Positions 1-64,000 of a stretch of 64,000 nucleotides of DNA are shown one piece after another. Position numbers and translations under genes: made by a program. Origin of the DNA: Methanobacteriota archaeon. Its GTDB lineage: Archaea; Thermoplasmatota; E2; DHVEG-1. The stretch's first letter is position 1, and each line of letters opens with the position of its first letter. The stretch is taken from positions 288,001 through 352,000 of the forward strand of contig CAVYNH010000006.1 of the NCBI GenBank assembly GCA_963769885.1, written 5' to 3'. The notes below the pieces were generated by a model that was given only the letters and a program-made list of their open reading frames with translations, ran no database searches and was not told where the DNA came from.

Positions 1-395
1 TCATTAGCCGCATCCGGCAGCCGCTTCCCATCCAACACCACTTTGAGCTTCGCCCGCTCCTCCACATTATAATCACCCTTGATGATCCGCTGCAAGCCCT
101 CAAACGCGTACTTCGCCTCAACCTCGGACAAGAACCCCATCCCACCAAGATTGATCGCAAAGATCGGCTTATCGACATCACTGAGGGCGCGCAGGATCGT
201 CCCGTCGCCGCCGACCGTGACCACGATATCCGCCTTCTTATCCAACTCCTGGAACGAAAACCCGGGGACGTCGATGGCCTCGGCCAGCGTCGCCTCCGCC
301 ATGACCTTCCCATGACCCTGCAAAAACGAGTAGATCTCCTGCGCCATGCCCGCGGCCTTCTTCGCCTGCGGCTTACAGACGATACCCCAGTTCAT
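1..395 (-). CDS. nadK: NAD(+) kinase, 3' part runs off the window
   Basis: Manual translation MNWGIVCKP...VVTVGGDGTILRAL...INLGGMGFLSE; GGDGT signature; not in the ORF track. Confidence 0.9.
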   Translation of the reverse strand, partial: MNWGIVCKPQAKKAAGMAQEIYSFLQGHGKVMAEATLAEAIDVPGFSFQELDKKADIVVTVGGDGTILRALSDVDKPIFAINLGGMGFLSEVEAKYAFEGLQRIIKGDYNVEERAKLKVVLDGKRLPDAAN

Positions 396-411
396 CTTCA
401 ACTCCACTACT

Positions 412-1602
412 CTATGCCCGCGCCAGCTTCATCAGCGGCGCCAGCTTCACCAACAACGACGGATGTTTCCCAACCAACGCCTTGATAATCGAAAGCGTAC
501 TGAACTCCTCGAACCTATAATCCTTCAAGGAATCCGCCAACATATCCAGCGTCTTATCCTCCATATCAAGCAGGATCTCCTTGGCCACGTAGTTGCGCAG
601 CAGCTTCTTCCCATACGCCTGCTGCCACCGCGACTCATACGCCATCAGGAAGTCCTTATCGAACCGTTGCGCCTCCACGGCCGCACCGATGACCTCACCG
701 GCGATCTTCCCACCCTCGACCGCAGTCATCAATCCACCGCCAGTGATCGGGTCCACCTGCCGTGCCGCATCACCCACCAAAAGTACATTGTCCCGAAGGG
801 ACTCGATTGGCTTCGCCACGGGGTCCGCCCCGGCCAGCAACCGTACCGGCTCACCCTTCCGCAGCTCCGGATGCCGCGCGATGAACTGATCCAACAATCG
901 CAAGGCCATACCAGACTCACTCAGGCTGGAGAGGACCCCGATCCCGACATTTGCCACGTCTTTCCCCTTCGGAAACACCCAGACGTAGCCACCAGGAGCA
1001 ACCTTCTTCCCCAGATAGAAATCACAAAACGCATCAGGGCAGTCCACGTTCGTCAGCGTATACTGCGCGCACGTCTCCAGGTCGATGGTCTTCAGGGTCG
1101 TCTTAATCCCCGTCCATTTCCCGACCTTCGACTCAACGCCATCCGCGCCCACCACCAGGTCCGCCTCGATGTCCACAGGCTCACCCTGACACACGGCCTT
1201 GACCCCCGCCGTCTTTCCCTGTTTTTTTAAAAGGCCGACGACGTTCGTGTTCATCTGTATCTTAGCCCCAGCGCGGACCGCGCCGCGCGCGAGCTCCTGA
1301 TCGAAGATATCGCGATACAAGACATAGCCGGTCTCGCTGCCCGCGTACTCCGCGGACAACGTCACCTTCGTGCCGTTCGGTGAGAAGATGCGGGCGCCAT
1401 CCATGGTGCTGGCTACCCAGCGTCTCCCCTCGAGCACATGGAAGTTCTCGACCTTCTGGCTGATGCCCTCCCCGCAGAGCACGGGGACGCCGACCTCGGC
1501 GCGCCGCTCAAGGATGAGGACCTTGGCACCAGCCTGGGCCGCGAACCGGGCCGTGACGCTCCCCGCGGGGCCGCTACCGACGACCACTACATCGTACTTC
1601 AT
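412..1602 (-). CDS. Digeranylgeranylglycerophospholipid (geranylgeranyl) reductase
   Basis: MKYDVVVVGSGPAG FAD motif, PVLCGEG, GADG, GYVWVFP, VGDAA..DPITGGG; start moved to ATG 1602, which overlaps the ferredoxin stop. Confidence 0.9.
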   Translation of the reverse strand: MKYDVVVVGSGPAGSVTARFAAQAGAKVLILERRAEVGVPVLCGEGISQKVENFHVLEGRRWVASTMDGARIFSPNGTKVTLSAEYAGSETGYVLYRDIFDQELARGAVRAGAKIQMNTNVVGLLKKQGKTAGVKAVCQGEPVDIEADLVVGADGVESKVGKWTGIKTTLKTIDLETCAQYTLTNVDCPDAFCDFYLGKKVAPGGYVWVFPKGKDVANVGIGVLSSLSESGMALRLLDQFIARHPELRKGEPVRLLAGADPVAKPIESLRDNVLLVGDAARQVDPITGGGLMTAVEGGKIAGEVIGAAVEAQRFDKDFLMAYESRWQQAYGKKLLRNYVAKEILLDMEDKTLDMLADSLKDYRFEEFSTLSIIKALVGKHPSLLVKLAPLMKLARA

Positions 1603-1787
1603 CCGGATGCCTCCGTCGCCGCGCCCATCGGGCAGGTCTTCACACAGATATAGCAACTCGAACACTTCTCAGAGTCGACCGTAGCCTTCCCCGCGAACAT
1701 GGACATGGCGTCGCTTGGACAGACGGCGATGCAACCGCCGCAGGTCAGGCATTTCACGCGATTCACGGTCGCTTTAGGCTTTGCCAT
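1599..1787 (-). CDS. 2[4Fe-4S] ferredoxin, likely GGR partner
   Basis: CLTCGGCIAVCP and CSSCYICVKTCP; translationally coupled to the GGR gene. Confidence 0.9.
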   Translation of the reverse strand: MAKPKATVNRVKCLTCGGCIAVCPSDAMSMFAGKATVDSEKCSSCYICVKTCPMGAATEASG

Positions 1788-2346
1788 AGGATTCACCCCG
1801 GACAATCCCCGATGCAATCAGATGGGCGAGACGGAGCGGCTCAGGGAGTACTCCCCGAATCGTGGCACGACTTATAATCCCTTGCGCCTCCTCAGGAGAA
1901 CAGCCGACGAACTTCGCATATAAGGGGTTATGCGCAGTCTTGAACTCATGCAGCGTCCCCTCTTTGTGCAGGGCGAGGCGGCGCTCCCAGTCCGGGAAAT
2001 GCTTGCGCAGTGCATGTTCGATTGCCTGAAGATCGGGTTTGTCTCTCGTTATGGTCAAGACAGGGATCTGGATCGCTTCATACAGCCGTTGGATGTCGAC
2101 GATGTTGAAACCGCCCAGGCAGATGCCGTCGAGCATCACCGCGCGCAACTGCTCCCGATGCCGGGTCGTCTGGACCATGGTGATGACGACGTCCGTGGCA
2201 TCGGTCCCATCGATGGTCACCTGGCTGCGGAGCACGGCCTCGAGGTACTCGCCGCCGCGCATGACCACGCCGACGACCATGGTGGAGGTGTCGGTGAAGG
2301 TGAACGGCGCGTCGTCGATACCCAGGATCCTGATCTGCTGTTTCAT
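1774..2346 (-). CDS. DUF99/UPF0215 endonuclease V-like protein
   Basis: RILGIDD, VMLDG..GGFNIVDI, PEPLRLAHLIA motifs. Confidence 0.85.
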   Translation of the reverse strand: MKQQIRILGIDDAPFTFTDTSTMVVGVVMRGGEYLEAVLRSQVTIDGTDATDVVITMVQTTRHREQLRAVMLDGICLGGFNIVDIQRLYEAIQIPVLTITRDKPDLQAIEHALRKHFPDWERRLALHKEGTLHEFKTAHNPLYAKFVGCSPEEAQGIISRATIRGVLPEPLRLAHLIASGIVRGESYGKA

Positions 2347-2446
2347 GCCTTGCCGGGGAACCACTCCAGAATCATAAGAATGTTTCGCATTCTCTACAAA
2401 GGGAAAAAGTTTTTTTTAAAGGGAACCTAGGGAAGTTTGATTTTTA

Positions 2447-2477
2447 CGTCCAGGGGTTCAAATCCCTTCCCCTACAC
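2447..2477 (+). repeat. tRNA 3'-end fragment copy 1 (T-arm plus acceptor strand, tRNA-Leu-like)
   Basis: CGTCCAGGGGTTCAAATCCCTTCCCCTACAC; AGGGG/CCCTT stem around TTCAAAT; no 5' tRNA half upstream. Confidence 0.8.
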
Positions 2478-2659
2478 ATAATATTATATCAGGTGAAACA
2501 GAAGCATTGATATAGTTTCTAATACAGAATATTAATGGTTTTTTGTGGGAATATTAAAAGAACAAAAAAGAAAAAGATAAGGATTTTTTAGTTTCGTACA
2601 ATTTTAAAGAGAAAAATCTTATATAGATTTAAACAATAATAATTAATAGTGAATAGAAA

Positions 2660-2749
2660 ATGAATACAAAAAAGAGATTATTACTAATTGCAATATTACT
2701 CATTATCATCTCTTTAATAACGATGAGAATAATAATTACTGGTGAATAG
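2660..2749 (+). pseudogene. 29-aa hydrophobic ORF (truncated small membrane protein)
   Basis: MNTKKRLLLIAILLIIISLITMRIIITGE; first unit of an imperfect tandem duplication with 93-bp spacing. Confidence 0.4.
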
Positions 2750-2916
2750 AAACTGTATACAAAAAGGATTTTTTAATAATTGGAATAATACTCATTATCA
2801 TTTCTGCAATATCTTGCGTTTTTTGGATACCGCATTAGAGAGCAACAACTAATAATATTTTTGAGAGTGACATAACATATATTATTGGTACTTTAGGTGT
2901 AATTTTTTTACAGTAA
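2742..2916 (+). pseudogene. Degraded small membrane protein, paralog of the 2660 ORF
   Basis: KKDFLIIGIILIIISAISCVFWIPH*RATTNNIFESDITYIIGTLGVIFLQ*; start lost, internal TAG 2836-2838. Confidence 0.4.
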
Positions 2917-2953
2917 GCCTTACTTTAAAGATGTTTATAAAGTACAAAGAAAC

Positions 2954-3024
2954 CAACGGGAGTAATTATTATCCTTCTGTTAGAATTTAACCGGTAATCT
3001 GGGGTTCAAATCCCTTCCCCTGCA
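2954..3024 (+). repeat. Cassette right-end element with tRNA 3'-end copy 2
   Basis: CAACGGGAG...TCTGTTAGAATTTAACCGGTAATCTGGGGTTCAAATCCCTTCCCCTGCA. Confidence 0.8.
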
Positions 3025-3099
3025 TAATTTTTATTTAAATTGATGAAAAATATAATTATATACTTTAAATTTCATTCTAATATGAAACATGGGGAAGTA

Positions 3100-4290
3100 A
3101 TGAATAAGAAATTATCTCAAATAATAGCACTTTTTCTCTGTAGTATTTTATTTGTTGTAACGTTTTCTGGTTGTATTGAAAAGAAGCAAAAACCAGAGGA
3201 ATATAAAGAAACATTACTACCAGAAGTTAAATTGGACCAACCTTCAATCTTACCAGATTGGAAGGATGGAGAATACCATGATTACTATGGCACAATGGAA
3301 ATGCTGAATGATTTTAATGGTAAATATCCTGATTTAGTAAATGTATTTTCTATTGGAAAAAGTGTTCTTGGAAAGGATATTTGGTGTATCAGGATAACCA
3401 ATGAGAAGAACAATACGATAAAGTCATCTTGTCTTATTGATGGTTGTATCCACGGACAGGAATGGGAAGGAGGCGAGGCGTGTTTGTATCTTGCTGAGTA
3501 TCTTCTTATTAACTTTGATGCCAATGAAACAATTACTCATATTCTCAATTCATCTGAAGTATATCTGATTCCTTTAGTAAATCCTGATGGCAGACAAGAT
3601 GATAACCTATATAATGACAATGGTATAAATTTGAATCGTAATTTTGATATTGATTTCGGTAGAATAAGAGGAGGTGTTATACCTTTAGGGAAGTTATTTG
3701 GTCGTATAAAAATCCCTCGTATCCCTATTAAAATTTCTCGAGAGTTTACACTCTTACATAAATTGTTTCCAAGTTTTCCATTATGGCTTACAAATTGTGG
3801 TCGCCATCCTTTTTCAGAACCTGAAACTCAAGCAATGAGAGATTTTATGAGAGAACTTGAGAATAATGATTTTTCTTTTTATGTAAATTGTCATACAGCC
3901 TGGCACAGTTTTGGGGGTCCTTGGGATGCTTTTAAACCTCCTTTTGAGAAATCAAAACAGGAACAATATATCTTTGATTATGTAACAGAATGGGTTGTTA
4001 AGAATACAGAATATGAAAAGTATAAAAATTTGTTGTCTTACTTAAGTGGTGAATCATCTGATTGGTGTTTCAAAGAATTTCGCATTCCATCATTTGGGTT
4101 TGAAATTCTATCACAGGATTATGACTGCTATACAGGTGGAGGGAAACATGACCATCTTGTTCATTGGATGGAAACTACCCTTCCGGTTTTCATGTATCTC
4201 CTTGTGAACATTGATAATCTGCGTGAATGGAGAACACCTGATATTCAACCATCTTTGCCTGAAGGTGTGCCACCAGAGCCTCTAAAGTAA
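3100..4290 (+). CDS. M14 family zinc carboxypeptidase, predicted lipoprotein
   Basis: Signal ending FSGC; HGQE (HxxE), NPDG, NLNRNF, PFSEPET, NCH, FGFE; AT-rich codons. Confidence 0.88.
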   Translation: MNKKLSQIIALFLCSILFVVTFSGCIEKKQKPEEYKETLLPEVKLDQPSILPDWKDGEYHDYYGTMEMLNDFNGKYPDLVNVFSIGKSVLGKDIWCIRITNEKNNTIKSSCLIDGCIHGQEWEGGEACLYLAEYLLINFDANETITHILNSSEVYLIPLVNPDGRQDDNLYNDNGINLNRNFDIDFGRIRGGVIPLGKLFGRIKIPRIPIKISREFTLLHKLFPSFPLWLTNCGRHPFSEPETQAMRDFMRELENNDFSFYVNCHTAWHSFGGPWDAFKPPFEKSKQEQYIFDYVTEWVVKNTEYEKYKNLLSYLSGESSDWCFKEFRIPSFGFEILSQDYDCYTGGGKHDHLVHWMETTLPVFMYLLVNIDNLREWRTPDIQPSLPEGVPPEPLK

Positions 4291-4310
4291 TCTTTTTTAT
4301 AAATTTATGT

Positions 4311-4370
4311 CAACAGGAGAAATCTATTAATTTTACAGGTATTTTGGTGTTCAAATCCCTTCCCCTGCAC
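4311..4370 (+). repeat. Cassette right-end element with tRNA 3'-end copy 3, followed by T6
   Basis: CAACAGGAGAAATCTATTAATTTTACAGGTATTTTGGTGTTCAAATCCCTTCCCCTGCAC. Confidence 0.8.
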
Positions 4371-4566
4371 TTTTTTGTTAAAGTTTTCGCATAGTCAATA
4401 ATACATAGTTGTATAGGTTTTTAAAGGGTTTTTTAAAAAAAGAATCACCAGAGTAAAAACTTGTAAATTATATAATCCACAATAAACCATGGTTTATTTT
4501 TTTTAAAAAAGGCAATCGTCCGAAATAAAGAAATGATATTAAAAAAATCAAGAAAGAAAACAGAGA

Positions 4567-5163
4567 CTACTTCTTCTTCAGGACGGCCTGCCGACCCGCC
4601 TCGAATGCCCTTTTGTTGAATTCCTGATACTTCGTCGGTACATCATCAAGGATCGCCTGCAACAGGACCTCAGGGCTGAATGGCAGCACATCCACCGCGG
4701 ACAATGCCCCCAGGAGAACGATGTTTTTGGTGATGACCGCACCCGCCTGCCTGGCTAGCGCGATGGCATCCACAGGATAGACCTTCGCGAACGACGCGAG
4801 CTCCTTGAGAATGACCTCGAGCTTCGGATACGGCACGCCGCCGGTCGCGACCGTGAACGGGATCGTCGGGTTCGTATCGGTCACCAGCTTCGTCTTCGCA
4901 TGGACATATATCACGTTCCGGAGAGCCTCGACCGGCTCCGTACTCACGAGCGCATCCGCGGTGCCCATGGGGAGCATCGGGCTTTCGACCGCGCCCATGC
5001 GCACTGTGCAGACGACATCGCCACCGCGCTGCGCCATCCCATGGATTTCGGAGACATAAACAGGGACACCGGCCTTGACGGCCGCGTCGCCGAGCATCTT
5101 CGCTGCGGTGATTACGCCTTGGCCGCCGACGCCGGTGAGCACGATGCTGATCTTTCCCTTCAT
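4567..5163 (-). CDS. iorB: Indolepyruvate:ferredoxin oxidoreductase beta subunit
   Basis: MKGKISIVLTGVGGQG, SEIHGMAQRGG; true start 5163, coupled to the iorA stop. Confidence 0.93.
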   Translation of the reverse strand: MKGKISIVLTGVGGQGVITAAKMLGDAAVKAGVPVYVSEIHGMAQRGGDVVCTVRMGAVESPMLPMGTADALVSTEPVEALRNVIYVHAKTKLVTDTNPTIPFTVATGGVPYPKLEVILKELASFAKVYPVDAIALARQAGAVITKNIVLLGALSAVDVLPFSPEVLLQAILDDVPTKYQEFNKRAFEAGRQAVLKKK

Positions 5164-7040
5164 GAATTCGCCTCCAGGTGGATGGCCTTGAACGGGCAGA
5201 CCTGGACACAGTTCCCACAGCCGTTGCACTGCGTCGGGTCGATGTGGACGCTGCCGTCCTCGGCGAAGTAGAGCGCAGGGCAGCCAAACTTTCCGATGCA
5301 GGTCTTGCAGCGCTTGCAGACGGACTGGTCGATGGCGTAGAGGCCGATGGTTTCCTGCGCCTTGCGCTTCCGGGCGAGCTCGAGGAGGATGCAGGGGGAT
5401 TTGCTGACGACGACTGAGGGCCCCTTGAAGGCGAGTGCCTTGGCGAACGCCTCGCTGGTCGCCTTGATGTCGTTGGGGTCGACGACGTGGATGTCGGTGA
5501 CGCCGAGGCCTTTGACGACGTCTTCCACATGGATCTGCGTGGCTTTTCGTCCCATGCCGTCTGAGTCGGTGCCGGGGTGGGGCTGGTGTCCGGTCATGGC
5601 GGTGGTGTGGTTGTCTAGGACGGTGATGACGACGTTGTGTTGGTGGTGAACCGCGTCGATGATGGGGGGGATGCCGGAGTGGAAGAAGGTGGAGTCGCCC
5701 ATGAAGCTGATGATTTTTTGGTCGGTGCTGACGGCGAAGCCGCAGGCGGTGCCGGCGTTGCTGCCCATGCAGAGGAGGACGTCGGCCATTTCGAGGGGTT
5801 TGGCTTTGCCGAGGGTGTAGCAGCCGATGTCGGTGGGGTAGATGGTGTCTTTGGGCGCGATTTTTTTGATGGCGTAGTAGGTGGCGCGGTGGGGGCAGCC
5901 GGGGCAGAGGGAGGGTGGTCGGCTGGGGAGTGGGAGGCTGGATTTTTTTGGTGTGGGGTACGGGTTTTTGATGGTGAAGGTTTTGCTGAGGGCGTTGGCG
6001 ACGATGTCTGGGGTGTATTCGTAGAGTCTGGTGAAGTGGCCGGTGGTTTTGCCGAGGATTTTTACGGGGAGGTTGTGGTCGTAGGCGAGGGTTTTGAGTT
6101 GGTTTTCGAGGATGGGTTCGAGTTCTTCGACCACGAGGATGGTCTTGTGTTTTTTGAGGAAGTCGGTGCACAGTTGGGTCGGCAGGGGGTTGGTCATGCC
6201 TAGCTTCAGTATTTGGGTGTTGAGGTGGAGGTCGGTGGCGAGTTCTTTGACGTAGGTGTAGGAGACGCCGGAGGCGATGATCCCGATGGTGCTGGGGTTG
6301 TTGATGGTGGTGATGCCGTTGAATGGGGATGTTTCGGCGATCTCTTCTGCTTTTTGGAGGGTTTTGAGGAGTTCGGGGTGTTTGGCGCGGGCGGTGGCGG
6401 GCATGGTGACGAGGAGGGGGTCTTTGACGAAGGTGCCTTTGCGTCTTGGGGGGGTGAGGGGGCCGTAGGTGACGGGGGCGCGGGCGTGGTTGAGGCGTGT
6501 GGTGGTGCGCATGAGGACCGGCAGCTTGAGGTGTTCGCTGAGTTCGATGCCGGCTTTGGCCATGTCTTTGGCTTCTTGGGGGGTGGTGGGTTCGAGCATG
6601 GGGGCGCCGGCGAAGAGGGCGTAGTAGCGGTTGTCTTGTTCGTTCTGGGAGCTGTGGCAGTAGGGGTCGTCGGCGCTGATGATGAGGTGGCCGCCGCGGC
6701 AGCCGATGTAGAGGTAGGTCATGAAGGTGTCCGAGGCGACGTTGAGGCCGACGTGTTTCATGCAGGTGAGGGCGCGCAGGCCGGTGAAGCTGGCTGCGGC
6801 CGCGATTTCCAAGGCAACCTTCTCGTTGACCGCGTATTCCATGTAGAAGCCGGGGTCTTGGTTGTTTTTGAGGGCGGTCTTGGCGATGCGGGAGAAGGTG
6901 TCCGCGATCTCAGAGGCGGGGGTGCCGGGGTAGGTGGTGGCGATGTCGACGCCTGCTTCCAGCGCTCCCCGTACGATGGCCTCGTTGCCGAGGAGGAGTC
7001 GGGTGGTGCCTGGTGTCGGGCTGGTCAGGTCGGTTGTCAT
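5160..7040 (-). CDS. iorA: Indolepyruvate:ferredoxin oxidoreductase alpha subunit
   Basis: LLGNEAIVRG, YPGTP, MKHVGLNVA, SSQNEQD, CPGCPH, GDSTFFH, C-terminal ferredoxin motifs. Confidence 0.95.
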   Translation of the reverse strand: MTTDLTSPTPGTTRLLLGNEAIVRGALEAGVDIATTYPGTPASEIADTFSRIAKTALKNNQDPGFYMEYAVNEKVALEIAAAASFTGLRALTCMKHVGLNVASDTFMTYLYIGCRGGHLIISADDPYCHSSQNEQDNRYYALFAGAPMLEPTTPQEAKDMAKAGIELSEHLKLPVLMRTTTRLNHARAPVTYGPLTPPRRKGTFVKDPLLVTMPATARAKHPELLKTLQKAEEIAETSPFNGITTINNPSTIGIIASGVSYTYVKELATDLHLNTQILKLGMTNPLPTQLCTDFLKKHKTILVVEELEPILENQLKTLAYDHNLPVKILGKTTGHFTRLYEYTPDIVANALSKTFTIKNPYPTPKKSSLPLPSRPPSLCPGCPHRATYYAIKKIAPKDTIYPTDIGCYTLGKAKPLEMADVLLCMGSNAGTACGFAVSTDQKIISFMGDSTFFHSGIPPIIDAVHHQHNVVITVLDNHTTAMTGHQPHPGTDSDGMGRKATQIHVEDVVKGLGVTDIHVVDPNDIKATSEAFAKALAFKGPSVVVSKSPCILLELARKRKAQETIGLYAIDQSVCKRCKTCIGKFGCPALYFAEDGSVHIDPTQCNGCGNCVQVCPFKAIHLEANS

Positions 7041-7228
7041 AGGATAGTGGTCTCCTGTGGAAGAAACCCGGTGAATTTGTGGTGTCTCCCCGGCTGGGAT
7101 GTACTCCTGGGCATGTTATAAAGCTAACCCCCCTGGAATCGGTGTCGTTACGGGAGTCGTACCTGGCTGGCCATCTGCATATCTAGCTGCGAAAAAGGCT
7201 CTTAAATCATGCGGGCATTGGAGGGGTC

Positions 7229-7299
7229 GGAAGGAATAGGCTGGTAGTTGTAGAGTGCATCCCATCCCTCCTAGTAAAACCAGCATCCTTCCCTTTTTT
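7229..7299 (+). ncRNA. Candidate small hairpin RNA
   Basis: BRE/TATA at about 7190-7207; GGAAGGA/TCCTTCC and GCTGGT/ACCAGC stems; T6 at 7294-7299. Confidence 0.45.
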
Positions 7300-7408
7300 C
7301 TTACGCTTTGCGTCTCTGTTCTGCGTGGGTTGTCTTTATAGTCTCCTTTCTTGGGGTAGGGATAGGTTTAAATGATATCGTGGGCTGTAATGGATAGGGA
7401 GGAGTTCT

Positions 7409-8488
7409 ACGAGGCGGAACTGGATCGCGGTCGGGATTATCCTGTTGGCCCTCGGGCTGACTGGTCAGACGTGGGCCTCTCCGTTTGAGGAGGGGCATTG
7501 GTCTTCGTCTCTAGGAAAAATATTGTATGTCGGTGGGAGCGGTCCAGGCAATTACACCGTGATCCAGGACGCGGTCGACAACGCGAGCGCTGGGGACACG
7601 GTGTTCGTCTATCGGGGGGTCTACAGCCATTATTTTCCGGGTTACCAAGCGTGTGTCACGATTACGAAACGCATTCGGCTTCTCGGTGAGGAGAAGACCG
7701 CGACCGTCATCAATGGGAGCCAGTGGCAGCGGGTGGTGATCATCGATGCGGACGGGGTGAACATCAGCGGATTCACCATCCAGAACGGGGGGACGCCGGG
7801 CTTCGGCGGCCATTTCGGGGCAGGCATCGACATCGAACGAAACCAGCATATTGTCGTAACCGGCAACATCATCACCCGGAACAAGCTTGGGGTGTTGATC
7901 GAGGCCAATTCCTCGAACGTCATAATCTCTGGTAATGTCTTCGAGGGGAACTACGAAGGCGTCGAGACCATGGGTTTGAACTACTACATCGACATCACCA
8001 ATAATACCATTGTGAACAACACGAACGGATTGGTCCTCGCACCAAGAACACAGACCATCCTCAACAACACCATTGCAGACAATGCGGTCGGATTGATGGC
8101 CTTTGGTGGGGATGCTTCAAGCGTCGTTTCGATGAATCAGATTCAGGACAACGGTGTAGGGATGCAGCTGGCGAACACGCGGCTGACGGTTGCGAAGAAT
8201 AACTTCATCAACAACACCAGGCAGATAGATATCCGAAAAGGAACCATACTTTTAGCGAGCCCACTTCTCCTGATCGTGCGGCAGCATTGGAGGAATAATT
8301 ACTGGAGCAACTGGGAGAAAACGACTCCGAAACCAATTCTTGGAAAAGGGGACCTCGATATCCCGGTCTTCATCGGCGGCGGGCTCCACTATTTTCCCCT
8401 CATATATTTCCCGTTCGTTGAGTTCGACTGGCACCCAGCACCAGCGCCGTACACGATCCCAGCCATGAGCCAATACGGGACGAGTTAG
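7409..8488 (+). CDS. Secreted parallel beta-helix (NosD/CASH) protein; apparent ACG start
   Basis: LYVGGSGPGNYTVIQDAVDNA, N-rich beta-helix repeats, FDWHPA; signal peptide RRNWIAVGIILL begins at ACG 7409 after GGAGGAG. Confidence 0.8.
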   Translation, partial: TRRNWIAVGIILLALGLTGQTWASPFEEGHWSSSLGKILYVGGSGPGNYTVIQDAVDNASAGDTVFVYRGVYSHYFPGYQACVTITKRIRLLGEEKTATVINGSQWQRVVIIDADGVNISGFTIQNGGTPGFGGHFGAGIDIERNQHIVVTGNIITRNKLGVLIEANSSNVIISGNVFEGNYEGVETMGLNYYIDITNNTIVNNTNGLVLAPRTQTILNNTIADNAVGLMAFGGDASSVVSMNQIQDNGVGMQLANTRLTVAKNNFINNTRQIDIRKGTILLASPLLLIVRQHWRNNYWSNWEKTTPKPILGKGDLDIPVFIGGGLHYFPLIYFPFVEFDWHPAPAPYTIPAMSQYGTS

Positions 8489-8697
8489 CACGTAGACCGT
8501 GACACGATTTCTATCGTGAACAAAAGCGGAAGGTTTTAGAACGCTGGGTGGATTGGGGCTGCTTGCACGTGGAGAGGAGCCTCGCAAGACACTAGAAAAA
8601 CATCACCGGGATGCACACAAACGTAACATCGGCCTTCTGATGCTTTTCCAACATGGCACCGTGCCCCTTTCAACCCCAACATCTGTGGAGCAGAGCA

Positions 8698-8814
8698 ATG
8701 GCATTGCTATCCGACAAACCCATCCAAGTCATCCCGCCGAAAACGGCACCCAAACAAATCCCCTTGTTCGAAGAGCAGGACGACGGCAAACTCATCCCCT
8801 ACAACCGCACCTAA
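8698..8814 (+). CDS. Possible 38-aa small protein
   Basis: MALLSDKPIQVIPPKTAPKQIPLFEEQDDGKLIPYNRT; GGAG upstream. Confidence 0.35.
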   Translation: MALLSDKPIQVIPPKTAPKQIPLFEEQDDGKLIPYNRT

Positions 8815-8832
8815 CATAAAAAAAAACACGGC

Positions 8833-8946
8833 TTACTGGGACTCTTTCTCTTTTTCCTCCTCCTCAAGATCCTTCTTCTTCGCCTGTTTCTTCTTCAAAT
8901 ACGCAGTCAACGTCTCCTCTTCCTCAGGCAACGGAACTAACTGCAT
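8833..8946 (-). CDS. Possible 37-aa highly charged small protein
   Basis: MQLVPLPEEEETLTAYLKKKQAKKKDLEEEEKEKESQ; GGTGG upstream, T-tract downstream. Confidence 0.45.
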   Translation of the reverse strand: MQLVPLPEEEETLTAYLKKKQAKKKDLEEEEKEKESQ

Positions 8947-9034
8947 ACACCACGAACCACCCTTCACCCATAAGAACATATCCCCTAAACAACCGAGAAA
9001 ACACTGAAATACCCACACCAAACTACTACACCCC

Positions 9035-10372
9035 ATGCACCCCCCGGTCGCTGTAACAATCGCCGGCTCAGACCCCTCCAGCGGCGCTGGCATCCAAGCC
9101 GACCTCAAAGCATTCCAATACCTCGGCGTCCACGGCACCACCGTCATCACCGCCATCACCGCCCAAAACACCCAAGGCGTCACCCACATCTACCCCACCC
9201 CACCCGAGCAAATCAAAACCCAACTCACCACCCTCCTCCAAGACCTCCCCATCACCGCCGTCAAAACCGGCATGCTCCACAACAAGAACACCGTCCACAC
9301 CGTCACCACCATCCTCAAAAAACACAAGCTGGCCCCCATCGTCGACCCCATCATGACCGCCACCACTGGCACGAGCCTGGCCGACCCCACCCTCACCGAC
9401 GCCCTTAAAAAAGACCTCCTGCCCATCACCCTCCTCCTCACCCCCAACATCCCCGAAGCCCAAACCCTCCTCAACACAAAAATCAAATCCCTTGACGACG
9501 CCAAACACGCCTGCCGCCGACTCGCGGACCTCGGCCCCCACCACATCCTCCTCAAAGGCGGCCACCTCAAAGGCACCACCGCCACCGACCTCTACTACGA
9601 CGGCACCACCATCCACCCCTGCACCCTCCCCCGCATCCCGAACAAGAAAGCCCACGGCTCCGGCTGCACCCTCTCCGCCCTCATCACCGGCCTCAACGCC
9701 CACCACACCCCCCTCAATGAGGCCATCCCCACCGCCAAACGCATCATCTGGGCCATGATCAACGACGGCTACACCCCCGGAAAAGGCGCCGACGTCCTCA
9801 ACACGACGCACACCATCATGGTCCCCCCCTACTTCCCGACCCCCGCCCACGCCCAGATCTGGTGCCAGCTCCACGACACCCTCCCCGTGATCCTCGCCGT
9901 GCTCCCCATCAATCTTATCCCAGAGGTCGGCATCAACATCGCTAACGCCCTCCCCCACGCCCACACCACAAGTGACGTCTGCGCGCTCCAGGGCCGCGTC
10001 GTCCGCGCCGGCGACCACCCGCTCCGCTGCGGGACTCTCGCCTTCGGCGCCTCCAAACACGTCGCCTCCGTCGTCCTCGTAGCCATGGCCACAGACCAAA
10101 CCATGCGAGCCGCGATGAACCTCCGATTCAGCGACGCTATCGTCGCCCGAGCAAAACAAAAGAAGATGACCACCGGCACCTTCGACCGTACCGAAGAGCC
10201 AGCCAGCGCCAAATCCACCATGGACTGGGGCACCCGCCACGCCATCCACGACCTCGGAGCAGTCCCCGACCTGATCTACGACCACGGCGGCCACGGCAAA
10301 GAGCCGATGATCCGCCTTTTAGCGCACGACCCCGCAGAACTCGCACGAAAACTGCGGCTCCTTTCTCCTTAA
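9035..10372 (+). CDS. thiDN: Bifunctional HMP/HMP-P kinase and thiamine-phosphate synthase (ThiD-ThiN)
   Basis: IAGSDPSSGAGIQADLK, HGSGC, then ThiN domain IPEVG.N, FGASKHVA, GKEPM. Confidence 0.92.
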   Translation: MHPPVAVTIAGSDPSSGAGIQADLKAFQYLGVHGTTVITAITAQNTQGVTHIYPTPPEQIKTQLTTLLQDLPITAVKTGMLHNKNTVHTVTTILKKHKLAPIVDPIMTATTGTSLADPTLTDALKKDLLPITLLLTPNIPEAQTLLNTKIKSLDDAKHACRRLADLGPHHILLKGGHLKGTTATDLYYDGTTIHPCTLPRIPNKKAHGSGCTLSALITGLNAHHTPLNEAIPTAKRIIWAMINDGYTPGKGADVLNTTHTIMVPPYFPTPAHAQIWCQLHDTLPVILAVLPINLIPEVGINIANALPHAHTTSDVCALQGRVVRAGDHPLRCGTLAFGASKHVASVVLVAMATDQTMRAAMNLRFSDAIVARAKQKKMTTGTFDRTEEPASAKSTMDWGTRHAIHDLGAVPDLIYDHGGHGKEPMIRLLAHDPAELARKLRLLSP

Positions 10373-10466
10373 AAACCGGAGAAGAGTGCGAAATGTTTAT
10401 CTACCATAGCTAAGATGGTAGGAGGTAAACCTCAAACGACCACAATACCTAGGGAGCTAAAAGCAC

Positions 10467-10757
10467 ATGTCAGCAAAAGAAGAAGCAAACGAGGAAAACG
10501 TCATCTATATCGGAAACAAACCACCCATGAGCTACGTCCTCGCCGTCGTCACTCAGTTCAACAGCGGATCCAGTGAGGTCATCATCAAGGCTAGAGGTCG
10601 AGCCATCAGCCGGGCCGTCGACGCCGCGGAGATCACGAGGAACCGGTTCATCACCGACGCGAAGATCAAGGAAATCCGCATCGGCACCGAAGCCATCACC
10701 AACGAAGAAGGACGAACCTCCAACGTCTCCAGCATCGAAATCTCCCTCACAAAGTAA
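10467..10757 (+). CDS. albA: DNA/RNA-binding protein Alba
   Basis: [33 protein letters not shown]. Confidence 0.96.
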
Positions 10758-10876
10758 ACAACCACCCTATCAGGAGAGACTCCCGGCCAGCATAGTCTCC
10801 TCTATTTTTCTTATTTGCACCCACCAAGAACAACCGCATCCTGTCGCACTAGGATGATTCTTTTCCTTGAGAAGGA

Positions 10877-11179
10877 TTAAACGCCCCGAACAGCAGACAG
10901 ATAGACATAATAAAAGAACCAGACCAAGACCAAAAACGCACCAAGCGAAAACCCAAGCAACCCCAGGCTATCCCGCATCATCCCCCAGTACGCGAAAGCC
11001 CCAAAAATAACCGCAAGGATCCCTAATGCCGGCACGAAAAAACTCAAAAACATGACGCCCGGCACAAACATCAGCACAAAGAAGCACATTCCCAGGGCGC
11101 CACAGAGAACCGAGACGACCCCAAGTTCCGTGTACTTCCGGGAAGCACCTTCCTCCTTCGCCGCAGTGGTCTCTTCCAT
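10877..11179 (-). CDS. Small 3-TM membrane protein
   Basis: Three hydrophobic segments; follows aclA. Confidence 0.65.
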   Translation of the reverse strand: MEETTAAKEEGASRKYTELGVVSVLCGALGMCFFVLMFVPGVMFLSFFVPALGILAVIFGAFAYWGMMRDSLGLLGFSLGAFLVLVWFFYYVYLSAVRGV

Positions 11180-11261
11180 CTTCTCCACAAAATAAGATAA
11201 AAAACAACTTTAAAGACTTTGTCAAATAGAAAAACAAAGAAAAAGAGGGGCGAAAGAAGGA

Positions 11262-13103
11262 TTATTCCTTCATATCGACCATATAGGCAATATCATCCCA
11301 GGGATGCCGATACAGGCCCTGCTTCAACCGCTTCTGATCCAGGAAATGCCCGATTAGCCCGATGCTCCGGCCCAGGACGAACAGCCCGTTGAGCGCCCCC
11401 AGCTTGATGTACATATCCGCCTCTTCCTTGGAGAACTCACTGCGCAGGAGATCAGCGAAACAAATCCCGATGCAGCCATCCACATTGAGGATGAGATTGT
11501 CCTTCTTCGACGTCGTGATCTTCTCCACCTCAAGCGCGTAATCAAGCAGCGGCGTCTTCTTGAAGTTCTTCTTCGCGTACCCTTTTATGATCTGCACCCG
11601 CATGTCCGGGTTATGCACCGACTTGACGCGATGCCCGATACCCTGGATATTCACACCCTTGGCCTTCATATCGTCGACGAACTGCTGCGGCGTCCGGCCA
11701 GCGTCATAGGCCTCACTGAACATCTGCGCCGCGCCGTCAATCGCGCCGCCGAACCGAGGCCCAATCGTCAACATCCCGGACACTAGCGAGGAGATCAGAT
11801 CTTTGCCCGCACGCGCGGCCACAATCGTGTTATGTGCACCAGAGACTGCTGGGCCGTGGTCGGCCGTCACCATGATCGTCATCTCAATGAACTTCGTCGC
11901 GTACTTCGGCAACAGCCGCTTGAACCAAAGGATGCTGAGGACACCGCCGATGCCAAGCTCCCGCTTGAACACATCCGAGATTTCGAGGCTACCGTACTTC
12001 AGCTCCTCGCCCCGGTCATCAGAGATGGTCGAGATGAAGTTCGCCGGGCGGCGGACGAGCCCAGCCTTGACCGCAGCATTGTAATCCATAGGGACCTTCA
12101 CAGGGGCGGGCTCTGGTTTGGGCGTGATCACTTTTTTCTTCACCAGAGACTTATAGACCTGGGCTATCTTCTCGCCGTAGTCGTCGAAGGAGTTGGGGAC
12201 GACCGCGCCCGCGGTCTTGAGCGCTGTGTTCTTCGCGTCCGCGGTTTCCGCCTCGGAGCCGGCTTTCGCGCCAGCATGGCCAAATTGGACCTCTGTTTTG
12301 AATGCCTTAGAGCATGTCCCGGTAACCCACATTACGAGGGGCTTGGTGATTTGTTTTTTCTTTAATGCTTCGACGATTGTGTATTCGTCGGAGCCGCCGA
12401 CTTCGCCGAGGCAGACGAGCATCTTGATCTCCGGGTTCTTCTCGAACCGTAGGAGATGGTCCAGCAGTGTGGTGCCGGGGTATCGGTCGCCGCCGATCGC
12501 GATGCCTTCGTAGAGGCCATCAGTGTTCTGGGCGACGATGTTGTAGGCCTCGTTGGAGAGGCCGCCGGATTTGGAGACGAAGCCGACCGAGCCGGGCCGA
12601 TGGAGCTTGGAGTCCATGATGTTCTCGAGGGTGCCGCCGGTATTGCCGATTTTGAACTGTCCGGCGACGATGCCGCCGACGGTCGCGGGTCCGATGATGA
12701 CCTTGCTGAGCTTCTTGGCTTTTATGGTCAGTTCTTGCATACGACGCTCAGGGACGCCTTCCGCGATGATGACGATGGTCCTGATCTGGGGGATGGCGAA
12801 GGCCTCTTCGGTCGAGGAGGCCGCTGATCGGAACGAGGCGAAGTTGATCATCACATCGACGTTGGGGTGTCGCGCGGCAGCGTTCTTCATTGATTTGTAG
12901 ACGGGGACGAGGATTTCCTTGGGACCGAAGAAGAACTTCTGGAAGCCGTCATTGCCTGTGGGATTAATCATCGCGGCGACGGACGGTGTCTTGCGGCCAG
13001 ATGCATAGTCAAAGTCGAGCATTCGTTGGACTGCGTTGGTCTGCATGTTGTAAATGAATGCCTGGGTGTTTTTGTCGAAGAGGCTGTAGTCGTTTTTGGG
13101 CAT
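11262..13103 (-). CDS. aclA: ATP citrate lyase alpha subunit (CoA-binding plus citryl-CoA lyase domain)
   Basis: [27 protein letters not shown] phospho-His, [29 protein letters not shown]. Confidence 0.95.
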
Positions 13104-13104
13104 G

Positions 13105-14382
13105 TTACTCACCTCCTTTGAGTGCCATGGTGACGATTTTTGTCATGTGGGTCTCAGGGCCGTAGACTTCGATAGGGACGCCGAGTTCGGTGCCGAGTTC
13201 ACGCATGATGCGGAGTCCTTCCTTGTAGTTGGGTCCACCGCGGCGGACGTAGATCTTGACTTTGTTCTCCTGGAGCTTGGTCTTGTATTCTCGGAGGGCT
13301 CTGACGATGCCTTTGAAGGTGTTGGCGACGTCGGTGAAGTTGGCGATGCCGCCGCCGATGAGTAGGAATTTGCCCTTGGGGTTTTTCTTGCGGGTCATGA
13401 GGTCCAGGATGGTCTTGGCGTAGAGGTAGGTGAATTCCTCGTTGGGGTCGCCGCTGTATTCGCCGTAGTTGGCCATTTCGCTCATGAAGCCCAGGTCTGT
13501 GATGGTGTCGGCGTAGATGACGCTGGCGCCGCCGCCGGCGACCATAGTCCAGACCCGGCCTTCCGGATTGAGGACGGTGAGTTTGAGGGAGGCGCCGGTC
13601 TTGGAATCCAGGTCCTGGATGTAGGCTTCCTCGGGGGTGAGCTGGCGGCCGAAGGGGGAGGGGAAGGAGATACCGCCCCATTTTTTACCGCTGACAAACT
13701 CGGCGGTATCGTCGAGTTTAGCGGCCAGGTCCAGAGGTATGATGGTCTTACCGGTGACGACGAAGGGGTTGATCTCGAGGTAGGTGTAGTTGAGGTCCGC
13801 GTAGAACTTAAATATGCCTTCGATGAAACCAGCGATAAGCGACTGTCGTTCACGGGGGACTTTTTGGAGGAGTTTTGCTTGGATGTCGCTGGTTTTAGGG
13901 AGGGTGCCGATGGGGACGAAGAGCCGGACGGCTTTGGTGTCGATGTCGCCGACGTTGATGCCGCCTTCGTGGTGGAAGAGGATCTCGTCGCCGTCGCGCT
14001 GGGAGACGATGGCGAGGTAGTATTCGTCTTGTTGGTTGTGGGGGATAAAGGGTTCGACGATGAAGTGGTCGAGGATGCCAGCGACGGTGCCGACGGTGAT
14101 GGGCTTGCTCATCCGTTCTTTGATCCATTTCTCGGCCTCGGGCCAGGTGGCGTTGAGGAGGAGGAGTTTGCTTTTACCGCGGCGTTTGATGAGCTGGTCG
14201 GGTTTGACGACGAGTTTTTCCTTGGTGAGCCATTTGTAGTGGCTGGGGAGTGTTTTGAGGTCGGTGCCGGGGCCGATGGTGATGTAGGTGTCGGCGATGG
14301 TGTAGAGTCCGTTGGTGTAGTCGGGGAGGAGGCGGGCGATCATGCGTTTGCCGTCTGCCTCGCGGATTGCCTTCTGTGCCAT
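13105..14382 (-). CDS. aclB: ATP citrate lyase beta subunit (ATP-grasp)
   Basis: [51 protein letters not shown]. Confidence 0.95.
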
Positions 14383-14395
14383 GTTTTTTTCTCCT

Positions 14396-15634
14396 TTATG
14401 ATAGTTTTTTATCGAGTCGGGCGGCGATGGCGTCGATGAACTCCTCGGTGTAGACTTGTTTGTTTTTGGGGCTTGGGGTCGCGACTCGGAGGAGGTCGCC
14501 GGTCATGATGCCGCTTTCGATGGTTTCGAGTGCTGCTTGTTCGAGCTTGGTGGCGAAGTCGACGACGTCGGGGGTGTGGTCGAGTTCGCCGCGTTTTTTG
14601 AGGGCGCCGGTCCAGGCGAAGATGAGAGCCATGGGGTTGCTGCTGGTTTTTTCGCCTTTCATGTACTTATAATAGTGTTTCTGGACGGTGCCGTGGGCGG
14701 CCTCGTATTCGAAGAAGCCCTGGGGGCTGACGAGGACGCTGGTCATCATGGCGAGGCTGCCGTAGGCGCTGCCGAGCATGTCGCTCATGACGTCGCCGTC
14801 GTAGTTCTTGCAGGCCCACAGCATGCCGCCCTCGGATTTCATGATCCGGGCGACCGCGTCGTCGATGAGGGTGAAGAAGTACTCGATGCCCGCGTCCTGG
14901 TACTTCTGCTTCCAGTTCGCTTCGTATTCTTCTTGGAAGATCTGGCGGAATCGTGCGTCGTAGGTCTTGCTGATGGTGTCCTTGGTGGCGAACCAGAGAG
15001 GAACTTTTTGGTCGAGGGCGTAGGTGAAGCAGGCTTTGGCGAAACTGCTGATGGACTTGTCGGTGTTGTGGATGCCTTGGATGATGCCGGGTCCTTTGAA
15101 CTCGTGGATCGTCTGGACGACTGGTTGACCGCCGTCCGCGGGTTTGAAGACGATTTGGGCGGTGCCGGGGCCGGGGGCGCGGATTTCCTGGTTCTTGTAG
15201 ACGTCGCCGTAGGCGTGTCTGCCGATGTGGATGGGTTTGGTCCAGGTTTTAACGGAGGGCGGGATGTTGTTAACGAGGATGGGGCTGCGGAAGACGGTGC
15301 CGTCGAGCTGGGCCCGGATGGTGCCGTTGGGGCTGGGCCATTCTTTCTTGAGGTTGTATTCCTTGACGCGGTCTTTGTTTGGGGTGATGGTCGCGCATTT
15401 GACGCCGACGCCGTATTTCTTGATGGCCTCGGCTGCCTCGAAGGTGACCTTGTCGTCGGTGTCGTCGCGGTGCTTGAGTCCGAGGTCGTAGTATTCGAGG
15501 GGGATGTCGAGGTAGGGGAGGAGGAGCTTGTCTTTGACCCATTGCCACATGACGCGGGTCATTTCGTCCCCGTCGATCTCGACGAGCGGCGTCTTCACTT
15601 TGATCTTGTCGTGTGTCTGTTGTTTCTTGTTCAT
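14396..15634 (-). CDS. icd: NADP-dependent isocitrate dehydrogenase, type II (eukaryote-like)
   Basis: [44 protein letters not shown]. Confidence 0.95.
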
Positions 15635-17595
15635 GCGTTCTTCTCCTGTCCTCCCATGTAGTTGAGGGTGCCTCCGGCGAGGATGATCTTGCGGTCGCGT
15701 TCGGAGAGGTCGAACGCGGCGGTGAACGTCTTGTTCGTGGTGGTGTCGGTAACGGTGACCTTGGTCTTCCCGGAGGCAATCGCGGTCCGTAGTCCTTTGA
15801 TCTCGATGCTGTCTCCTTGGGAGATGAGGTCGTAGTCTTTCTCGTTGGTGAAGGTGAGGGGGACGATGCCGAAGTTGATGAGGTTGGCCTTGTGGATGCG
15901 CTCGAGGCTCTTAGCGAGGATCGCTTTGACGCCCATGTACATGGGGCAGATCGCGGCGTGCTCCCGGCTGCTGCCCTGGCCGTAGGAGAGTCCGGCGACG
16001 ATGATGTTGTGGATGCCGGCGTCCTTGTTCTTCTTGGCACGCTCGTAGAACTTGTTATCGACGTTTTCGAAGAGGAACTCGCTGTATTTGGGGACGTTGC
16101 TGCGGAATTTCATGCGGGCGCCGGCGGGGATGATATGGTCGGTGGTGATGAGGTCTCCGACCTTGATGGTGACCTGGCCGATGATGTTCTCCGGCAGCGG
16201 GGTGTTGCTGGGTGGCTCCCCGATGTTGGGTCCTCTGGCGATGGTGATCGTCTCGCGTTTCTTCGGTGGGGGTGGGAAGATGAACATGCTGTCGTCGATG
16301 TAGAACTTCTTGGGCATGGTGACCTTGGGGTACTTGATGCCCTTACGTTCGAGGGTTCGTGGGTCGGTGATTTCGCCGGTGATGACGGCGGCGGCCGCGG
16401 TTGGGGGGCTGACGAGGTAGACTTGGGCGTCCTTGGTGCCGCTGCGTCCTTCGAAGTTCCGGTTATTGGTGCGTAATGAGATGGCCTTGGTCTTGGGGGA
16501 TTGGCTGTTGCCGATGCAGAAGCCGCAGGTGGGGTCCGTGAGTCGGGCGCCGGCGGAGAGCAGGAGTTCGAGGCCGCCGTCTCGGGTGATGTTCTCGAGG
16601 ACTTCTTTGCTGCCGGGGGCGACGACGAAGCTGACGTTGGGGTGGGCTTTCTTCCCTTTGAGGATCTTGGCGACGGTCATGAGGTCGGTGTAGCTGGAGT
16701 TGGTGCAGCTGCCGATGCAGACCTGGTCGACGGGCACGCCTTTGAGGTCTGTGACTTTCTTGATGTTGCCGGGGCTGTGCGGCGCGGCCGCGAGTGGCTC
16801 AAGTGTACTGAGATCGATGGTGAATTCCTTGTCGTAAACGGCGTCGTCGTCCGCGGCGAGGGGCTTGTAGTCTTGGCCGCGGCCCTGGGCGGTGAGGAAG
16901 GCTTTGGTGACGTCGTCACTGGGGAAGACGCTGGTGGTGACGCCGCATTCGGCGCCCATGTTGGTGATGGTGGCGCGGTCGGGGACACTGAGGGTTTTGA
17001 CGCCGGGGCCCGTGTATTCGAAGACGAAGCCGACATTGCCTTTGGTGGTGAAGTGTTCCAAGACCTTTAGTATGACGTCTTTGGCGCCGACCCAGGGGCG
17101 GAGTTTGCCGGTGAGGGTGATCTTGATGACTTTGGGGTAGGTGAGGTAGAAGGGGCCGCCGGCCATGGCGACGGCGACGTCGAGGCCACCGGCGCCGATA
17201 GCGATCATGCCGAGGCCGCCGCTGGTGGGCGTGTGTGAGTCTGATCCGAGGAGGGTCTTGCCTGGTTTGCCGAAGCGTTCCAAGTGGACTTGATGGCAGA
17301 TGCCGTTGCCGGCGCGGCTGTAGACAATGCCGTAGCGGGCGGCGACGGTCTGGAGGTATTTGTGGTCGTCTGCGTTTTCGAAGCCGATCTGGATAGTATT
17401 GTGGTCGACGTAGCTGACGGAAAGTTCGGTTTTGACGCGGGGGACGTGCATGGCTTCGAATTGAAGGTAGGCCATGGTGCCGGTGGCGTCCTGGGTGAGG
17501 GTCTGGTCGATGCGGATGCCGACGGTGCTGCCTTTCGTCGGGGTGCCTTCGACGATGTGCTTTGTGAGGATTTTTTCGGTGAGTGTCATGCTCAT
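15631..17595 (-). CDS. acnA: Aconitate hydratase (654-aa short type)
   Basis: QDATG, DHN, GNGICHQ, GSDSHT, IGSCTNS, CGFCIG, NRNFEGR, TTDHI, GSSREHA. Confidence 0.93.
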
Positions 17596-17741
17596 AATGT
17601 TTCTGCGCCTCCGTGTGCCGGTGTGCGTGTGGGTGAACGTTTTGAATCGTCGCGGCTTTAATAAATCTTGCGTTTTTGCTGTTCCCGTTCATGAGTATAT
17701 GGAAAAGATTTTGGCGAAATGAGAGAAAGTTTTATAAATAG

Positions 17742-18914
17742 ATGAGCATTCCACTATTATCTTCGCAGGTAAACTTACTTTGCGAGAAAACGGAGGCATC
17801 GGCGATTCTCGCGGCGGCCCAGAAGCTCTCGCTCACCAGGAACGAGGCCAACGTCCTCTACGGACTCACAAGCTTTCCGACCTACACGGACAGCGCGCTG
17901 GCGGACGCCCTCGGCCTCAAACTCTCGACGCTCACGTCGATCGAGCGGCGCCTCGCCGCGAACCATCTGTTCCGCACCCTCACCGTCCCGCTCGTCAACC
18001 ATCTCGGCTGCGAGCTACTCGCGGTCATCCACACCCAGTTCAACCCCGTGATGCCGCTGGAGCAGCGCATCCAGACCACCAAGCAGAACATCGAGATCTT
18101 CGACGAGCTGTTCTTCTCCGTCGGCGACCAGGAGAAAGGCTTCAGCCTCAGCTTCTCCCAGAACTACACCAACATCGGCCGCATCAACGACATCCGCACC
18201 GAGCTCTTCGGCCGCACCGGCCTCCTCGACAAACAGTACCCCAGCGAGGTCATCTTCCCCTTCCAAACCAGCACCATCCACCGGTTCTTCGACTATGCCC
18301 GACTCCTCCAACAGCTCTTCAGCCTCCCACCCCTCGAAATCCCCAGCAGCCGCCCCTGGTTCAGCGGCACCGAGCCCGCCAACCTGTCCCCCACCGAGCA
18401 ACAAGTCTTCCTCACCCTCGTGCGGTACCCCACCGCCACCACTCAGGACATCGGCACGATGCTCGCCGTCAGCCGCCACACCGTCGCCCGCATGAAGAAC
18501 GACTTCCTCACCAAAGGACTTCTGCGTCCCGTCGTCATCCCTGACCTCCACCGCCTCGGCTTCGAACTCCTCACTTTCACCCACCTTCAATTCAACCCCC
18601 ACAAGGCGCCCACCGACGATGACTTCGCCGCCCTGGATACCCCCGCCACGATCTTTTTAACCAGCCGCAAGTTCGAGGCGGTCAGGCTCGCCGCGTACCC
18701 CACCTACCAGTCCCACCTCGAAGACGATATGCGCCTCCTCCGGCACCTCAAAGAAAACAACCTCCTCGCCAGCCCGCCCCAGACCGGCGCCTACAGCTAC
18801 AACCGCCTCGCCCTCATCAAAGACTTCGATTTCGCCAGCCTCACCAGAAAAATCATCCTTAACACCCCCACCCACCAGAAGGAAAATCACAAAAAGAAGA
18901 CAAAAACTACTTAA
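17742..18914 (+). CDS. Transcription regulator with tandem wHTH-Lrp/AsnC-like halves; start uncertain
   Basis: Two repeats of HTH followed by P...LG.ELL; divergent from the acn-icd-acl operon. Confidence 0.75.
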
Positions 18915-19048
18915 GACACAAACCGATAACCGCCACGACTCCCGACGGGCCAGGGAGAAACAAGGGAGGACAGCCCAACCACCAATCGCTCTTCCCACCA
19001 ACCAACTCAGACTACCCCAACAAACACCGAAAAAGGACGCGATCCCCC

Positions 19049-21004
19049 ATGACCGAAAACATCTCCGTACTCTTGGACGAAAAAAGGGTCTTCAAACCCT
19101 CAAAAGACTTTGTCAACCAGACAAACGTGAAGCAGTGGATGGACAAACACAACATCAAAACCTACGACGACCTCCTCAAAAAGGCAAACGACGACTACCA
19201 ATGGTTCTGGGGCGAAATGGCCAAAGACGTCGTCGAATTCTATACCCCCTACAGAGAAGTCCTCGAATGGAATGAGCCCTTCGCTAAATGGTTCACCGGC
19301 GCCAAATACAACATCGTCCACGACGCCATCGACAAACACGTCACCACCTGGCGCAAAAACAAGGTCGCCATCATCTTCGAAGGCGAACCCGGCGACGTCC
19401 GCAAACTCACCTACAACGACCTCGCCATGGAAGTCAACAAACTCGCCAACGCAATAAAGGAACTCGGCATCAAGAAAGGCGACCGCGTCGGCATCTATCT
19501 CCCCATGATCCCCGAGCTGCCCATCGCCATGCTCGCCTGCGCCAAACTCGGCGCCGTCCACAGCGTCGTCTTCTCCGGATTCAGCGCGACCGCCTTCCGC
19601 GACCGCGCCAACGACTGCGAAGCCAAACTCGTCATCACCTGCGACAGCTTCTACCGAAGAGGCAAAAAAGTCCCCCTCAAGACCCAGGCCGACGACGCCT
19701 GCAAAGAAGCACCCAGCGTCAAACACATGATCGTCTACCAACGCACCGGCGACCAAGTCAGCTGGACAGCCGGCCGCGACCACTGGTGGCACGAGATCAC
19801 CAAAGGCAAATCCACCCAATGCCCCACCGAGCAGCTCGACGCCAACGACAACCTCTACTTCCTCTACACCTCTGGCACCACCGGCAAGCCCAAGGGCATC
19901 ATCCACGCCCACGCCGGCTACGCCGTCAGCATCGCCCAGACCCTCAAATGGGTCTTCGACATCAAGGACCAGGACGTCTACTGGTGCGCCGCCGACATCG
20001 GCTGGGTCACCGGGCACTCCTACATCGCCTACGCCCCCCTCATCCTCGGCGCCACCCAGATCATCTACGAAGGCGCCCCTGACTGGCCCCAGCCCGACCG
20101 CTGGTGGGATATCATCGAAAAATACGGCGTCAGCGTCTTCTACACCTCCCCGACCTCCATCCGCTTGTTCATGCGGTTCGGCGAGGACTTCGTCAAGAAA
20201 CACAACCTCTCCAGCCTCCGCCTGCTGGGGTCCGTCGGCGAGCCCATCAACCCCGAAGCCTGGATCTGGTACTATAAAAACATCGGCGGCGAACGCTGCC
20301 AAATCATGGACACCTGGTGGCAGACCGAGACCGGCCACTTCGTCATCTCACCGCTCCCCATCACCCCCATCAAACCCGGCAGCGCCACCAAGCCCCTGCC
20401 CGGCATGGCCGCAGCGGTCTACGACGACAAAGGCCAGCCCGTCAAAGACGGCGGCGGCAGCCTCGTCCTCCTCCACCCCTGGCCCGGCATGCTCAGAGGC
20501 ATCTACAAGAACCCGGAGCGCTATAAAGAGACCTACTGGACCAAGTACCCAGGCGTCTACCTCGCCGGCGACGTCGCACGCGTCGACAGCGACGGCTACT
20601 TCTGGATCCAAGGCAGAGCCGACGACGTCCTCAAGATCAGCGGACACCGCATCGGCAACAGCGAGGTCGAATCCGCCCTCGTCTCTCACCCGCTCGTGGC
20701 TGAGGCCGCCGTCATCGGCAAGCCCCACGAGGAAAAAGGCGAGTCCATCACCAGCTTCGTCGTCCTCAAGAAAGGCGTCGACCCCTCCGAGGCCCTTAAA
20801 AAAGAACTCCGAGAGCACGTCGCCAGAGAGATGGGCAAGCTCGCACGGCCCGACGAGATCTGGTTCGTCACCGACGTGCCCAAGACCCGCAGCGGCAAGA
20901 TCATGCGCCGCGTCATCCGCGCCAAAGCACTCGGCCAGGAAGTCGGCGACACCTCCACCCTCGCCAACCCCGAGTCCGTCGACGAAATCGGGAAGGCAAA
21001 ATAA
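19049..21004 (+). CDS. acs: AMP-forming acetyl-CoA synthetase
   Basis: [40 protein letters not shown]. Confidence 0.96.
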
Positions 21005-21138
21005 CCCCTGCCCCCTCTCTTCCTTTTTCTTTCTATCTTTTTCTTCCTTCACTCCCACTCGCATACGGTGAGAAACCAACTTCTTGCCATCCATGAAAAG
21101 CCTTTATCCCCCACCACACGATACCAGGAAGACCACCC

Positions 21139-21994
21139 ATGGACGACCACCACATCGTCACCGGCATCATCGAACTCATCCGCACCGCCGAAACCACCCT
21201 CCCCACCGACGTCATCACCGCCCTGCAAAAAGTACAGCACCACGAAACCGGCATCGCCAAACTCCAACTCACCACCATCCTCGAGAACATTCACCTCGCC
21301 AAAGAAACCAACCGCCCCCTCTGCCAAGACACCGGCATCCAAACCTTCTTCATCGACGTCGGCGCCGACTTCCCCCACATCAACAAAATCCACACCTGGA
21401 TTCACCACGCCGTCACCCAAGCCATCACCGCCGTCCCCCTCCGACCCAACGCCGTCGACCCACTCACACGGAAAAACGGCGACGACGCGATACCATACCC
21501 CGTCTTGTACCTGGAATCTCGTTTCTGGCGACACCCTCCGCATCCACGCTCTCCCCAAAGGCAGCGGCAGTGAAAACACCAGCCGCCTCGCCATGCTCAC
21601 CCCCAGCGACGGCATCGGCGGCATCACAAAAACCGTCCTCGATACCGTCACCCGCGCCGCCGGACGGCCCTGTCCACCCACCGTCGTGGGCGTCGGCATC
21701 GGCGGCGACGCCGCCACCGCCCTCAAATTAGGCAAGACCGCGCTCCTCCGCCCCGTCGGCAGCCGACACTCGGACCCAGCAATCGCCCGCCTCGAACACG
21801 ACCTGATCAGCGAATGCAACAAGACCGGCATCGGCCCCATGGGCCTCGGGGGAAAGACCACGGTCCTCGACGTCCACATCCAGACCATGCCCTGCCACCC
21901 CGCTGGGCTGCCCGTCGGCGTCGCCATGCAATGTTGGGCGGACCGCCGGGCACAGCTTACCGTTCAAGCGGACGGCACCTGGGAGGTCCGCTGA
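21139..21994 (+). pseudogene. Fe-S fumarate hydratase alpha subunit with a +1 frameshift near 21508-21517
   Basis: PLCQDTG and PLRPNAV in one frame; PKGSGSEN, PCPP, GIGPMGLGG, CHPA, QCWADR in the next frame. Confidence 0.85.
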
Positions 21995-21996
21995 GC

Positions 21997-22548
21997 ATGC
22001 CGGAATACCATTGTACCGCCCCGGTTCCCCTCGATCAGATTCGCAATTTCAAAGCAGGCGACATCCTGTACCTGACCGGACGAATTTTCACGGCCCGGGA
22101 CAAAGCCCACGAACGACTTAGATCGCTGCCAGCAGCTAACGTCCCCAAAGAACTGAAAGGCTTCCCGCTCTACCATTGCGGGCCCCTGGCCCGCCAAGAG
22201 GATGGGAGATGGGTCGTGTTGTCTGCGGGACCGACCACGAGCCGGCGGATGGAGTCCTCGGAAGTCGAGGTTATGGAGAAGCTCGGAGTCTCGATGGTGA
22301 TCGGCAAGGGCGGGATGGGGTCGGCAACTGCGGTTGCCCTTCAACGACTCCCCGGGGTGTACTTGGCGTACACCGGCGGCGCGGGCGTCCTTGCCGCCCA
22401 GCAGATTACCAAGGTCCTTGACGTCCTCTGGCTCGATGACCTCGGGATGACGGATGCAATCTGGCTGTTGGAGGTCCGGGAGTTCGGCCCGCTCGTTGTC
22501 GCGATGGATGCACATGGCGCCTCCTTATACCCAAGAGAGACGGCGTAA
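21997..22548 (+). CDS. Fe-S fumarate hydratase beta subunit
   Basis: TARDKAH, YHCGP, AGPTTS.RME, IGKGG, FGPLVVAMDAHG. Confidence 0.92.
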   Translation: MPEYHCTAPVPLDQIRNFKAGDILYLTGRIFTARDKAHERLRSLPAANVPKELKGFPLYHCGPLARQEDGRWVVLSAGPTTSRRMESSEVEVMEKLGVSMVIGKGGMGSATAVALQRLPGVYLAYTGGAGVLAAQQITKVLDVLWLDDLGMTDAIWLLEVREFGPLVVAMDAHGASLYPRETA

Positions 22549-22801
22549 TTCCTAAGGGGCGTCCCGTATGTCTCAGAGTATGGGAAGCGTCGAGATGACG
22601 TGGTGGGGATGGTGCATGTGAAGGATCTGATTGAGGAGACGTTTGGGGAGAACACGGATGAGCATGATTGGGTGAGGGGGGTCGTGCTCGGGGGACGTAT
22701 GAGGGGATATGGGAGGGTGGGAAAAGTTGGCGGGGTGGCATTTGGTCGCGCTAGGTATTTAAGGAGGGAGTGTCAAAGTATATCATGGTGAGTTGAGAGC
22801 C

Positions 22802-22900
22802 ATGATTGAGATCATCATCGTTGGGGCTGCGGCCGCCGCGGGTGTGACGCTGCCGATCATCAACCCTGTGATCAACCCGGGGATTAACCCGAACCCCTAG
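22802..22900 (+). CDS. 32-aa INP-repeat peptide, candidate RiPP precursor
   Basis: MIEIIIVGAAAAAGVTLPIINPVINPGINPNP; TATTTAAG 22756-22763, GGTGA RBS; below the ORF-track cutoff. Confidence 0.6.
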   Translation: MIEIIIVGAAAAAGVTLPIINPVINPGINPNP

Positions 22901-22967
22901 CTGACTCACTCGTTGTTTCTTCCGTAGTCGTCTGGGGCTGGGGGTTTCTTTTCTTTTTTTTGTGGGT

Positions 22968-23948
22968 TTAGAAGAGTTTTGGGAGCCAGCGTTCGAGGTA
23001 GCTGTTTTCGGTGATCCAGAAGCTTTGTTTTTTGATGGCGTTGGGGAAGGTGCGGTCGATGTCCTCGAGGATGGTGCTGAGTTCGTTGACGTCTTTGACG
23101 ATGAACTCGGGTTCGATGTCGGCCCAACCGACGGAGACGTTGATGCAGTCCATGTAGGGTTTTGATTCAAGGTAGGTGATGATGGCTTTGCGGCTGTTGT
23201 GTTCTTTGAGGTGGATGTCGATTTTGAAGTGCTGCAGGCCGAGTTTGGCGAGGTCGATGTTGGTGCGGAAGCCTTGGATGACGCCTTTTTTGGTGAGGTT
23301 CTGCAGGCGGTAGTTGACGGATTGGGAGGAGCAGCCGAGCTTGGTGGCGAGGTCGATGACGGGGGCGCGGCCGTTGATGGCGAGCTCGTTGAGCAGGTGG
23401 TAGTCGGTCTCGTCGATGTCGGCGCCGGTGCCGCCGCAGGTGGAGGTGTACAGTTTCCGGTCTGAGTGGTCTGGGGCGGTGCCGAGGAGGTAGGAGCGTT
23501 TGTAGGAGTAGGCCTGGATGTAGATGCTGACGATGGCCCGGGAGAAGTAGTCCTCGTAGAGGTCCAGGGTCTTGTCCCAGAACCGGTAGAACTCGTAGAG
23601 GTCTTTGACCCAGACGATGACGGCCAGGTCGACCTCGCCGCGGTGGGATTTGACGGCCCAGGTGCTGTTGTAGTCGACGAAGTGCTTGATGATCTGGTTC
23701 TTCTTCTCGGTGCTGACGTATTGGAAGGTAATGTAGATGCGGAAGACGTTGTAGCCGAGCTTGAAGGTGTTGATTTCCGCGAGGAAGTTGCGGATGATGC
23801 CCTCGTCGCGCATCCGCTGGACGCGGTAGGAGACGACGTCTTTCTTCAACCCGACCTTCTTGCCGATTTGGGTGAACGACTGCCGTGAGTCGAGGTCGAG
23901 CTCGTAGAGAATCTTGCGGTCTTTGAGATCAAGCGGTGACTGCGTCAC
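22968..23948 (-). CDS. Tandem Lrp/AsnC family transcription regulator
   Basis: LDLKDRKILYELDLDSR...GII and IDETDYHLLNELAINGR...GVI, each followed by a RAM-like domain. Confidence 0.9.
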   Translation of the reverse strand: MTQSPLDLKDRKILYELDLDSRQSFTQIGKKVGLKKDVVSYRVQRMRDEGIIRNFLAEINTFKLGYNVFRIYITFQYVSTEKKNQIIKHFVDYNSTWAVKSHRGEVDLAVIVWVKDLYEFYRFWDKTLDLYEDYFSRAIVSIYIQAYSYKRSYLLGTAPDHSDRKLYTSTCGGTGADIDETDYHLLNELAINGRAPVIDLATKLGCSSQSVNYRLQNLTKKGVIQGFRTNIDLAKLGLQHFKIDIHLKEHNSRKAIITYLESKPYMDCINVSVGWADIEPEFIVKDVNELSTILEDIDRTFPNAIKKQSFWITENSYLERWLPKLF

Positions 23949-24090
23949 GTCCCCGTCAGGCCCCCAGGGAGATTTTCAACGAACGTGGAACGACCAGCGG
24001 GTATTTTAGAATTTTGAGGCAAAAACCGGGATACGGCATTTATGTACCATAATCAGGCTCTATCCACCAAGCACAGGAAGCTTGAGAGCC

Positions 24091-24303
24091 ATGCTCACTC
24101 CGACCACCAGACAAGAGACGAACACGATCGTGTACCACGCCGCCGTGACCTACACCGACGGGACCTCCGAGGTCTTCGACGCAATCCAGGTCACCGACCG
24201 CGGCCTCATCATCAGCCGCCTTCCGCCAGGCGACGGCGGGGAGCTCATCACCTTCGGCTTCATCCCCCGCCTCAGCGTCAAACACGTCGTCACCCTCCCC
24301 TAA
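24091..24303 (+). CDS. 70-aa beta-rich hypothetical protein
   Basis: Coding-like codon use; shares TTGAGAGCCATG start context with the 22802 peptide. Confidence 0.7.
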   Translation: MLTPTTRQETNTIVYHAAVTYTDGTSEVFDAIQVTDRGLIISRLPPGDGGELITFGFIPRLSVKHVVTLP

Positions 24304-24360
24304 CCCCAGACAAGGTTAACTTTAAAACCCAGCACCAGATTTGATTCCCCCAAGGATCGG

Positions 24361-26265
24361 ATGCCAACTACACCAAAATCAGTGCTTCTCGTGGCCATGC
24401 CCTATGCCGGCATCATGATCCCCTCGATCCAGCTCGCCACCCTCCAAGCCTACCTCCAGGCCCACGACATCCCCGCCCAGACCCGCCACCTCTACCTCAC
24501 CGCCGCCGACACCTACGGCCTCACCGCCTACCACGCCCTCATCTACCCCCCCAGCGACTCCTACACCGCCCAGCTCGCCTACACCCGCTACCTCTTCCCC
24601 GACCACTGGCACCACCACCACGAGAAAATCAAGGACCACTACGACGCCACCATCAACAAACACCACACCGCCCCCACATTCGACGACTACCTCCACCACA
24701 CAGACGACTTCTACCACCACGCCCTCGACCACCTCGACTGGCACCATTTCGACCTCATCGGCTTCACCCTCAACTACGGCCAACTCCTCCCCTCTCTCGC
24801 CATCGCACAGCATATCAAAACCCAAGACCCCACCAAAACCATCATCATGGGAGGAAGCCGCACCACCGGCGACCTCGGCACCGCCGCCCTCACCGCCTTC
24901 CCCCAAATCGACTACATCGTCTCCGGCGACGGCGAAGAACCACTCCGCCTCCTCGCCACCGACCACGACCCCACCACCATCCCCGGACTCATCCACAGAA
25001 AAGACGGCAAACCCCACTGGAACACGACCAGATCAGACCTCGACCTTGCAGACTTTCCCATCCCCACCCACGACGACTTCTTCACCCACCTCCGCCACTG
25101 CGGTAGCGAACTCCAGCAGTTCTTCCACTACTCCGGCCGCCTCCCCGTCGAAATCTCCCGCGGCTGCTGGTGGAACCACTGTACCTTCTGCAACCTCAAC
25201 CTCCAACACCCCCGCTACCGCGAAAAACCCATCCCCACCATCATCACCGAGATCCAGACCCTCGCCGATCGCCACCACCTCCTCGACTTCCACCTCATCG
25301 GCAACACCCTCCCCAAAACCCAATCAAGAGAATTCTTCACCCGCCTCCGCGACCTCGGACGCGACTACACCTTCTTCGCCGAAGCCCGTGCCGGACACCT
25401 CACCAGCGACGACTACCGCCTCATGAGAGACGCAGGATTCGCTACCATTCAAACCGGCATCGAATCCTTCAGCCACCACTACCTCCGTACTATGAACAAA
25501 GGCACCCGCGTCATCGACAACATCGCCGCCCTCAAACACAGCACCCAACACGGCATCCACAACACCTACAACCTCCTCACCAACTACCCCAACGAGACAC
25601 CCACCGACTACCAAGAAACCAAAGACGTCGCCGCCCTCCTCAAGGCCTACCTCGACCCCCCACAACCCTGCCCCCTCCAACTCATGCACGGCAGCCCCAT
25701 CCACCGCAATCCCCGCCGCTACAACATCCAACGCCTCCAGCCCACCACCCTCGACCGCCTTATGTACCCACCCGGCATCCTCGCCACCGCCATCTCCTTC
25801 TTCTACGACTACACCACCGCCACACCCACACCAACCCACGACTGGGGCGCCCTCATCACCGACTGGAAACACACCCGCGACGCCGCCCAGACCCGCGCCC
25901 TCGCCACCCGCGCCGCCACCGACCGACTGGTCTTCTACAGCGTCGACGGCGGAAGCTTCATGAAAGTCTACGACCGCCGCGACCCCAGCCACATCCGCAT
26001 CCTCGACCTCAACCGCCTCGAACGAGACATCCTCCTCGCCTGCACCGACATCACCACCTACCCCCAACTCCAACGACGGTTCCCGGACATCCCCGACTTC
26101 AAACTCGCCGCCGTCCTCCAATCCTTCGAACACGCCGGCATCGTCTACCGCGAAGACGACGCCTACCTCAGCCTCCCACTTCGACTCACCACTCCGGAGA
26201 TTCGATCAAGGACAGAACAGCCAGATTCTACCCCTAACCCTGTTCCCATAAGCATCAGCCACTGA
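24361..26265 (+). CDS. Cobalamin-dependent radical SAM, RiPP-maturation C-methyltransferase type (TIGR03975-like)
   Basis: VLLVAMP...PSIQL N-terminus, B12 domain, EISRGCWWNHCTFC, IQTGIESFS, MNKG; C-terminal wHTH. Confidence 0.85.
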   Translation: MPTTPKSVLLVAMPYAGIMIPSIQLATLQAYLQAHDIPAQTRHLYLTAADTYGLTAYHALIYPPSDSYTAQLAYTRYLFPDHWHHHHEKIKDHYDATINKHHTAPTFDDYLHHTDDFYHHALDHLDWHHFDLIGFTLNYGQLLPSLAIAQHIKTQDPTKTIIMGGSRTTGDLGTAALTAFPQIDYIVSGDGEEPLRLLATDHDPTTIPGLIHRKDGKPHWNTTRSDLDLADFPIPTHDDFFTHLRHCGSELQQFFHYSGRLPVEISRGCWWNHCTFCNLNLQHPRYREKPIPTIITEIQTLADRHHLLDFHLIGNTLPKTQSREFFTRLRDLGRDYTFFAEARAGHLTSDDYRLMRDAGFATIQTGIESFSHHYLRTMNKGTRVIDNIAALKHSTQHGIHNTYNLLTNYPNETPTDYQETKDVAALLKAYLDPPQPCPLQLMHGSPIHRNPRRYNIQRLQPTTLDRLMYPPGILATAISFFYDYTTATPTPTHDWGALITDWKHTRDAAQTRALATRAATDRLVFYSVDGGSFMKVYDRRDPSHIRILDLNRLERDILLACTDITTYPQLQRRFPDIPDFKLAAVLQSFEHAGIVYREDDAYLSLPLRLTTPEIRSRTEQPDSTPNPVPISISH

Positions 26266-26412
26266 CAAAAAACCTCCCTCTCCTGAAAGCCCCCCTTTTT
26301 TCAGCCGTTTCCGACAAACCTCCACAAACACCCCCCTTTTCAGAATTTTAACGGATTTTCTCGGAGACGGGCTTTATGTTTCCACCCCTCGTTGTTGGGA
26401 CTGAGGGAAAAA

Positions 26413-26502
26413 ATGACGTCTCAGGACCGCCTCCCCAAAAACGTCCCCGCAATTCCGGCTTTTCAGGCGGATCCTGAGACAATCTCAGGGAGGGATGAAT
26501 AA
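26413..26502 (+). promoter_or_regulatory. Structured leader with a 29-codon uORF and alternative hairpins
   Basis: GTCTCAGGA-CCGCCT pairs with AGGCGG-A-TCCTGAGAC; competing CCTGAGA/TCTCAGG abuts GGAGG. Confidence 0.45.
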
Positions 26503-26504
26503 CC

Positions 26505-27098
26505 ATGGAATACTTCTTTATCCTATCGTTTTTAGTCCTGGGCGCCGGAATCAAGTTCATCGATGCCGCTTACGACGAACACGCCTTCAGCAAACGCTTC
26601 GCACTCCTCGCCGCGCCACTCCTCGGCATCCTCTGGGCCTACACCATGTACATCGACGCGGCCTCAGCCACGATCCTCTGCGCCATCCTCGCCGGCGTCC
26701 TTCTCAAAGGAAAAATCGACAACTGGGCACACCTCGCGGGCCTGGGAGTGATCGGCGGAGTATTACTCGTGTCTGGGGTAAAACTCCTCATCCTCCCCCT
26801 CATAATACTCGCCGCCGCCGCCCTCATCGACGAAATCGGCAACGACGCCATCGACAAACGCCGCAGCCGCCTCCAACACAAGGGAACAGCCGGCACCGCC
26901 CTCCTCCTCTTCTTCGACCACCGCTGGACCCTCAAAGTCGCAATCCTCGGCCTGGCCACCATCAGCATGATCCCCCTGCTGTTCTTCTTCGCGATGCTCT
27001 GCTTCGACTATGCGTACCTCGGGATGCGCCACTACAGCGAATTCCGCCTCAGCCGACTCCCCAGCCACGCCACCACCCCGGGATCAACCGTGGCCTAA
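26505..27098 (+). CDS. Multi-pass membrane protein, paralog 1
   Basis: GAGIKFIDAAYDE, KGKIDN, DEIGND, FFDHRW, FDYAY. Confidence 0.85.
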   Translation: MEYFFILSFLVLGAGIKFIDAAYDEHAFSKRFALLAAPLLGILWAYTMYIDAASATILCAILAGVLLKGKIDNWAHLAGLGVIGGVLLVSGVKLLILPLIILAAAALIDEIGNDAIDKRRSRLQHKGTAGTALLLFFDHRWTLKVAILGLATISMIPLLFFFAMLCFDYAYLGMRHYSEFRLSRLPSHATTPGSTVA

Positions 27099-27220
27099 GC
27101 GCCATCAATGCGTACACACCTGCGTATCCATCTGGTACAAACCTAGATAAAAACCACGTAAAATAGAACAAGCCGCGGAAACGGGACGCAAAGGAAAAGG
27201 AGAGGAAACAACTGGACCTG

Positions 27221-27796
27221 ATGTATCTTGTGCTCATGGCATTCCCTATTCTTGGGGCAGGCATCAAGTTCATTGACGACGCCTTCGATGAACGGACCTT
27301 CAACAAGGCCTTTGCTATCATCCTTGCTCCACTCATGGGAATCCTCTGGGCTTATACCATGATCCAGGACCCCATCGCCGCCACGATCCTGCTCGCGGTC
27401 GTCCTCGGCGTCTTCCTCAAAGGTAAAATCGACAACGTCGCTCACGGCCTCGGGCTCGCTGTCATCATGGTGATCGTCATCCTCGCAGGCATACAACTCC
27501 TCTATCTCCCCCTTGTCCTGCTCATCGCCGCGGCCGTCCTTGACGAGGTCGGCAACGACGTCGTGGACTACAACCGAGGTGTTCTGAACGGGCATTTCAC
27601 CCACCGGGCCGTTATCGTCTTCTTCGATCAACGATGGCTCACCAAGCTGACGATTCTCTATGTCGTCCTACTCGGCATCTTCCCCTGGTACTACTTCCTG
27701 GCGATGCTGCTCTTCGACGGCGCTTATCTCGTCGTCCGCATGTACAGCAAGGCGCGCCAGGTGCAACTGGCGACCATCACAGGAGCAGCAACATAA
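27221..27796 (+). CDS. Multi-pass membrane protein, paralog 2 (start possibly CTG 27212)
   Basis: GAGIKFIDDAFDE, KGKIDN, DEVGND, FFDQRW, FDGAY. Confidence 0.85.
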   Translation: MYLVLMAFPILGAGIKFIDDAFDERTFNKAFAIILAPLMGILWAYTMIQDPIAATILLAVVLGVFLKGKIDNVAHGLGLAVIMVIVILAGIQLLYLPLVLLIAAAVLDEVGNDVVDYNRGVLNGHFTHRAVIVFFDQRWLTKLTILYVVLLGIFPWYYFLAMLLFDGAYLVVRMYSKARQVQLATITGAAT

Positions 27797-27914
27797 CCTT
27801 GACGCTGCCGAGTGGGGATCGCTTCGCGCACTTAACATTTTTACTAAGAAACCGAAGAAAAAACCAGAGGGAATTATTATAATCTTTTTACGGTTTCTTT
27901 GTCAAGTGAGGATA

Positions 27915-29006
27915 ATGGAAATTAAGTGCGATGTTCTTGTGGTTGGAGGAGGGCCAGCGGGGTTATCAGCGTCGATTCTTTGTGGAAAGAAAGGACTCTC
28001 GACACTTGTCATTGAAAAGAAGAACTTAGGGGGACCCGATCAGACTTCATACGATATAACTGAAGGGAATAGCATCCAGAATATATTACCAGTACTCAAC
28101 ATTACGCCTCATAAAATATCCTCGATTTCCGAATGGAATTCTCCTCATCATCGATTCATCTTGGATTCAAATATTCAAGACTACTACTTTAAAAGAGGTC
28201 CTGAAACCGATTCTTTGGAAAATCAACTCCTTTCCGAGGCTGTGAAAAACGATGTGAAAGTCTTCTTCAACGTATCTTCGCTTTCCCTGTCCATCAGCCA
28301 CAACAATGTTCATTCAGTGACTCTAAACAAAAAACACATGAAGATTGTTCCTCGATATCTTATTGCCGCAGATGGGCCATTTTCAACGGTTAGACAAAGA
28401 CTAAAAACTAAAGTCAAAAAAATCGCGGTCTTTGAAGGATTCGGGGCTGTGTTTCAAACAAAATCGAGCCTGGAACTTCCTCACGCAAAAATTTATTTTG
28501 ATCAGAGATTTTCTCCGGGCGGTTATATATATTCAGGTCGAGTTGGTTCGGATATTTTTTATTGCATTGTCATCGACAAGGCTTCTGCACAAGGAATGAA
28601 TCTTAAATCAAATCTCAGACGCTTTTTGAAAAAACAACACATTGATTATCCTGCTATTAGAACCTATTTTCGAGGCCAGGGAATAGCGGGATTCCAAAAA
28701 GGAGTCATTGGTAATACCCTATTCGTTGGAGGCGCTGCTCATCTGTACGATCCCTTTCTTGGATACGGGTTGAACTTCGCCATGGAATCAGGTTCCACTG
28801 CAGCTCATGCAATCATCAATGATAATGTTCTTCACTATACCCGTTATATTAATACAATCACGACAAGGTTTCGAAAACGCTGTAAGGCAAGAGACATATG
28901 GAAAAAGGCCGATAATGATTTCTTTGATAATCTCATTCAATCCTTTGAAGGTCAAGGTAAAAAGGATAAAAACATCAATGAGATTTTAAAAATGTTTGAG
29001 GAGTAG
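27915..29006 (+). CDS. Divergent GGR-family FAD oxidoreductase
   Basis: CDVLVVGGGPAG, AADG, VGGAA..DPFLGYG; low GC. Confidence 0.8.
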   Translation: MEIKCDVLVVGGGPAGLSASILCGKKGLSTLVIEKKNLGGPDQTSYDITEGNSIQNILPVLNITPHKISSISEWNSPHHRFILDSNIQDYYFKRGPETDSLENQLLSEAVKNDVKVFFNVSSLSLSISHNNVHSVTLNKKHMKIVPRYLIAADGPFSTVRQRLKTKVKKIAVFEGFGAVFQTKSSLELPHAKIYFDQRFSPGGYIYSGRVGSDIFYCIVIDKASAQGMNLKSNLRRFLKKQHIDYPAIRTYFRGQGIAGFQKGVIGNTLFVGGAAHLYDPFLGYGLNFAMESGSTAAHAIINDNVLHYTRYINTITTRFRKRCKARDIWKKADNDFFDNLIQSFEGQGKKDKNINEILKMFEE

Positions 29007-29025
29007 CCGTGTTCCTCGTGGTCGT

Positions 29026-30204
29026 ATGAGAAAAATACAATGTGATGTCTTGGTTATCGGTGCCGGCCCTGCAGGTAGCTCAGCCGCGTGGTCATCGGCA
29101 AAGGAACACCTCGATACGATAATCATTGACAAAAAAAGGGTACCTGGTAAGGACGCCTGCGCAGAAACACTCAGCAAGGCGTTTCTTGGATATCTCCCAT
29201 TCAAAATTCCCAGCAGGTTTTTGAAATGGCCACTGGACGGCCTAGAGTTCTATTATAAGGATTTCCACATTACCAGGAACGAGGATATCTGGTGGAAATC
29301 GTATCCATTGAACAGAAAAGAATTCGACCCCTATCTCCTCGACGTCGCCATACGGCAAGGCGCGCACTATCGTCCACGTACCAAGTTTATCTCATTGAAG
29401 CATGATAGAAATTTCAAGGTAAACGAGGTCGTGGTTAAGGATCTTGATAAGAACAGAAAGATAACGATACAACCTAGGGTCGTCATTGCAGCCGATGGCG
29501 TTCAGTCCAATGTTTTGAAAGCCATTGGAAAGACAACACCACAAAAAACCGCCATGGGGTACATTAAAAGTTACGAGTATCATAACCTGAAACTAGAAAA
29601 CGCGCACTATGGACATATTTATTTTGGGGCATTTGCTGAAGGGGCGTATGCGTACATTTTCCCAAAAAGTGAGACGATAGCAAACATCGGGATTGCAACG
29701 CTTAGCCCGTACCACCTTGAATCAAAATTCAACACGTTCCTCAAGATTATATCCAAGCAGTTACAGGGATCGAAAAAAGCAGTCGACCGTAGTGGGAAAG
29801 CCCCGATAAAAAATCCGTCGAAGAAAGTCGTCTATGGGACTATCATTTTTGCTGGTGATTCAGCGAATCAAAATCTCAAACCATTTGTGGAAGGCATCCA
29901 ACCCGGCATTATCTGCGGCGCGTTCGCAGGAAAAGCTGCAGCAGACTATCTTCGAACACAGAAGAAATTAGATGCAACCTACGCGAGGTTGATCAATGAA
30001 AAGATGGGGAAGCTTTTCTTAGAATCAGACGCTATAGGATCGGAATTAGTGTCATCGTACGAACAGAAAAATAAACTTAGGTTCCTTCAGGAAATCGCTA
30101 TGTTTTCCTATGCTTTAAACGATGACGATATGAGAAAAATAAAAAAATTGGACGAGCATCAAGCGCAGCTTTTCCTTGAAGAAAAATTACGTTCCAAAAT
30201 TTAA
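29026..30204 (+). CDS. GGR-family FAD oxidoreductase
   Basis: CDVLVIGAGPAG, DACAE, RKEFD, AADG, YAYIFP, AGDSA; low GC. Confidence 0.85.
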   Translation: MRKIQCDVLVIGAGPAGSSAAWSSAKEHLDTIIIDKKRVPGKDACAETLSKAFLGYLPFKIPSRFLKWPLDGLEFYYKDFHITRNEDIWWKSYPLNRKEFDPYLLDVAIRQGAHYRPRTKFISLKHDRNFKVNEVVVKDLDKNRKITIQPRVVIAADGVQSNVLKAIGKTTPQKTAMGYIKSYEYHNLKLENAHYGHIYFGAFAEGAYAYIFPKSETIANIGIATLSPYHLESKFNTFLKIISKQLQGSKKAVDRSGKAPIKNPSKKVVYGTIIFAGDSANQNLKPFVEGIQPGIICGAFAGKAAADYLRTQKKLDATYARLINEKMGKLFLESDAIGSELVSSYEQKNKLRFLQEIAMFSYALNDDDMRKIKKLDEHQAQLFLEEKLRSKI

Positions 30205-31437
30205 TATGTTAATGCTTTCATAAAGATGGTGCGGAATCATATCCTGATTGACTATGCTCTCTCCGCCTGAAAATAACACTATAAAATTTCCTGTAGAATT
30301 CTTTGCCATTTCTTGAATCGTGTAGATTTGATTTCCCAGGGTCTCAATATAGGTTTCGCACATGACACCGAGCATAGTTTTTCTTTGCTGGGCAAATAAC
30401 TCCTTACAATCAGTGATTATTTTTTTGCCGGTGAGCCCGAACAGTTCTAATTCTTTTGATTCGATTCTATTAGCGAAATACACAGATTCTCCGAGAAGCA
30501 ATCCTAGCATCGCAGCGTGAATCTTGTCTTTTTTGTGATAGCAAAAAGGATAATAAAAAGCCTGGGAGTAGAATTTTTCGACTTCCTTAATATCCTTCTG
30601 ATGCCAGTTCAAAATTCTGCATAATTCTTGGGTAGCTTTTTTCCCATCGATTTCTTTCACGGTTCTCTGATCTTTCGCCAGAGAGATCTTAATTTTTCTT
30701 CCACGTGGCAAGAGAGGCGTCACTGTCTTGAATTGGGGGCTTTTCGTTCCAGATATCCCAAGGAGCATCACGGCATTTTTCAAAATATTTTTCTCGTAGA
30801 ATTGGTAATTCCGAGAAAGCTTTCCATCGTCATAACACACCGATCCTATTATTGGCTTATCGAGATGGTTCGCAAGGTACTCCAAGACTTCGTCTGCTCT
30901 ATCCGTCCCCATGTTAGACTTCCAAAGCAGTGGTACCATATTCTTCATGAGGCCGCCAAAAGCTTTTGATTTAATCACGGTCTGTTTTCCAATAATGGGG
31001 AAGGTAGGAATGATAGGACCGGAAATAAGCTCAAGGTAGAAATCTGGTGTGACATCCTGTTTCTTCATCATTTCGATGCATTGTCTCGCGGCCTTTCTTG
31101 GATTTCTTTTGGTATTGTGTCCAACCCCAATTGTTACTTGCATTTTGGGATCTGAAACAGCTAGCGCGCATGCTCCTCGAGCGTAGCAACCATAATTGTT
31201 CATAAATCCCGCAGCAGTCCCGCCTACAAGCGGCGTCCCCTCCGGTAAGACATCCCAGACTCCGTTCAGAAACTCCTGGAATCCCCCGTGCTTCTCGTAA
31301 TGAATCGTGGAGAACAGCAGGAAGAAATCCGGTGGCTGGTGCAGCTTGCGGATTGTGGATTCTGCGACCTCGCGGCCCGCCTCGCGTGCATCCCACTTGC
31401 GGCTCATGCCGACCGCGGCTTCAAACTCCTCGCTCAT
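30187..31437 (-). CDS. FIST N-terminal domain protein
   Basis: AREAGREVA, FFLLFST, TPLVGGTAAG, IDGKKA, FSGGE pattern. Confidence 0.75.
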   Translation of the reverse strand: MSEEFEAAVGMSRKWDAREAGREVAESTIRKLHQPPDFFLLFSTIHYEKHGGFQEFLNGVWDVLPEGTPLVGGTAAGFMNNYGCYARGACALAVSDPKMQVTIGVGHNTKRNPRKAARQCIEMMKKQDVTPDFYLELISGPIIPTFPIIGKQTVIKSKAFGGLMKNMVPLLWKSNMGTDRADEVLEYLANHLDKPIIGSVCYDDGKLSRNYQFYEKNILKNAVMLLGISGTKSPQFKTVTPLLPRGRKIKISLAKDQRTVKEIDGKKATQELCRILNWHQKDIKEVEKFYSQAFYYPFCYHKKDKIHAAMLGLLLGESVYFANRIESKELELFGLTGKKIITDCKELFAQQRKTMLGVMCETYIETLGNQIYTIQEMAKNSTGNFIVLFSGGESIVNQDMIPHHLYESINILNFGT

Positions 31438-31458
31438 GTGACTCTTATCTGATTTTTT

Positions 31459-31893
31459 TTATCGGACGGCTGTCTCCTCTCGGTGCTCTGACGACTTCTC
31501 CATCCAGTCCGGCTCTGACCCCACCGGGCCTTTCATAATCCGCAGGATTTCCCGGCGCGCGTTCTCCAGCTCCACCTCAAGTAGTCCCTTGTTCGCCAGT
31601 GCCGGCACGATTGCGACGAGGGCGTTCTCTGTATCAGGGAACACGTAGAACAGAACTTCGTAGTCCTGCAGCCGGAACTCCATCTCCCCAAGCCCCGTCT
31701 GCCCGTACGCCTCGATCACGCCGAACACGTCATCCATCGCACGATGAATGATATCCCATATCCCATGCACTTCAGGCTTGAACCCCTCGCCAGTCGGCAT
31801 GATCGTGATCATGTTCCGTCGCGCCACCATGCACGCCAAGATATCATCGAGTTTCAACAAATCGTCGAGCACGACGGCAATCGGATCCACCAT
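31459..31893 (-). CDS. Roadblock/LC7-like or conserved hypothetical protein
   Basis: Alternating helix/strand pattern, ALVAIV...NKGLL motif. Confidence 0.55.
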   Translation of the reverse strand: MVDPIAVVLDDLLKLDDILACMVARRNMITIMPTGEGFKPEVHGIWDIIHRAMDDVFGVIEAYGQTGLGEMEFRLQDYEVLFYVFPDTENALVAIVPALANKGLLEVELENARREILRIMKGPVGSEPDWMEKSSEHREETAVR

Positions 31894-32034
31894 CCCATAC
31901 CAACTCCTATGAGACGACCTAACACATGACAGATATAAAAACCTATCCGCCACATCGAGAAAACCCTATAAAACCGCAACAAAAACTTTAACTAGCATCC
32001 CAACCATTCTTTCCCTAAAGAAAGGAGGAAAAAT

Positions 32035-33018
32035 ATGAAGAGACTGTTACTCATTGGAATCATAGCTAGTGTACTCCTCAGCCCACTCGCCTACGCCGCG
32101 CCCCTATCCCCGCAATACTCACCAAGCATCGTTACCCATGCCCGGACGCCGGTCGCCGCCGACGGCAACGTCTCCATCTACGAAGACGCCCTCGACCAAT
32201 CACAGACCGCGAACACCACCGGCTTCATCCCAGTCGGCAACTCCAGCTTCATGGGCTGGCTGAACATCTCCGTCGCCCAGTCGTTCATCCCCACCAAAGG
32301 GATCCTGACCCGGGTACAATTCTACATGGCTAAGAACGCCACCGCCACTCAGCCCTGCTGCCTCGCCGTCCGCGACAACCTCACCGGCGCGGACCTCGCC
32401 TACGCAACCCTCTCACCGCCTGCGTTCTCGACATATCCGAACTTCAGCTGGGTCGAATTCGACTTCTTCGACATCCCCGTCACCGTCAACACCACCTACT
32501 ATATCGTCATCTACACTCAAGGCCTCGCGGACAACTACTACTTCGCCTCAGGCGGCGGCCACGACCCCTACCCCAACGGAGCCGCGTACTTCCGCTACAC
32601 CGGTGTGAACTGGAGCGTCATCCCGCCAGGAGACGGCGACGCCGCCTTCAAGACGTACGGCCGCGACGCCCCCAGCTGGGCTACCGGGATGTACTCAGGC
32701 TACTGGGGCCTCGCTCCCCTCGGCGTCCCCCTCCCGCCCGCCGGCTGGCTCACCGGGTTCTCCCGACAAAAGATCCTCTTCGGCTTCGACGGCATCTGGG
32801 CCCCCTTCAACACCACCGTCCACAACGCGACCATGGCGCTCACCGGCGTCATCCTCGGCCCCTTCCTCCTCGGCGGCATCCACAACCTGACCACCGACAA
32901 GGGAGCCTGGTGCATCGGCCTCGGCGGCATCAACGCCACCACCAGCGTCTTCTACTACCGCATCATGTTCTTCATCGGACCCAGCTTCTACCTCGCCGGC
33001 ATCTACTACGAACTCTAA
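32035..33018 (+). CDS. Secreted protein with N-glycosylation sequons
   Basis: GGAGG RBS, MKRLLLIGII signal, LDQSQT..AQSFIP..WVEFDF..D.AFKTYG domain. Confidence 0.85.
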   Translation: MKRLLLIGIIASVLLSPLAYAAPLSPQYSPSIVTHARTPVAADGNVSIYEDALDQSQTANTTGFIPVGNSSFMGWLNISVAQSFIPTKGILTRVQFYMAKNATATQPCCLAVRDNLTGADLAYATLSPPAFSTYPNFSWVEFDFFDIPVTVNTTYYIVIYTQGLADNYYFASGGGHDPYPNGAAYFRYTGVNWSVIPPGDGDAAFKTYGRDAPSWATGMYSGYWGLAPLGVPLPPAGWLTGFSRQKILFGFDGIWAPFNTTVHNATMALTGVILGPFLLGGIHNLTTDKGAWCIGLGGINATTSVFYYRIMFFIGPSFYLAGIYYEL

Positions 33019-33088
33019 CATCGTCTGTAAGGGAGCACCGCCCTCCCTTCCCCCCTCTTTTTTCTCTCACCCACGACGGAGCCCCGCG

Positions 33089-33117
33089 TTCGAACCTTTT
33101 CAAAAAAACTATTTAAT
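33089..33117 (+). promoter_or_regulatory. Repeated operator-BRE-TATA unit 1
   Basis: TTCGAACCTTTTCAAAAAAACTATTTAAT. Confidence 0.7.
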
Positions 33118-33137
33118 CCAAGAGCCAGAATAAAAAT

Positions 33138-33229
33138 AGGCATGGGAGGCAAGACAGGCCGACTCCGTTCTCCTCTTCTTCATGTCCTGGGAAACCCTTC
33201 ACATGCCCTGCCCTGCCTCCCATCTGCCT
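33138..33229 (+). ncRNA. Candidate hairpin sRNA A
   Basis: ATGGGAGGCA/TGCCTCCCAT 10-bp stem, inner CATGT/ACATG stem with GG-GAAA-CC tetraloop. Confidence 0.5.
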
Positions 33230-33340
33230 CCATCACAATCCCACAACCCACTACCTCACGAGGTAACCAGCCAACGAGCGGAGGAGTCACCACCACCCCA
33301 CACGCCTGCCCCCCCGGCTCCTCCCCGCTCCCCCCACGCA

Positions 33341-33370
33341 TTCGAATCTTTTCAAAAAAAATATTTAAAT
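33341..33370 (+). promoter_or_regulatory. Repeated operator-BRE-TATA unit 2
   Basis: TTCGAATCTTTTCAAAAAAAATATTTAAAT. Confidence 0.7.
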
Positions 33371-33391
33371 CTACAACGCCTGATACAATTC

Positions 33392-33485
33392 AGGTATGGG
33401 AGGTAACCATGCGGGGCACACGCCTTGTATTCCCCTTCACCGCCTTGTGTCTTCATCATCCCCACACGGTACCCCATACCTTTTT
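33392..33485 (+). ncRNA. Candidate hairpin sRNA B
   Basis: AGGTATGGG/CCCATACCT terminal stem, further imperfect pairing, ends in T5. Confidence 0.5.
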
Positions 33486-33493
33486 CCGCCCTG

Positions 33494-33521
33494 TTCGAAG
33501 CTTTTCAAACAAACTATTAAA
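33494..33521 (+). promoter_or_regulatory. Repeated operator-BRE-TATA unit 3, upstream of the 33547 gene
   Basis: TTCGAAGCTTTTCAAACAAACTATTAAA. Confidence 0.7.
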
Positions 33522-33546
33522 CACATCCAAAAATAAACCACGACCC

Positions 33547-36303
33547 ATGAAAACAATCCCCACACTCTTCATCCTCGCCCTCCTCCTCACAAGCCTTCTG
33601 CCCACCGCCACCGCCCGTAGCATCAGCCCGCCCCTCATCCTCGTCCAACGACAATCCGCCGCCGCCATCCGTACCACTGACACCATCCTCCTCTCCGCCC
33701 AAGCCAGCGACGACACCGCCCTTGATAAGGCCTACCTCTCCACCAACGAAACCGGCCACTGGCAGACCTATAGCTCCTGGTGGGACCCCCACTGGACCCA
33801 CGCCCTCAGACTCACCGTCGACCACACCACCATCCCCGCCAGCCTCACCGGCTTCCCCCTCCTCGTCATCCTCACCACCACCGACTTCGCTACGACCGCC
33901 CAGCCCGACGGCGACGACTTCCTCTTCACTGACGCCGCCAACACCACCCAATACCTCCACGAGATCGAGTCCTACGATCCCGCCACCGGAAGCCTCATCG
34001 CCTGGGTCCGCATCCCAACGCTCAGCGCCACCAAGGACACCACCCTCTTCCTCTACTACGGCAACCCAGACTGCCCAAGCCAACAAAGGCCTCGCGGCGT
34101 CTGGGCTGACTATCTCTCCGTGCTACATTTCACCGGCACCGCGGCCACCAGCCTCCACGACAGCGCATCCAACGAAACCCTGCTTTCCTACGGCGCACCC
34201 ATCTATGGTTGTCCCGGCAGGGTCGGTACGAGCATTGGTCTCAACACCAACGCCTCGGGCTCCTACCTCACGGCCCGCATCCATCTCCCGGCCAACTCCT
34301 CCTATACCCAAACAGTCTGGGTTTCTTTCGACGACACAGAATCCATAAGCGGCACCATCATCAACGGGAATGGCACCCAGGGGTTTCGCCTTCAGGTCAC
34401 GGAGACCGATCATGTCCGGAGCACGGCGATGACCGCGGCGGGAGTAAACAGCGTTCAGAGCACGACAGTCTTCGATCGATCCTCCCCAGTTTGGCGCGCT
34501 CTCTGTGGCCGTGTCAGCCTCCGAACCGGATGCCACGAGCTGTTTGTGGACGGCATCCGTGAGGCGGCTGGCGAGCTCCCGAGCTCAGTCCTCCCTGGGG
34601 TTGACGGCATCGTGTTCGGGGCGAACAGTAGCCATGCGGCGTTCCTGCACGGCCGCTTGGATGAGTTCCGCCTCTGTGCGAGAGACCTCAACGATTCCTG
34701 GATTAGGACGGAGGCCGCCATGATGCGATCTCCCGAGGCCTTCCTCCAGTGCAGCATGGTCCCGTCTCAGTGCATGGCCACGATCCATGGGTCTCCCCTT
34801 TGGCTTCATCAGAATTCGGACCCGCAATGGGCGAACTTCACCTGGGCAAGTCCTGGCGTCGTTCAAGGAACCATGGTAGGCTGGCGTATCATCTTCCAGG
34901 ATACCGGAGGATTTCAGAGCACGACCCCTGTCCTGAGCTTCCAGATCCTCGGTTCCCCGCCGAGTACTCCTTCGGCGCCGTCCGGCCCGAGTCGTACCAC
35001 GGTCGGCGTCCCGGCGTGCTTCTTGGTTCAGGCGGTTGATCCAGACGGTGACCCGGTTTCCTATGAGATGGACTACGGAGACGGCAGCGCTCTTGATTGG
35101 TCCACTGCATCAGCATCCGGAGCCGGTCAATGGATGACGCACGCATGGCGGCAAAGTGGCGAGTACCTTGTCAAAGTCCGGGCGAGGGATCCCTCCGGCG
35201 CAGAGTCGCCATGGTCTCCTCCCTCCTCGATCACCGTGTCCGGCTCAGGCTTGAGCTCACTGGCTATCCATGCCCCGACCGCGGTCACGGAAGGGGCTGA
35301 ATTCACGGTCACAGTAACCTGCGGCCTAGTTCCTGTTCCGGATGCAACGGTCCGCTTCGCATCGATGGTGCAGACGACGAACGGTACAGGCATTGTCAGG
35401 CTTTACGCTCCTGCCGCGAGCCGTGCGCAGAGTTTTTATCTTACGGCAGACCACCCGGAGTATGATGGGGCGATGATCACAGTTATCGTCGTCCGAACGG
35501 ACTCGGAGACTGAGTCTGGATGGATCTATGGCAGGGTCACGGGAGAAACGGGGGCGGGTCTTCCGAATGCCCAAATCACTGTCCAGGTGGATGGGACGAT
35601 GAACCATTGTGTCTTCACTGGTGAAACGGGTCGCTACACCATTCCACTGCGGGCTGGAGAGTACAGTCTTGTTGCGGACAAGCCTGGGTATGACTCGTTT
35701 TTGTTTCCAGGCGTGGTGGTGCAGCCTGGCCAGACGGTCGAGGTCAATCTGAGTCTTTCCCCGCATGCCGGCTCATCCTCAATAGAAACTTCTGATGAGA
35801 GTCTGGCGAAGGCGATCATTGATGCGGGGATCGCGGCGGATCGGATCGCGGGTCGGCTGGATGCATCGGATGGCTCGTGGGTGTTCTCGTCGTATCAGGA
35901 GGGGCTGTCGGCGTCGGTTGTCCATGGGTCGGCGTGGAACGTGTCGTTTACCGTGTCCGCGGTGAATCTGTCTGGGAGGGTCGTCGCGGTTCGGCTTGGG
36001 GATGCGGGGTCGGTGGATGGCGTGGATGTCCTGGTGGATGGGGTGTGGGTGGAGCAGGTGGATGTCGGTGAGGTGCTGTCGTTGGATGGGGGGGTTGCTC
36101 GGTTTGGGTGTATGAACGGGGAGGGGTCGGTGGTGTATTGTCTGGTGTATGTGCCGCAGTTCAGTAGTCATGTGGTGGAGGTGCGTGGGGTGGTGCGGGC
36201 GGTGTCGTTGGTGGGGTTGGCGGCGGTGTACGTGGGGGTGGGGGTGGTTGGGTTGGTTGGTGTTCTTCTTCCTATCGTTGCGATTGAGCGGAAGCGTCGG
36301 TGA
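33547..36303 (+). CDS. Cell-surface protein: DUF2341, LamG-like, PKD/Ig, carboxypeptidase-regulatory-like, C-terminal TM anchor
   Basis: Signal MKTIPTLFIL; GFPLLV..DGDDFLF..HEIE..AWVRIP..LYYGN; GRLDEFR; DYGDG; TM then RKRR. Confidence 0.88.
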   Translation: MKTIPTLFILALLLTSLLPTATARSISPPLILVQRQSAAAIRTTDTILLSAQASDDTALDKAYLSTNETGHWQTYSSWWDPHWTHALRLTVDHTTIPASLTGFPLLVILTTTDFATTAQPDGDDFLFTDAANTTQYLHEIESYDPATGSLIAWVRIPTLSATKDTTLFLYYGNPDCPSQQRPRGVWADYLSVLHFTGTAATSLHDSASNETLLSYGAPIYGCPGRVGTSIGLNTNASGSYLTARIHLPANSSYTQTVWVSFDDTESISGTIINGNGTQGFRLQVTETDHVRSTAMTAAGVNSVQSTTVFDRSSPVWRALCGRVSLRTGCHELFVDGIREAAGELPSSVLPGVDGIVFGANSSHAAFLHGRLDEFRLCARDLNDSWIRTEAAMMRSPEAFLQCSMVPSQCMATIHGSPLWLHQNSDPQWANFTWASPGVVQGTMVGWRIIFQDTGGFQSTTPVLSFQILGSPPSTPSAPSGPSRTTVGVPACFLVQAVDPDGDPVSYEMDYGDGSALDWSTASASGAGQWMTHAWRQSGEYLVKVRARDPSGAESPWSPPSSITVSGSGLSSLAIHAPTAVTEGAEFTVTVTCGLVPVPDATVRFASMVQTTNGTGIVRLYAPAASRAQSFYLTADHPEYDGAMITVIVVRTDSETESGWIYGRVTGETGAGLPNAQITVQVDGTMNHCVFTGETGRYTIPLRAGEYSLVADKPGYDSFLFPGVVVQPGQTVEVNLSLSPHAGSSSIETSDESLAKAIIDAGIAADRIAGRLDASDGSWVFSSYQEGLSASVVHGSAWNVSFTVSAVNLSGRVVAVRLGDAGSVDGVDVLVDGVWVEQVDVGEVLSLDGGVARFGCMNGEGSVVYCLVYVPQFSSHVVEVRGVVRAVSLVGLAAVYVGVGVVGLVGVLLPIVAIERKRR

Positions 36304-36349
36304 AAATGGTTATAAAATCTGGTGTGTTTCGTGATGGGAGGGTGTTGAG

Positions 36350-36613
36350 TTGATTGAGGGTGCGGTCGTGTTTTCGGTGATGACGGTGTTGTCGGTGGTG
36401 TTGTTTGCGGTGTCGGTGTTGAGTTTTGTGCGGTATCGGTCGGTGCGGATGTTGTTGATTAGTTTTATGCTTGGGTTGTTTGTGGTGCAGAGTGTGTTGT
36501 TGAGTCTGGGGTTGTTTTTTCCGGTGGTTGCTGGGTTTACGGGGAGTGTGTGGATGTGGGTGTTTGAGGTCGGGATTCTGGGTGTGTTGTATGTGACTGC
36601 GGTGAAGCCGTAG
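36350..36613 (+). CDS. Small 3-TM membrane protein
   Basis: GGAGG RBS; hydrophobic; directly upstream of a wHTH gene. Confidence 0.7.
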   Translation: MIEGAVVFSVMTVLSVVLFAVSVLSFVRYRSVRMLLISFMLGLFVVQSVLLSLGLFFPVVAGFTGSVWMWVFEVGILGVLYVTAVKP

Positions 36614-36622
36614 CGGGTTGTT

Positions 36623-37141
36623 ATGGCTGAGTTGTTTGAGTTGGAGACGCGGAAGCGGATTTTTCGGGTGATTGAGGAGCATCCGGGGTTGAATTTGAGT
36701 ACGATTGCGTCGATGTTGGGGATGAATGTGCCGTTGGTGGATTATCATACGCGGTATTTTGAGAAGCATGGGTTGGTGCTGGTGGCGAAGGATGGTGGGT
36801 TTAAGCGGTTTTATGTGAAGGGGGCGGTGGGGGTGGTGCATCGGCGGTTGTTTGGGGTGTTGCGGCAGGAGGTGCCGTTGCGGATTGTGTTGTTTTTGTT
36901 GAAGAATCCGGGGGCGCGGTATCCGCAGATTTGTGCGTGTTTTTCGTTTTCGAAGTCGACGGTGTCGTATCATTTGCGGAAGTTGATTCGGTGTGGGGTG
37001 GTGTGTGTGTCGGTGGAGGGGGAGGGGTGGGTGTATTCGGTGTTGGATGAGAAGGTGGTGGTGGGTTTTTTGCTGCAGTATAAGCCGAGTGGGGTGTTGC
37101 AGCGGTTCAAGGAGACGTGGGAGGAGTTCGGGCTGCCGTAA
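36623..37141 (+). CDS. Double winged-helix (ArsR-like) regulator
   Basis: TRKRIF..I..HPG..VDYH and LLKNPG..STVSYHLRKL. Confidence 0.85.
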   Translation: MAELFELETRKRIFRVIEEHPGLNLSTIASMLGMNVPLVDYHTRYFEKHGLVLVAKDGGFKRFYVKGAVGVVHRRLFGVLRQEVPLRIVLFLLKNPGARYPQICACFSFSKSTVSYHLRKLIRCGVVCVSVEGEGWVYSVLDEKVVVGFLLQYKPSGVLQRFKETWEEFGLP

Positions 37142-37211
37142 CTCTTTTATATCGCTGTGGGGAAATTATTATATATTAGGCTCGGCTTGGTTTCTGTAGG
37201 AGTTGGCGATT

Positions 37212-37787
37212 ATGGTACGCGTGTCTGCTGTTGGTCGGCGTTTGGGTATTTTCGGTATCATCGTGTTACTGGTGAGTGGGGCGTGGGTGGGGGTTGGCGT
37301 GTCTGCCGTGGCTCCGTCCAGCTCAGTTGCTCCTGCTCTCCCGGTTGAGGTGCAGCGGTTGGTGCCGACGGCGGGGAACCGAACGATTTTGGATACTCGT
37401 GGTGCGTTGACGCCGCTGCGGCCACATGATTATACGAACATGACGTTTCTTGGTGGTGGTCCTGCGGTGCGGTGGCTAGGGCTGCTGTTCAATAGTTCGT
37501 TGATACAGTTGATCTGTCCGATGGCGTTGTACGTGCCGGTGAAGAACCTGAGTTTCCGGGTGTCGTATTCCCGTGTGCCGTTGTTGCCTCGGGAGCGAAT
37601 TCGGTACGGGTGTATGACGATTCTGTTGAATGCGTCTGGGCTGGGGTTCTGTCGCAACAAGATCCATTCTCTTGAGGTGCATGGGTTCACGGGCGTGTTT
37701 GAGTTCACGCGGGCGAAGATGTTGCGGTCGTTTGCGGCGCGGTTCGAGTTCATTGGGATTGCGGACAGCGTGTCGCTGCAGACCTAG
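37212..37787 (+). CDS. Secreted hypothetical protein
   Basis: Signal peptide; V.GFTGVF..F.FIGIA C-terminal motif. Confidence 0.7.
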   Translation: MVRVSAVGRRLGIFGIIVLLVSGAWVGVGVSAVAPSSSVAPALPVEVQRLVPTAGNRTILDTRGALTPLRPHDYTNMTFLGGGPAVRWLGLLFNSSLIQLICPMALYVPVKNLSFRVSYSRVPLLPRERIRYGCMTILLNASGLGFCRNKIHSLEVHGFTGVFEFTRAKMLRSFAARFEFIGIADSVSLQT

Positions 37788-37917
37788 CGAAGGATTCCAT
37801 CTAGTTTCTGATTCTGTCGTGTTTTGATGAAAAAGATAAAGGTTTCATTTATTCTTATATAGGCCGTAGAAGATCTTAAAAGGGTCTTTTTAGATTACTT
37901 AGATGGAGGAAGGCGAA

Positions 37918-38712
37918 ATGAAGAAGTTAGGTTCTCTCGGGATTGTTCTTCTACTGTCTTTTAGTGCTTTGGCTCTTCCTTTGGTGAAGATACAAGCATC
38001 TCCTGTTTTGGATACTCCTAAAGAACCTCATGTGCATCTCGGTGGAACCCAAGGACTGAATGGGTGGTATATCAGTGCTGTTTCTGCTTTCATAGATTGT
38101 TCCGCTTTTTATAAGATTGATAATGGTAGTTGGATGGTTTACACTTTTCCTTTTATGATATCAGGCGATGGAAGACATACTTTAGTTGCTACAGATAATT
38201 TATACAATCCAAACTGGACAGAGGAGTATCACATCAACATTGATGAAACTCCCCCTGTAATATATTTGGCTGAATGTCCTATGTTCTCCAGTAAGACTTT
38301 TACTGCAAATTGTTCCGATGCTACGAGTGGTATGAATTATACAGAATTTTATTTGAATGGAAAATTACGTGAAACCGATGCCGACTATCCATATGAATGG
38401 ACGTACAATTATGATACTCCACCATTAACCTTAATTGGAATCATCAAAAAGGCTCAATTTTCAGGGTATATAACAATCCCTATTATCATCGGCATTACTA
38501 AAAACAATAGGGATTTGATACCTGAGGCCAAAGCTTATGATAATGCAGGGAACAATGCCAGTGTTACGGGTGGCTTTGGCTATTGTCCTCCTTACTGTCT
38601 GATGCTCTCAAAGGTATTAGTCCTTCCAAATAACTATACAGGGCATCTTGGGCGGTTCTTTGTTCATGCTACCTTCTATGAGAATAATACTTCGATGGAG
38701 AGAACCAAATGA
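37918..38712 (+). CDS. Secreted Ig-like domain protein in a low-GC patch
   Basis: MKKLG signal; GLNGWYIS, IDETPP, SDATSGM, PYEW, AYDNAGN. Confidence 0.8.
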   Translation: MKKLGSLGIVLLLSFSALALPLVKIQASPVLDTPKEPHVHLGGTQGLNGWYISAVSAFIDCSAFYKIDNGSWMVYTFPFMISGDGRHTLVATDNLYNPNWTEEYHINIDETPPVIYLAECPMFSSKTFTANCSDATSGMNYTEFYLNGKLRETDADYPYEWTYNYDTPPLTLIGIIKKAQFSGYITIPIIIGITKNNRDLIPEAKAYDNAGNNASVTGGFGYCPPYCLMLSKVLVLPNNYTGHLGRFFVHATFYENNTSMERTK

Positions 38713-38911
38713 AGAAGTGGATAGTGGTTGGAGTAGTCCTGCTGTTTCTTGGATCAAGCATTCCTGTCTTAGCCTATTCAACTGAGAAGACCATCCTTCC
38801 TTCATCTACAGGTTTCAACAATTGCCTTACTGGCTGACTTTCATTCTTGATTTCATCTTTAGTATCCTTTGTTACATCGGTGTTATACTAAACTGCTGGT
38901 GGGCAATCTAA
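38709..38911 (+). pseudogene. Frameshifted or internally deleted small secreted protein
   Basis: MKKWIVVGVVLLFLG signal stops at 38837; hydrophobic tail LPYWLTFILDF...WWAI in another frame. Confidence 0.5.
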
Positions 38912-39020
38912 TAATTTTCGAGCCAAAAGAGGAATGGAAACTCACGCCACTGCTGGATGGTTTTCTAACCCTTATTGAGGTTTAGCGACTCATCCGTTTT
39001 TCTATTGAATAATGGTTATT

Positions 39021-39401
39021 TCAAGATATTTTTTTATAGGCAGCAGGGTCAAGGAGGCTGGAGAGTTCTGTGGGGTTTTTGACCTCGATCTGCGCAATCC
39101 AACCATCGGTGTAAGGGTTTTTATTGATGAGCTCGGGGTTGTCGTCGAGTTTGTTGTTGACCGCGGTGATCTTGCCGGTGACGGGGGCGTAGACCTCGGA
39201 GACGGATTTGACGGATTCGACAACGCAGAGCTCGTCGCCTTTCTTGACTTCCTTACCGACGGGTGGGAGTTCGACGAAGACGATGTCGGTAAGCTCTGAC
39301 TGGGCGTGGTCCGTGATGCCGACGGTAGCCTGTTTGCCGGTGACCTTGACCCATTCGTGTGACTTGGTGTACTTCAAATCGTCGCGGACTTCGTTGGACA
39401 T
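39021..39401 (-). CDS. gcvH: Glycine cleavage H protein
   Basis: SHEW, VGITDHAQ, VESVKSVSE lipoyl motif. Confidence 0.96.
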   Translation of the reverse strand: MSNEVRDDLKYTKSHEWVKVTGKQATVGITDHAQSELTDIVFVELPPVGKEVKKGDELCVVESVKSVSEVYAPVTGKITAVNNKLDDNPELINKNPYTDGWIAQIEVKNPTELSSLLDPAAYKKIS

Positions 39402-39500
39402 AAGGAGTCTCCGTCTGGGGGTAAACCCGGAGGACCTTTTTAATTGTTTCTTCCTCTGATTCTAAGAGAAAAAACAGGGAAAAAGGAAGTGAAAGATGAT

Positions 39501-40619
39501 TTACACGGCTTCCACGTGCGTCTGCGCCCATTCCTTCGGCACGAACGGCGGCTTGACGACTTTTGCTGCGACCGGCTTGTCCCGCACCATGATCGACAGC
39601 ATCGTCCCCGGCTCACGCAGATCCTGGCGGACGTAGCCCATGGCGATGCCGGTGTTCAGGCACGGTGACAATGTCCCGCTTGTGACGACGCCGACCTTCG
39701 TATTCCCGGAGCGAATCTCGCAGCCGTGCCGCGGGATGCCCTTCTCAGTGCACTCCAGGCACGTCATCCGGTCGAATTTTCCATTGGCCTTCTGCGCCAG
39801 CAGCGCCTCCTTGCCGATGAACGGGTGCTCCCAGAAGACTGTCCAGCCTAAGGTGGCCTCCAGTGGCGTATGCCCGCCGGCGAACTCGTTGCCCGCCAGC
39901 ATGAACGCCTTCTCCAACCGCAGCGTATCCCGCGCACCCAGACCGACCGGCAGAATCCCGTACTCCTTACCCGCATCTAGGATTGCGGTGAAGACCCGCT
40001 CCGCACTCGAATTGGGCGTGATTTGTAATTCGAAGCCAAGCTCCCCGGTGTACCCCGTATGCGACAGGATGCATTCGACGCCGGCGACCTTCGTCGTCGT
40101 GCAGCCGAAGAACTTCACCGACGCCAGGTTCACCTCCGTCACTTTCTGCAGCGCCTCCTGCGACCGCGGCCCCTGCACCGCCAAAATAACGTAATCCCGA
40201 GAGACGTCCTTCACATCAGCCTTCAGGTTATGCGCCTTGGCCTGTTTCTGCAGCCACTCCGTCACAATCGCATTCATCCCCGCATTCGGAACCATCATGT
40301 ACCGATCCCCAAGATGCATGAAGATCGTGTCATCAATGATCGTCCCATCCTCACGCAGGATTTCGGTATACTGGCTGCGCTGATCCGCAATCCGCGCCGC
40401 ATCCTCAACAGTACAAAGAGAGATCAGCTTCTCTGCATCCCTCCCCGTGATCCACACGTTGCTCATATGCGACACGTCGAACAACCCGACGCGGCGGCGC
40501 ACCGCCAGATGTTCATCAAGAATCGACGAATACTGAATCGGCATCTCAAAGCCCACGAACTCCGTAAACCGCGCGCCGAGACGCACCTGCACCAGATACA
40601 AAGGCGACCGAATAGCCAT
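39501..40619 (-). CDS. gcvT: Glycine cleavage aminomethyltransferase T
   Basis: GLFDVSHM, VQGP, TGYTGELGFE, GLGARDTLRLE. Confidence 0.96.
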   Translation of the reverse strand: MAIRSPLYLVQVRLGARFTEFVGFEMPIQYSSILDEHLAVRRRVGLFDVSHMSNVWITGRDAEKLISLCTVEDAARIADQRSQYTEILREDGTIIDDTIFMHLGDRYMMVPNAGMNAIVTEWLQKQAKAHNLKADVKDVSRDYVILAVQGPRSQEALQKVTEVNLASVKFFGCTTTKVAGVECILSHTGYTGELGFELQITPNSSAERVFTAILDAGKEYGILPVGLGARDTLRLEKAFMLAGNEFAGGHTPLEATLGWTVFWEHPFIGKEALLAQKANGKFDRMTCLECTEKGIPRHGCEIRSGNTKVGVVTSGTLSPCLNTGIAMGYVRQDLREPGTMLSIMVRDKPVAAKVVKPPFVPKEWAQTHVEAV

Positions 40620-40713
40620 AATCTGAGACGCTCCCAGGGACCCATGAATACCAAAACCCTAGTTAACCATTTCGACAAACCCTTAAAACGCCAAGACCTT
40701 CCCTACATCCACC

Positions 40714-41376
40714 ATGCAGCCGACCCCGTACCCCGGCATCTACCGCCGCGCCGACAAGCTCTTCACCATCAACCCACCAGCCTGCCGCGGCACCCTCGTC
40801 TACACCGAACACCTCGTCACCGACGACGACACCGAATACCGCTCCTGGAACCCCTACCGCAGCAAACTCGCCGCCGCCCTCCTCAACAAACTCCCTGTCA
40901 CCATCCCCACCGACACCCCCATCCTCTACCTCGGCGCCGCCACCGGCACCACCGTCAGCCACATCGCCGACATCGACACAGGAGGCCTCGTCTACGCCGT
41001 CGAATGCGCGCCCCTCGCCATGGCCAAACTCCTCACCGTCGCCGAAAAACGCCAAAACATCATCCCGATTCTCGCCGACGCCAACCACCCGGACCGCTAC
41101 GCCGCCATCGTCCCACCCGTCAGCCTCGTCTACCAAGACATCGCCCAGCGCAACCAAGCAGAGATCTTCCTAACTAACTTAGACCGCTACCTCATCCCCG
41201 CAGGTCTCGGGATTCTGATGGTAAAAGCCCGCAGCATCGACGTCGCCATCCCGCCAAAACAGGCGTACGCCCAGGTCGCCGACAGCCTGCAACAAGGAGG
41301 CTATCGGGTAGAAAAAACCATGGACCTCGCCCCCTATGACAAGGACCATGCGGTGCTCGTCGTCCATCGCGGCTAA
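40714..41376 (+). CDS. flpA: Fibrillarin-like rRNA/tRNA 2'-O-methyltransferase
   Basis: YRSWNPYRSKLAAA, LYLGAATGTTVSH, YQDIAQ. Confidence 0.95.
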   Translation: MQPTPYPGIYRRADKLFTINPPACRGTLVYTEHLVTDDDTEYRSWNPYRSKLAAALLNKLPVTIPTDTPILYLGAATGTTVSHIADIDTGGLVYAVECAPLAMAKLLTVAEKRQNIIPILADANHPDRYAAIVPPVSLVYQDIAQRNQAEIFLTNLDRYLIPAGLGILMVKARSIDVAIPPKQAYAQVADSLQQGGYRVEKTMDLAPYDKDHAVLVVHRG

Positions 41377-42335
41377 ATCGTGATGCGGATCTCTTTGAGC
41401 ATCTTATTGATGCTGAAGATCGGCGCGTACGGCAAGAACCTCTTGTACTCATTGTTGGGGATGAGCGACGAGCGGCTCAGCTGCTGCGCCTTCGTGACAT
41501 GCTTGGTGATCTCCTCCAGGTACAGCTTCTTTATCTCTGAGGAGTTCCGCTGGATTTTTCGGCGGATCGCCTTGGCCTTCAACGACCCGTTCTTCGCATT
41601 CCGCTTCTCAAGCCGTGTCAACAAGGGGATGACGACGCTGTCGATCATCTCGCCTTTCTCGAGGTCCACGAGGTCGTCGGCCAGCTGGTACGCGAACCCG
41701 ACCTCACGGCCGTACTCGCCGAAGACGTCCGCCACGGGGTCCGGGGCGTTCGCCCAGTAGGCAGCGGCCTTGCAGGCCGCTGAGAACAGCGTCCCGGTCT
41801 TCAGGTCGATGATCCGGCTGTAGACCTTGAAGAACTTCGAGTCCACGGTGATGTCCGGGTTCTGCAGATCCTGGCTGTTGAAGTTAATCTCGTTGAGCTG
41901 CCCGTTCAGCGTCTCCTTCCACGCGTCGACGTAGAGCTTGGCGATCTTCTCGCCGTGGTTGATGGCGATGGTGAACCCGATGACCAGCATCTTATGCCCG
42001 ATGAGGATCGCGTTATCGATCCCCTTCTGGATGTAGAAGGCGGGCTCGCCGCGGCGGTTCAAATCGCCGTCGATGATGTCGTCATGGACCAGGGATGCGC
42101 CATGGGCCAGCTCGATGGCGACCGCGCCTTCGAGGAACCGTTGGTACAGCTCCGCGGTTTCTTTGCCGCTGGTGCAGGCTTTGAACGAGATCGAGGCGAG
42201 GAGCGGGCGGAGCCGCTTGCCTCCCTTAAGGATGTTGAGAATGTTCTGATCCTGAATGATCTGGGTGATTTTCTTCTCGACGTCTTCGTAGGAATGCTTC
42301 AGGAAAATCTCCAGTGGCAGTGAGTCGTCGTCCAT
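41373..42335 (-). CDS. trans-Polyprenyl diphosphate synthase
   Basis: GGKRLRP, HDDIIDGD..RRG, GQ, KTG, YQLADDLVD. Confidence 0.9.
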   Translation of the reverse strand: MDDDSLPLEIFLKHSYEDVEKKITQIIQDQNILNILKGGKRLRPLLASISFKACTSGKETAELYQRFLEGAVAIELAHGASLVHDDIIDGDLNRRGEPAFYIQKGIDNAILIGHKMLVIGFTIAINHGEKIAKLYVDAWKETLNGQLNEINFNSQDLQNPDITVDSKFFKVYSRIIDLKTGTLFSAACKAAAYWANAPDPVADVFGEYGREVGFAYQLADDLVDLEKGEMIDSVVIPLLTRLEKRNAKNGSLKAKAIRRKIQRNSSEIKKLYLEEITKHVTKAQQLSRSSLIPNNEYKRFLPYAPIFSINKMLKEIRITI

Positions 42336-42382
42336 TGGTCTTACCTGGCGTCAGAGTTTTGAGTTGATATGGACTACTATAT

Positions 42383-43224
42383 AATATAGTCTTCTGTGGA
42401 AGAGGCATAGACAGAATGTGCTTTTTCTCCTGAACTATTATGTCTTAAACCCCTCGACAGAATGATTTATCGTCTATCCCTCAAGCGATGTACCGATTGA
42501 CATTATTTTGTGCTTCTGTCTTCTTCAAGCAGTCCCTAAGCTCTTCTATGGACAGCCATACTCCAGTTTCATCGAGGCTAGAGCTTCCTTGATACTGTTT
42601 AGTTCGTCCTCTATGACAGTTAAACCTTTATTCATTGCATCCCCTCCTATTATGGACTATTTTATAAAGACTAGGAATAGTATTAAATCTGCCTTAAAAG
42701 ATAACTTCTTGGGGAAAGCAATGAAAAAGTTGCTTGTAGTCGGTGTGAGCATCCTTGCTGTATTTCTTATGGTTCTTGCCTCTCAAACATCTGTAGTGGC
42801 ATATAATCAAATTAAGTCTGCGTCTGATAAACCAATATCTATTCTTAAGACAATTCTCTCACGCACGCAAGATATTAAAAAGCTTGGTATTGGTAAAAGT
42901 ATCTACATCATCATCGCAGTCATTTTCCTTCGGTTCTTTTTATGGTTGTCTTTGAACTCGGGTTTGCCATTGTACTATGCATTTATTGATGCGGCCATAT
43001 GGCCTGTGTTCGTTGTAGTGGGTACGGGGTTGGTGGTATCCTTCCTTTTTCTCTGGATTTACGGATATATCTATTTAATCATCCACGGACACTTGCCTCC
43101 CTGGCTTTCCAACCCTCCCACGTTAAATCTAAAGAATTAGGGTAGGTTGAAGGAACTTCCTACCCATTTGATGTTATATTTCTTCCCAAAATAGCAGTTT
43201 TCTCCTTAAGGAATATAGTCTTCT
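42383..43224. mobile_element. Low-GC insert bounded by the 13-bp direct repeat AATATAGTCTTCT
   Basis: Repeat at 42383-42395 and 43212-43224. Confidence 0.45.
42721..43140 (+). CDS. Small secreted/membrane protein
   Basis: MKKLLVVGVSILAVFLMVLAS signal; hydrophobic C-terminus. Confidence 0.7.
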   Translation: MKKLLVVGVSILAVFLMVLASQTSVVAYNQIKSASDKPISILKTILSRTQDIKKLGIGKSIYIIIAVIFLRFFLWLSLNSGLPLYYAFIDAAIWPVFVVVGTGLVVSFLFLWIYGYIYLIIHGHLPPWLSNPPTLNLKN

Positions 43225-43247
43225 ATCCTGACAGAAGGGAATTCGCT

Positions 43248-43853
43248 TCAAGTCGGCAGCCTTCCCTTGGCTATAATGTAGATTTCCGAGCTGCTCTTGC
43301 GGGATGCCTGCGGGGAGTACCGCTTGACCTGGCGGAACCGGGCCCGCACCTGGGTAATAAACCCGGGGGTGTCCTCCCCCTCGAAGAGCTTGCAGACGAA
43401 GTGCCCGCCCGGCTTCAGCACGGCTTCAGCGACCCTGAGGGCCTGTTCGCACAGCCACAGGCTCCTTGCTTGGTCCACGGAATAGTTCCCGGTGATGTCC
43501 GGGGACATGTCAGAAATGACCTCGTCAGCCTTTTTCCCCTGGAGCCGGTCCAGTATTTCCATGTGTGTCGACTCCAGGCCGATGTCGCCTTGGATGACAT
43601 CGACGCCAGGGATGGGCGCCATCATGGAAATGTCGACGGCGATGACGCGGCCCTTCTCGCCGATTAGTTCGCAGGCCACTTGGCTCCAGCCGCCGGGGGC
43701 GGCGCCGAGGTCGACGACGATGTCTCCTTTAGAGAAGATGGAGAACCGCTGCTGGATCTGTTTCAGTTTGAAGGCGGAGCGGGCGCGGTAGCCGAGGGCT
43801 TTCGCCTCCCGATAATAATGCTCCCGCTTCTTCTCCTGGTACCACCGGGTCAT
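43248..43853 (-). CDS. rlmE: 23S rRNA Um2552 2'-O-methyltransferase
   Basis: YRARSAFKL, DLGAAPGGWSQ, SDMSP, ASRKSSSE. Confidence 0.95.
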   Translation of the reverse strand: MTRWYQEKKREHYYREAKALGYRARSAFKLKQIQQRFSIFSKGDIVVDLGAAPGGWSQVACELIGEKGRVIAVDISMMAPIPGVDVIQGDIGLESTHMEILDRLQGKKADEVISDMSPDITGNYSVDQARSLWLCEQALRVAEAVLKPGGHFVCKLFEGEDTPGFITQVRARFRQVKRYSPQASRKSSSEIYIIAKGRLPT

Positions 43854-43860
43854 AAATCGG

Positions 43861-44817
43861 TTACAGGATGATGTCGATGTCGAGCCGCTCGGCGAGCTCT
43901 TTGTAGCGGTTTCGTATGGTGACTTCGGTAACGCCGGCGACGTCTGCGACCTCGCGCTGGGTGCGCCGCTCGCCGCAGAGGATGCTAGCGATGTAAATAG
44001 AGGCTGCTGCGACGCCGGTCGGGCCGCGGCCGCTGGTCAGTTCCTTGTCCGCAGCCTCCTTGAGAATTTCGATGGATTTGGCCTGAACATCGCCGCTGAG
44101 CTTCAGCTCGCTGCAGAACCGGGAGATGTAATCTTGAGGAGATGTGGGCATGAGTTTGAGGCCGAGCTCTCGGGCGATGAAGCGGTAGGTGCGGCCGATC
44201 TCCTTGCGGGAGACGCGGCTGGAGGCGGCGATCTCGTCAAGAGTGCGGGGGACGTTGCATTGTCGGCAGGCGGCGTAGAGGGCGGAGGCGCTGACGCCTT
44301 CGATGCTGCGGCCGCGGATGAGGTTCTTGAGGACGGCCTTTCGGTAGACCATGGCCGCGGTCTCGCGGACGGTGCGGGGGAGGCCCATGCCTGAGGCCAT
44401 GCGGTCGAGTTCAGAGAGGGCGAAGGCGAGGTTGCGTTCGGTGGCGTCGCTGATGCGGATGCGGCGTTGCCATTTTCTGAGTCGGTAGAGTTGGGCGCGG
44501 TTGCGGGTGGGGATGGATTTGCCGTAAGAGTCGCGGTTTTTCCATCCAATCATGGTGGAGAGTCCTTTGTCGTGGATGGTGTAGGTCATGGGTGCGCCGA
44601 CTCTGGCCCGTTTTTCGCGTTGGTCGCTGTCGAAGGCGCGCCATTCGGGGCCGTGGTCGATGAAGTCTTGGTCGATGACGAGGCCGCAGTCTTCGCAGAC
44701 GAGTTCGGCGCGCGAGTAGTCTTTGCTGAGGTGGGTGCTGTTACATTCTGGACATTGGATGATTTCTTCGATGCTTTGGCGTTTTTCCTTTTTTTTCTTG
44801 GATTGCATTTGCACCAT
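43861..44817 (-). CDS. tfb: Transcription initiation factor IIB
   Basis: CPEC..CEDCG Zn ribbon, GPEWRAF, RGRS, cyclin repeats, [12 protein letters not shown]. Confidence 0.98.
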
Positions 44818-45056
44818 GCCGACGCCCCCAAAGAATCTATAATAAAGCTTTCGATATGCTTTTATGGCGCAATGACGTGTTTCTATTTAAGGCTTTGCCT
44901 TGTTCCGGGATGGTTCAGGCAGGCGGGTATTTAAACTTAGGGAGAACGCGGGTTTTCTTGCGTGGTCTTGTTGAATAGCCGTCTCCGGCTTGTTTTTGCG
45001 TTGACTTTGAGTCTGGGAATTTGTTTTTAGAAATACGAAAAAGGGGATCAGGATGG

Positions 45057-45740
45057 TTATGTGACCGAGCGGAAATTGACGTAGATGGACCCGGTGTAGG
45101 CGCCGGCGGCGGCGCCGTCGGGGATGTCGAAGGAGACCATGATCCAGACGAAGTCGCTGGTCCCGTTGACGGCATCGGTATCATTGTAGGATTCACGGAC
45201 GTGGGCCGCGGCGTCCCAGGGGGTGGGAGTGGCATTGCCCCCGCTGATGCTCATGTTGCTCATGTTCTGGTCTCCGGCGGCGAAGAGCCAGGTGTTGGAG
45301 GCCGTGGTCTCGCCGGCGATGGGGCCTTTATTCCAGAGCGGGACTAGGGTGTCGGTGTTCTTGTCGCGGTCTGCGTGGGCCCAGACGAGCATGTAGTCCG
45401 CGGGGCTGGAGACGACGGTGATGTTGGTGAGGTAGATGGGGAAGCGTTCTTCGTTGACGATGCCGAAGGCGGCGGTGTAGGTTTTGTTTTGGTTTTCGGT
45501 GAGGTTGAGGCCGAAGGTGAGTTTGAGGTTTTGGTGGCCGCTGGTGTTGTCGCCATCGACTCTGAGGATGAGGATGCCGTCGCTGGCGTTGTCGCTGCCG
45601 ATGAAGCGGATGTCGGCGTTGCTCGGGTGGACGAGGTTGTAGGAGTAGGTCATTTTGGTCGTGGCGAACTGGGTAGCCATGGTCATACTTAGCACAATCA
45701 GCATGATGCCGATAAAAGCTAACCGTCTATCAATTCGCAT
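45057..45740 (-). CDS. Secreted/surface protein
   Basis: Signal MRIDRRLAFIG; sequons; YTGSIY.NF terminal strand. Confidence 0.75.
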   Translation of the reverse strand: MRIDRRLAFIGIMLIVLSMTMATQFATTKMTYSYNLVHPSNADIRFIGSDNASDGILILRVDGDNTSGHQNLKLTFGLNLTENQNKTYTAAFGIVNEERFPIYLTNITVVSSPADYMLVWAHADRDKNTDTLVPLWNKGPIAGETTASNTWLFAAGDQNMSNMSISGGNATPTPWDAAAHVRESYNDTDAVNGTSDFVWIMVSFDIPDGAAAGAYTGSIYVNFRSVT

Positions 45741-46009
45741 CCATCCACATCCCAACGCATCCTAGTTGGGCTATGAATCCGTGTGCAGGTATTTAAAATT
45801 GATTATCCCTTGTTATGTTATTTTTTTCAGGTTTTTTTCCTGGGCGGCGGCAGAATTGTGAGACGGGAAAAAGGTGGGATAATGGGTAGAAGGGTTCACC
45901 AGCCTTGGGTTGAAGGCCGTCAGGTCGAGGTGCGCCTAGAAAGCAATAAATAGACGATGGGCGATGCCCTTAACCGGTAACTACGAAGTAGTTAGGGGAT
46001 GATTATCCA

Positions 46010-46318
46010 ATGCGCCTCATGATCCCACCAGAACCCACCATACTCAAACCACGAACAACCACCGCCACCACCTGGGACATCGACTCCCTGGGGATGTGGT
46101 TCGGCAACCAGCTCCCCCGCTACCTCTGGAAGGACGCCGGCTGGTCCCAACCCCTCAAGGCCGAAGGCTACACCTGGCAAAGCTTCCTCAAAGTCCTCTC
46201 GCTGCACAAGAAAGAGATGATCCAATGGGCACGCCACGCCCTCAGCTGGACCGACTTCCTCCGCAGCCTCCAACAAACCATCCAAGACCCCGTCTTCAAA
46301 AACCTCATCACCCACTAA
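46010..46318 (+). CDS. Trp-rich hypothetical protein
   Basis: WFGNQLPRYLW..W..LK..G.TWQ.F; 14 bp upstream of the radical SAM gene. Confidence 0.75.
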   Translation: MRLMIPPEPTILKPRTTTATTWDIDSLGMWFGNQLPRYLWKDAGWSQPLKAEGYTWQSFLKVLSLHKKEMIQWARHALSWTDFLRSLQQTIQDPVFKNLITH

Positions 46319-46332
46319 GAGACGAACCACCT

Positions 46333-47964
46333 ATGACCAAAACCCGCGGCACCCCCATCGTCCTCACCGCCTCCCGCGCCGAAGCCAACGAATACGACAA
46401 CAACCCCTTCGCCGCCTTCATCTGCACCTTCCCCCACAAACTCTCCGGCCTGTACCTCCGCGACCACCTCGAACACCTCCCCAGCAACCCCGACGGCACC
46501 GCAACCAGCACCATCTACGGCCTGCGTAAAGTCGAAGCCCTCCTCGCCGACGCCTTCGGCCCTGAGACCGTCGCCGTCGCCCACTACGACATGCTCGACC
46601 GCTTCATCGGCCCCGACACCAAGATCGTCGCCGTCAGCACCATGGACCCCATGGGCCTCGCCTACGTCTCCACCACCTACAACTCCCTCATCGGCTTCGG
46701 CGGCGAAGCCCTCAACGCCAGCGAGTTCAAACTCCTCATCAACCACCCCGCCATCCGATGGTACAAGCCCAAGCTCGTCGTCGGCGGCGCCGGCGCCTGG
46801 CAGATCGCCGAGGCCGGCAAGCAACACGAGTTCGGCATCGATGTCCTCTTCCAAGGCGAAGCCGAAGACGACCTCGTCCCCCTCTTCAAAAAACTCCTCA
46901 GCAACGACCCCGTTCCCCCCGTCGTCACCGCTAAAAAACCCGACCGCACCCACATCCCCCTCATCCAGCACGCCGCCAGCTACGGCATGGTCGAGATCAC
47001 GAGGGGCTGCGGCCGCGGCTGCCAGTTCTGCAGCCCCACCAACCGCACCAAATACAGCGTCCCCCTCCCCTTTATCATGAAAGAAGTCGCGGTCAACGTC
47101 AACAGCGGCAGCCACTCCATCTTCACCGTCACCGAAGACATCTTCCTCTACAAATCCAAGCCCAACTTCGTCCCCAACCGCCCCGCCATCGTCGAACTCT
47201 ACAACACCATCGCCCGGTACCCCGGCGTCGACAACATCCTCCTCTCCCACGCCTCCCTCGCCCCCGTCATCTACGACCGCAAACTCCTCGACGAACTCTC
47301 CCCCATCCTCCTAGAAAAAACCAAATGGCGCCCGGAAACCAGCAACCTGTACAAAAAACCCTTCGTCTCCGTCGAAGTCGGCATCGAGACCGGCAGCGTA
47401 CGGCTCATGAAACAGCATATGAAAGGCAAAGCCCTCCCCTACACCGTCGACAACTGGCCCCAGCTCGTTCTCCAAGGCGTCGGCGCGATGAACGACTACG
47501 ACTGGTGGCCCCTCTGCACCATCATGACCGGACAGCCGGACGAGACCGAAGCCGACGTCAGAGCCACCCTCGACCTCATCGACGACCTCCGCAACCACAA
47601 CGCCAAGATGTTCTACACCCCCGTCCTCTTCATTCCTCTACAAGACGCGGTCCTCGGCAACCAACGCCGCACCAACCTCAAGAACCTCACCGAGCTACAA
47701 TGGGAGGTCCTCGCCAAATGCTGGCGCAACAACATCGACTTCTGGAACCCAGACATGAAATGGCTCTACCACCCCATGTTCTTCTTCAGCCACTGGTTCT
47801 ACGCCCGCTGGCGCCACGGCAAAAAATCCACCTGGCCCATGATGCACCTCTCCGGCTTCCCCCTCAACAAACGCGTCGACCGCCCCTGCGTGCCGGAGTA
47901 CTGCCAAAACCTCCACCCCAGCATCTCGTCGCAGCTCTTCAACGGCTTCCTCCGCCGCCGCTGA
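46333..47964 (+). CDS. B12-binding radical SAM, GDGT ring synthase (Grs)-like
   Basis: IVLTA, YGLRKVEA, MDPMG, VGGAGAWQ, GEAE, EITRGCGRGCQFC, GIETGS. Confidence 0.75.
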   Translation: MTKTRGTPIVLTASRAEANEYDNNPFAAFICTFPHKLSGLYLRDHLEHLPSNPDGTATSTIYGLRKVEALLADAFGPETVAVAHYDMLDRFIGPDTKIVAVSTMDPMGLAYVSTTYNSLIGFGGEALNASEFKLLINHPAIRWYKPKLVVGGAGAWQIAEAGKQHEFGIDVLFQGEAEDDLVPLFKKLLSNDPVPPVVTAKKPDRTHIPLIQHAASYGMVEITRGCGRGCQFCSPTNRTKYSVPLPFIMKEVAVNVNSGSHSIFTVTEDIFLYKSKPNFVPNRPAIVELYNTIARYPGVDNILLSHASLAPVIYDRKLLDELSPILLEKTKWRPETSNLYKKPFVSVEVGIETGSVRLMKQHMKGKALPYTVDNWPQLVLQGVGAMNDYDWWPLCTIMTGQPDETEADVRATLDLIDDLRNHNAKMFYTPVLFIPLQDAVLGNQRRTNLKNLTELQWEVLAKCWRNNIDFWNPDMKWLYHPMFFFSHWFYARWRHGKKSTWPMMHLSGFPLNKRVDRPCVPEYCQNLHPSISSQLFNGFLRRR

Positions 47965-47983
47965 GACGAGCAGCAGAAACGGC

Positions 47984-49327
47984 TTAGCTGCCGAAAAACG
48001 CCTTATAGGCAAGGTACGACGAGTAGAGGTCCACCTTACTCGTCAGCTCGAACGGCGAATGCATCGACAGCACGGCCGGGCCCATATCGATGACCTCCAT
48101 CCCCAGCCGGGAGATGTACTTCGCCACGGTCCCGCCCCCGCCCCGGTCGACCTTCCCGATCTCCCCGGTCTGCCACGGCACCCTCGCCTTATCCAACATC
48201 GCGCGGATCTCCGCGACGTACTCCGCCGAGGCGTCGTTCGCCGAATACTTCCCCCCATGACCAGAGTACTTCGACATCGCGATCCCACAGCCCAACGACG
48301 ACGCGTTCTTCACCTCAAATACCTCAATGTAGTTCGGCGTCACCGCCGAGTTCACATCCGCCGAGATCGTCCGCGAATGTAGCAAGACCGTGTCCACATC
48401 AGCCTTCGCATCAACCTCATGAATCAAGGAGCGCAAGAAGACCTCAGCCTGCGCGGTCGTGTTCCCCTCACTGCCAATCTCTTCCTTGTCGACGAACAAC
48501 GCGATCGCCGTATGCGCGGGACGCCCGGTATCACAGACGGCCTTCAACGCTGCGTACGCGGACGCCCGGTCATCCTGACCGTAACCGCCGACCAACGACC
48601 GGTCGAAGCCGACGTCCACAGCCTTGAGCGCGGGGACCGCCTCAAGCTCCGCTGAGATGAAATCATCCTCAGTAATCCCATAGTCCTTATGCAGCTTCTC
48701 AAGAATTGCGGCCTTGATCTTCTCCTTGACATCCCGTTTCACCGGCTGGCTGCCGACGACGATATCAAGGCTCTCCCCCTTGATCGCTTCATCCAGCTTC
48801 TTTTCATCCTGGACTTCATGCGCCAGATGCGGCAGCAGGTCGCTGACGGAGAACACCGGATCCTGGGGGTCCTCCCCAAGTGAAAAAGTGATAGTCTCCC
48901 CGTTCTTCTTCACGATGACCCCGTGCAAGGCGAGCGGGATTACCACCCACTGGAACTTCTTGATCCCCCCATAGTAATGGGTCTCAAAGAGTGCTAAATT
49001 GCTCTCCGAATCCTGATACAGAGGGATTTGTTTAAGGTCCAGACGCGGTGAATCAATATGGGCGACGACAAGGCGGATGCCCTCCGCCAGCGGCTTGCTT
49101 CCCGGAACGACGACGGCCGCAGCCTTCCCGCGGTTGACCGTGACCTTCTTCTTGGCTTTCCTCGCTGTCTTCTGGATGAGTGAGACCGCCTCGCGTTCGG
49201 TCTTCGCCGCGTTCAGAAACGTGATGTAGTCGCGTGCGTACGCGAAGGCTTCCTCGACCTGGGCTTTCGAGAACAATTCCCAGGCGGTCCTCTTCTTATA
49301 TGCGTATCTGCTCTCCGCCTCTGCCAT
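47984..49327 (-). CDS. M18 family aminopeptidase
   Basis: AHIDSPRLDLK, HYYGGIKK, YGQDDR, DKEEIGS, GGGGT, MHSPFE. Confidence 0.92.
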   Translation of the reverse strand: MAEAESRYAYKKRTAWELFSKAQVEEAFAYARDYITFLNAAKTEREAVSLIQKTARKAKKKVTVNRGKAAAVVVPGSKPLAEGIRLVVAHIDSPRLDLKQIPLYQDSESNLALFETHYYGGIKKFQWVVIPLALHGVIVKKNGETITFSLGEDPQDPVFSVSDLLPHLAHEVQDEKKLDEAIKGESLDIVVGSQPVKRDVKEKIKAAILEKLHKDYGITEDDFISAELEAVPALKAVDVGFDRSLVGGYGQDDRASAYAALKAVCDTGRPAHTAIALFVDKEEIGSEGNTTAQAEVFLRSLIHEVDAKADVDTVLLHSRTISADVNSAVTPNYIEVFEVKNASSLGCGIAMSKYSGHGGKYSANDASAEYVAEIRAMLDKARVPWQTGEIGKVDRGGGGTVAKYISRLGMEVIDMGPAVLSMHSPFELTSKVDLYSSYLAYKAFFGS

Positions 49328-49411
49328 ACCGATGTCCTCTCCGGTCACCCGAACCTACTCGGACCATAAAAAGATAGCGAAAGAACAGAAAAAAAATGAG
49401 GGATGGCGGGG

Positions 49412-50404
49412 TTACCGCCGGATGAGGTAGACGACGATGGCGATCCCGGCGACAGCGATGATCACGATGATCGCGATGAAGATTAGGACCATGTTCCCTG
49501 ACCCGATGATGTTACCGTTGCTCCCGCCCTGGATTTTGATCGTCCCTTCTTCGGACACCTGAGTCCCATGGTGGTCGGTGACCGTGCAGTTGTAGGTGAA
49601 CTCGCCGGTCTTGGTGTAGGTGTGGGTCGGGTTCTGTTCATCCGCGACTTGCCCATCGCCAAATACCCAGTGGTACGTGTAGGGAGCCTCCCCCGTGGTG
49701 GCGACGACGATGCAGGTGAACTTGACGGGGGTGCCGGGGGCGGCGAGGGTCTGGTCCGTGCCCGCCTCAAGGATGGTCAGAGGCTCGTTCGGGGCGCTGT
49801 CCTGGTAGTAGAGGATGAGGTCGGTGTAGTCCTCTGCGGTCATGGCGTCGGAGATGTTTGCTTTGATGAAAGTCGTCATGGCGCCGAAGCCCTCTATCTC
49901 CTCTAGTGAGCTTTGCAGCGAGAACGTTAGGGTGAGGGTGTTGCCGGTCTTGGTGAAGGGGACAGTCGTCAGGTTGTCGATGTTATCGTCGATGGTGAGC
50001 TTGCAGGAGCCGTTGACGTAGTAGATCATGTAGTCGGACTCGTTGGTCGACATGTTCAGGGTGTAGCCGATGGTGTTGTAACTCAGGTTGTTGGGGTCGC
50101 TGGGCTCTTCGGTCATGAGGAGGTCGTTGATGTTGCCGCGGTCGTTGATTTGGCCGGCGACGGTGAGGCCCATGGTGACGGTCCCGGCGCCGTTGTCGTT
50201 GCAGGTGACGCCGATGATGTCGATGTCTTCAATGGGGAGTTCGGGGCTACTGGTGATGATGGTGCTGTTGCTGGTGGTGAAGTCCACGCTGACGACGTCG
50301 TTGGCGATGTCGGTGATGGACCGGTTTTCTGCGGAGACTGAGGCTGCGGAGACGAGCAGCCCGACGAGCAGCAGCCCTACGGCGAGGATGGTTCTCTTGT
50401 GCAT
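49412..50404 (-). CDS. PKD-domain surface protein with C-terminal TM
   Basis: Signal; YTYHWVFGDG..NPTHTY; TM then RR. Confidence 0.88.
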   Translation of the reverse strand: MHKRTILAVGLLLVGLLVSAASVSAENRSITDIANDVVSVDFTTSNSTIITSSPELPIEDIDIIGVTCNDNGAGTVTMGLTVAGQINDRGNINDLLMTEEPSDPNNLSYNTIGYTLNMSTNESDYMIYYVNGSCKLTIDDNIDNLTTVPFTKTGNTLTLTFSLQSSLEEIEGFGAMTTFIKANISDAMTAEDYTDLILYYQDSAPNEPLTILEAGTDQTLAAPGTPVKFTCIVVATTGEAPYTYHWVFGDGQVADEQNPTHTYTKTGEFTYNCTVTDHHGTQVSEEGTIKIQGGSNGNIIGSGNMVLIFIAIIVIIAVAGIAIVVYLIRR

Positions 50405-50504
50405 TTCTGTGCTCCTTGGAAAGTTCTGAGGGAGTTAATTGGCGGCTCTATATAAGAATTACCCTTCCTCTGAGCAGGGTCCATCCCTGAAGGATGTCCT
50501 TTTT

Positions 50505-50789
50505 TTATCGGAGGCGCTTCCTCAGCACGGTCATCGTCGAGATCATCTGGTCGAGGCGGTCATCGAGCTCGTCGAGGGTGCGCTGGACCCTGTCGGTGAC
50601 GACCGCTCCCTGCGCCGACGGCCTGATCACGCCGTCGTTCTCCAGCGTCCGCAGGGAGTAGCGGATGACGTGCTGCGGCTGGCCCGTCATCTGCGAGAGC
50701 CGGATGATGCCGATGGGTCCGTGCTCCATGACGGTCTTCAGGACGTCGATGTGGCGGCTGAGCAGATCCAGTTCCTTTTCTGCGACCAT
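50505..50789 (-). CDS. Archaeal wHTH protein
   Basis: RH..VL..V..GPIGI..LS..RYSLR.LE..G.I.PS.QGA. Confidence 0.8.
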   Translation of the reverse strand: MVAEKELDLLSRHIDVLKTVMEHGPIGIIRLSQMTGQPQHVIRYSLRTLENDGVIRPSAQGAVVTDRVQRTLDELDDRLDQMISTMTVLRKRLR

Positions 50790-50916
50790 GCTGGTGGCAA
50801 TGCGTTCTCTACCCATAGTCTCTCCATCCCAAGTTACGTGCTAACATAATGCATATAGGTTATTTAAGCCTTGCCATGAGCTGGCATAGCTAAGAAAAAT
50901 AGAAGGGAGTGGGGGT

Positions 50917-51294
50917 CTACTTGGAGGCCCACAGCCCATGGATCGTGCAATATTCGCGCGCAAAAACAGGCTGCGCCTGGACCGGAAACAGCGCCTCAGG
51001 CGGAAACCCCGGCTTCAAATACCTCCGGTACACCTGACCCTCAGCCAGTAACTCGATCCATTCGATGAAATGCTTCTCCTCCATGGGATGCGGCACCGCG
51101 CCGACCCGGACCTTGATGCCCGCCGCCGTCCGCTCGATGACCGGGACGTGCTTCTCGTTGCCCACATCCGTCGTCTTCTCCGCGAGCCGCTGCATCGGCT
51201 GCCCGCAGCACACCAGCGTCCCACCGCCGGCATGCACGACTTCCACAATGTTCCCACACTCAAGGCATTTATAGACTTCTCGTATGCTCGTCAT
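50917..51294 (-). CDS. dfx: Desulfoferrodoxin (superoxide reductase)
   Basis: [35 protein letters not shown]. Confidence 0.95.
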
Positions 51295-51344
51295 ACTCTC
51301 GTACTCCCTCCTAAAGGTCTTTCTTTCCTTACGCCTATTGGGTA

Positions 51345-51734
51345 TTATTTCTTGGCTTTCTTCGCCTTGTAATCCTTAATCGCCTCATGCAAGGCGTCCG
51401 CAGCGAGGTTACTGCAATGCATCTTCTGCGGCGGCAGCCCCTCCAACTCATTGGCCACATCGCCGCGTGTGATTTTCATCGCCTCATCCACGGTCTTCCC
51501 CTTCGCCAGCTCCGTCACCATGCTGCTCGTCGCGATCGCCGACCCGCAGCCGAACGTCCGGAACTTGATATCCGTGATCACATCATCCTTGTTCACCGAG
51601 ATGAAGATCTCCATCACATCCCCGCACACCGGGTTCCCGACCTTCCCATACCCATCCGGATGCTCGATCACCCCGACATTATGCGGGTTGAGGAAATGCT
51701 CCATCACCTTTTTGCTATACCCGACAGCAGCCAT
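51345..51734 (-). CDS. iscU: Fe-S scaffold IscU/NifU
   Basis: [24 protein letters not shown]. Confidence 0.95.
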
Positions 51735-51741
51735 ACGCTTC

Positions 51742-52908
51742 TTACCTCCGTTCACTTGACAGCGGGGACAACATCCGCAGCCGATTAACCGTTTCGTTCA
51801 CCGCCTTCACCACCTGAGGCACCTGCTCCAGGCTGTTCGACCGGCCCAACGATAGGACCATCGACCCATGCACCTCCTCATGCTTCAGCCCCAGCGCCAA
51901 CAGTACATGCGACGGCTCCAGCGTCAACGACGAGCACGCGGACCCCGTTGACACCTGGACCCCGAACTGGTCCATGAGCAACACGATGCTCTCCCCTTCG
52001 ATGAAACTAAACCGAAAACTCGCCTGACTCGGCAGCCGACGCACTGGATGACCCGTCAAATACGAATCCTTGACCTTGGTGATCTCCTTGATCAACGCAT
52101 CACGGATCCGCCGCAGGCGGTCAGCCTCCGACTCCATCTCAAGCATCGTCAGCCGGGCGGCCTCACCCATCCCGACGATTGTGAAGAGGTTCTCCGTCCC
52201 AGGACGAAGCCCCCGCTCCTGCCCGCCGCCGACTAGCACAGGCTGAATCTTGAGTCCAGTCCGGATATAGAGCGCCCCGGCGCCTTGCGGCCCCGCCAGG
52301 TCGTTAGAGGAGACAGTGCACAGGTCGATGCCGTCTCGCTGCACATCCACGGGGATGTGGCCGGCGGCCGCGGTCGCATCCACATGCAGATACGCCCCCG
52401 CGGCATGAACGATGTCGCTGACCTCACGGATCGGCTCAATCGTCCCGATCTCACTGTTCGCGGCCATGACGGAGACCACCGCGGTCCCCTTCGTGACCAG
52501 GGACTTGAGCGCCTCGAGGTCGACGAGCCCGGTCGCATCCACGGGGACGAGGTCGAGGGTGTAGCCCTGCTTCTGGAGATCCTTCATCGGGTTGAGCACG
52601 GAGATGTGCTCGATCCTGCTGGCGACCACGTGCGTGCCCATTTTGGGGTTCCGCAGCGCCGTTCCCCGGATGGCGATGTTGTTCGCCTCGGTCGCCCCGC
52701 TGGTGAACACGATGCATTTCTCGCTCTCAGCATTCAGGAGGGCTTTGACTTTCGCCCGGGCGTCTTCCAGGGCGGCGCGGGCGGTCAGCCCGCGGGAATG
52801 CAGGGTCGAGGGATTCCCGATGCTCCCGTCATAGAAGGGGGCGGCGTAGTCGACGACCCGTGGGTCGACGGGCGTGCAGGCGGCGTTATCCATGTAGATT
52901 TGTTCCAT
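51742..52908 (-). CDS. iscS: Cysteine desulfurase
   Basis: YMDNAA, GNPS, FTSGATE, HVDA, GGGQE..R.GTEN, STGSACSS; PLP-lysine site reads SSNDL. Confidence 0.85.
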   Translation of the reverse strand: MEQIYMDNAACTPVDPRVVDYAAPFYDGSIGNPSTLHSRGLTARAALEDARAKVKALLNAESEKCIVFTSGATEANNIAIRGTALRNPKMGTHVVASRIEHISVLNPMKDLQKQGYTLDLVPVDATGLVDLEALKSLVTKGTAVVSVMAANSEIGTIEPIREVSDIVHAAGAYLHVDATAAAGHIPVDVQRDGIDLCTVSSNDLAGPQGAGALYIRTGLKIQPVLVGGGQERGLRPGTENLFTIVGMGEAARLTMLEMESEADRLRRIRDALIKEITKVKDSYLTGHPVRRLPSQASFRFSFIEGESIVLLMDQFGVQVSTGSACSSLTLEPSHVLLALGLKHEEVHGSMVLSLGRSNSLEQVPQVVKAVNETVNRLRMLSPLSSERR

Positions 52909-52924
52909 AGGATGTGCCTTCTTG

Positions 52925-53287
52925 TCAGAACCACATGGTGGCCTCGGCGTCGAGGGCGAGGTCGTTGAGGGTGCCGGCGCCGACGATTTTGACACCAGGG
53001 AGCAGGTTGACTTTTTCAAGGCCGAGCATTTGTTTTGAGGCCTCGCAGGCGAGGATCTCGATGCCCATGCCTTGGGTTTTCTCGATCATCTCTTGGACGT
53101 TGGGGAAGGCCCCCAGCTTGATGGTCTTGGCGACGCCGGGCATGAGGATCTTGAGGCCCATGCCGAGGTAGTAGACGCGGGGCTTGAGGTCCATCATCTT
53201 CGCGGTCTGCGCGAGGACCAGCGGGGAGTATTGCCGTTCGGGCATATCGCTGGTCTGCACGTAGAGGATGCTGTTTGGTTCTTTCAT
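52925..53287 (-). CDS. DsrE-family protein
   Basis: ILAC..S, GVKIVGA motifs. Confidence 0.75.
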   Translation of the reverse strand: MKEPNSILYVQTSDMPERQYSPLVLAQTAKMMDLKPRVYYLGMGLKILMPGVAKTIKLGAFPNVQEMIEKTQGMGIEILACEASKQMLGLEKVNLLPGVKIVGAGTLNDLALDAEATMWF

Positions 53288-53292
53288 ATGTC

Positions 53293-53532
53293 TCACTTCA
53301 TGCGTTTGATGTAGAATCGGAGGAGGGTGCCCTCTTTTTCGAATTTGAGGATTTGGTTGCCGGTGCGTTTGGCCCAGGCCTTGAGGTCGGCCTCGGCGGC
53401 GGGGTCGTCGGCCTCGACTTTGAGGACGTGGCCGATGGGGATCTTGTCGATGGCTTCTTTGGTCATGGCGATGGGCAGGGGGCAGTAGAAGCCGACGCAG
53501 TCCACCTCGGCGGTGAATTGTGGTTCACTCAT
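53293..53532 (-). CDS. tusA: TusA-family sulfur carrier
   Basis: DCVGFYCPLP, ADDP, W..RTG. Confidence 0.9.
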   Translation of the reverse strand: MSEPQFTAEVDCVGFYCPLPIAMTKEAIDKIPIGHVLKVEADDPAAEADLKAWAKRTGNQILKFEKEGTLLRFYIKRMK

Positions 53533-53547
53533 AGGGTCCTTCTTGGG

Positions 53548-54123
53548 TTAGTAGGCCTCCACGAAGAGCTCGTAGTAGCTCTGGGGGTGCTGGCAGGCCG
53601 GGCAGATGTTGGGGGCCTCGGGGCCCTCGTGGATGTAGCCGCAGTTGCGGCAGCGCCATTTGACCGGCTTGCTTTTTTTGAAGACGGTTTTGGTCTTGAC
53701 GTTGTCGAGGAGTTTGAGGTAGCGTTTTTCGTGCTCGGATTCGACCTTGGCGATGTTGCGGAAGCTTCTGGCGACGTCGGGGAAGCCTTCGCGGTCTGCG
53801 GTATCAGCGGCATTGGGGTAGAGGGTGCCCCATTCGAGGTGTTCGCCTTCGGCGGCGTGTCGGAGGTTCTCTTCGGTTGTCCCGATGATGCCGGCGGGGT
53901 ATGTCGCGGTGATTTCGGCCATGCCTCCTTGCAGATGTTTGAAGAAGACTTGGGCGTGTTCCTTTTCATTGTCCGCGGTGGCTTGGAAGATGGCGGCGAT
54001 CTGTTCGTAGCCTTCTTTGCGGGCGACGGAGGCGGCGTAGGTGTAGCGGTTGCGGGCTTGGGATTCGCCGGCGAAGGCGGCGAGGAGGTTGTGTTCGGTT
54101 TGGGTTCCTTTGAGTTGTTTCAT
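53548..54123 (-). CDS. rbr: Rubrerythrin
   Basis: AFAGESQARNRY, EKEHA, WRCRNCGY, CPAC. Confidence 0.95.
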   Translation of the reverse strand: MKQLKGTQTEHNLLAAFAGESQARNRYTYAASVARKEGYEQIAAIFQATADNEKEHAQVFFKHLQGGMAEITATYPAGIIGTTEENLRHAAEGEHLEWGTLYPNAADTADREGFPDVARSFRNIAKVESEHEKRYLKLLDNVKTKTVFKKSKPVKWRCRNCGYIHEGPEAPNICPACQHPQSYYELFVEAY

Positions 54124-54151
54124 GGTTCTCTCTTCCTGGTTTTGATTGGGG

Positions 54152-54643
54152 TTAGGGGCCGACGTGGACCATCGGCCAGTAGACGTCTGCTTCTTCGAAG
54201 CGTTCCATGGCTTCCTGTTCGACTTTGAGGAGTTCGTAGTGGCCGCGTTCCATGTCTGCGAAGTAGCGGATTATGTTCTGTGTCGTTGGGTCGGTGAGCG
54301 TTGTGGCGAGTGCTTCGTAGAAGGCTTGGGCGGCCTGTTCTGCCTTCATGGCATGGCCGATGACCGTGCTGAGGGGGACATCCTCGTCTGGGAGTGGTAC
54401 GATGGGGAGTGGTACAGGCGTGGTGGTCGGGAGGGTCAGGCGTTGTTTAGGGAATTGTGTGGTGTAGAGTTTTTTGAGGTAGGCGCGGTGTTTTTCTTCT
54501 TCTTTGGCGAGGTAGAGGAGTTTGTCTTTGAGCAGGCCGTTTTTCACTTGGTTGGCGAGGCGTGTGTACAGGGCTTTGCTGTCGACTTCGCTTTTGAGGG
54601 CGGAGAGGAGGATGTCTTGAAGGCTATAGTTGGATAGGTCCAC
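54152..54643 (-). CDS. Ferritin-like (rubrerythrin diiron domain) protein
   Basis: EEEKH and ERGH ExxH pairs. Confidence 0.85.
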   Translation of the reverse strand: MDLSNYSLQDILLSALKSEVDSKALYTRLANQVKNGLLKDKLLYLAKEEEKHRAYLKKLYTTQFPKQRLTLPTTTPVPLPIVPLPDEDVPLSTVIGHAMKAEQAAQAFYEALATTLTDPTTQNIIRYFADMERGHYELLKVEQEAMERFEEADVYWPMVHVGP

Positions 54644-54654
54644 GGGGGGTCACC

Positions 54655-55149
54655 TTATTTTTGTCCTCGTTTTCCGAGTTCGTGGTCGAGCATGAAGAGG
54701 CCGCCGCTGGATTTGCTGATGAGGTTGAGTTTGTTGACGATGAGCTGGGTGGAGGCTTCCTCTTCGACTTGTTCGGTGATGAACCAGTGGAGCATGACGG
54801 TGGTGGCGTGGTCGCCGTCTTTGGCGGCCAGGGTGGCGAGGCTGTTGATGAGGCCGGTGACTTTGACTTCGTGTTTGTAGGCTTCTTCGAAGGCGTCGAG
54901 GGGCGAGTCCCAGCTGGTGGGGACTTTGTTGATGGCGGTGAGGGTGACGCGGCCGCTGCGTTCGACGATGTAGCGGTAGAAGCGTATGGCGTGCCCGAGT
55001 TCTTCTTTGGCTTGGACGGTCATCCAGTGGGCGAAGCCGCAGAGGTGAGTGGTTTCGAAGTAGGCTGCCATGGAGAGGTAGAGGTAGCCTGACCAGAGCT
55101 CGGCGTTGAGCTGGTCGTTGAGTGCTTTTTCGATGCGTTTGCTGAGCAT
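54655..55149 (-). CDS. ftn: Ferritin
   Basis: LNDQLNAE, YLSMA, EELGHA, HE..VT, WF..EQVEEE. Confidence 0.95.
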   Translation of the reverse strand: MLSKRIEKALNDQLNAELWSGYLYLSMAAYFETTHLCGFAHWMTVQAKEELGHAIRFYRYIVERSGRVTLTAINKVPTSWDSPLDAFEEAYKHEVKVTGLINSLATLAAKDGDHATTVMLHWFITEQVEEEASTQLIVNKLNLISKSSGGLFMLDHELGKRGQK

Positions 55150-55206
55150 TGTCTGTTTTCCTCCTTTTTTTGTTTTCTCACGGGTTGGGGGTGCGAATGC
55201 CCATGA

Positions 55207-56415
55207 TTAACTTCCCCCAGGTATAGGTCCAATTTTTTTATCTTTTATATAGTTTGCCAACAGCTGTGCCTGATGTCGGATGGTTACGAGGTCGTTTTCT
55301 TCGGGAACGTAGTGGGTTTTGAGACTGGCAACCGGGAGGTCCCAGCCGAGGGTTCTCATGGTGGTCTCGATCTCGGGGATCGACTGGCCGCCCCAGCCGT
55401 ATGAGCCGAAGGCGAGGCCGACGCGGTTCTTTGGGTGCAGGCCGCGGATGTAGCTGAGGAAGGCGCCGATGCTGGGCAGGACGCCGCTGTTGAGGGTCGG
55501 TGAGCCGACACAGATGAGCCGGGTGGAGAGGACGGTGGTCATGACGTCGGAGATGTGACTGGTCTTGAGGTTGTGCATGGTGACGGGCAGGCCGGCGGCT
55601 TCGAAGCCGTCCCGGAGAGCGGATGCCATCTTGTCGGTGGAGCCCCACATGCTGTCGTAGACGATGGTCGCGCAGGGGAGGCTCTGGTGGGTCGCCCATT
55701 GCTGGTAAGTATTCAGGATCTGGGGGAGGTGTCGGTGCCAGATGGCGCCGTGGCTGGGGGCGATCATGTCGAACTTCAAGGGTGCGAGGGCGGTGAGGGC
55801 TGTGGCGACCTGGTCGCTGTAGGGCAGGACGATGTTGGCGTAGTACTTGGCCGCCTCTTCGTGGAGGATGTCCCAGCCGATCTCGTCGTCGAAGCGGTGG
55901 GCGGAGGCGATGTGCTGGCCGAAGGCGTCGTTTGGGAAGAGAAGGGCATCAGCGGGGCTGTAGGTGACCATGGAGTCGGGCCAGTGCACCATCGGGATGT
56001 GGTGAAAATGGAGTGTTCGCTTGCCGATATTCAGAGTTTCGCCGGTCTTGACGGCTTTCATCGGCCAGTCAGTGTGGTAGTGGCTGCGCAGGCCGGGTTC
56101 CCCTTTGGTGGAGGTGATGAGGGTAGCGTTGGGGAGGAGTTTGAGGAGCTGGGGGAGGGAGCCGGAGTGGTCCATCTCGACGTGGTTGGAGATGACGTAT
56201 TTGATGGCGGTGGGGTCGATGAGTTTGGAGATGCGGTCGAGGAGTTCGGGGTAGAAGGGGGCTTTGACGGTGTCGATGAGGGTGGGGTCGCGGTCGGTGA
56301 TGAGGTAGGCGTTGTAGGTGGTGCCGCGGGGGGTGTGGTAGCCGTGGAATTCTCTGAGGTTCCAGTCGACGGCGCCGACCCAGTGGACGTCGGGTTTGAG
56401 GCGGACGGGCTCCAT
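55207..56415 (-). CDS. fprA: Flavodiiron protein
   Basis: GTTYNAYL, NHVEMDHSG, HWPD, DAFGQH, PSHG, YDSMWGST, FGSYGW. Confidence 0.95.
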   Translation of the reverse strand: MEPVRLKPDVHWVGAVDWNLREFHGYHTPRGTTYNAYLITDRDPTLIDTVKAPFYPELLDRISKLIDPTAIKYVISNHVEMDHSGSLPQLLKLLPNATLITSTKGEPGLRSHYHTDWPMKAVKTGETLNIGKRTLHFHHIPMVHWPDSMVTYSPADALLFPNDAFGQHIASAHRFDDEIGWDILHEEAAKYYANIVLPYSDQVATALTALAPLKFDMIAPSHGAIWHRHLPQILNTYQQWATHQSLPCATIVYDSMWGSTDKMASALRDGFEAAGLPVTMHNLKTSHISDVMTTVLSTRLICVGSPTLNSGVLPSIGAFLSYIRGLHPKNRVGLAFGSYGWGGQSIPEIETTMRTLGWDLPVASLKTHYVPEENDLVTIRHQAQLLANYIKDKKIGPIPGGS

Positions 56416-56421
56416 GGGGGT

Positions 56422-57123
56422 TTACTCCTGGGGTTCGAAGGCGTCTTTGGCAGCGCCGCAGACGGGGCAGACCCAGTCGTCGGGGAGGTCTTCGAAGGCG
56501 GTGCCGGGGGCGATGTTGTTTTCGGGGTCGCCGGCGTCGGGGTCGTAGACATAGCCGCAGACGGTGCAGACATATTTTTTCATGGTTTTTTCCTCCTTCT
56601 TCTTGGGTGGTTGTTCTTCTTCTTTGAGGTAGGTGGGCGCGTTTTTAGGGGATTTGCCGCCCTTGATTTCGTGGTAGTACTCGTAGGTCATGGCCGGCTC
56701 GGCGCTGAGCAGTTCGGCGTCTTCGACTTGGCCAATGAAGATGGTGTGGGTGCCGACGCTGATTTGGTTGATGACGCGGGCTTCGAGGTAGCCAAGGCAG
56801 GAGTCGATGACGATGGGGGCGCCGGTGACGCCGATCTTGTAGTGGGTGGTCTTGAATTTGTCGATGTCACGGCCGGATTTGTGGCCGAAGAGTCCGATGA
56901 GGGTCATGGGGGCGTTCTGGCAGAGGATGCTGGCGGAGAAGACCTTGCTGTTCTGGATGTAGTCGTGGGTGAGGTTTTTTTTGCTGATGCTGACGGCGAC
57001 GGTCTGGGGCTCGGCGGTGACTTGGAAGAGGGCGTTGGCGATCTGGCCGTTGAGGCGGCCGTCGTCCCGTGAGGCGACGATGTAGAGGCCGTACGGGATT
57101 TTATGCAGCGTCTTTGGGTTCAT
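56422..57123 (-). CDS. Flavin reductase-rubredoxin fusion (high-molecular-weight rubredoxin type)
   Basis: [20 protein letters not shown], then CTVCGY...WVCPVCG. Confidence 0.92.
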
Positions 57124-57542
57124 CCTTTCGCTCCTGTTTTTTGGCGCAGGCGGGGCAGAGGCCTTTGAAGTAGCCGTGGACTTCTTCGATGCAGTAGCCG
57201 CCCCCTTCGACTTTCTTGATGTTGGGGCAGATGGAGCTCGATGTCGGAGATCTTTTTGCAGTGGGTGCAGAGGAAGTGGTGGTGGGTGTCGACTCTGGCG
57301 TCGTAGCGGGTCTCGCTGCCGCTGATGGTGATGGCGTGGATGAGGTTCTCTTTTTTGAGGGTTTCGAGGGCGTTGTAGACCGTTGTCCGCGACAATGAGG
57401 GGCTGGTGTGTTTGAGGGCGGTGTAGATCTCGTCGGCGCCGGGGTGGGTGTAGTGGGTGTGGAGGTAGTGGAGGATTTGGAGGCGCTGGGGGGTGGCCTT
57501 GAGGTGGTGTTCTTTGAGGAGGGTGAGGTCGTCTTCGAACAT
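57101..57542 (-). pseudogene. Fur/PerR-family regulator with a +1 frameshift near 57230-57236
   Basis: [22 protein letters not shown]; the natural tail [15 protein letters not shown] is in another frame. Confidence 0.85.
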
Positions 57543-57568
57543 AGGTCGTGCCCGGACTTTATCCTAAC

Positions 57569-57583
57569 TTGTAATGATTACAA
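57569..57583. promoter_or_regulatory. 7-1-7 palindromic Fur/Per-type operator
   Basis: TTGTAAT-G-ATTACAA between the minus-strand TATA (about 57607-57615) and the perR ATG. Confidence 0.8.
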
Positions 57584-57672
57584 TGTAGGACCGAATCCAT
57601 GTGCGGTTAATAAAACTTCCGATGACGGCACCAAACTATGTTCTTATTAAACCACGAAGGGTTCCCCCCTTC

Positions 57673-58458
57673 GTGCTCTCACCCCTCGTCGAAATCATCC
57701 TCCCCTTTTTCTTTTCCTTTGCCGTCGTCATCCTCATTACCATGCTCGCCGAACGCTTCGGCACCAAGGTCGGCGGCATCGCCGGCACCCTGCCCTCCAC
57801 CATCATCATCGCCTTCCTCTTCATCGCGCTCAACCGCGGCATCCCCTTCGCCAACCACTCCGTCACCATCGCCATCGCGGTCATGGCGATGAACCTCCTG
57901 TTCCTCAGCGCCTTCGCCGCCCTCATCCCCCGCTCCCTGCCCCACGCCCTCATCGGCTCGTTCGGCATCTGGACCGTCGGCACCGTCGCCATCTATGTCT
58001 CCAACCTCGACAACATGCTCGTCTCCCAGGTCGCCTTCGCCGCCGCCTACCTGGGCTGCCTATGGTTCCTGGAGAAACATAAACGGATCCCCTCGCAACA
58101 GAGGATCCACATGACCTACAGCGCTAAAAAAATCCTGCTCCGCGGCCTGCTCGCCGGCGTCGTCATCGCCGCCGCCGTCGTCCTCTCCAACGTCAACGCC
58201 GCGCTCAGCGGGGTCCTCGCCATGTTCCCCGCCATCTTCCTCTCCACCATGCTCATCGCGGATCTCGAACACGGACCAGACTTCACCAGAGGGCTCGCCA
58301 AGGCCATGATTTACGGCAGCTATAGCGTCACCGCCTACGGCGCAGCAATATTCATCCTCTACCCGGCCATCGGAATCACGGCTGGGACAATCGGAGCAAT
58401 CCTCATCAGCCTCGCGATCTCCGTGATCATTTACCTCTTCCGTTCCATACTCCAATGA
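57673..58458 (+). CDS. Multi-pass membrane protein, DUF3147-like
   Basis: AERFG..VGG...LPS and SGVLAMFP internal repeat; GTG start about 25 nt after TTATTAAA. Confidence 0.7.
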   Translation: MLSPLVEIILPFFFSFAVVILITMLAERFGTKVGGIAGTLPSTIIIAFLFIALNRGIPFANHSVTIAIAVMAMNLLFLSAFAALIPRSLPHALIGSFGIWTVGTVAIYVSNLDNMLVSQVAFAAAYLGCLWFLEKHKRIPSQQRIHMTYSAKKILLRGLLAGVVIAAAVVLSNVNAALSGVLAMFPAIFLSTMLIADLEHGPDFTRGLAKAMIYGSYSVTAYGAAIFILYPAIGITAGTIGAILISLAISVIIYLFRSILQ

Positions 58459-58471
58459 CAAAAAAACCATT

Positions 58472-59551
58472 CTACTTCTTTTGATATGTGTACTCGATCC
58501 GGCAGCTACCCTCACGACTCACCATGCACGGACCAAGCGGCGTCTGCGGCGTACACCGACAGCCAAACAGCGGGCATTCACTCGAGGCACACACCCCGCG
58601 TAACACCGCCCCACACAGGCACCCCGCCGGTTCCGGGAATGACTCCCCCGCCAACCCCGCCAACGCATCCGCAAACCGCAGCCGCGCATCAAACCCTGCG
58701 TACTGCGACTTCAAGAATAACCCTGACTTCGGGATCACCGGGAACCCACGCCACGCGACATCCCCCGGCACAAACACCTGTCGCATTACTGCTTGGGCCT
58801 TCACGTTCCCCTCCGGCCTCACCGCGCGGACATACTCGTTCTCCACAACCGCCTTCTTCCTCTGAACCTGCTGCACCAGCATCCAGACCGCCATGAGCAC
58901 ATCCAGCGGCTCGAACCCCGCGACCACCTGCGGCACATGATACTTCCGAGACACAGGCTGATACGGCCCCAGCCCAATGATCGTCGACACATGCCCCGGC
59001 TCGATAAACCCGTCGATCCGCAGCTCCCCCATCCCCAAGATCGCCTCCAACGCCGGCGGAATCATTCGATGGCAACTCAAAATCGAGAAATTCTTTGGAG
59101 GACCCTCCACAATCACCGCGGCCGTGGACGGCGTCGTCGTCTCAAACCCCACCGCCAAAAAGACAACATCCTTGGATGGATTCGTTCGAGCGATGCCAAC
59201 CGCATCCTCGATGCTGTACACCATCCGGACGTCACAGCCCTCCGTCTTCATCTGCGCAAGCGACGCCGCACGGCCGGGCACCTGCAGCATATCGCCGAAC
59301 GACGCGACCGTCAACCCCTTGCGCGCAAGCGTGATCGCCTCCTCGACCTCCCGCGCGGTCGTCACACACACCGGGCACCCGGGACCCTGACTGACCGTGA
59401 TCCCACAGCTTTTCAGCACCGCGTCCAGGCCATGACGTACCAGCGTCTCCTGATGCGTCCCGCAGACATGCATGAACCGAAGCTGCACTGCCGCGTCCTT
59501 GAGCTTGCCGACGATCTCATCCGCGACTGCCTTGTCTCGCAGCTCAAACAC
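58472..59551 (-). CDS. hypD: Hydrogenase maturation protein HypD
   Basis: CGTH, GPGCPVC, GFETT, PGHVS, CMVSREG. Confidence 0.96.
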   Translation of the reverse strand: MFELRDKAVADEIVGKLKDAAVQLRFMHVCGTHQETLVRHGLDAVLKSCGITVSQGPGCPVCVTTAREVEEAITLARKGLTVASFGDMLQVPGRAASLAQMKTEGCDVRMVYSIEDAVGIARTNPSKDVVFLAVGFETTTPSTAAVIVEGPPKNFSILSCHRMIPPALEAILGMGELRIDGFIEPGHVSTIIGLGPYQPVSRKYHVPQVVAGFEPLDVLMAVWMLVQQVQRKKAVVENEYVRAVRPEGNVKAQAVMRQVFVPGDVAWRGFPVIPKSGLFLKSQYAGFDARLRFADALAGLAGESFPEPAGCLCGAVLRGVCASSECPLFGCRCTPQTPLGPCMVSREGSCRIEYTYQKK

Positions 59552-59784
59552 TAGGCCTCACCCGCCGCCCCAAGCATCTCTCTGAACAACGCAAGGGTCT
59601 CCTCCGCCTCCCTGCGCTCCACCACCTGGATCGCGAACCCCGCATGGACCAGCACATAGTCTCCGACCTTGGCGTCAACCAAGGAGACGTTCACAGTCCG
59701 CGCGGTGCCATCCCCGTAATCGACCTGGGCATGGCTCATCTTCGCATCGATGCTCTTGATTTTCCCAGGGATCGCAAGGCACAC
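59551..59784 (-). CDS. hypC: Hydrogenase maturation chaperone HypC
   Basis: MCLAIPG, GDYVLVHAGFA. Confidence 0.96.
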   Translation of the reverse strand: MCLAIPGKIKSIDAKMSHAQVDYGDGTARTVNVSLVDAKVGDYVLVHAGFAIQVVERREAEETLALFREMLGAAGEA

Positions 59785-59862
59785 AACACAGCCATACCAG
59801 CGTGGATTATAAGATTAACCCAGGGAATGCGCAAAAAAGAAAAAACCGAAGGAAGCCAGTCG

Positions 59863-60204
59863 TTAGTCTTTAATGGGGATCAGGCAGAGGAACCGCAGCA
59901 TGGACTTGCCGGAGTTCACGAACTGATGCCATTCCATCGCCGGCACGAAGACGACGTCGCCGGCACCGAACGGCTCCTCGTGGGTCTTGTCGCGCAGCAG
60001 GCCGGTGCCCTCGAGGATGAAGACCTCGTGCTCCCAGTCGTGCTGGTGTAGCGGGGAACAGCCACCCGACTGGACCTCGAACATCCGCATCGCGAAGTTC
60101 TTGGCGCCGTCTTTCTTCGAGATTAGCCATCGGATCTTGATATTCTTCGCTCCCGTTTCCTTAGGTATCTCTAGATCAACCTTCGAGTAATGAACGTGCT
60201 TCAT
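59863..60204 (-). CDS. Cupin domain protein
   Basis: FAMRMF, H.HDWEHE, GDVVFVP...HQF. Confidence 0.9.
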   Translation of the reverse strand: MKHVHYSKVDLEIPKETGAKNIKIRWLISKKDGAKNFAMRMFEVQSGGCSPLHQHDWEHEVFILEGTGLLRDKTHEEPFGAGDVVFVPAMEWHQFVNSGKSMLRFLCLIPIKD

Positions 60205-60616
60205 TGACAAGCCTCCAATAGGATATTCCGAGTGGGGACAATGTGCTGGCTCATCATTAATTTTATTCCAAAAAGATGGGGAAGGGAGGAGGAGGGGTTC
60301 TTACGGCTGGAGAAGAGTCAGGAAAATGGATACCGTCACCTCTCCTCCCGTTGGAATCGTGACCTGCTCCATTGGGGAGGCTGCAATAGGATGGAGCAGA
60401 CCACCGGTTATCGTCAGTGTGGCCGTCACGCTCATCTCATGGTTCGTCAGGTTCTTCACCGACTCCAGGAGCAGGTATGGATCCTTCATGCTTATAAAGG
60501 GTCAGAAAATGGTTGGTTTTTTCCAAACGTTTGGGGGCATCCTCCAGGGGAGAGGAGGGGTTCGCATCCTTAAAATATTACTGCTTGTATTCCTGTCCCA
60601 GACAGATGGTGATTGC

Positions 60617-61453
60617 GTGAAGCTCTCTGATATCCGCGTCGGTGTCGTCCGGATCGAGGGGACGAACTGCGAGCAGGAGTCGTTGGACGCGTTCAAGCGC
60701 CTGGGGACCAAGCCTGAGTTCGTGCACCTCAAGCAGCTGCTCGGCATCGATTGTACCAAGGAGGAGTGCCGGGATCTGTTCGATTATCAGTGTGTGATGA
60801 TCCCTGGTGGGTTTTCTGCTGGCGATTATATCCGGGCGGGGGCGATCTTCGCGGCGCGGATGAAGGCTCAGTTGCAGCGGCCGTTGAGGGAGTACGTCGA
60901 GCAGGGGTACCCGGTGCTGGGGGTCTGTAACGGGTTCCAGGTGCTCACGGAGCTGGGGCTGCTGCCTGGGTTTGATGAGACGATCCGCAACGTGCCGGAT
61001 GCCTGCCTGTATTTGAATGACTCGAGTCGGTTCGAGTGCCGTCCGACGCTGTTGAAGCATGAGAACCGGGGGACGTGCGTGTTTACGCGGAAGATCCCGA
61101 AGGAGTCGATCCGCCTGATCCCCAGCGCGCATGCGGAGGGGAAGCTGTTGTTTCCTCTGGAGAAGCAGGAGGAGTACATCCGGCGGTTGGAGAAGAACGA
61201 TCAGATCGTGTTCCGGTATGTGGATCCGGAGGGGCGGTACGCGGGGTATCCGTGGAATCCGAACGGGTCACCGGGGAACCTGGCGGGGATCTGCAGCCCG
61301 TCGGGGACGGTGTTCGGGATGATGCCGCATCCTGAGCGGACGTTCTTCGTGCATCAGCAGCCGACGTGGACGCGGACCGGGTTGGACAGCGATGTCGGGG
61401 ACGGCCGGGCTGTCTTCGAGTCCGTCGTGGACTACATCTCCAAGAAATTCTAA
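60617..61453 (+). CDS. purQ: FGAM synthase glutaminase subunit
   Basis: GTNCE, PGGFSAGD, GVCNGFQ, AHAEG, NPNGS, MMPHPER; GTG start after GGTGA. Confidence 0.95.
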   Translation: MKLSDIRVGVVRIEGTNCEQESLDAFKRLGTKPEFVHLKQLLGIDCTKEECRDLFDYQCVMIPGGFSAGDYIRAGAIFAARMKAQLQRPLREYVEQGYPVLGVCNGFQVLTELGLLPGFDETIRNVPDACLYLNDSSRFECRPTLLKHENRGTCVFTRKIPKESIRLIPSAHAEGKLLFPLEKQEEYIRRLEKNDQIVFRYVDPEGRYAGYPWNPNGSPGNLAGICSPSGTVFGMMPHPERTFFVHQQPTWTRTGLDSDVGDGRAVFESVVDYISKKF

Positions 61454-61527
61454 GTAAAATCAGCTGGATTTTTTTTAATTTTTTTTGTAAGTGATTTTAG
61501 AAAATAAAAAAAAGAGAAAGGGGGGTG

Positions 61528-62808
61528 TTATTTTACATTCAGGACGAACTTCAAGAGGACGAACCCGTGGTAGGTTTTCGCCTCGGCGCCCGCGGTGACC
61601 TGAATCGTCACTCTCCCGATTCCCATGGGGGCGTCGGTGGCGTACCCTTTCTGACCGGGGCCGAGCAGCGTGAAGTTCCCGGCGTTCGACTTGCCCTTCA
61701 GGATGAAGCCGCCGGTCAGAGTAATGGTCCAGTGGATGTCCGTGATGTTGATATCGCTGCCGGTGTTCTGAATGGTCGCATTGATGCCCTTTCCACCCTT
61801 GCAGCCGATAATCGACAGCGGGATCTTGTTGATCGTTACGGTGGCGTTGTCCGTGACGGTCGCCTTCGCTGAGTCGGTGACGGTCAGGGTCGCGGTGTAG
61901 TCTTCGACCTCGCCGTAGGCGTGGGTGGGGTTTTGGTCAGGTGAGACTTGGCCGTCGCCGAACTGCCAGGCCCAGGTGTAGGGTGGGGTGCCGCCGGCCG
62001 CGGTTCCATTGAACTGGATAGGAACGTTGATGTAGGCTTCGTAAGGTCCGTCCGCGTCACAGCTGAGGGGAACAGGGGGAACGTACTCGACGAGCGAGAG
62101 GTCGTCCCAATAGACAGTAGTCGTGGTGGTATCGCCGGAGTAGAGGTCGACGCAGGCGAGGTTCTGGGCGCCGCCCGTGGCGACGTGGTTTTTCCAGCTT
62201 GTCGCCGCTTCGAATAGTTTGCCGTCTATGTAAACATTAAATTTATCGGCGGTAAGGTTGATATCGACGACGATTTTCACCCACTTGCTCAAGTTGATGG
62301 ATACGTTATAGGATACGGCATTGGAGTCCCAGATGTGGCCGGTCTGTGCGCCGAAAAAGAGTTGCAGGGACCAGTCGGGGCTGTTGTGGGCGGTGCCGGG
62401 GGTGTAGGTGTTCATGAGGATAAACATCTGATTGCCGGTTTCCGTCGCGGGCACGTAGAGCCAGGCGGTGTAGATCCAGCGGCCCATGGTATAACCGCTG
62501 TATTGGTGAACCATGTCCTGAGCCACAGAGACGTTCCATTTGCTGTCATATGAGTTGGAAGGGCTGTGGGATTGGGCGTTGCTGACTTTGCCGTTGGCCG
62601 CTGCGGTATTGTCCCAGGGTGCCCAGCCGCCTTGGCCGCCAAGGTAGCTCCCTGCGGCGTACGAGTCGAAGTTCTCGTACCAGTCAGTGGTGGCGGGTCT
62701 CCGTGTTTGGTTTGATGTCTTGATGTTTGACGCGAGAACGATACCAGCTCCAAGCATCAGGAAGGTGATTCCTAATGCTAATATAGGTTGACACACGCGT
62801 GTATGCAA
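61528..62808 (-). CDS. Secreted PKD-domain protein
   Basis: Signal; WYENFDSY..GGW lectin-like domain; GGTPPYTWAWQFGDG..NPTHAY. Confidence 0.88.
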   Translation of the reverse strand: MHTRVCQPILALGITFLMLGAGIVLASNIKTSNQTRRPATTDWYENFDSYAAGSYLGGQGGWAPWDNTAAANGKVSNAQSHSPSNSYDSKWNVSVAQDMVHQYSGYTMGRWIYTAWLYVPATETGNQMFILMNTYTPGTAHNSPDWSLQLFFGAQTGHIWDSNAVSYNVSINLSKWVKIVVDINLTADKFNVYIDGKLFEAATSWKNHVATGGAQNLACVDLYSGDTTTTTVYWDDLSLVEYVPPVPLSCDADGPYEAYINVPIQFNGTAAGGTPPYTWAWQFGDGQVSPDQNPTHAYGEVEDYTATLTVTDSAKATVTDNATVTINKIPLSIIGCKGGKGINATIQNTGSDINITDIHWTITLTGGFILKGKSNAGNFTLLGPGQKGYATDAPMGIGRVTIQVTAGAEAKTYHGFVLLKFVLNVK

Positions 62809-63081
62809 TTCCTTCTGCCTCCCTTACTAAAGCTTCGAATGGAACTCGACAGATTTAAATGTTTCTTTTCTAATAATATCGAGAAAAATGTAACAAATGG
62901 GAAAAAAGAGGGGCTGTTCGACATTTTTCCTTTCAATATCTACCGATAAATAACGGATAATTTCTTTATATAGTTGGAGAGGAACCAGGGGATAGAACCC
63001 CCGCACCGACGTCATGCACAGTATCGGGGCTGCGAACCTTTTTTATAGGAAGACCGCCCTTTCTTTCCCTGAGGCTTTCCT

Positions 63082-64000
63082 ATGATCCGAAGACTCCTCG
63101 TTCTCACCACCGCCGCCCTCCTGATTACAACCTTGCTGCCGGTCCCGATTCAGGCGACACCGAAGACCGGCCCTGCCCTACCTGATTGGCCCGACGGGAC
63201 CTTCCAGGGGACCTGGCAGAGTCCACTCATCAGCGGCACCCTCTCCGGCACCTTCGACCAAGGCCGACGTAACACCATCGGCACCTTCTCCGCCACTTGG
63301 ACCACCGCCAACACCACCGAACACCTCACCGGCTTCTTCCTCGGCCGCCTCTTCTTCGGCACCCGCAATGGCACCAACCAGGCCTTCTTCGGCCATATCA
63401 CCACCAGCGACACCAACTTCACCGGCCGCCTCCTCCTCCAAGGCGAAGGCCTCATCCGCATCACCGGCCACTACCAAGCCAGCTTCCTCCCCGCCCTCAC
63501 CGGCCCATATCATATCGGCGTCCAAAGCTTCCACCTCGTCGACCCCGACCGCCCCGAAAACTTCACCACCGACCCCATGGACGTCCGGGAATTCATGGTC
63601 AACCTCTGGTACCCACTCGACCCCAACGCCTCCGGCACCCCAGACCTCTACATGGACCCCCCGACATTCCTGTGGCTCAAGAACCAGTCCCCTATCCCCC
63701 TCATCTCCATCCCCAACAACGCCTATGAATTCGTCCATCCGCACGGCCACCAAGGCGCCCTCATCGCCCCCGGGCTGCACCCGATCCTCGTCTTCTCCCC
63801 CGGCTATGACGGCGTCTACCAGATCTACACCTCCCTCATCGAAGACCTCGCCAGCCACGGCTTCGTCGTCGCCGCCATCAACCACCCCTACGTCTCCGGC
63901 ATCACCGTCTTCCCCGACGGCCACACCGTCGACATCGCCACACCCCCCACCGACCCCGTCGAACGCGTAGCCTTCATGAACATGTCCCTGCGGACAATCG
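63082..64000 (+). CDS. Secreted alpha/beta hydrolase (PAF acetylhydrolase-like), partial
   Basis: Manual translation: signal MIRRLLVL; LTGPYHIG, NLWYP, LVFSPG, EDLASHGFVVAAINHP; runs off the window. Confidence 0.85.
   Translation, partial: MIRRLLVLTTAALLITTLLPVPIQATPKTGPALPDWPDGTFQGTWQSPLISGTLSGTFDQGRRNTIGTFSATWTTANTTEHLTGFFLGRLFFGTRNGTNQAFFGHITTSDTNFTGRLLLQGEGLIRITGHYQASFLPALTGPYHIGVQSFHLVDPDRPENFTTDPMDVREFMVNLWYPLDPNASGTPDLYMDPPTFLWLKNQSPIPLISIPNNAYEFVHPHGHQGALIAPGLHPILVFSPGYDGVYQIYTSLIEDLASHGFVVAAINHPYVSGITVFPDGHTVDIATPPTDPVERVAFMNMSLRTI

Follow-up and report, generated by a model that had tools for sequence, protein, structure and literature searches.

An AT-rich insertion divided by tRNA-Leu 3' ends

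We analysed a 64,000-nt stretch (hereafter, the window) of a 785-kb contig from an uncultured Thermoplasmata archaeon. At positions 2393–4511, an insertion of about 2.1 kb that contains two small, integrase-less gene cassettes separates two host genes. The corresponding AT-rich block (~2400–4500) has a GC content of 0.25–0.35, compared with 0.58–0.64 in the flanks, and AT-rich islands account for about 9% of this genome overall. The features of the locus are as follows, with G001 denoting the sister species.

1774–2346, minus strand: host gene of the endonuclease dU family in the left flank, ~59% GC (Pfam PF01949, E 9e-65; 91% identity to the G001 orthologue)
2393–2446, no strand: AT-rich left end of the block, upstream of core copy 1 (no counterpart in the sister species; homology to G001 stops at 2392)
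2447–2476, plus strand: copy 1, the array head, a tRNA-Leu-like 3' fragment CGTCCAGGG plus core, with a G-to-A change (CCCCTACA) (21-mer search)
2477–2953, plus strand: body of cassette 1, without a long ORF (ORF listing, repeat search)
2954–3003, plus strand: long-type attP (P) arm of cassette 1, CAACGGGAGTAATTATTATCC...GAATTTAACCGGTAATCTGGG (comparison with arms in relatives)
3004–3024, plus strand: core copy 2, matching the tRNA-Leu 3' end at every position (21-mer search)
3025–3099, plus strand: short P' side of the M14 cassette together with its promoter-like region, AAAAATATAATTATATAC at 3046–3063 (conservation upstream of M14 genes)
3100–4290, plus strand: M14 zinc carboxypeptidase, the apparently intact cargo of cassette 2 (Pfam PF00246, E 5e-42, profile positions 3–261 of 286)
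4311–4348, plus strand: short-type attP (P) arm of cassette 2, CAACAGGAGAAATCTATTAATTTTACAGGTATTTTGGT (alignable with 28 further arms of the short type)
4349–4369, plus strand: core copy 3, followed by CTTTTTT (21-mer search)
4370–4511, no strand: AT-rich right end of the block (not present in the sister species; junction crossed by a contig of a different metagenome, 4349 to 5101)
4567–6171, minus strand: host gene with a POR (pyruvate:ferredoxin oxidoreductase) domain in the right flank, ~60% GC (Pfam PF01558, E 2e-36)

The 21-nt core, GTTCAAATCCCTTCCCCT(A/G)CA, occurs three times in direct orientation (2456–2476, 3004–3024 and 4349–4369), compared with no occurrence in 100 dinucleotide-preserving shuffles, and each copy is identical to the tRNA-Leu 3' end at 20–21 of the 21 positions. 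An earlier note on this DNA had described three tRNA 3'-end repeats splitting an AT-rich block into units of about 0.5 and 1.3 kb; the 21-mer search and the GC profile bear this out, with measured sizes of ~0.55 kb for cassette 1 and ~1.35 kb for cassette 2. Copies 2 and 3 are also alike upstream (2984–3031 versus 4329–4376, 83%), and the motif CAAC(G/A)GGAG is found at 2954 and 4311. Directly 5' of copy 1 lies CGTCCAGGGG, and comparable copies, in which tccaggg precedes the core and an intact tRNA-Leu is lacking, are present at four other loci (L082, L083, L091 and L095). ARAGORN detected no tRNA gene in the window, an Rfam scan of the window returned only a 9.4-bit tmRNA fragment (E 0.53), and neither the block nor the other tRNA-Leu arrays of this genome contain a match to the integrase family PF00589.

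Cargo of the two cassettes

Within cassette 1, a 92-nt tandem duplication (2635–2719 and 2728–2811) encodes hydrophobic peptides of ~30 aa. The 92-nt unit is single-copy in one metagenome contig, and no homologue of the cassette interior was found in the loci examined. The arm of this cassette shares 85–90% identity over ~70 nt with arms at six other loci (L077, L075, L085, L083, L039 and L091), and a related arm terminates an integrase-bearing element in genome G097.

The product of the gene in cassette 2, proposed earlier to be an M14 peptidase lipoprotein, combines the Pfam match with a lipoprotein-type signal, the lipobox-like N-terminal motif TFSGC as read from the sequence. Homologues are present in 27 Thermoplasmata loci, and core-bounded M14 cassettes are found behind tRNA-Leu UAA, CAA and GAG in other MAGs. 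The window cassette is 83% identical at the DNA level, over 1340 nt, to the cassette behind tRNA-Leu(CAG) on C7, with homology stopping at the core; in the sister species, tRNA-Leu(CAG) has no M14 cassette behind it. The C7 and L039 copies are similar to each other from the core onward, and the P' side of the window copy is shorter than theirs. The TATA-like block upstream of the M14 genes is also kept in C7, L035, L039 and L042. In the M14 tree, the window and C7 copies are not sisters (weak support, SH-aLRT 88 and 94), and there is a hint that these two copies were acquired separately.

Cassette arrays behind tRNA-Leu genes across the family

The core corresponds to the 3' end common to four of the five tRNA-Leu genes of this genome (CAA, GAG, CAG and the intron-containing UAA), and these genes confirm both the proposed tRNA-Leu origin of the repeats and the predicted 5' sequence GCAGGGG. 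Each of the four is followed by AT-rich single-gene units and by one or two further cores that have P arms, so that the longer arrays behind an intact tRNA-Leu that the earlier note had anticipated do exist, in this genome and in relatives. The arms preceding the extra cores conform to the consensus CAACAGGAG...CCGGTAAnnTGGk. The arm-plus-core signature was detected in 53 of the 107 other genomes of the family but in none of 89 genomes from ten other families of the class; a search of 185,579 species recovered Thermoplasmata-type MAGs only, and viral contigs yielded no match.

The cassette-end element shared by copies 2 and 3 recurs widely: 82 distinct copies outside tRNA genes keep the arm, while their cargo is unrelated. 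Intervals between cores (n = 55) have a median length of 908 bp (range 345–4776 bp), and most units are single genes of 0.35–2.7 kb; the arrays contain at most five cores. Cargo genes, which include secreted peptidases, beta-helix proteins, a nitroreductase, a PAS-domain sensor and a membrane methyltransferase, lie on both strands relative to the arm. Related genera at 30–35% GC carry the same cassettes, which fits the low-GC donor postulated earlier. Cassette A1, encoding the nitroreductase, lies behind tRNA-Leu(CAA) in this genome, whereas its 93% identical copy in the sister species lies beside the flank of the tRNA-Leu(UAA) locus; as the flanks in this comparison are only 72–85% identical, the difference points to recent movement.

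The P' side is not conserved among the cassettes. We considered CCGGTA as a P' motif and rejected it: the hexamer follows only 4 of 86 cores overall, although it is present in four attL sites of integrase elements, and it overlaps the promoter-like sequence TTTAAATA. In metagenome contigs (Logan), joints at cores that seem to skip or to go back are ambiguous, given short sides and mixed communities, and these contigs demonstrated no circular cassette or excision product. Cores of 21–60 nt could support homologous recombination and in this way move cassettes between tRNA-Leu loci, a consideration that counts against an integrase route.

XerA-like integrases linked to tRNA genes

In 17 of 108 genomes, a gene for an integrase of a XerA-like family lies 504–622 bp beyond the 3' end of a tRNA gene. 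The integrase tree tracks the tRNA target, and one clade (support 100/99) is located behind tRNA-Leu CAA, CAG, UAA and GAG. The candidates match archaeal XerA best (152 bits, below the model cut-off of 220 bits) and score far lower on the integron-integrase model TIGR02249 (38.8 and 19.3 bits, with a cut-off of 265 bits).

Some of these integrases reside in elements that end in the same way as the cassettes. At locus L133, tRNA-Leu and the following core are separated by a 9.4-kb interval that terminates in a cassette-type P arm (nhmmer E 3.7e-12), and the element encodes, besides the integrase, an MCM helicase and a resolvase. The integrase gene occupies L133:7998–8942 on the minus strand, and a 181-aa protein (ORF181) is encoded upstream of it. 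At G097:C291, the interval is 17.6 kb long and terminates in a long-type arm like that of window copy 2 (E 2e-14). Both of these integrase-element arms lack the distal motif CAACAGGAG.

A search with one query (E 1e-20) found no integrase of the Leu clade in this genome, which is 92% complete, or in G001, and none appeared among the matches listed for the cassette-richest genomes (for example, G107 with 19 copies). The PF00589 genes of this genome adjoin tRNA-His, Arg and Pro, lie ~1.5 kb from a tRNA-Gly, or belong to other islands, and none is within a Leu array. The linked integrase expected by the earlier note is therefore present behind tRNA-Leu in relatives, but was not found in the genome of the window. 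That no such integrase was found in this genome or its sister speaks against mobilisation of the cassettes by this kind of enzyme, as do the variable P' side and the lack of the distal motif in the two element arms.

Arrival of the block at the window locus

The POR gene directly adjoins the endonuclease dU gene in G001 and also in G008, a genome of another genus. At the empty site of G001, the two flanking genes are ~115 bp apart, the 2.1-kb block is absent, and no tRNA was found. The outer ends of the window block do not coincide with cores: about 60 nt of foreign DNA precede copy 1 and about 140 nt follow copy 3, the latter tail having no homologue in the loci examined. Because the block does not end at cores, site-specific integration cannot account for its arrival here, and the sister site without a tRNA, together with the foreign DNA outside the outer cores, marks it as an ectopic piece of an array. 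Judged by these comparisons, the block is an ectopic insertion, evidently a displaced piece of a cassette array of the tRNA-Leu type. The same two observations leave unsupported the earlier proposal that the block had once included the 5' half of the tRNA and lost it.

Two candidate joints were rejected. The microhomology TTTCGCAT (2383–2391 and 4385–4393) is, by inspection, arranged in a manner unfit for a simple crossover, and entry through a pseudo-att site in G001 (TTCCAAATCG versus TTCAAATC) conflicts with block ends that are not at cores.

Proposed mobilisation in trans and alternative explanations

On balance, and with only modest confidence, we favour the view that the units are att-bounded, non-autonomous cassettes mobilised in trans by a XerA-like integrase supplied by helper elements, and that the window holds a displaced piece of one such array. 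Each unit, laid out as core, short P' side, one cargo gene, P arm of 40–50 nt and core, would represent a small DNA circle after integration, with 21–24 nt of its attP in common with the T-loop and acceptor end of tRNA-Leu. These recombinase-less units would be integrated, excised and shuffled by a tyrosine integrase provided in trans, its likely source being the integrative elements of 9–18 kb that target the same tRNA-Leu core and carry the same P-arm types; crossover would take place within GTTCAAATCCCTTCCCCTGCA. Every new integration would restore the tRNA and shift the older units outward, thereby building an array. Since the core is common to the isoacceptors, a cassette could land behind any of them, and since it is conserved across a family spanning 30–60% GC, transfer between genera would be possible, which would bring AT-rich cassettes into a GC-rich host. 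At the window locus, once this lineage and the sister species had separated, a block of a head fragment and two cassettes would have come to lie between the genes for endonuclease dU and POR, probably by a non-site-specific event.

We regard as rather unlikely, though deserving serious consideration, an alternative in which the units are decayed remnants of full-size integrative elements that lost the integrase and other genes by deletion, akin to the CIMEs (cis-mobilizable elements) of streptococci. Such remnants would be immobile by themselves, and would have reached different tRNA-Leu loci by homologous recombination at cores and arms or by co-excision with a neighbouring complete element. 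Integrated archaeal elements are known to lose their integrase and to insert in tandem at a single site (PMC8371274; PMC6563490), the resemblance of the P arms to those of integrase-bearing elements is what descent from such elements would produce, this genome has no detected Leu-clade integrase, and the shortened P' side of the M14 cassette as well as the missing long ORF of cassette 1 look like erosion. However, when the ORFs of the L133 element that are 80 aa or longer, those for the integrase, ORF181, MCM and resolvase among them, were compared with the 55 cassette intervals, no fragment of any of them was found. Moreover, unit sizes cluster around one gene rather than showing the broad spread of deletion products, the same cassette with the same boundaries occurs in different genera and behind different isoacceptors, and the excess identity of cassette A1 over its surroundings suggests recent movement, all of which favours trans mobilisation over decay.

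A structural role for arm and core, either as a tRNA-like RNA or tRNA 3' half ending the cargo transcripts or as an attC-like folded strand recognized by an integron-type integrase, appears highly improbable. The arm segment CAGGAGAA is indeed an imperfect inverted repeat of the core segment TTCCCCTG, with 7 of 8 positions able to pair, and visual inspection shows some likeness between the long arm and parts of tRNA-Leu (CAGGAGTA, TCAGAAT and CCGGTA). But, apart from the failure of ARAGORN and Rfam to recognize a tRNA-like gene in the window, the folds of five arms are no stabler than those of shuffles (z +0.2 to +0.8), the consensus fold retains only four invariant pairs, so that there is no covariation to judge, GGTG in many copies breaks the T stem, cargo genes run either with or against the arm, and the scores of the integrase candidates stay well under the integron-integrase cut-off. 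Alignment of the arm to tRNA-Leu is also no better than that of shuffles (p 0.07–0.6 in global alignment), which leaves unproven the derivation of the P arm from a decayed whole tRNA-Leu. Hardly credible at all is an assembly chimera or binning contaminant, that is, AT-rich foreign DNA misjoined into a GC-rich contig. The GC step is sharp, and none of the metagenome contigs compared spans the left junction at 2393; yet the block is enclosed in the 785-kb contig between genes that are neighbours in the sister species and in another genus, and AT-rich arrays of the same kind follow four tRNA-Leu genes in this genome, about 9% of which consists of AT-rich islands. An independent metagenome contig, ~94% identical, runs from core 3 through the right junction into the POR gene, bridging the junction near 4560 at which the earlier note had envisaged a possible misassembly.

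Relationship to known mobile systems

Several known systems resemble the arrays, each in part. According to the summary given in PMC5704250 (reviewing Pavlovic 2004 and Bellanger 2011), CIMEs are by definition decayed ICEs or IMEs, and accretion at att sites has been described in streptococci. The units described here share with CIMEs the attL/attR-type flanks, the lack of integration genes, the tandem arrangement at the 3' end of a target gene and, as proposed here, the reliance on a matching integrase from an incoming element; in the window, cores bound both cassettes and no recombinase is present. In contrast to CIMEs, the units are archaeal, mostly comprise single genes of 0.35–2.7 kb, form arrays with as many as five cores, and use all tRNA-Leu isoacceptors as alternative platforms. 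As regards the descent by decay that defines CIMEs, the arms here are homologous to those of integrase elements, and no relic of an element gene was found in the 55 cassettes.

The tycheposon islands of Prochlorococcus, most of whose material is described as having no clear boundaries (bioRxiv 10.1101/2020.12.28.424599), likewise involve integration by tyrosine recombinases at tRNA 3' ends, scattered partial tRNA copies and older material pushed outward, with integrase-bearing elements that are rare and transient relative to the islands. The archaeal arrays differ in that most of their units have sharp boundaries, hold one gene and share a conserved arm; their candidate integrase is of the XerA-like type, and MCM serves as the replication gene. 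As in tRNA-associated islands generally, direct repeats of a tRNA 3' portion delimit the inserted DNA, and a relative has the site unoccupied; however, the intact proximal target tRNA typical of the class is lacking in the window, although present at four other arrays of this genome, and the units encode no integrase of their own.

Archaeal integrated elements that combine an MCM helicase with a tyrosine integrase, and the capture of genes at tRNA sites, are known, as summarised in PMC8371274 and PMC6563490 (for She 2001 and Krupovic 2010). Putative helpers such as the L133 element, in which integrase, MCM and resolvase genes lie between tRNA-Leu and attR, are of this kind, and tandem reuse of tRNA sites is known for it as well. 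The integrase gene of the helper is not split by integration, so that it is not of the 'suicidal' SSV type. In the literature searched, we found no description of abundant small cassettes sharing the att site of a helper.

Integrons have reportedly been found in archaea, by Ghaly et al. in 2022. Like integron arrays, those described here consist of stacked, mostly single-gene, recombinase-less cassettes, each with a recombination site at one end, on one platform. The integron-like capture envisaged by the earlier note holds for this layout and not for its components: no IntI adjoins the array, the integrase being XerA-like, the site consists of a tRNA 3' end and an arm and shows no attC-type fold, cargo lies in either orientation, and a conserved TATA-like sequence precedes the M14 gene, whereas integron cassettes mostly lack promoters, point the same way and are transcribed from a promoter in the platform. 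We tentatively extend the comparison, and would not yet rely on it, to a family-wide system that would achieve integron-like gene capture from other parts, namely tRNA platforms (Leu most often, but also Ser, Glu, Pro, Arg and Gly), single-gene cassettes with an attP arm of 40–50 nt, and clade-specific, XerA-derived integrases brought in transiently by integrative elements, at least one of them with MCM, with cassettes moving in trans within and between genera.

Implications

If the cassettes are indeed mobilised in trans, they would constitute a compact route for the exchange of single accessory genes in a family of sediment and wetland archaea, operating across genera more than 20 GC points apart, to all of which the invariant 3' end of tRNA-Leu would offer the same landing pad. 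Archaea would then possess a functional equivalent of integrons and of CIME accretion, one that would help to explain the AT-rich islands of this genome. The defined set of integrase, attP and attB makes the proposal directly testable and might be developed into a tool for genetics. Annotators of these MAGs should read tRNA 3' fragments as cassette boundaries and as places where contigs break, rather than as pseudogenes.

Cores, arms and cargo of the AT-rich block

The 21-nt core, GTTCAAATCCCTTCCCCT(A/G)CA, occurs three times in the window, always on the plus strand, and had no match across 100 shuffles. The copies sit in a block of 25–35% GC, flanked on both sides by a minus-strand gene with ~60% GC.

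Core copies, cargo gene and flanking genes in the window
1774-2346, minus strand, endonuclease dU gene (left flank, ~60% GC)
2456-2476, plus strand, core copy 1
3004-3024, plus strand, core copy 2
3100-4290, M14 carboxypeptidase, apparently intact, with a lipobox-type signal (1.35-kb unit; Pfam E 5e-42)
4349-4369, plus strand, core copy 3
4567-6171, minus strand, POR-domain gene (right flank, ~60% GC)

An arm upstream of the core is common to copies 2 and 3 (CAACGGGAG at 2954 and CAACAGGAG at 4311), whereas copy 1 is preceded by CGTCCAGGGG. The unit between copies 1 and 2 (0.55 kb, cassette 1) lacks a long ORF; a 92-nt tandem duplication within it (2635-2719 and 2728-2811) codes for short hydrophobic peptides and is recent, given that a related metagenome contig carrying this cassette has a single copy of the unit. 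ARAGORN found no tRNA gene in the whole window. The earlier note had thus described the array accurately. Further AT-rich islands (<38–39% GC) lie at 28039-29063, 29919-30705, 38012-39043 and 42537-43083; such islands make up about 9% (192 kb) of the source genome.

The block as an insertion

In the sister species (G001), a gap of about 115 bp that holds no tRNA separates the endonuclease dU and POR genes, and in a genome of another genus (G008) they are likewise neighbors, with neither core nor arm between. Block 2393-4511 is therefore an insertion in this lineage. The earlier note had proposed that the cassettes were stacked at a tRNA-Leu and that the block later lost the tRNA 5' half. Site-specific entry at a tRNA with later loss of that half is not what happened here, since the outer ends of the block are not cores but foreign stretches (~54 nt before the copy-1 fragment and ~140 nt after copy 3) absent from G001, where the site has no tRNA. 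Similar array heads, of the form tccaggg plus core and without an intact tRNA-Leu, occur in L082, L083, L091 and L095. The same comparisons bear on an assembly chimera as the source of the block, which is unlikely: the flanking genes are adjacent in G001 and G008, and an independent wetland-metagenome contig (~94% identical over 765 nt) runs from core 3 into the POR gene. Metagenome contigs covered the right junction of the block, not the left.

tRNA-Leu arrays in the source genome

In the archaeal source genome (2.09 Mb, 55% GC, 92% complete), where the window is C6:288001-352000, the core proves to be the tRNA 3' end, comprising T loop, T stem and acceptor strand, of tRNA-Leu CAA, GAG, CAG and UAA, the last containing an intron. 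The 5' end GCAGGGG, predicted in the earlier note, starts all four genes; the fifth, tRNA-Leu(UAG), has a variant 3' end. Behind each of the four, the DNA is AT-rich and contains one or two more core copies with the same upstream arm, ...CCGGTAA(a/t)(c/t)TGG(g/t).

Further core copies behind tRNA-Leu genes
C4:197702
C6:741884 and 740955
C7:164949
C7:509892 and 511170

A single gene occupies each unit between copies, encoding a nitroreductase, a PAS protein, an ICMT-like membrane methyltransferase, a second M14 peptidase, a NosD/beta-helix protein or, in two cases, a secreted protein of no recognized family. In a count of tRNA ends (last 18 nt) repeated outside tRNA genes in this genome, Leu was the commonest by far (eight extra copies); tRNA-Pro, two tRNA-Arg genes, Ser, Phe, Glu, Asn and His also had such copies.

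Distribution and relocation of cassettes

By their record titles, the relatives are uncultured Thermoplasmata or Thermoplasmatales MAGs, which also account for all 25 stretches matching a strict arm-plus-core pattern among 185,579 species genomes; viral contigs gave no match to this pattern. Within the family, 53 of the 107 other genomes carried a looser arm-plus-core pattern, with up to 19 copies per genome; across ten further families of the class, none of 89 genomes did. Among 82 distinct non-tRNA core copies collected from relatives' and source-genome loci, 42 could be aligned and fall into a short class (~59 nt), which includes window copy 3, and a long class (~12 nt longer), which includes copy 2. 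The largest arrays have five cores (L081, L091), and 55 non-redundant core-to-core intervals have a median of 908 bp (range 345–4776 bp), with cargo on either strand and often with a signal peptide.

Several comparisons point to cassettes as discrete units that move between sites. The M14 cassette of the window (3047-4371) shares 82.8% identity over 1340 nt with the cassette behind tRNA-Leu(CAG) on contig C7, and homology ends at the core. Homologues lie behind tRNA-Leu(UAA) in L039, tRNA-Leu(CAA) in L044 and tRNA-Leu(GAG) in L042, and between cores in L037 and L038; G001 has tRNA-Leu(CAG) without the cassette. The C7 and L039 copies match from the first base past the core, and in the window copy this P' side is shorter. 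The nitroreductase cassette, behind tRNA-Leu(CAA) in the source genome, has a 93% identical copy adjoining the tRNA-Leu(UAA) locus flank in G001; the host flanks are only 72–85% identical between the two genomes. In a Lac Pavin MAG (L039:2499-5087), two tandem M14 paralogues occupy one core-to-core interval behind tRNA-Leu(UAA), with no core between them.

A matching integrase in relatives

No PF00589 gene was found in the tRNA-Leu arrays of the source genome; its PF00589 genes adjoin tRNA-His, Arg and Pro, lie ~1.5 kb from a tRNA-Gly, or reside in other islands. A relative, G012, encodes a 316-aa integrase behind tRNA-Leu(CAA); of 108 genomes of the archaeal family, 17 have a member of this integrase family. 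Wherever a locus shows a tRNA, the integrase starts 504–622 bp behind the tRNA 3' end, and ahead of it lies an overlapping 181-aa ORF (ORF181) with no family match except a weak one to DUF6364 (E 0.009). Labeling the integrase tree by neighboring tRNA required 8 changes, versus 16.9 in shuffles, and one clade (support 100/99) unites integrases adjoining tRNA-Leu CAA, CAG, UAA and GAG with one adjoining tRNA-Ser(GGA). The integrase is XerA-like (152 bits, under the 220-bit equivalog cut-off) and not of the integron type, scoring 38.8 bits against the 265-bit cut-off for integron integrases.

The span from tRNA-Leu to the next core was available in two integrase loci. In L133 (G070:C27; 9.4 kb), the order is tRNA-Leu(CAA), ORF181, integrase, MCM helicase, resolvase and an attR whose arm fits the cassette-arm profile (E 3.7e-12). 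In G097:C291, 17.6 kb from tRNA-Leu(CAG), ORF181 and the integrase come first and a long-type arm like that of window copy 2 last (E 2e-14). A serine recombinase (resolvase) is part of the integrase-bearing elements of L133, L134 and L137, although Pfam confirmed it only in L133.

Mobilization in trans and its alternatives

The layout fits classical tyrosine-recombinase integration: sequence identity is confined to 21–24 nt of the T loop and acceptor strand, with a variable, element-derived P arm on the left, as in attR, and host or next-cassette sequence on the right. Small and non-autonomous, the cassettes look like partners of the elements that bear the integrase, and mobilization in trans is the most likely reading, one we regard as somewhat probable. 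Its main rival, in which the units are inert remnants that homologous recombination reshuffles or that travel in cis with other elements, appears rather unlikely but draws weight from two negative results: no cassette circle was observed, and the Leu-clade integrase was not found in the source genome or G001 nor, among the matches listed, in cassette-rich genomes such as G107. Against it, the cassettes lack relics of element genes (the 55 intervals yielded no piece of any L133 element ORF of ≥80 aa), their size distribution is that of single genes, and a cassette has relocated recently in the sister species; for these reasons we favor mobilization in trans. A structured-RNA or attC-like reading of the arms is disfavored.

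The nearest known parallels are CIME accretion in streptococci (PMC5704250), tycheposon-built tRNA islands (bioRxiv 10.1101/2020.12.28.424599) and archaeal MCM- and integrase-encoding elements, for which tandem integration and gene capture are described (PMC6563490; PMC8371274). The likeness to integrons raised in the earlier note holds for layout only; three defining integron features were tested, all with negative results. Our literature searches returned no account of archaeal tRNA genes followed by arrays of single-gene cassettes that share a conserved attP arm.

Other arrays and elements in the source genome

An array behind tRNA-Pro(CGG) (C1:42299-46300) contains three copies of the core TCGCATCAGGCCCAT, each followed by CAGGAGAAAAGTC, with inverted CCTCCTGTTGAC before copies 2 and 3. 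It shares a CAGGAG motif with the tRNA-Leu arms, in a different arrangement. CTACAGGAGAAAA or a similar motif lies 10–25 nt past the 3' end of tRNA-Leu(CAA), tRNA-Glu-type cores and tRNA-Met (C4:200012, C6:14258, C6:22285, C4:138572). The genome contains 75 occurrences of CAGGAG[AT]AA, where we would expect, by our own estimate, roughly 30. Adjoining the tRNA-Leu(CAG) array, C7:166566-179464 comprises tRNA-His, a 417-aa integrase frame (C7:167137) and a second tRNA-His 3' end 12.8 kb away, and resembles a complete integrated element of the ordinary kind. Two integrase genes of ~330 aa each (C6:676965 and C4:124360), 86% identical to one another, may represent two copies of another mobile element; the former lies between two AT-rich islands, the latter overlaps one, and no tRNA was seen near either. 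Att sites of different tRNA types are mixed in the arrays, as a tRNA-Phe 3'-end copy lies within the tRNA-Leu(CAA) array (C4:199845) and a tRNA-Arg(GCG) copy within the tRNA-Pro array (C1:46070).

Follow-up and report, generated by a model that had tools for sequence, protein, structure and literature searches.

Here, we propose that a small unannotated peptide gene, a regulator of two fused Lrp units and a radical SAM (rSAM) enzyme of B12 type from the TIGR03975 family form an inherited RiPP-like module in an MBG-D-type family of Thermoplasmatota, a reading to which we give a probability of roughly 0.55. The window, i.e. the whole 64,000-nucleotide stretch that was analysed, holds one copy (Table 1). 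On the comparison of orthologous loci, the module is a credible candidate for an undescribed peptide-modification system in these uncultured sediment archaea, and we found no published description of the triad in the literature. The peptide would be transcribed from its own strong promoter, flanked by TGACA/TGTCA palindromes that the adjacent Lrp-type regulator would bind. Its hydrophobic N-terminal half would serve as leader or membrane anchor, probably recognised by an RRE-like C-terminal domain of the enzyme, which would then modify (probably C-methylate) the variable tail at the C-terminus. This tail would consist of short hydrophobic-X-Pro units (INP here), often in tandem. All the evidence comes from one archaeal family and must be interpreted with this in mind, since part of the synteny could reflect inheritance of gene order and not functional coupling.

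Table 1. Positions of the module, its control elements and its neighbours in the window.
Feature	Position	Strand	Basis or remark
Candidate Lrp-type operator P1	22736-22748	+	Degenerate 13-bp palindrome; 10/13 matches to TGACA-TTT-TGTCA
TATA box of peptide gene, TATTTAA	22756-22762	+	Read from sequence; same-genus comparison
Conserved start region and 5'UTR, AAAGTATATCATG then GGTGAG	22775-22792	+	Identical in same-genus genome
Small peptide gene	22802-22900	+	32 codons and stop; precursor-like; N-terminal half hydrophobic and conserved, INP-repeat tail
T-rich tract ending in T8 (22954-22961)	22945-22961	+	Probable archaeal terminator of the peptide transcript, a function suggested by sequence
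Tandem (fused two-unit) Lrp/AsnC-type regulator	22968-23948	-	HTH_AsnC/HTH_24 at residues 6-53 and 177-224
70-aa ORF	24091-24303	+	Optional accessory outside the core module; no family match
B12-type radical SAM enzyme, 634 aa	24361-26265	+	NCBIfam TIGR03975 member; HMM above curated cut-off
Iron-sulfur cluster motif C269-x4-C274-x2-C277 (CWWNHCTFC)	25165-25191	+	Ortholog alignment
C-terminal winged-helix domain, RRE-like candidate for peptide docking	25933-26172	+	AF2 model and fold searches
Two paralogous Asp-motif membrane proteins (26505-27098 and 27221-27796)	26505-27796	+	Downstream of the rSAM gene in about half of the loci
Two GGR-like FAD oxidoreductases	27915-30204	+	Low-GC stretch; same separable neighbour module as the Asp-motif genes

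The first-pass annotation had described a 32-codon ORF with INP repeats written in varied codons and preceded by its own TATA box and ribosome-binding site. All of this is present: the tail runs through three x-I-N-P units to a closing N-P (Pro codons CCT/CCG/CCG/CCC, Ile codons ATC/ATC/ATC/ATT), and a GGTGA site (22787-22791) follows the TATA box, 10 nt ahead of the ATG. The length of the ORF by itself is not above chance, as 11 kb of this DNA contain 133 ORFs of at least 25 aa. It exceeds chance because of comparative data: a syntenic 31-aa ORF in a same-genus genome, with a conserved promoter (TATA box and AAAGTATATCATGGTGA), a family of 50 peptides and an excess of synonymous changes. In close pairs the ratios of synonymous to non-synonymous codon differences are 2:1, 2:1, 3:1, 4:1 and 7:1. 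This family, whose close relatives differ mostly by synonymous changes, thus appears to be under purifying selection. The NP repeat was found neither elsewhere in the 2.09 Mb genome nor in 29 orthologous loci. The window's 32-aa peptide matched no NCBIfam model and was absent from a collection of 15 billion proteins, in which nine of ten checked peptides were missing. Judging from these comparisons, 22802-22900 is a real, unannotated gene of a peptide family that gene callers miss.

One might argue that the ORF is untranslated: the DNA would be conserved as a small RNA or for regulation, with a frame that is open by accident. Besides the unexceptional length, this would fit with the DNA upstream of the ORF being more conserved than the ORF itself, and with a third-position composition unlike that of the neighbouring genes. 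It would also fit with the failure of a profile built without this genus to retrieve the window's ORF from its own genome; the homology of the ORF hence rests on synteny, promoter and N-terminal pattern. Yet, much of the sequence has turned over and the frame is still open at 49 loci, with a GGTG ribosome-binding site 6-12 nt ahead of the ATG. There is also the excess of synonymous changes, and the conservation of the N-terminal amino-acid pattern (0.37, against 0.26 in shuffles) goes beyond composition. We therefore regard an untranslated ORF as highly improbable.

The proposal of a peptide and its maturase depended on orthologs keeping a conserved neighbouring peptide, and many genera do keep a homologous co-oriented small ORF. 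We found such same-strand counterparts, which provide the linked gene expected of a RiPP precursor, at 49 of the 73 archaeal orthologous rSAM loci (50 distinct peptides of 23-41 aa); most of the other 24 loci are without the needed flank. The peptide gene is always on the rSAM strand, in one of two layouts. Either it sits just beyond the 3' end of the regulator, which is read towards it and separates it from the rSAM gene, as in the window, or it lies directly upstream of the rSAM gene, with the regulator in opposite orientation on the far side. In the genomes searched whole, the peptide profile matches solely the rSAM locus. Two genomes scored as rSAM-negative carry the peptide at a contig end, and one of these contigs also bears the regulator and the first part of the rSAM gene; two others (G008 and G025) have neither rSAM nor peptide. 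Some genomes hold two peptide paralogs, and at one locus (L078) there are two peptide-regulator pairs, with a convergent regulator behind the peptide gene in both.

The family shows the bipartite arrangement of a conserved leader and a variable core, and on its sequences the peptide looks like a precursor. Its N-terminal half follows the pattern M-[ED]-K-I-[IV]-I-x-G-A. When the rSAM enzymes are 93-95% identical, the N-terminal halves of the paired peptides can be 65-76% identical and their tails only 0-9%; in other pairs the tails are 100% conserved. Exact repeats of at least 3 aa occur in 16 of 50 tails; shuffles gave 1.1 such tails on average and never more than 5. The tails of other family members carry ICP, YMP, VFP, VMP, GWT or W-x-M motifs, and many peptides have an Ala-x-Ala-like stretch followed by an aromatic-rich tail of 6-10 aa. 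The INP repeat is thus species-specific, and the earlier argument that Ile/Val/Pro content marks the peptide as the substrate of a C-methylating enzyme does not generalise. We infer that the peptide is the substrate from gene linkage and from the leader/tail contrast. The hydrophobicity of the N-terminal segment is unusual for a RiPP leader, and the segment could be simply a transmembrane helix or signal-like.

The control region is conserved as well. Across the family, the promoter of the peptide gene has the same build: a TATA box accompanied by palindromic operators, then a start region that is likewise conserved, then the GGTGA ribosome-binding site. In about 48 orthologous loci the position of the TATA box is taken by TTTATATA or TTTAAATA, and AAAGTATATCATG with the GGTG site recurs in several genera. 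Exact palindromes are found almost solely at -34 to -43 and at -86 relative to the peptide ATG. In the window, the candidate operator P1 lies 7 nt upstream of the TATA box, and the element equivalent to it in other genera is the one at -86; it is 20 nt nearer to the ATG here, as this genus lacks the palindrome of the 5'UTR. At the other end of the transcript, the T8 run ends 6 nt before the stop codon of the regulator. The archaeal Lrp protein FL11 recognises a palindrome of 13 bp, and the sites targeted by Lrp come in clusters (PMC2995911). The TGACA/TGTCA palindromes are probably bound by the adjacent regulator, which is found at nearly every orthologous locus. The palindromes were not found in the rSAM promoter, which is separate, conserved and different from that of the peptide.

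The regulator gene stands where the first-pass annotation had placed it, between the peptide gene and the 70-aa ORF, convergent with the former and divergent from the rSAM side. The 70-aa ORF also exists, but is not a conserved part of the module: it is missing from most loci, including that of the same-genus genome, and weak homologs occur at two other loci only (L039/L084 and L045/L092). The gap between regulator and rSAM gene is about 100-170 nt at most loci, leaving no room for it.

These arrangements also suit another view, in which the product of the small gene is a short hydrophobic peptide, for signalling or in the membrane, and has the regulator as its true partner. The two would form an autoregulated cassette like the short hydrophobic peptide (SHP)/Rgg pairs of streptococci, the rSAM enzyme being a regulated target that acts on another substrate. 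The peptide-regulator pair duplicates as a unit at L078, the operators flank the peptide promoter only, the rSAM gene has its own promoter, and the Ala-x-Ala-like stretch before the short tail resembles signal-like processing. Yet, the second layout puts the peptide directly upstream of the rSAM gene, with the regulator on the far side, no peptide was found away from the rSAM locus, and the regulator is of the Lrp and not the RRNPP family. Besides, such signalling is compatible with the enzyme also modifying the peptide. We find the cassette view unlikely as a full account. One might further speculate on an archaeal pheromone circuit, in which the released peptide, tailored by the rSAM enzyme, would be sensed directly or indirectly by the two-unit Lrp protein, the operators would provide autoinduction and tail swaps would create strain-specific 'pherotypes'. 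If true, archaea would have a form of cell-cell signalling based on peptides; we think it rather improbable.

The 634-aa protein with PSIQL and RGCWWNHCTFC, noted earlier as a possible TIGR03975 enzyme, is a full-length member of that family, which is named for RiPP maturation radical SAM C-methyltransferases (334.4 bits, cut-off 281.85; residues 8-607 align to positions 1-606 of the 606-position model) and the sole locus in the genome above the cut-off. It matches the radical SAM family PF04055 (E = 1e-13), whereas the match to the cobalamin-binding PF02310 is under the cut-off (19.2 bits, cut-off 32.1). Many B12-rSAM NCBIfam models match in part, from residues 112-150 onwards. The best of the other families is ApyD (NF050148), with 89 bits for a cut-off of 750 and over residues 112-424 only, so that the enzyme is not an ApyD member. 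Residues C269, W270, W271, N272, C274, F276 and C277 do not vary across 12 orthologs, and the cysteine spacing is C-x4-C-x2-C, not the commonest C-x3-C-x2-C. Solved homologs are all distant B12 enzymes (9ccb, OxsB, CysS and TokK). Orthologs occur in 27 of the 36 genera of the archaeal family.

The C-terminus had been likened to a RiPP recognition element for its strands-then-helices layout. The AF2 model of this domain reproduces the layout, with three strands (48-52, 57-61, 68-71), three helices (75-83, 90-96, 102-115) and a wing, at pLDDT 77-93 across the helices. The best structural matches (Z = 7.2) include RRE regions of CteB, TigE and MibB, tied with generic winged-helix proteins, and a Foldseek search with the domain gave nothing at E <= 0.001. 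Winged-helix matches of this kind fall in the range that shows a common fold only. The modelled domain is hence a winged helix compatible with an RRE, not diagnostic of one.

The substrate of the enzyme could also be a lipid or some other small molecule, on which it would act along with the products of the Asp-motif and GGR-like genes, the ORF being an unrelated small membrane protein kept by inherited gene order. These genes follow the rSAM gene at about half of the loci, and B12-type radical SAM proteins include several enzymes of archaeal lipid tailoring (bioRxiv 10.1101/2025.10.20.683597). Moreover, the nearest bacterial homologs (32-35% identity) come from an NRPS/thioesterase/ABC cluster or from surroundings where no peptide cluster can be recognised; ribosomal peptides are thus not the only context of the family. 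Nevertheless, the Asp-motif membrane protein is decoupled from the enzyme: it occurs in G025, which has neither rSAM nor peptide, and was not found in G001 and G003, which hold both, and its family extends beyond this archaeal lineage. The constant partners of the rSAM enzyme are the peptide and the regulator, and lipid-type models (HpnJ, HpnR and ladderane) score 34-45 bits, against 334 for TIGR03975. By its distribution, the membrane and GGR-like set is a module separable from the triad, and we consider an enzyme acting on lipids or other small molecules quite improbable. As observed earlier, no dedicated protease or exporter is adjacent within the window, and none is consistently linked across loci.

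Archaeal RiPP surveys list thousands of predicted clusters and very few characterised products (PMC12144867), and one study dismissed antiSMASH calls based on TIGR03975 only as likely false positives, no precursor being visible (PMC9426513). The locus would supply the missing precursor for TIGR03975 matches in one large archaeal clade, with promoter, operators and a dedicated regulator. It offers a small testable three-gene system, and what may be a natural substrate series for a branch of the B12 radical SAM enzymes not yet characterised by structure. MBG-D archaea are abundant in marine and lake sediments, and this is a candidate for their first modified peptide. Archaeal small ORFs adjoining tandem-Lrp regulators merit a systematic search.

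The module resembles several known systems in part. Like the archaeal lipid enzymes (GDGT ring synthases, GDGT/GMGT methylases and tetraether desaturase), it is archaeal and B12-type, with GGR-like genes nearby; it is probably set apart from Grs, Cgm, Gmm and Ted by a best match to TIGR03975 that includes the C-terminal winged helix and by separable lipid-type neighbours. Enzymes of the ApyD/aminopyruvatide and bottromycin types share the B12 domain with a radical SAM core and act on short peptides, but their precursor type and gene context differ from those found here. In the streptococcal SHP/Rgg systems, which control streptide-type radical SAM RiPP operons, an unannotated very short hydrophobic peptide gene also adjoins a regulator with an rSAM gene nearby, and peptide tails also vary between strains. 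Those systems differ from this archaeal one by the regulator (Lrp/AsnC-type here) and the enzyme (B12-type here, not SPASM), and signalling is purely hypothetical in our case. With two AsnC/Lrp-type HTH units, the regulator is not an RRNPP/Rgg-type receptor, and the resemblance is one of architecture only. Proteusin membership can be rejected: there is no NCBIfam match, and the peptides, with a hydrophobic N-terminus and no NHLP or Nif11 leader, are shorter than the NHLP leader alone (77 model positions). As a difference from the PoyB/PoyC pathways, the locus has no linked epimerase, N-methyltransferase, protease or exporter. The archaeal host, family-wide inheritance, dedicated tandem-Lrp regulator and C-x4-C-x2-C motif further distinguish our proposed module. 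Yet, with the PoyB/PoyC C-methyltransferases of polytheonamide, which methylate unactivated side-chain carbons iteratively, the enzyme shares an end-to-end TIGR03975 match and linkage to a small ribosomal peptide gene.

We showed that the small ORF, whose coordinates are given in the table below with those of its neighbours, is the constant partner of the tandem-Lrp regulator and of a TIGR03975 B12-type radical SAM enzyme (the rSAM), and very probably a real gene. The first-pass annotation had described it exactly, from the repeats and the variation of their codons to the TATA element and ribosome-binding site upstream, and its 70-aa ORF and 634-aa enzyme are both where it had put them. Direct reading indeed shows Pro and Ile codons varying from repeat to repeat. 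By itself a 32-codon ORF is little evidence, since 11 kb of this GC-rich DNA hold 133 ORFs of at least 25 aa.

Features of the peptide locus (positions in the window)
Feature	Position	Strand	Description
Peptide ORF	22802-22900	+	32 codons; hydrophobic N-terminal half, three x-I-N-P units, final N-P
TATA-like TATTTAA	22756-22762		upstream of the peptide ORF
GGTGA	22787-22791		10 nt 5' of the peptide ATG
T-rich tract ending in a T8 run	22945-22961		ends 6 nt short of the regulator gene's stop codon
Regulator gene	22968-23948	-	convergent with the peptide ORF
70-aa ORF	24091-24303		
634-aa enzyme	24361-26265		

Another genome of the genus has a 31-aa ORF at the equivalent site, flanked by the 3' ends of fumB and of the regulator gene. 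It keeps the N-terminal pattern, with Y-M-P as the repeated unit instead of I-N-P, and has an identical AAAGTATATCATGGTGA upstream. We searched six-frame small ORFs with profiles and then looked at the expected positions, which gave a homologous small ORF in 49 of 73 archaeal loci; most of the other 24 stop short of the expected position. These loci were retrieved with an alignment query, a single-protein query having returned none. The 50 distinct peptides are 23-41 aa long (median 26) and always lie on the rSAM strand, with the regulator on the opposite strand either between peptide and rSAM, as in the window, or after both. Of ten peptides looked up among 15 billion predicted proteins, nine are absent and one is present without a name. 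The idea that orthologs of the enzyme have a peptide next to them stood, but its repeat did not: a regular expression for NP-type repeats, run over 29 orthologous loci and the whole genome, matched nothing beyond the window's ORF, so the INP repeat is not what is conserved in the family. Furthermore, a peptide HMM made without the window's genus did not recover this ORF from its own genome, and a profile including it matches that ORF alone there, which is partly circular. The case for this copy is therefore one of synteny, shared promoter and N-terminal pattern.

Peptide and enzyme also go together at the scale of genomes. Matches of the peptide profile in whole-genome searches were confined to the rSAM locus. 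Two genomes first scored as rSAM-negative carry the peptide at the end of a contig; one of these contigs (2.9 kb) runs through peptide and regulator into the first rSAM residues. Neither was found in two further genomes, G008 (one contig, 89% complete) and G025 (95% complete). In some genomes the peptide gene is present twice, both times with a regulator. Tandem-Lrp regulator genes form arrays of two to four copies at loci L084 (four), L078, L092 and L097; at L078 both copies are paired with their own peptide gene. Within the family, enzyme orthologs occur in 27 of the 36 genera sampled; outside it, in one of 11 genomes of the same order and none of 14 others of the class. Related contigs belong to MBG-D-type sediment archaea, namely Thermoplasmatota or 'Thermoplasmatales' MAGs such as SM1-50, SG8-52-3 and M11B2D.

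The peptides bear the mark of coding selection: synonymous differences outnumber non-synonymous ones in close pairs (2:1, 2:1, 3:1, 4:1 and 7:1), the opposite of what is expected of unselected sequence. The N-termini reach an identity of 0.37, and composition-preserving shuffles 0.26. When enzymes are 93-95% identical, the paired peptides share 65-76% of their first 17 residues and 0-9% of their tails, which can be an I-C-P repeat, a V-F-P repeat or a long unrelated sequence. Other lineages combine a drifting N-terminus with a tail that is 100% conserved. Exact repeats of at least 3 aa (including INP, GYMP, SICP, GVFP, GWT, PVYFG and LGHTPS) occur in 16 of 50 tails; shuffled sequences give 1.1 such tails on average and at most 5. 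Tails are broadly of two types, hydrophobic-X-Pro units often ending in P-[LF]-Q-[FL], and [WFY]-x-[MI]-small-small-L; one, ending in W-V-M-P-S-L, has features of both. CaaX-like prenylation was rejected because many tails have no Cys and its position is not fixed, and a peptide-derived cofactor of the PQQ or mycofactocin type because the tail is not conserved. Our best reading of these sequences, with a probability of about 0.55, is that the peptide would be the enzyme's substrate, in a RiPP-like system where a conserved hydrophobic leader or anchor carries a swappable, repeat-built tail.

The peptide genes all have the same upstream layout: in order, a TGACA-N3-TGTCA palindrome, 7 nt, the TATA box, AAAGTATATCATG, a TGTCA-N5-TGACA palindrome and, 6-12 nt upstream of the ATG, GGTG(A). 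Within the family's loci, nearly all exact palindromes are placed at -34 to -43 or at -86 relative to this ATG. In the window's genus the second palindrome has been lost, and the first survives with 10 of 13 matches (22736-22748). The adjacent regulator is the obvious candidate binder, as 13-bp palindromes and clustered sites are what archaeal Lrp proteins bind (PMC2995911). Palindrome searches are noisy with two mismatches and informative only with at most one, and a few sites at this level are found at other promoters without a peptide gene. Near-perfect TGTCA-N5-TGACA copies precede other TATA boxes, ones that have no peptide gene, at L149:4087, L154:4033 and L155:236, some adjoining a TGACA-N4-TGT element; they may be further targets of the regulator family.

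In both arrangements a separate conserved promoter, free of TGACA palindromes, serves the rSAM; peptide and enzyme are thus transcribed separately. This leaves room for the regulator, rather than the enzyme, being the peptide's primary partner. A cis-acting attenuator leader peptide for the rSAM was rejected, given this promoter and the opposite-strand gene that lies between in the common arrangement. The spacer between divergent regulator and rSAM genes (L104:3830-4000 and equivalents) has conserved elements of its own that differ from the operators of the peptide promoter: TATTTTA-N-ATTTTGCA (in L104 a TTTTGCAAAA palindrome), then AGTTAAATATATAAG, then GGATGAGGATG at the rSAM start.

In the HMM comparison suggested by the first-pass annotation, the enzyme matches NCBIfam TIGR03975 end to end, with 334.4 bits for a cut-off of 281.85; the next-best family, ApyD, scores 89 bits. 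Pfam gives Radical_SAM and a sub-threshold B12-binding domain, and the cluster motif C269-x4-C274-x2-C277 is invariant among orthologs. Among solved structures there is no close match, only distant B12 enzymes such as OxsB, CysS and TokK. The regulator has two AsnC/Lrp-type HTH units.

Would the enzyme recognize the peptide through its C-terminus, which had been likened to a RiPP recognition element (RRE)? The proposed strands-and-helices layout is there: residues 478-634 are modelled by AlphaFold (mean pLDDT 65, 77-93 over helices) as three strands, three helices and a beta-hairpin wing. Foldseek found no PDB match at E <= 0.001 and, at E of about 0.05, only generic winged-helix proteins, with the sactipeptide enzyme CteB at rank 6. 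A Foldseek-independent search gave Z = 7.2 for the RRE regions of CteB (1-74), TigE (12-85) and MibB (201-286), spanning the strands-plus-helices part, but these are tied with many DNA-binding winged helices (Z = 7-8.5). The modelled domain is compatible with an RRE but not diagnostic of one. A complex predicted from the full rSAM and peptide alignments scored 0.02 against a mark of 0.32, which speaks neither for nor against binding.

The same C-terminal domain occurs in bacterial homologs from non-RiPP contexts. The nearest (32-35% identity) lie in an NRPS/thioesterase/ABC cluster or without a recognisable cluster. An unclassified bacterial MAG (L134:1153-5962) has two tandem paralogs with this domain, at about 35% identity, between an NRPS adenylation/carrier fragment, a type II thioesterase and an ABC-2 exporter, which suggests that the enzyme family also serves non-ribosomal peptide pathways. 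Searching five bacterial genomes with nearest homologs for NHLP leaders gave matches, at genome level, in one only (contig C29).

Downstream of the rSAM, about half of the loci carry two Asp-motif membrane paralogs and GGR-like genes. As B12 radical SAM proteins include several archaeal lipid enzymes (bioRxiv 10.1101/2025.10.20.683597), a role of the rSAM in a lipid pathway with these genes is a reasonable alternative, weakened by their separability: the membrane protein is present in G025, without rSAM and peptide, and was not detected in G001 and G003, where rSAM and peptide both occur. Its family reaches other archaeal phyla. Atlas searches with it and with the 70-aa ORF, which is limited to three genera and has no family match, returned unnamed clusters only.

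Several other traits of these loci deserve mention. GC content falls between 27500 and 31500 from about 0.57-0.62 to 0.39-0.46 over the GGR-like genes and those beyond, suggesting that this low-GC segment beside high-GC membrane-protein genes was recently acquired or exchanged. At L067:2161-3852 (-) (the same as L038), regulator and rSAM are separated by the gene for a 563-aa secreted protein that combines a papain-family C1 peptidase domain with NosD/beta-helix repeats; L075, L076 and L079 have a gap of the same size (~1.9 kb). The protein may be a protease for processing, or simply an example of the extracellular peptidases that abound in these archaea. The 12-mer TTGAGAGCCATG has just two copies in the 2.09-Mb genome, both strands counted, at the start codons of the peptide ORF (22793-22804) and the 70-aa ORF (24082-24093); this context is absent at the peptide gene of the same-genus genome. 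The spacer from fumB to the peptide promoter (22549-22801) is much longer than in that genome and strongly G-rich (GC skew +0.57), coding strands being otherwise strongly C-rich (rSAM: skew -0.5, 76% C at third codon positions). A frameshift apparently splits the class I fumarase alpha subunit (21068-21994), ORF 21139-21573 covering positions 5-116 of 270 of the Fumerase model and the remainder lying in another frame (ORF 21068-21994); the cause is either assembly error or pseudogenization.

Full-text literature searches found no description of a peptide/regulator/rSAM module. In the literature found, TIGR03975 occurs only as an antiSMASH rule, whose matches were dropped as likely false positives in one paper (PMC9426513) and named RiPP-associated in another (PMC12350317).
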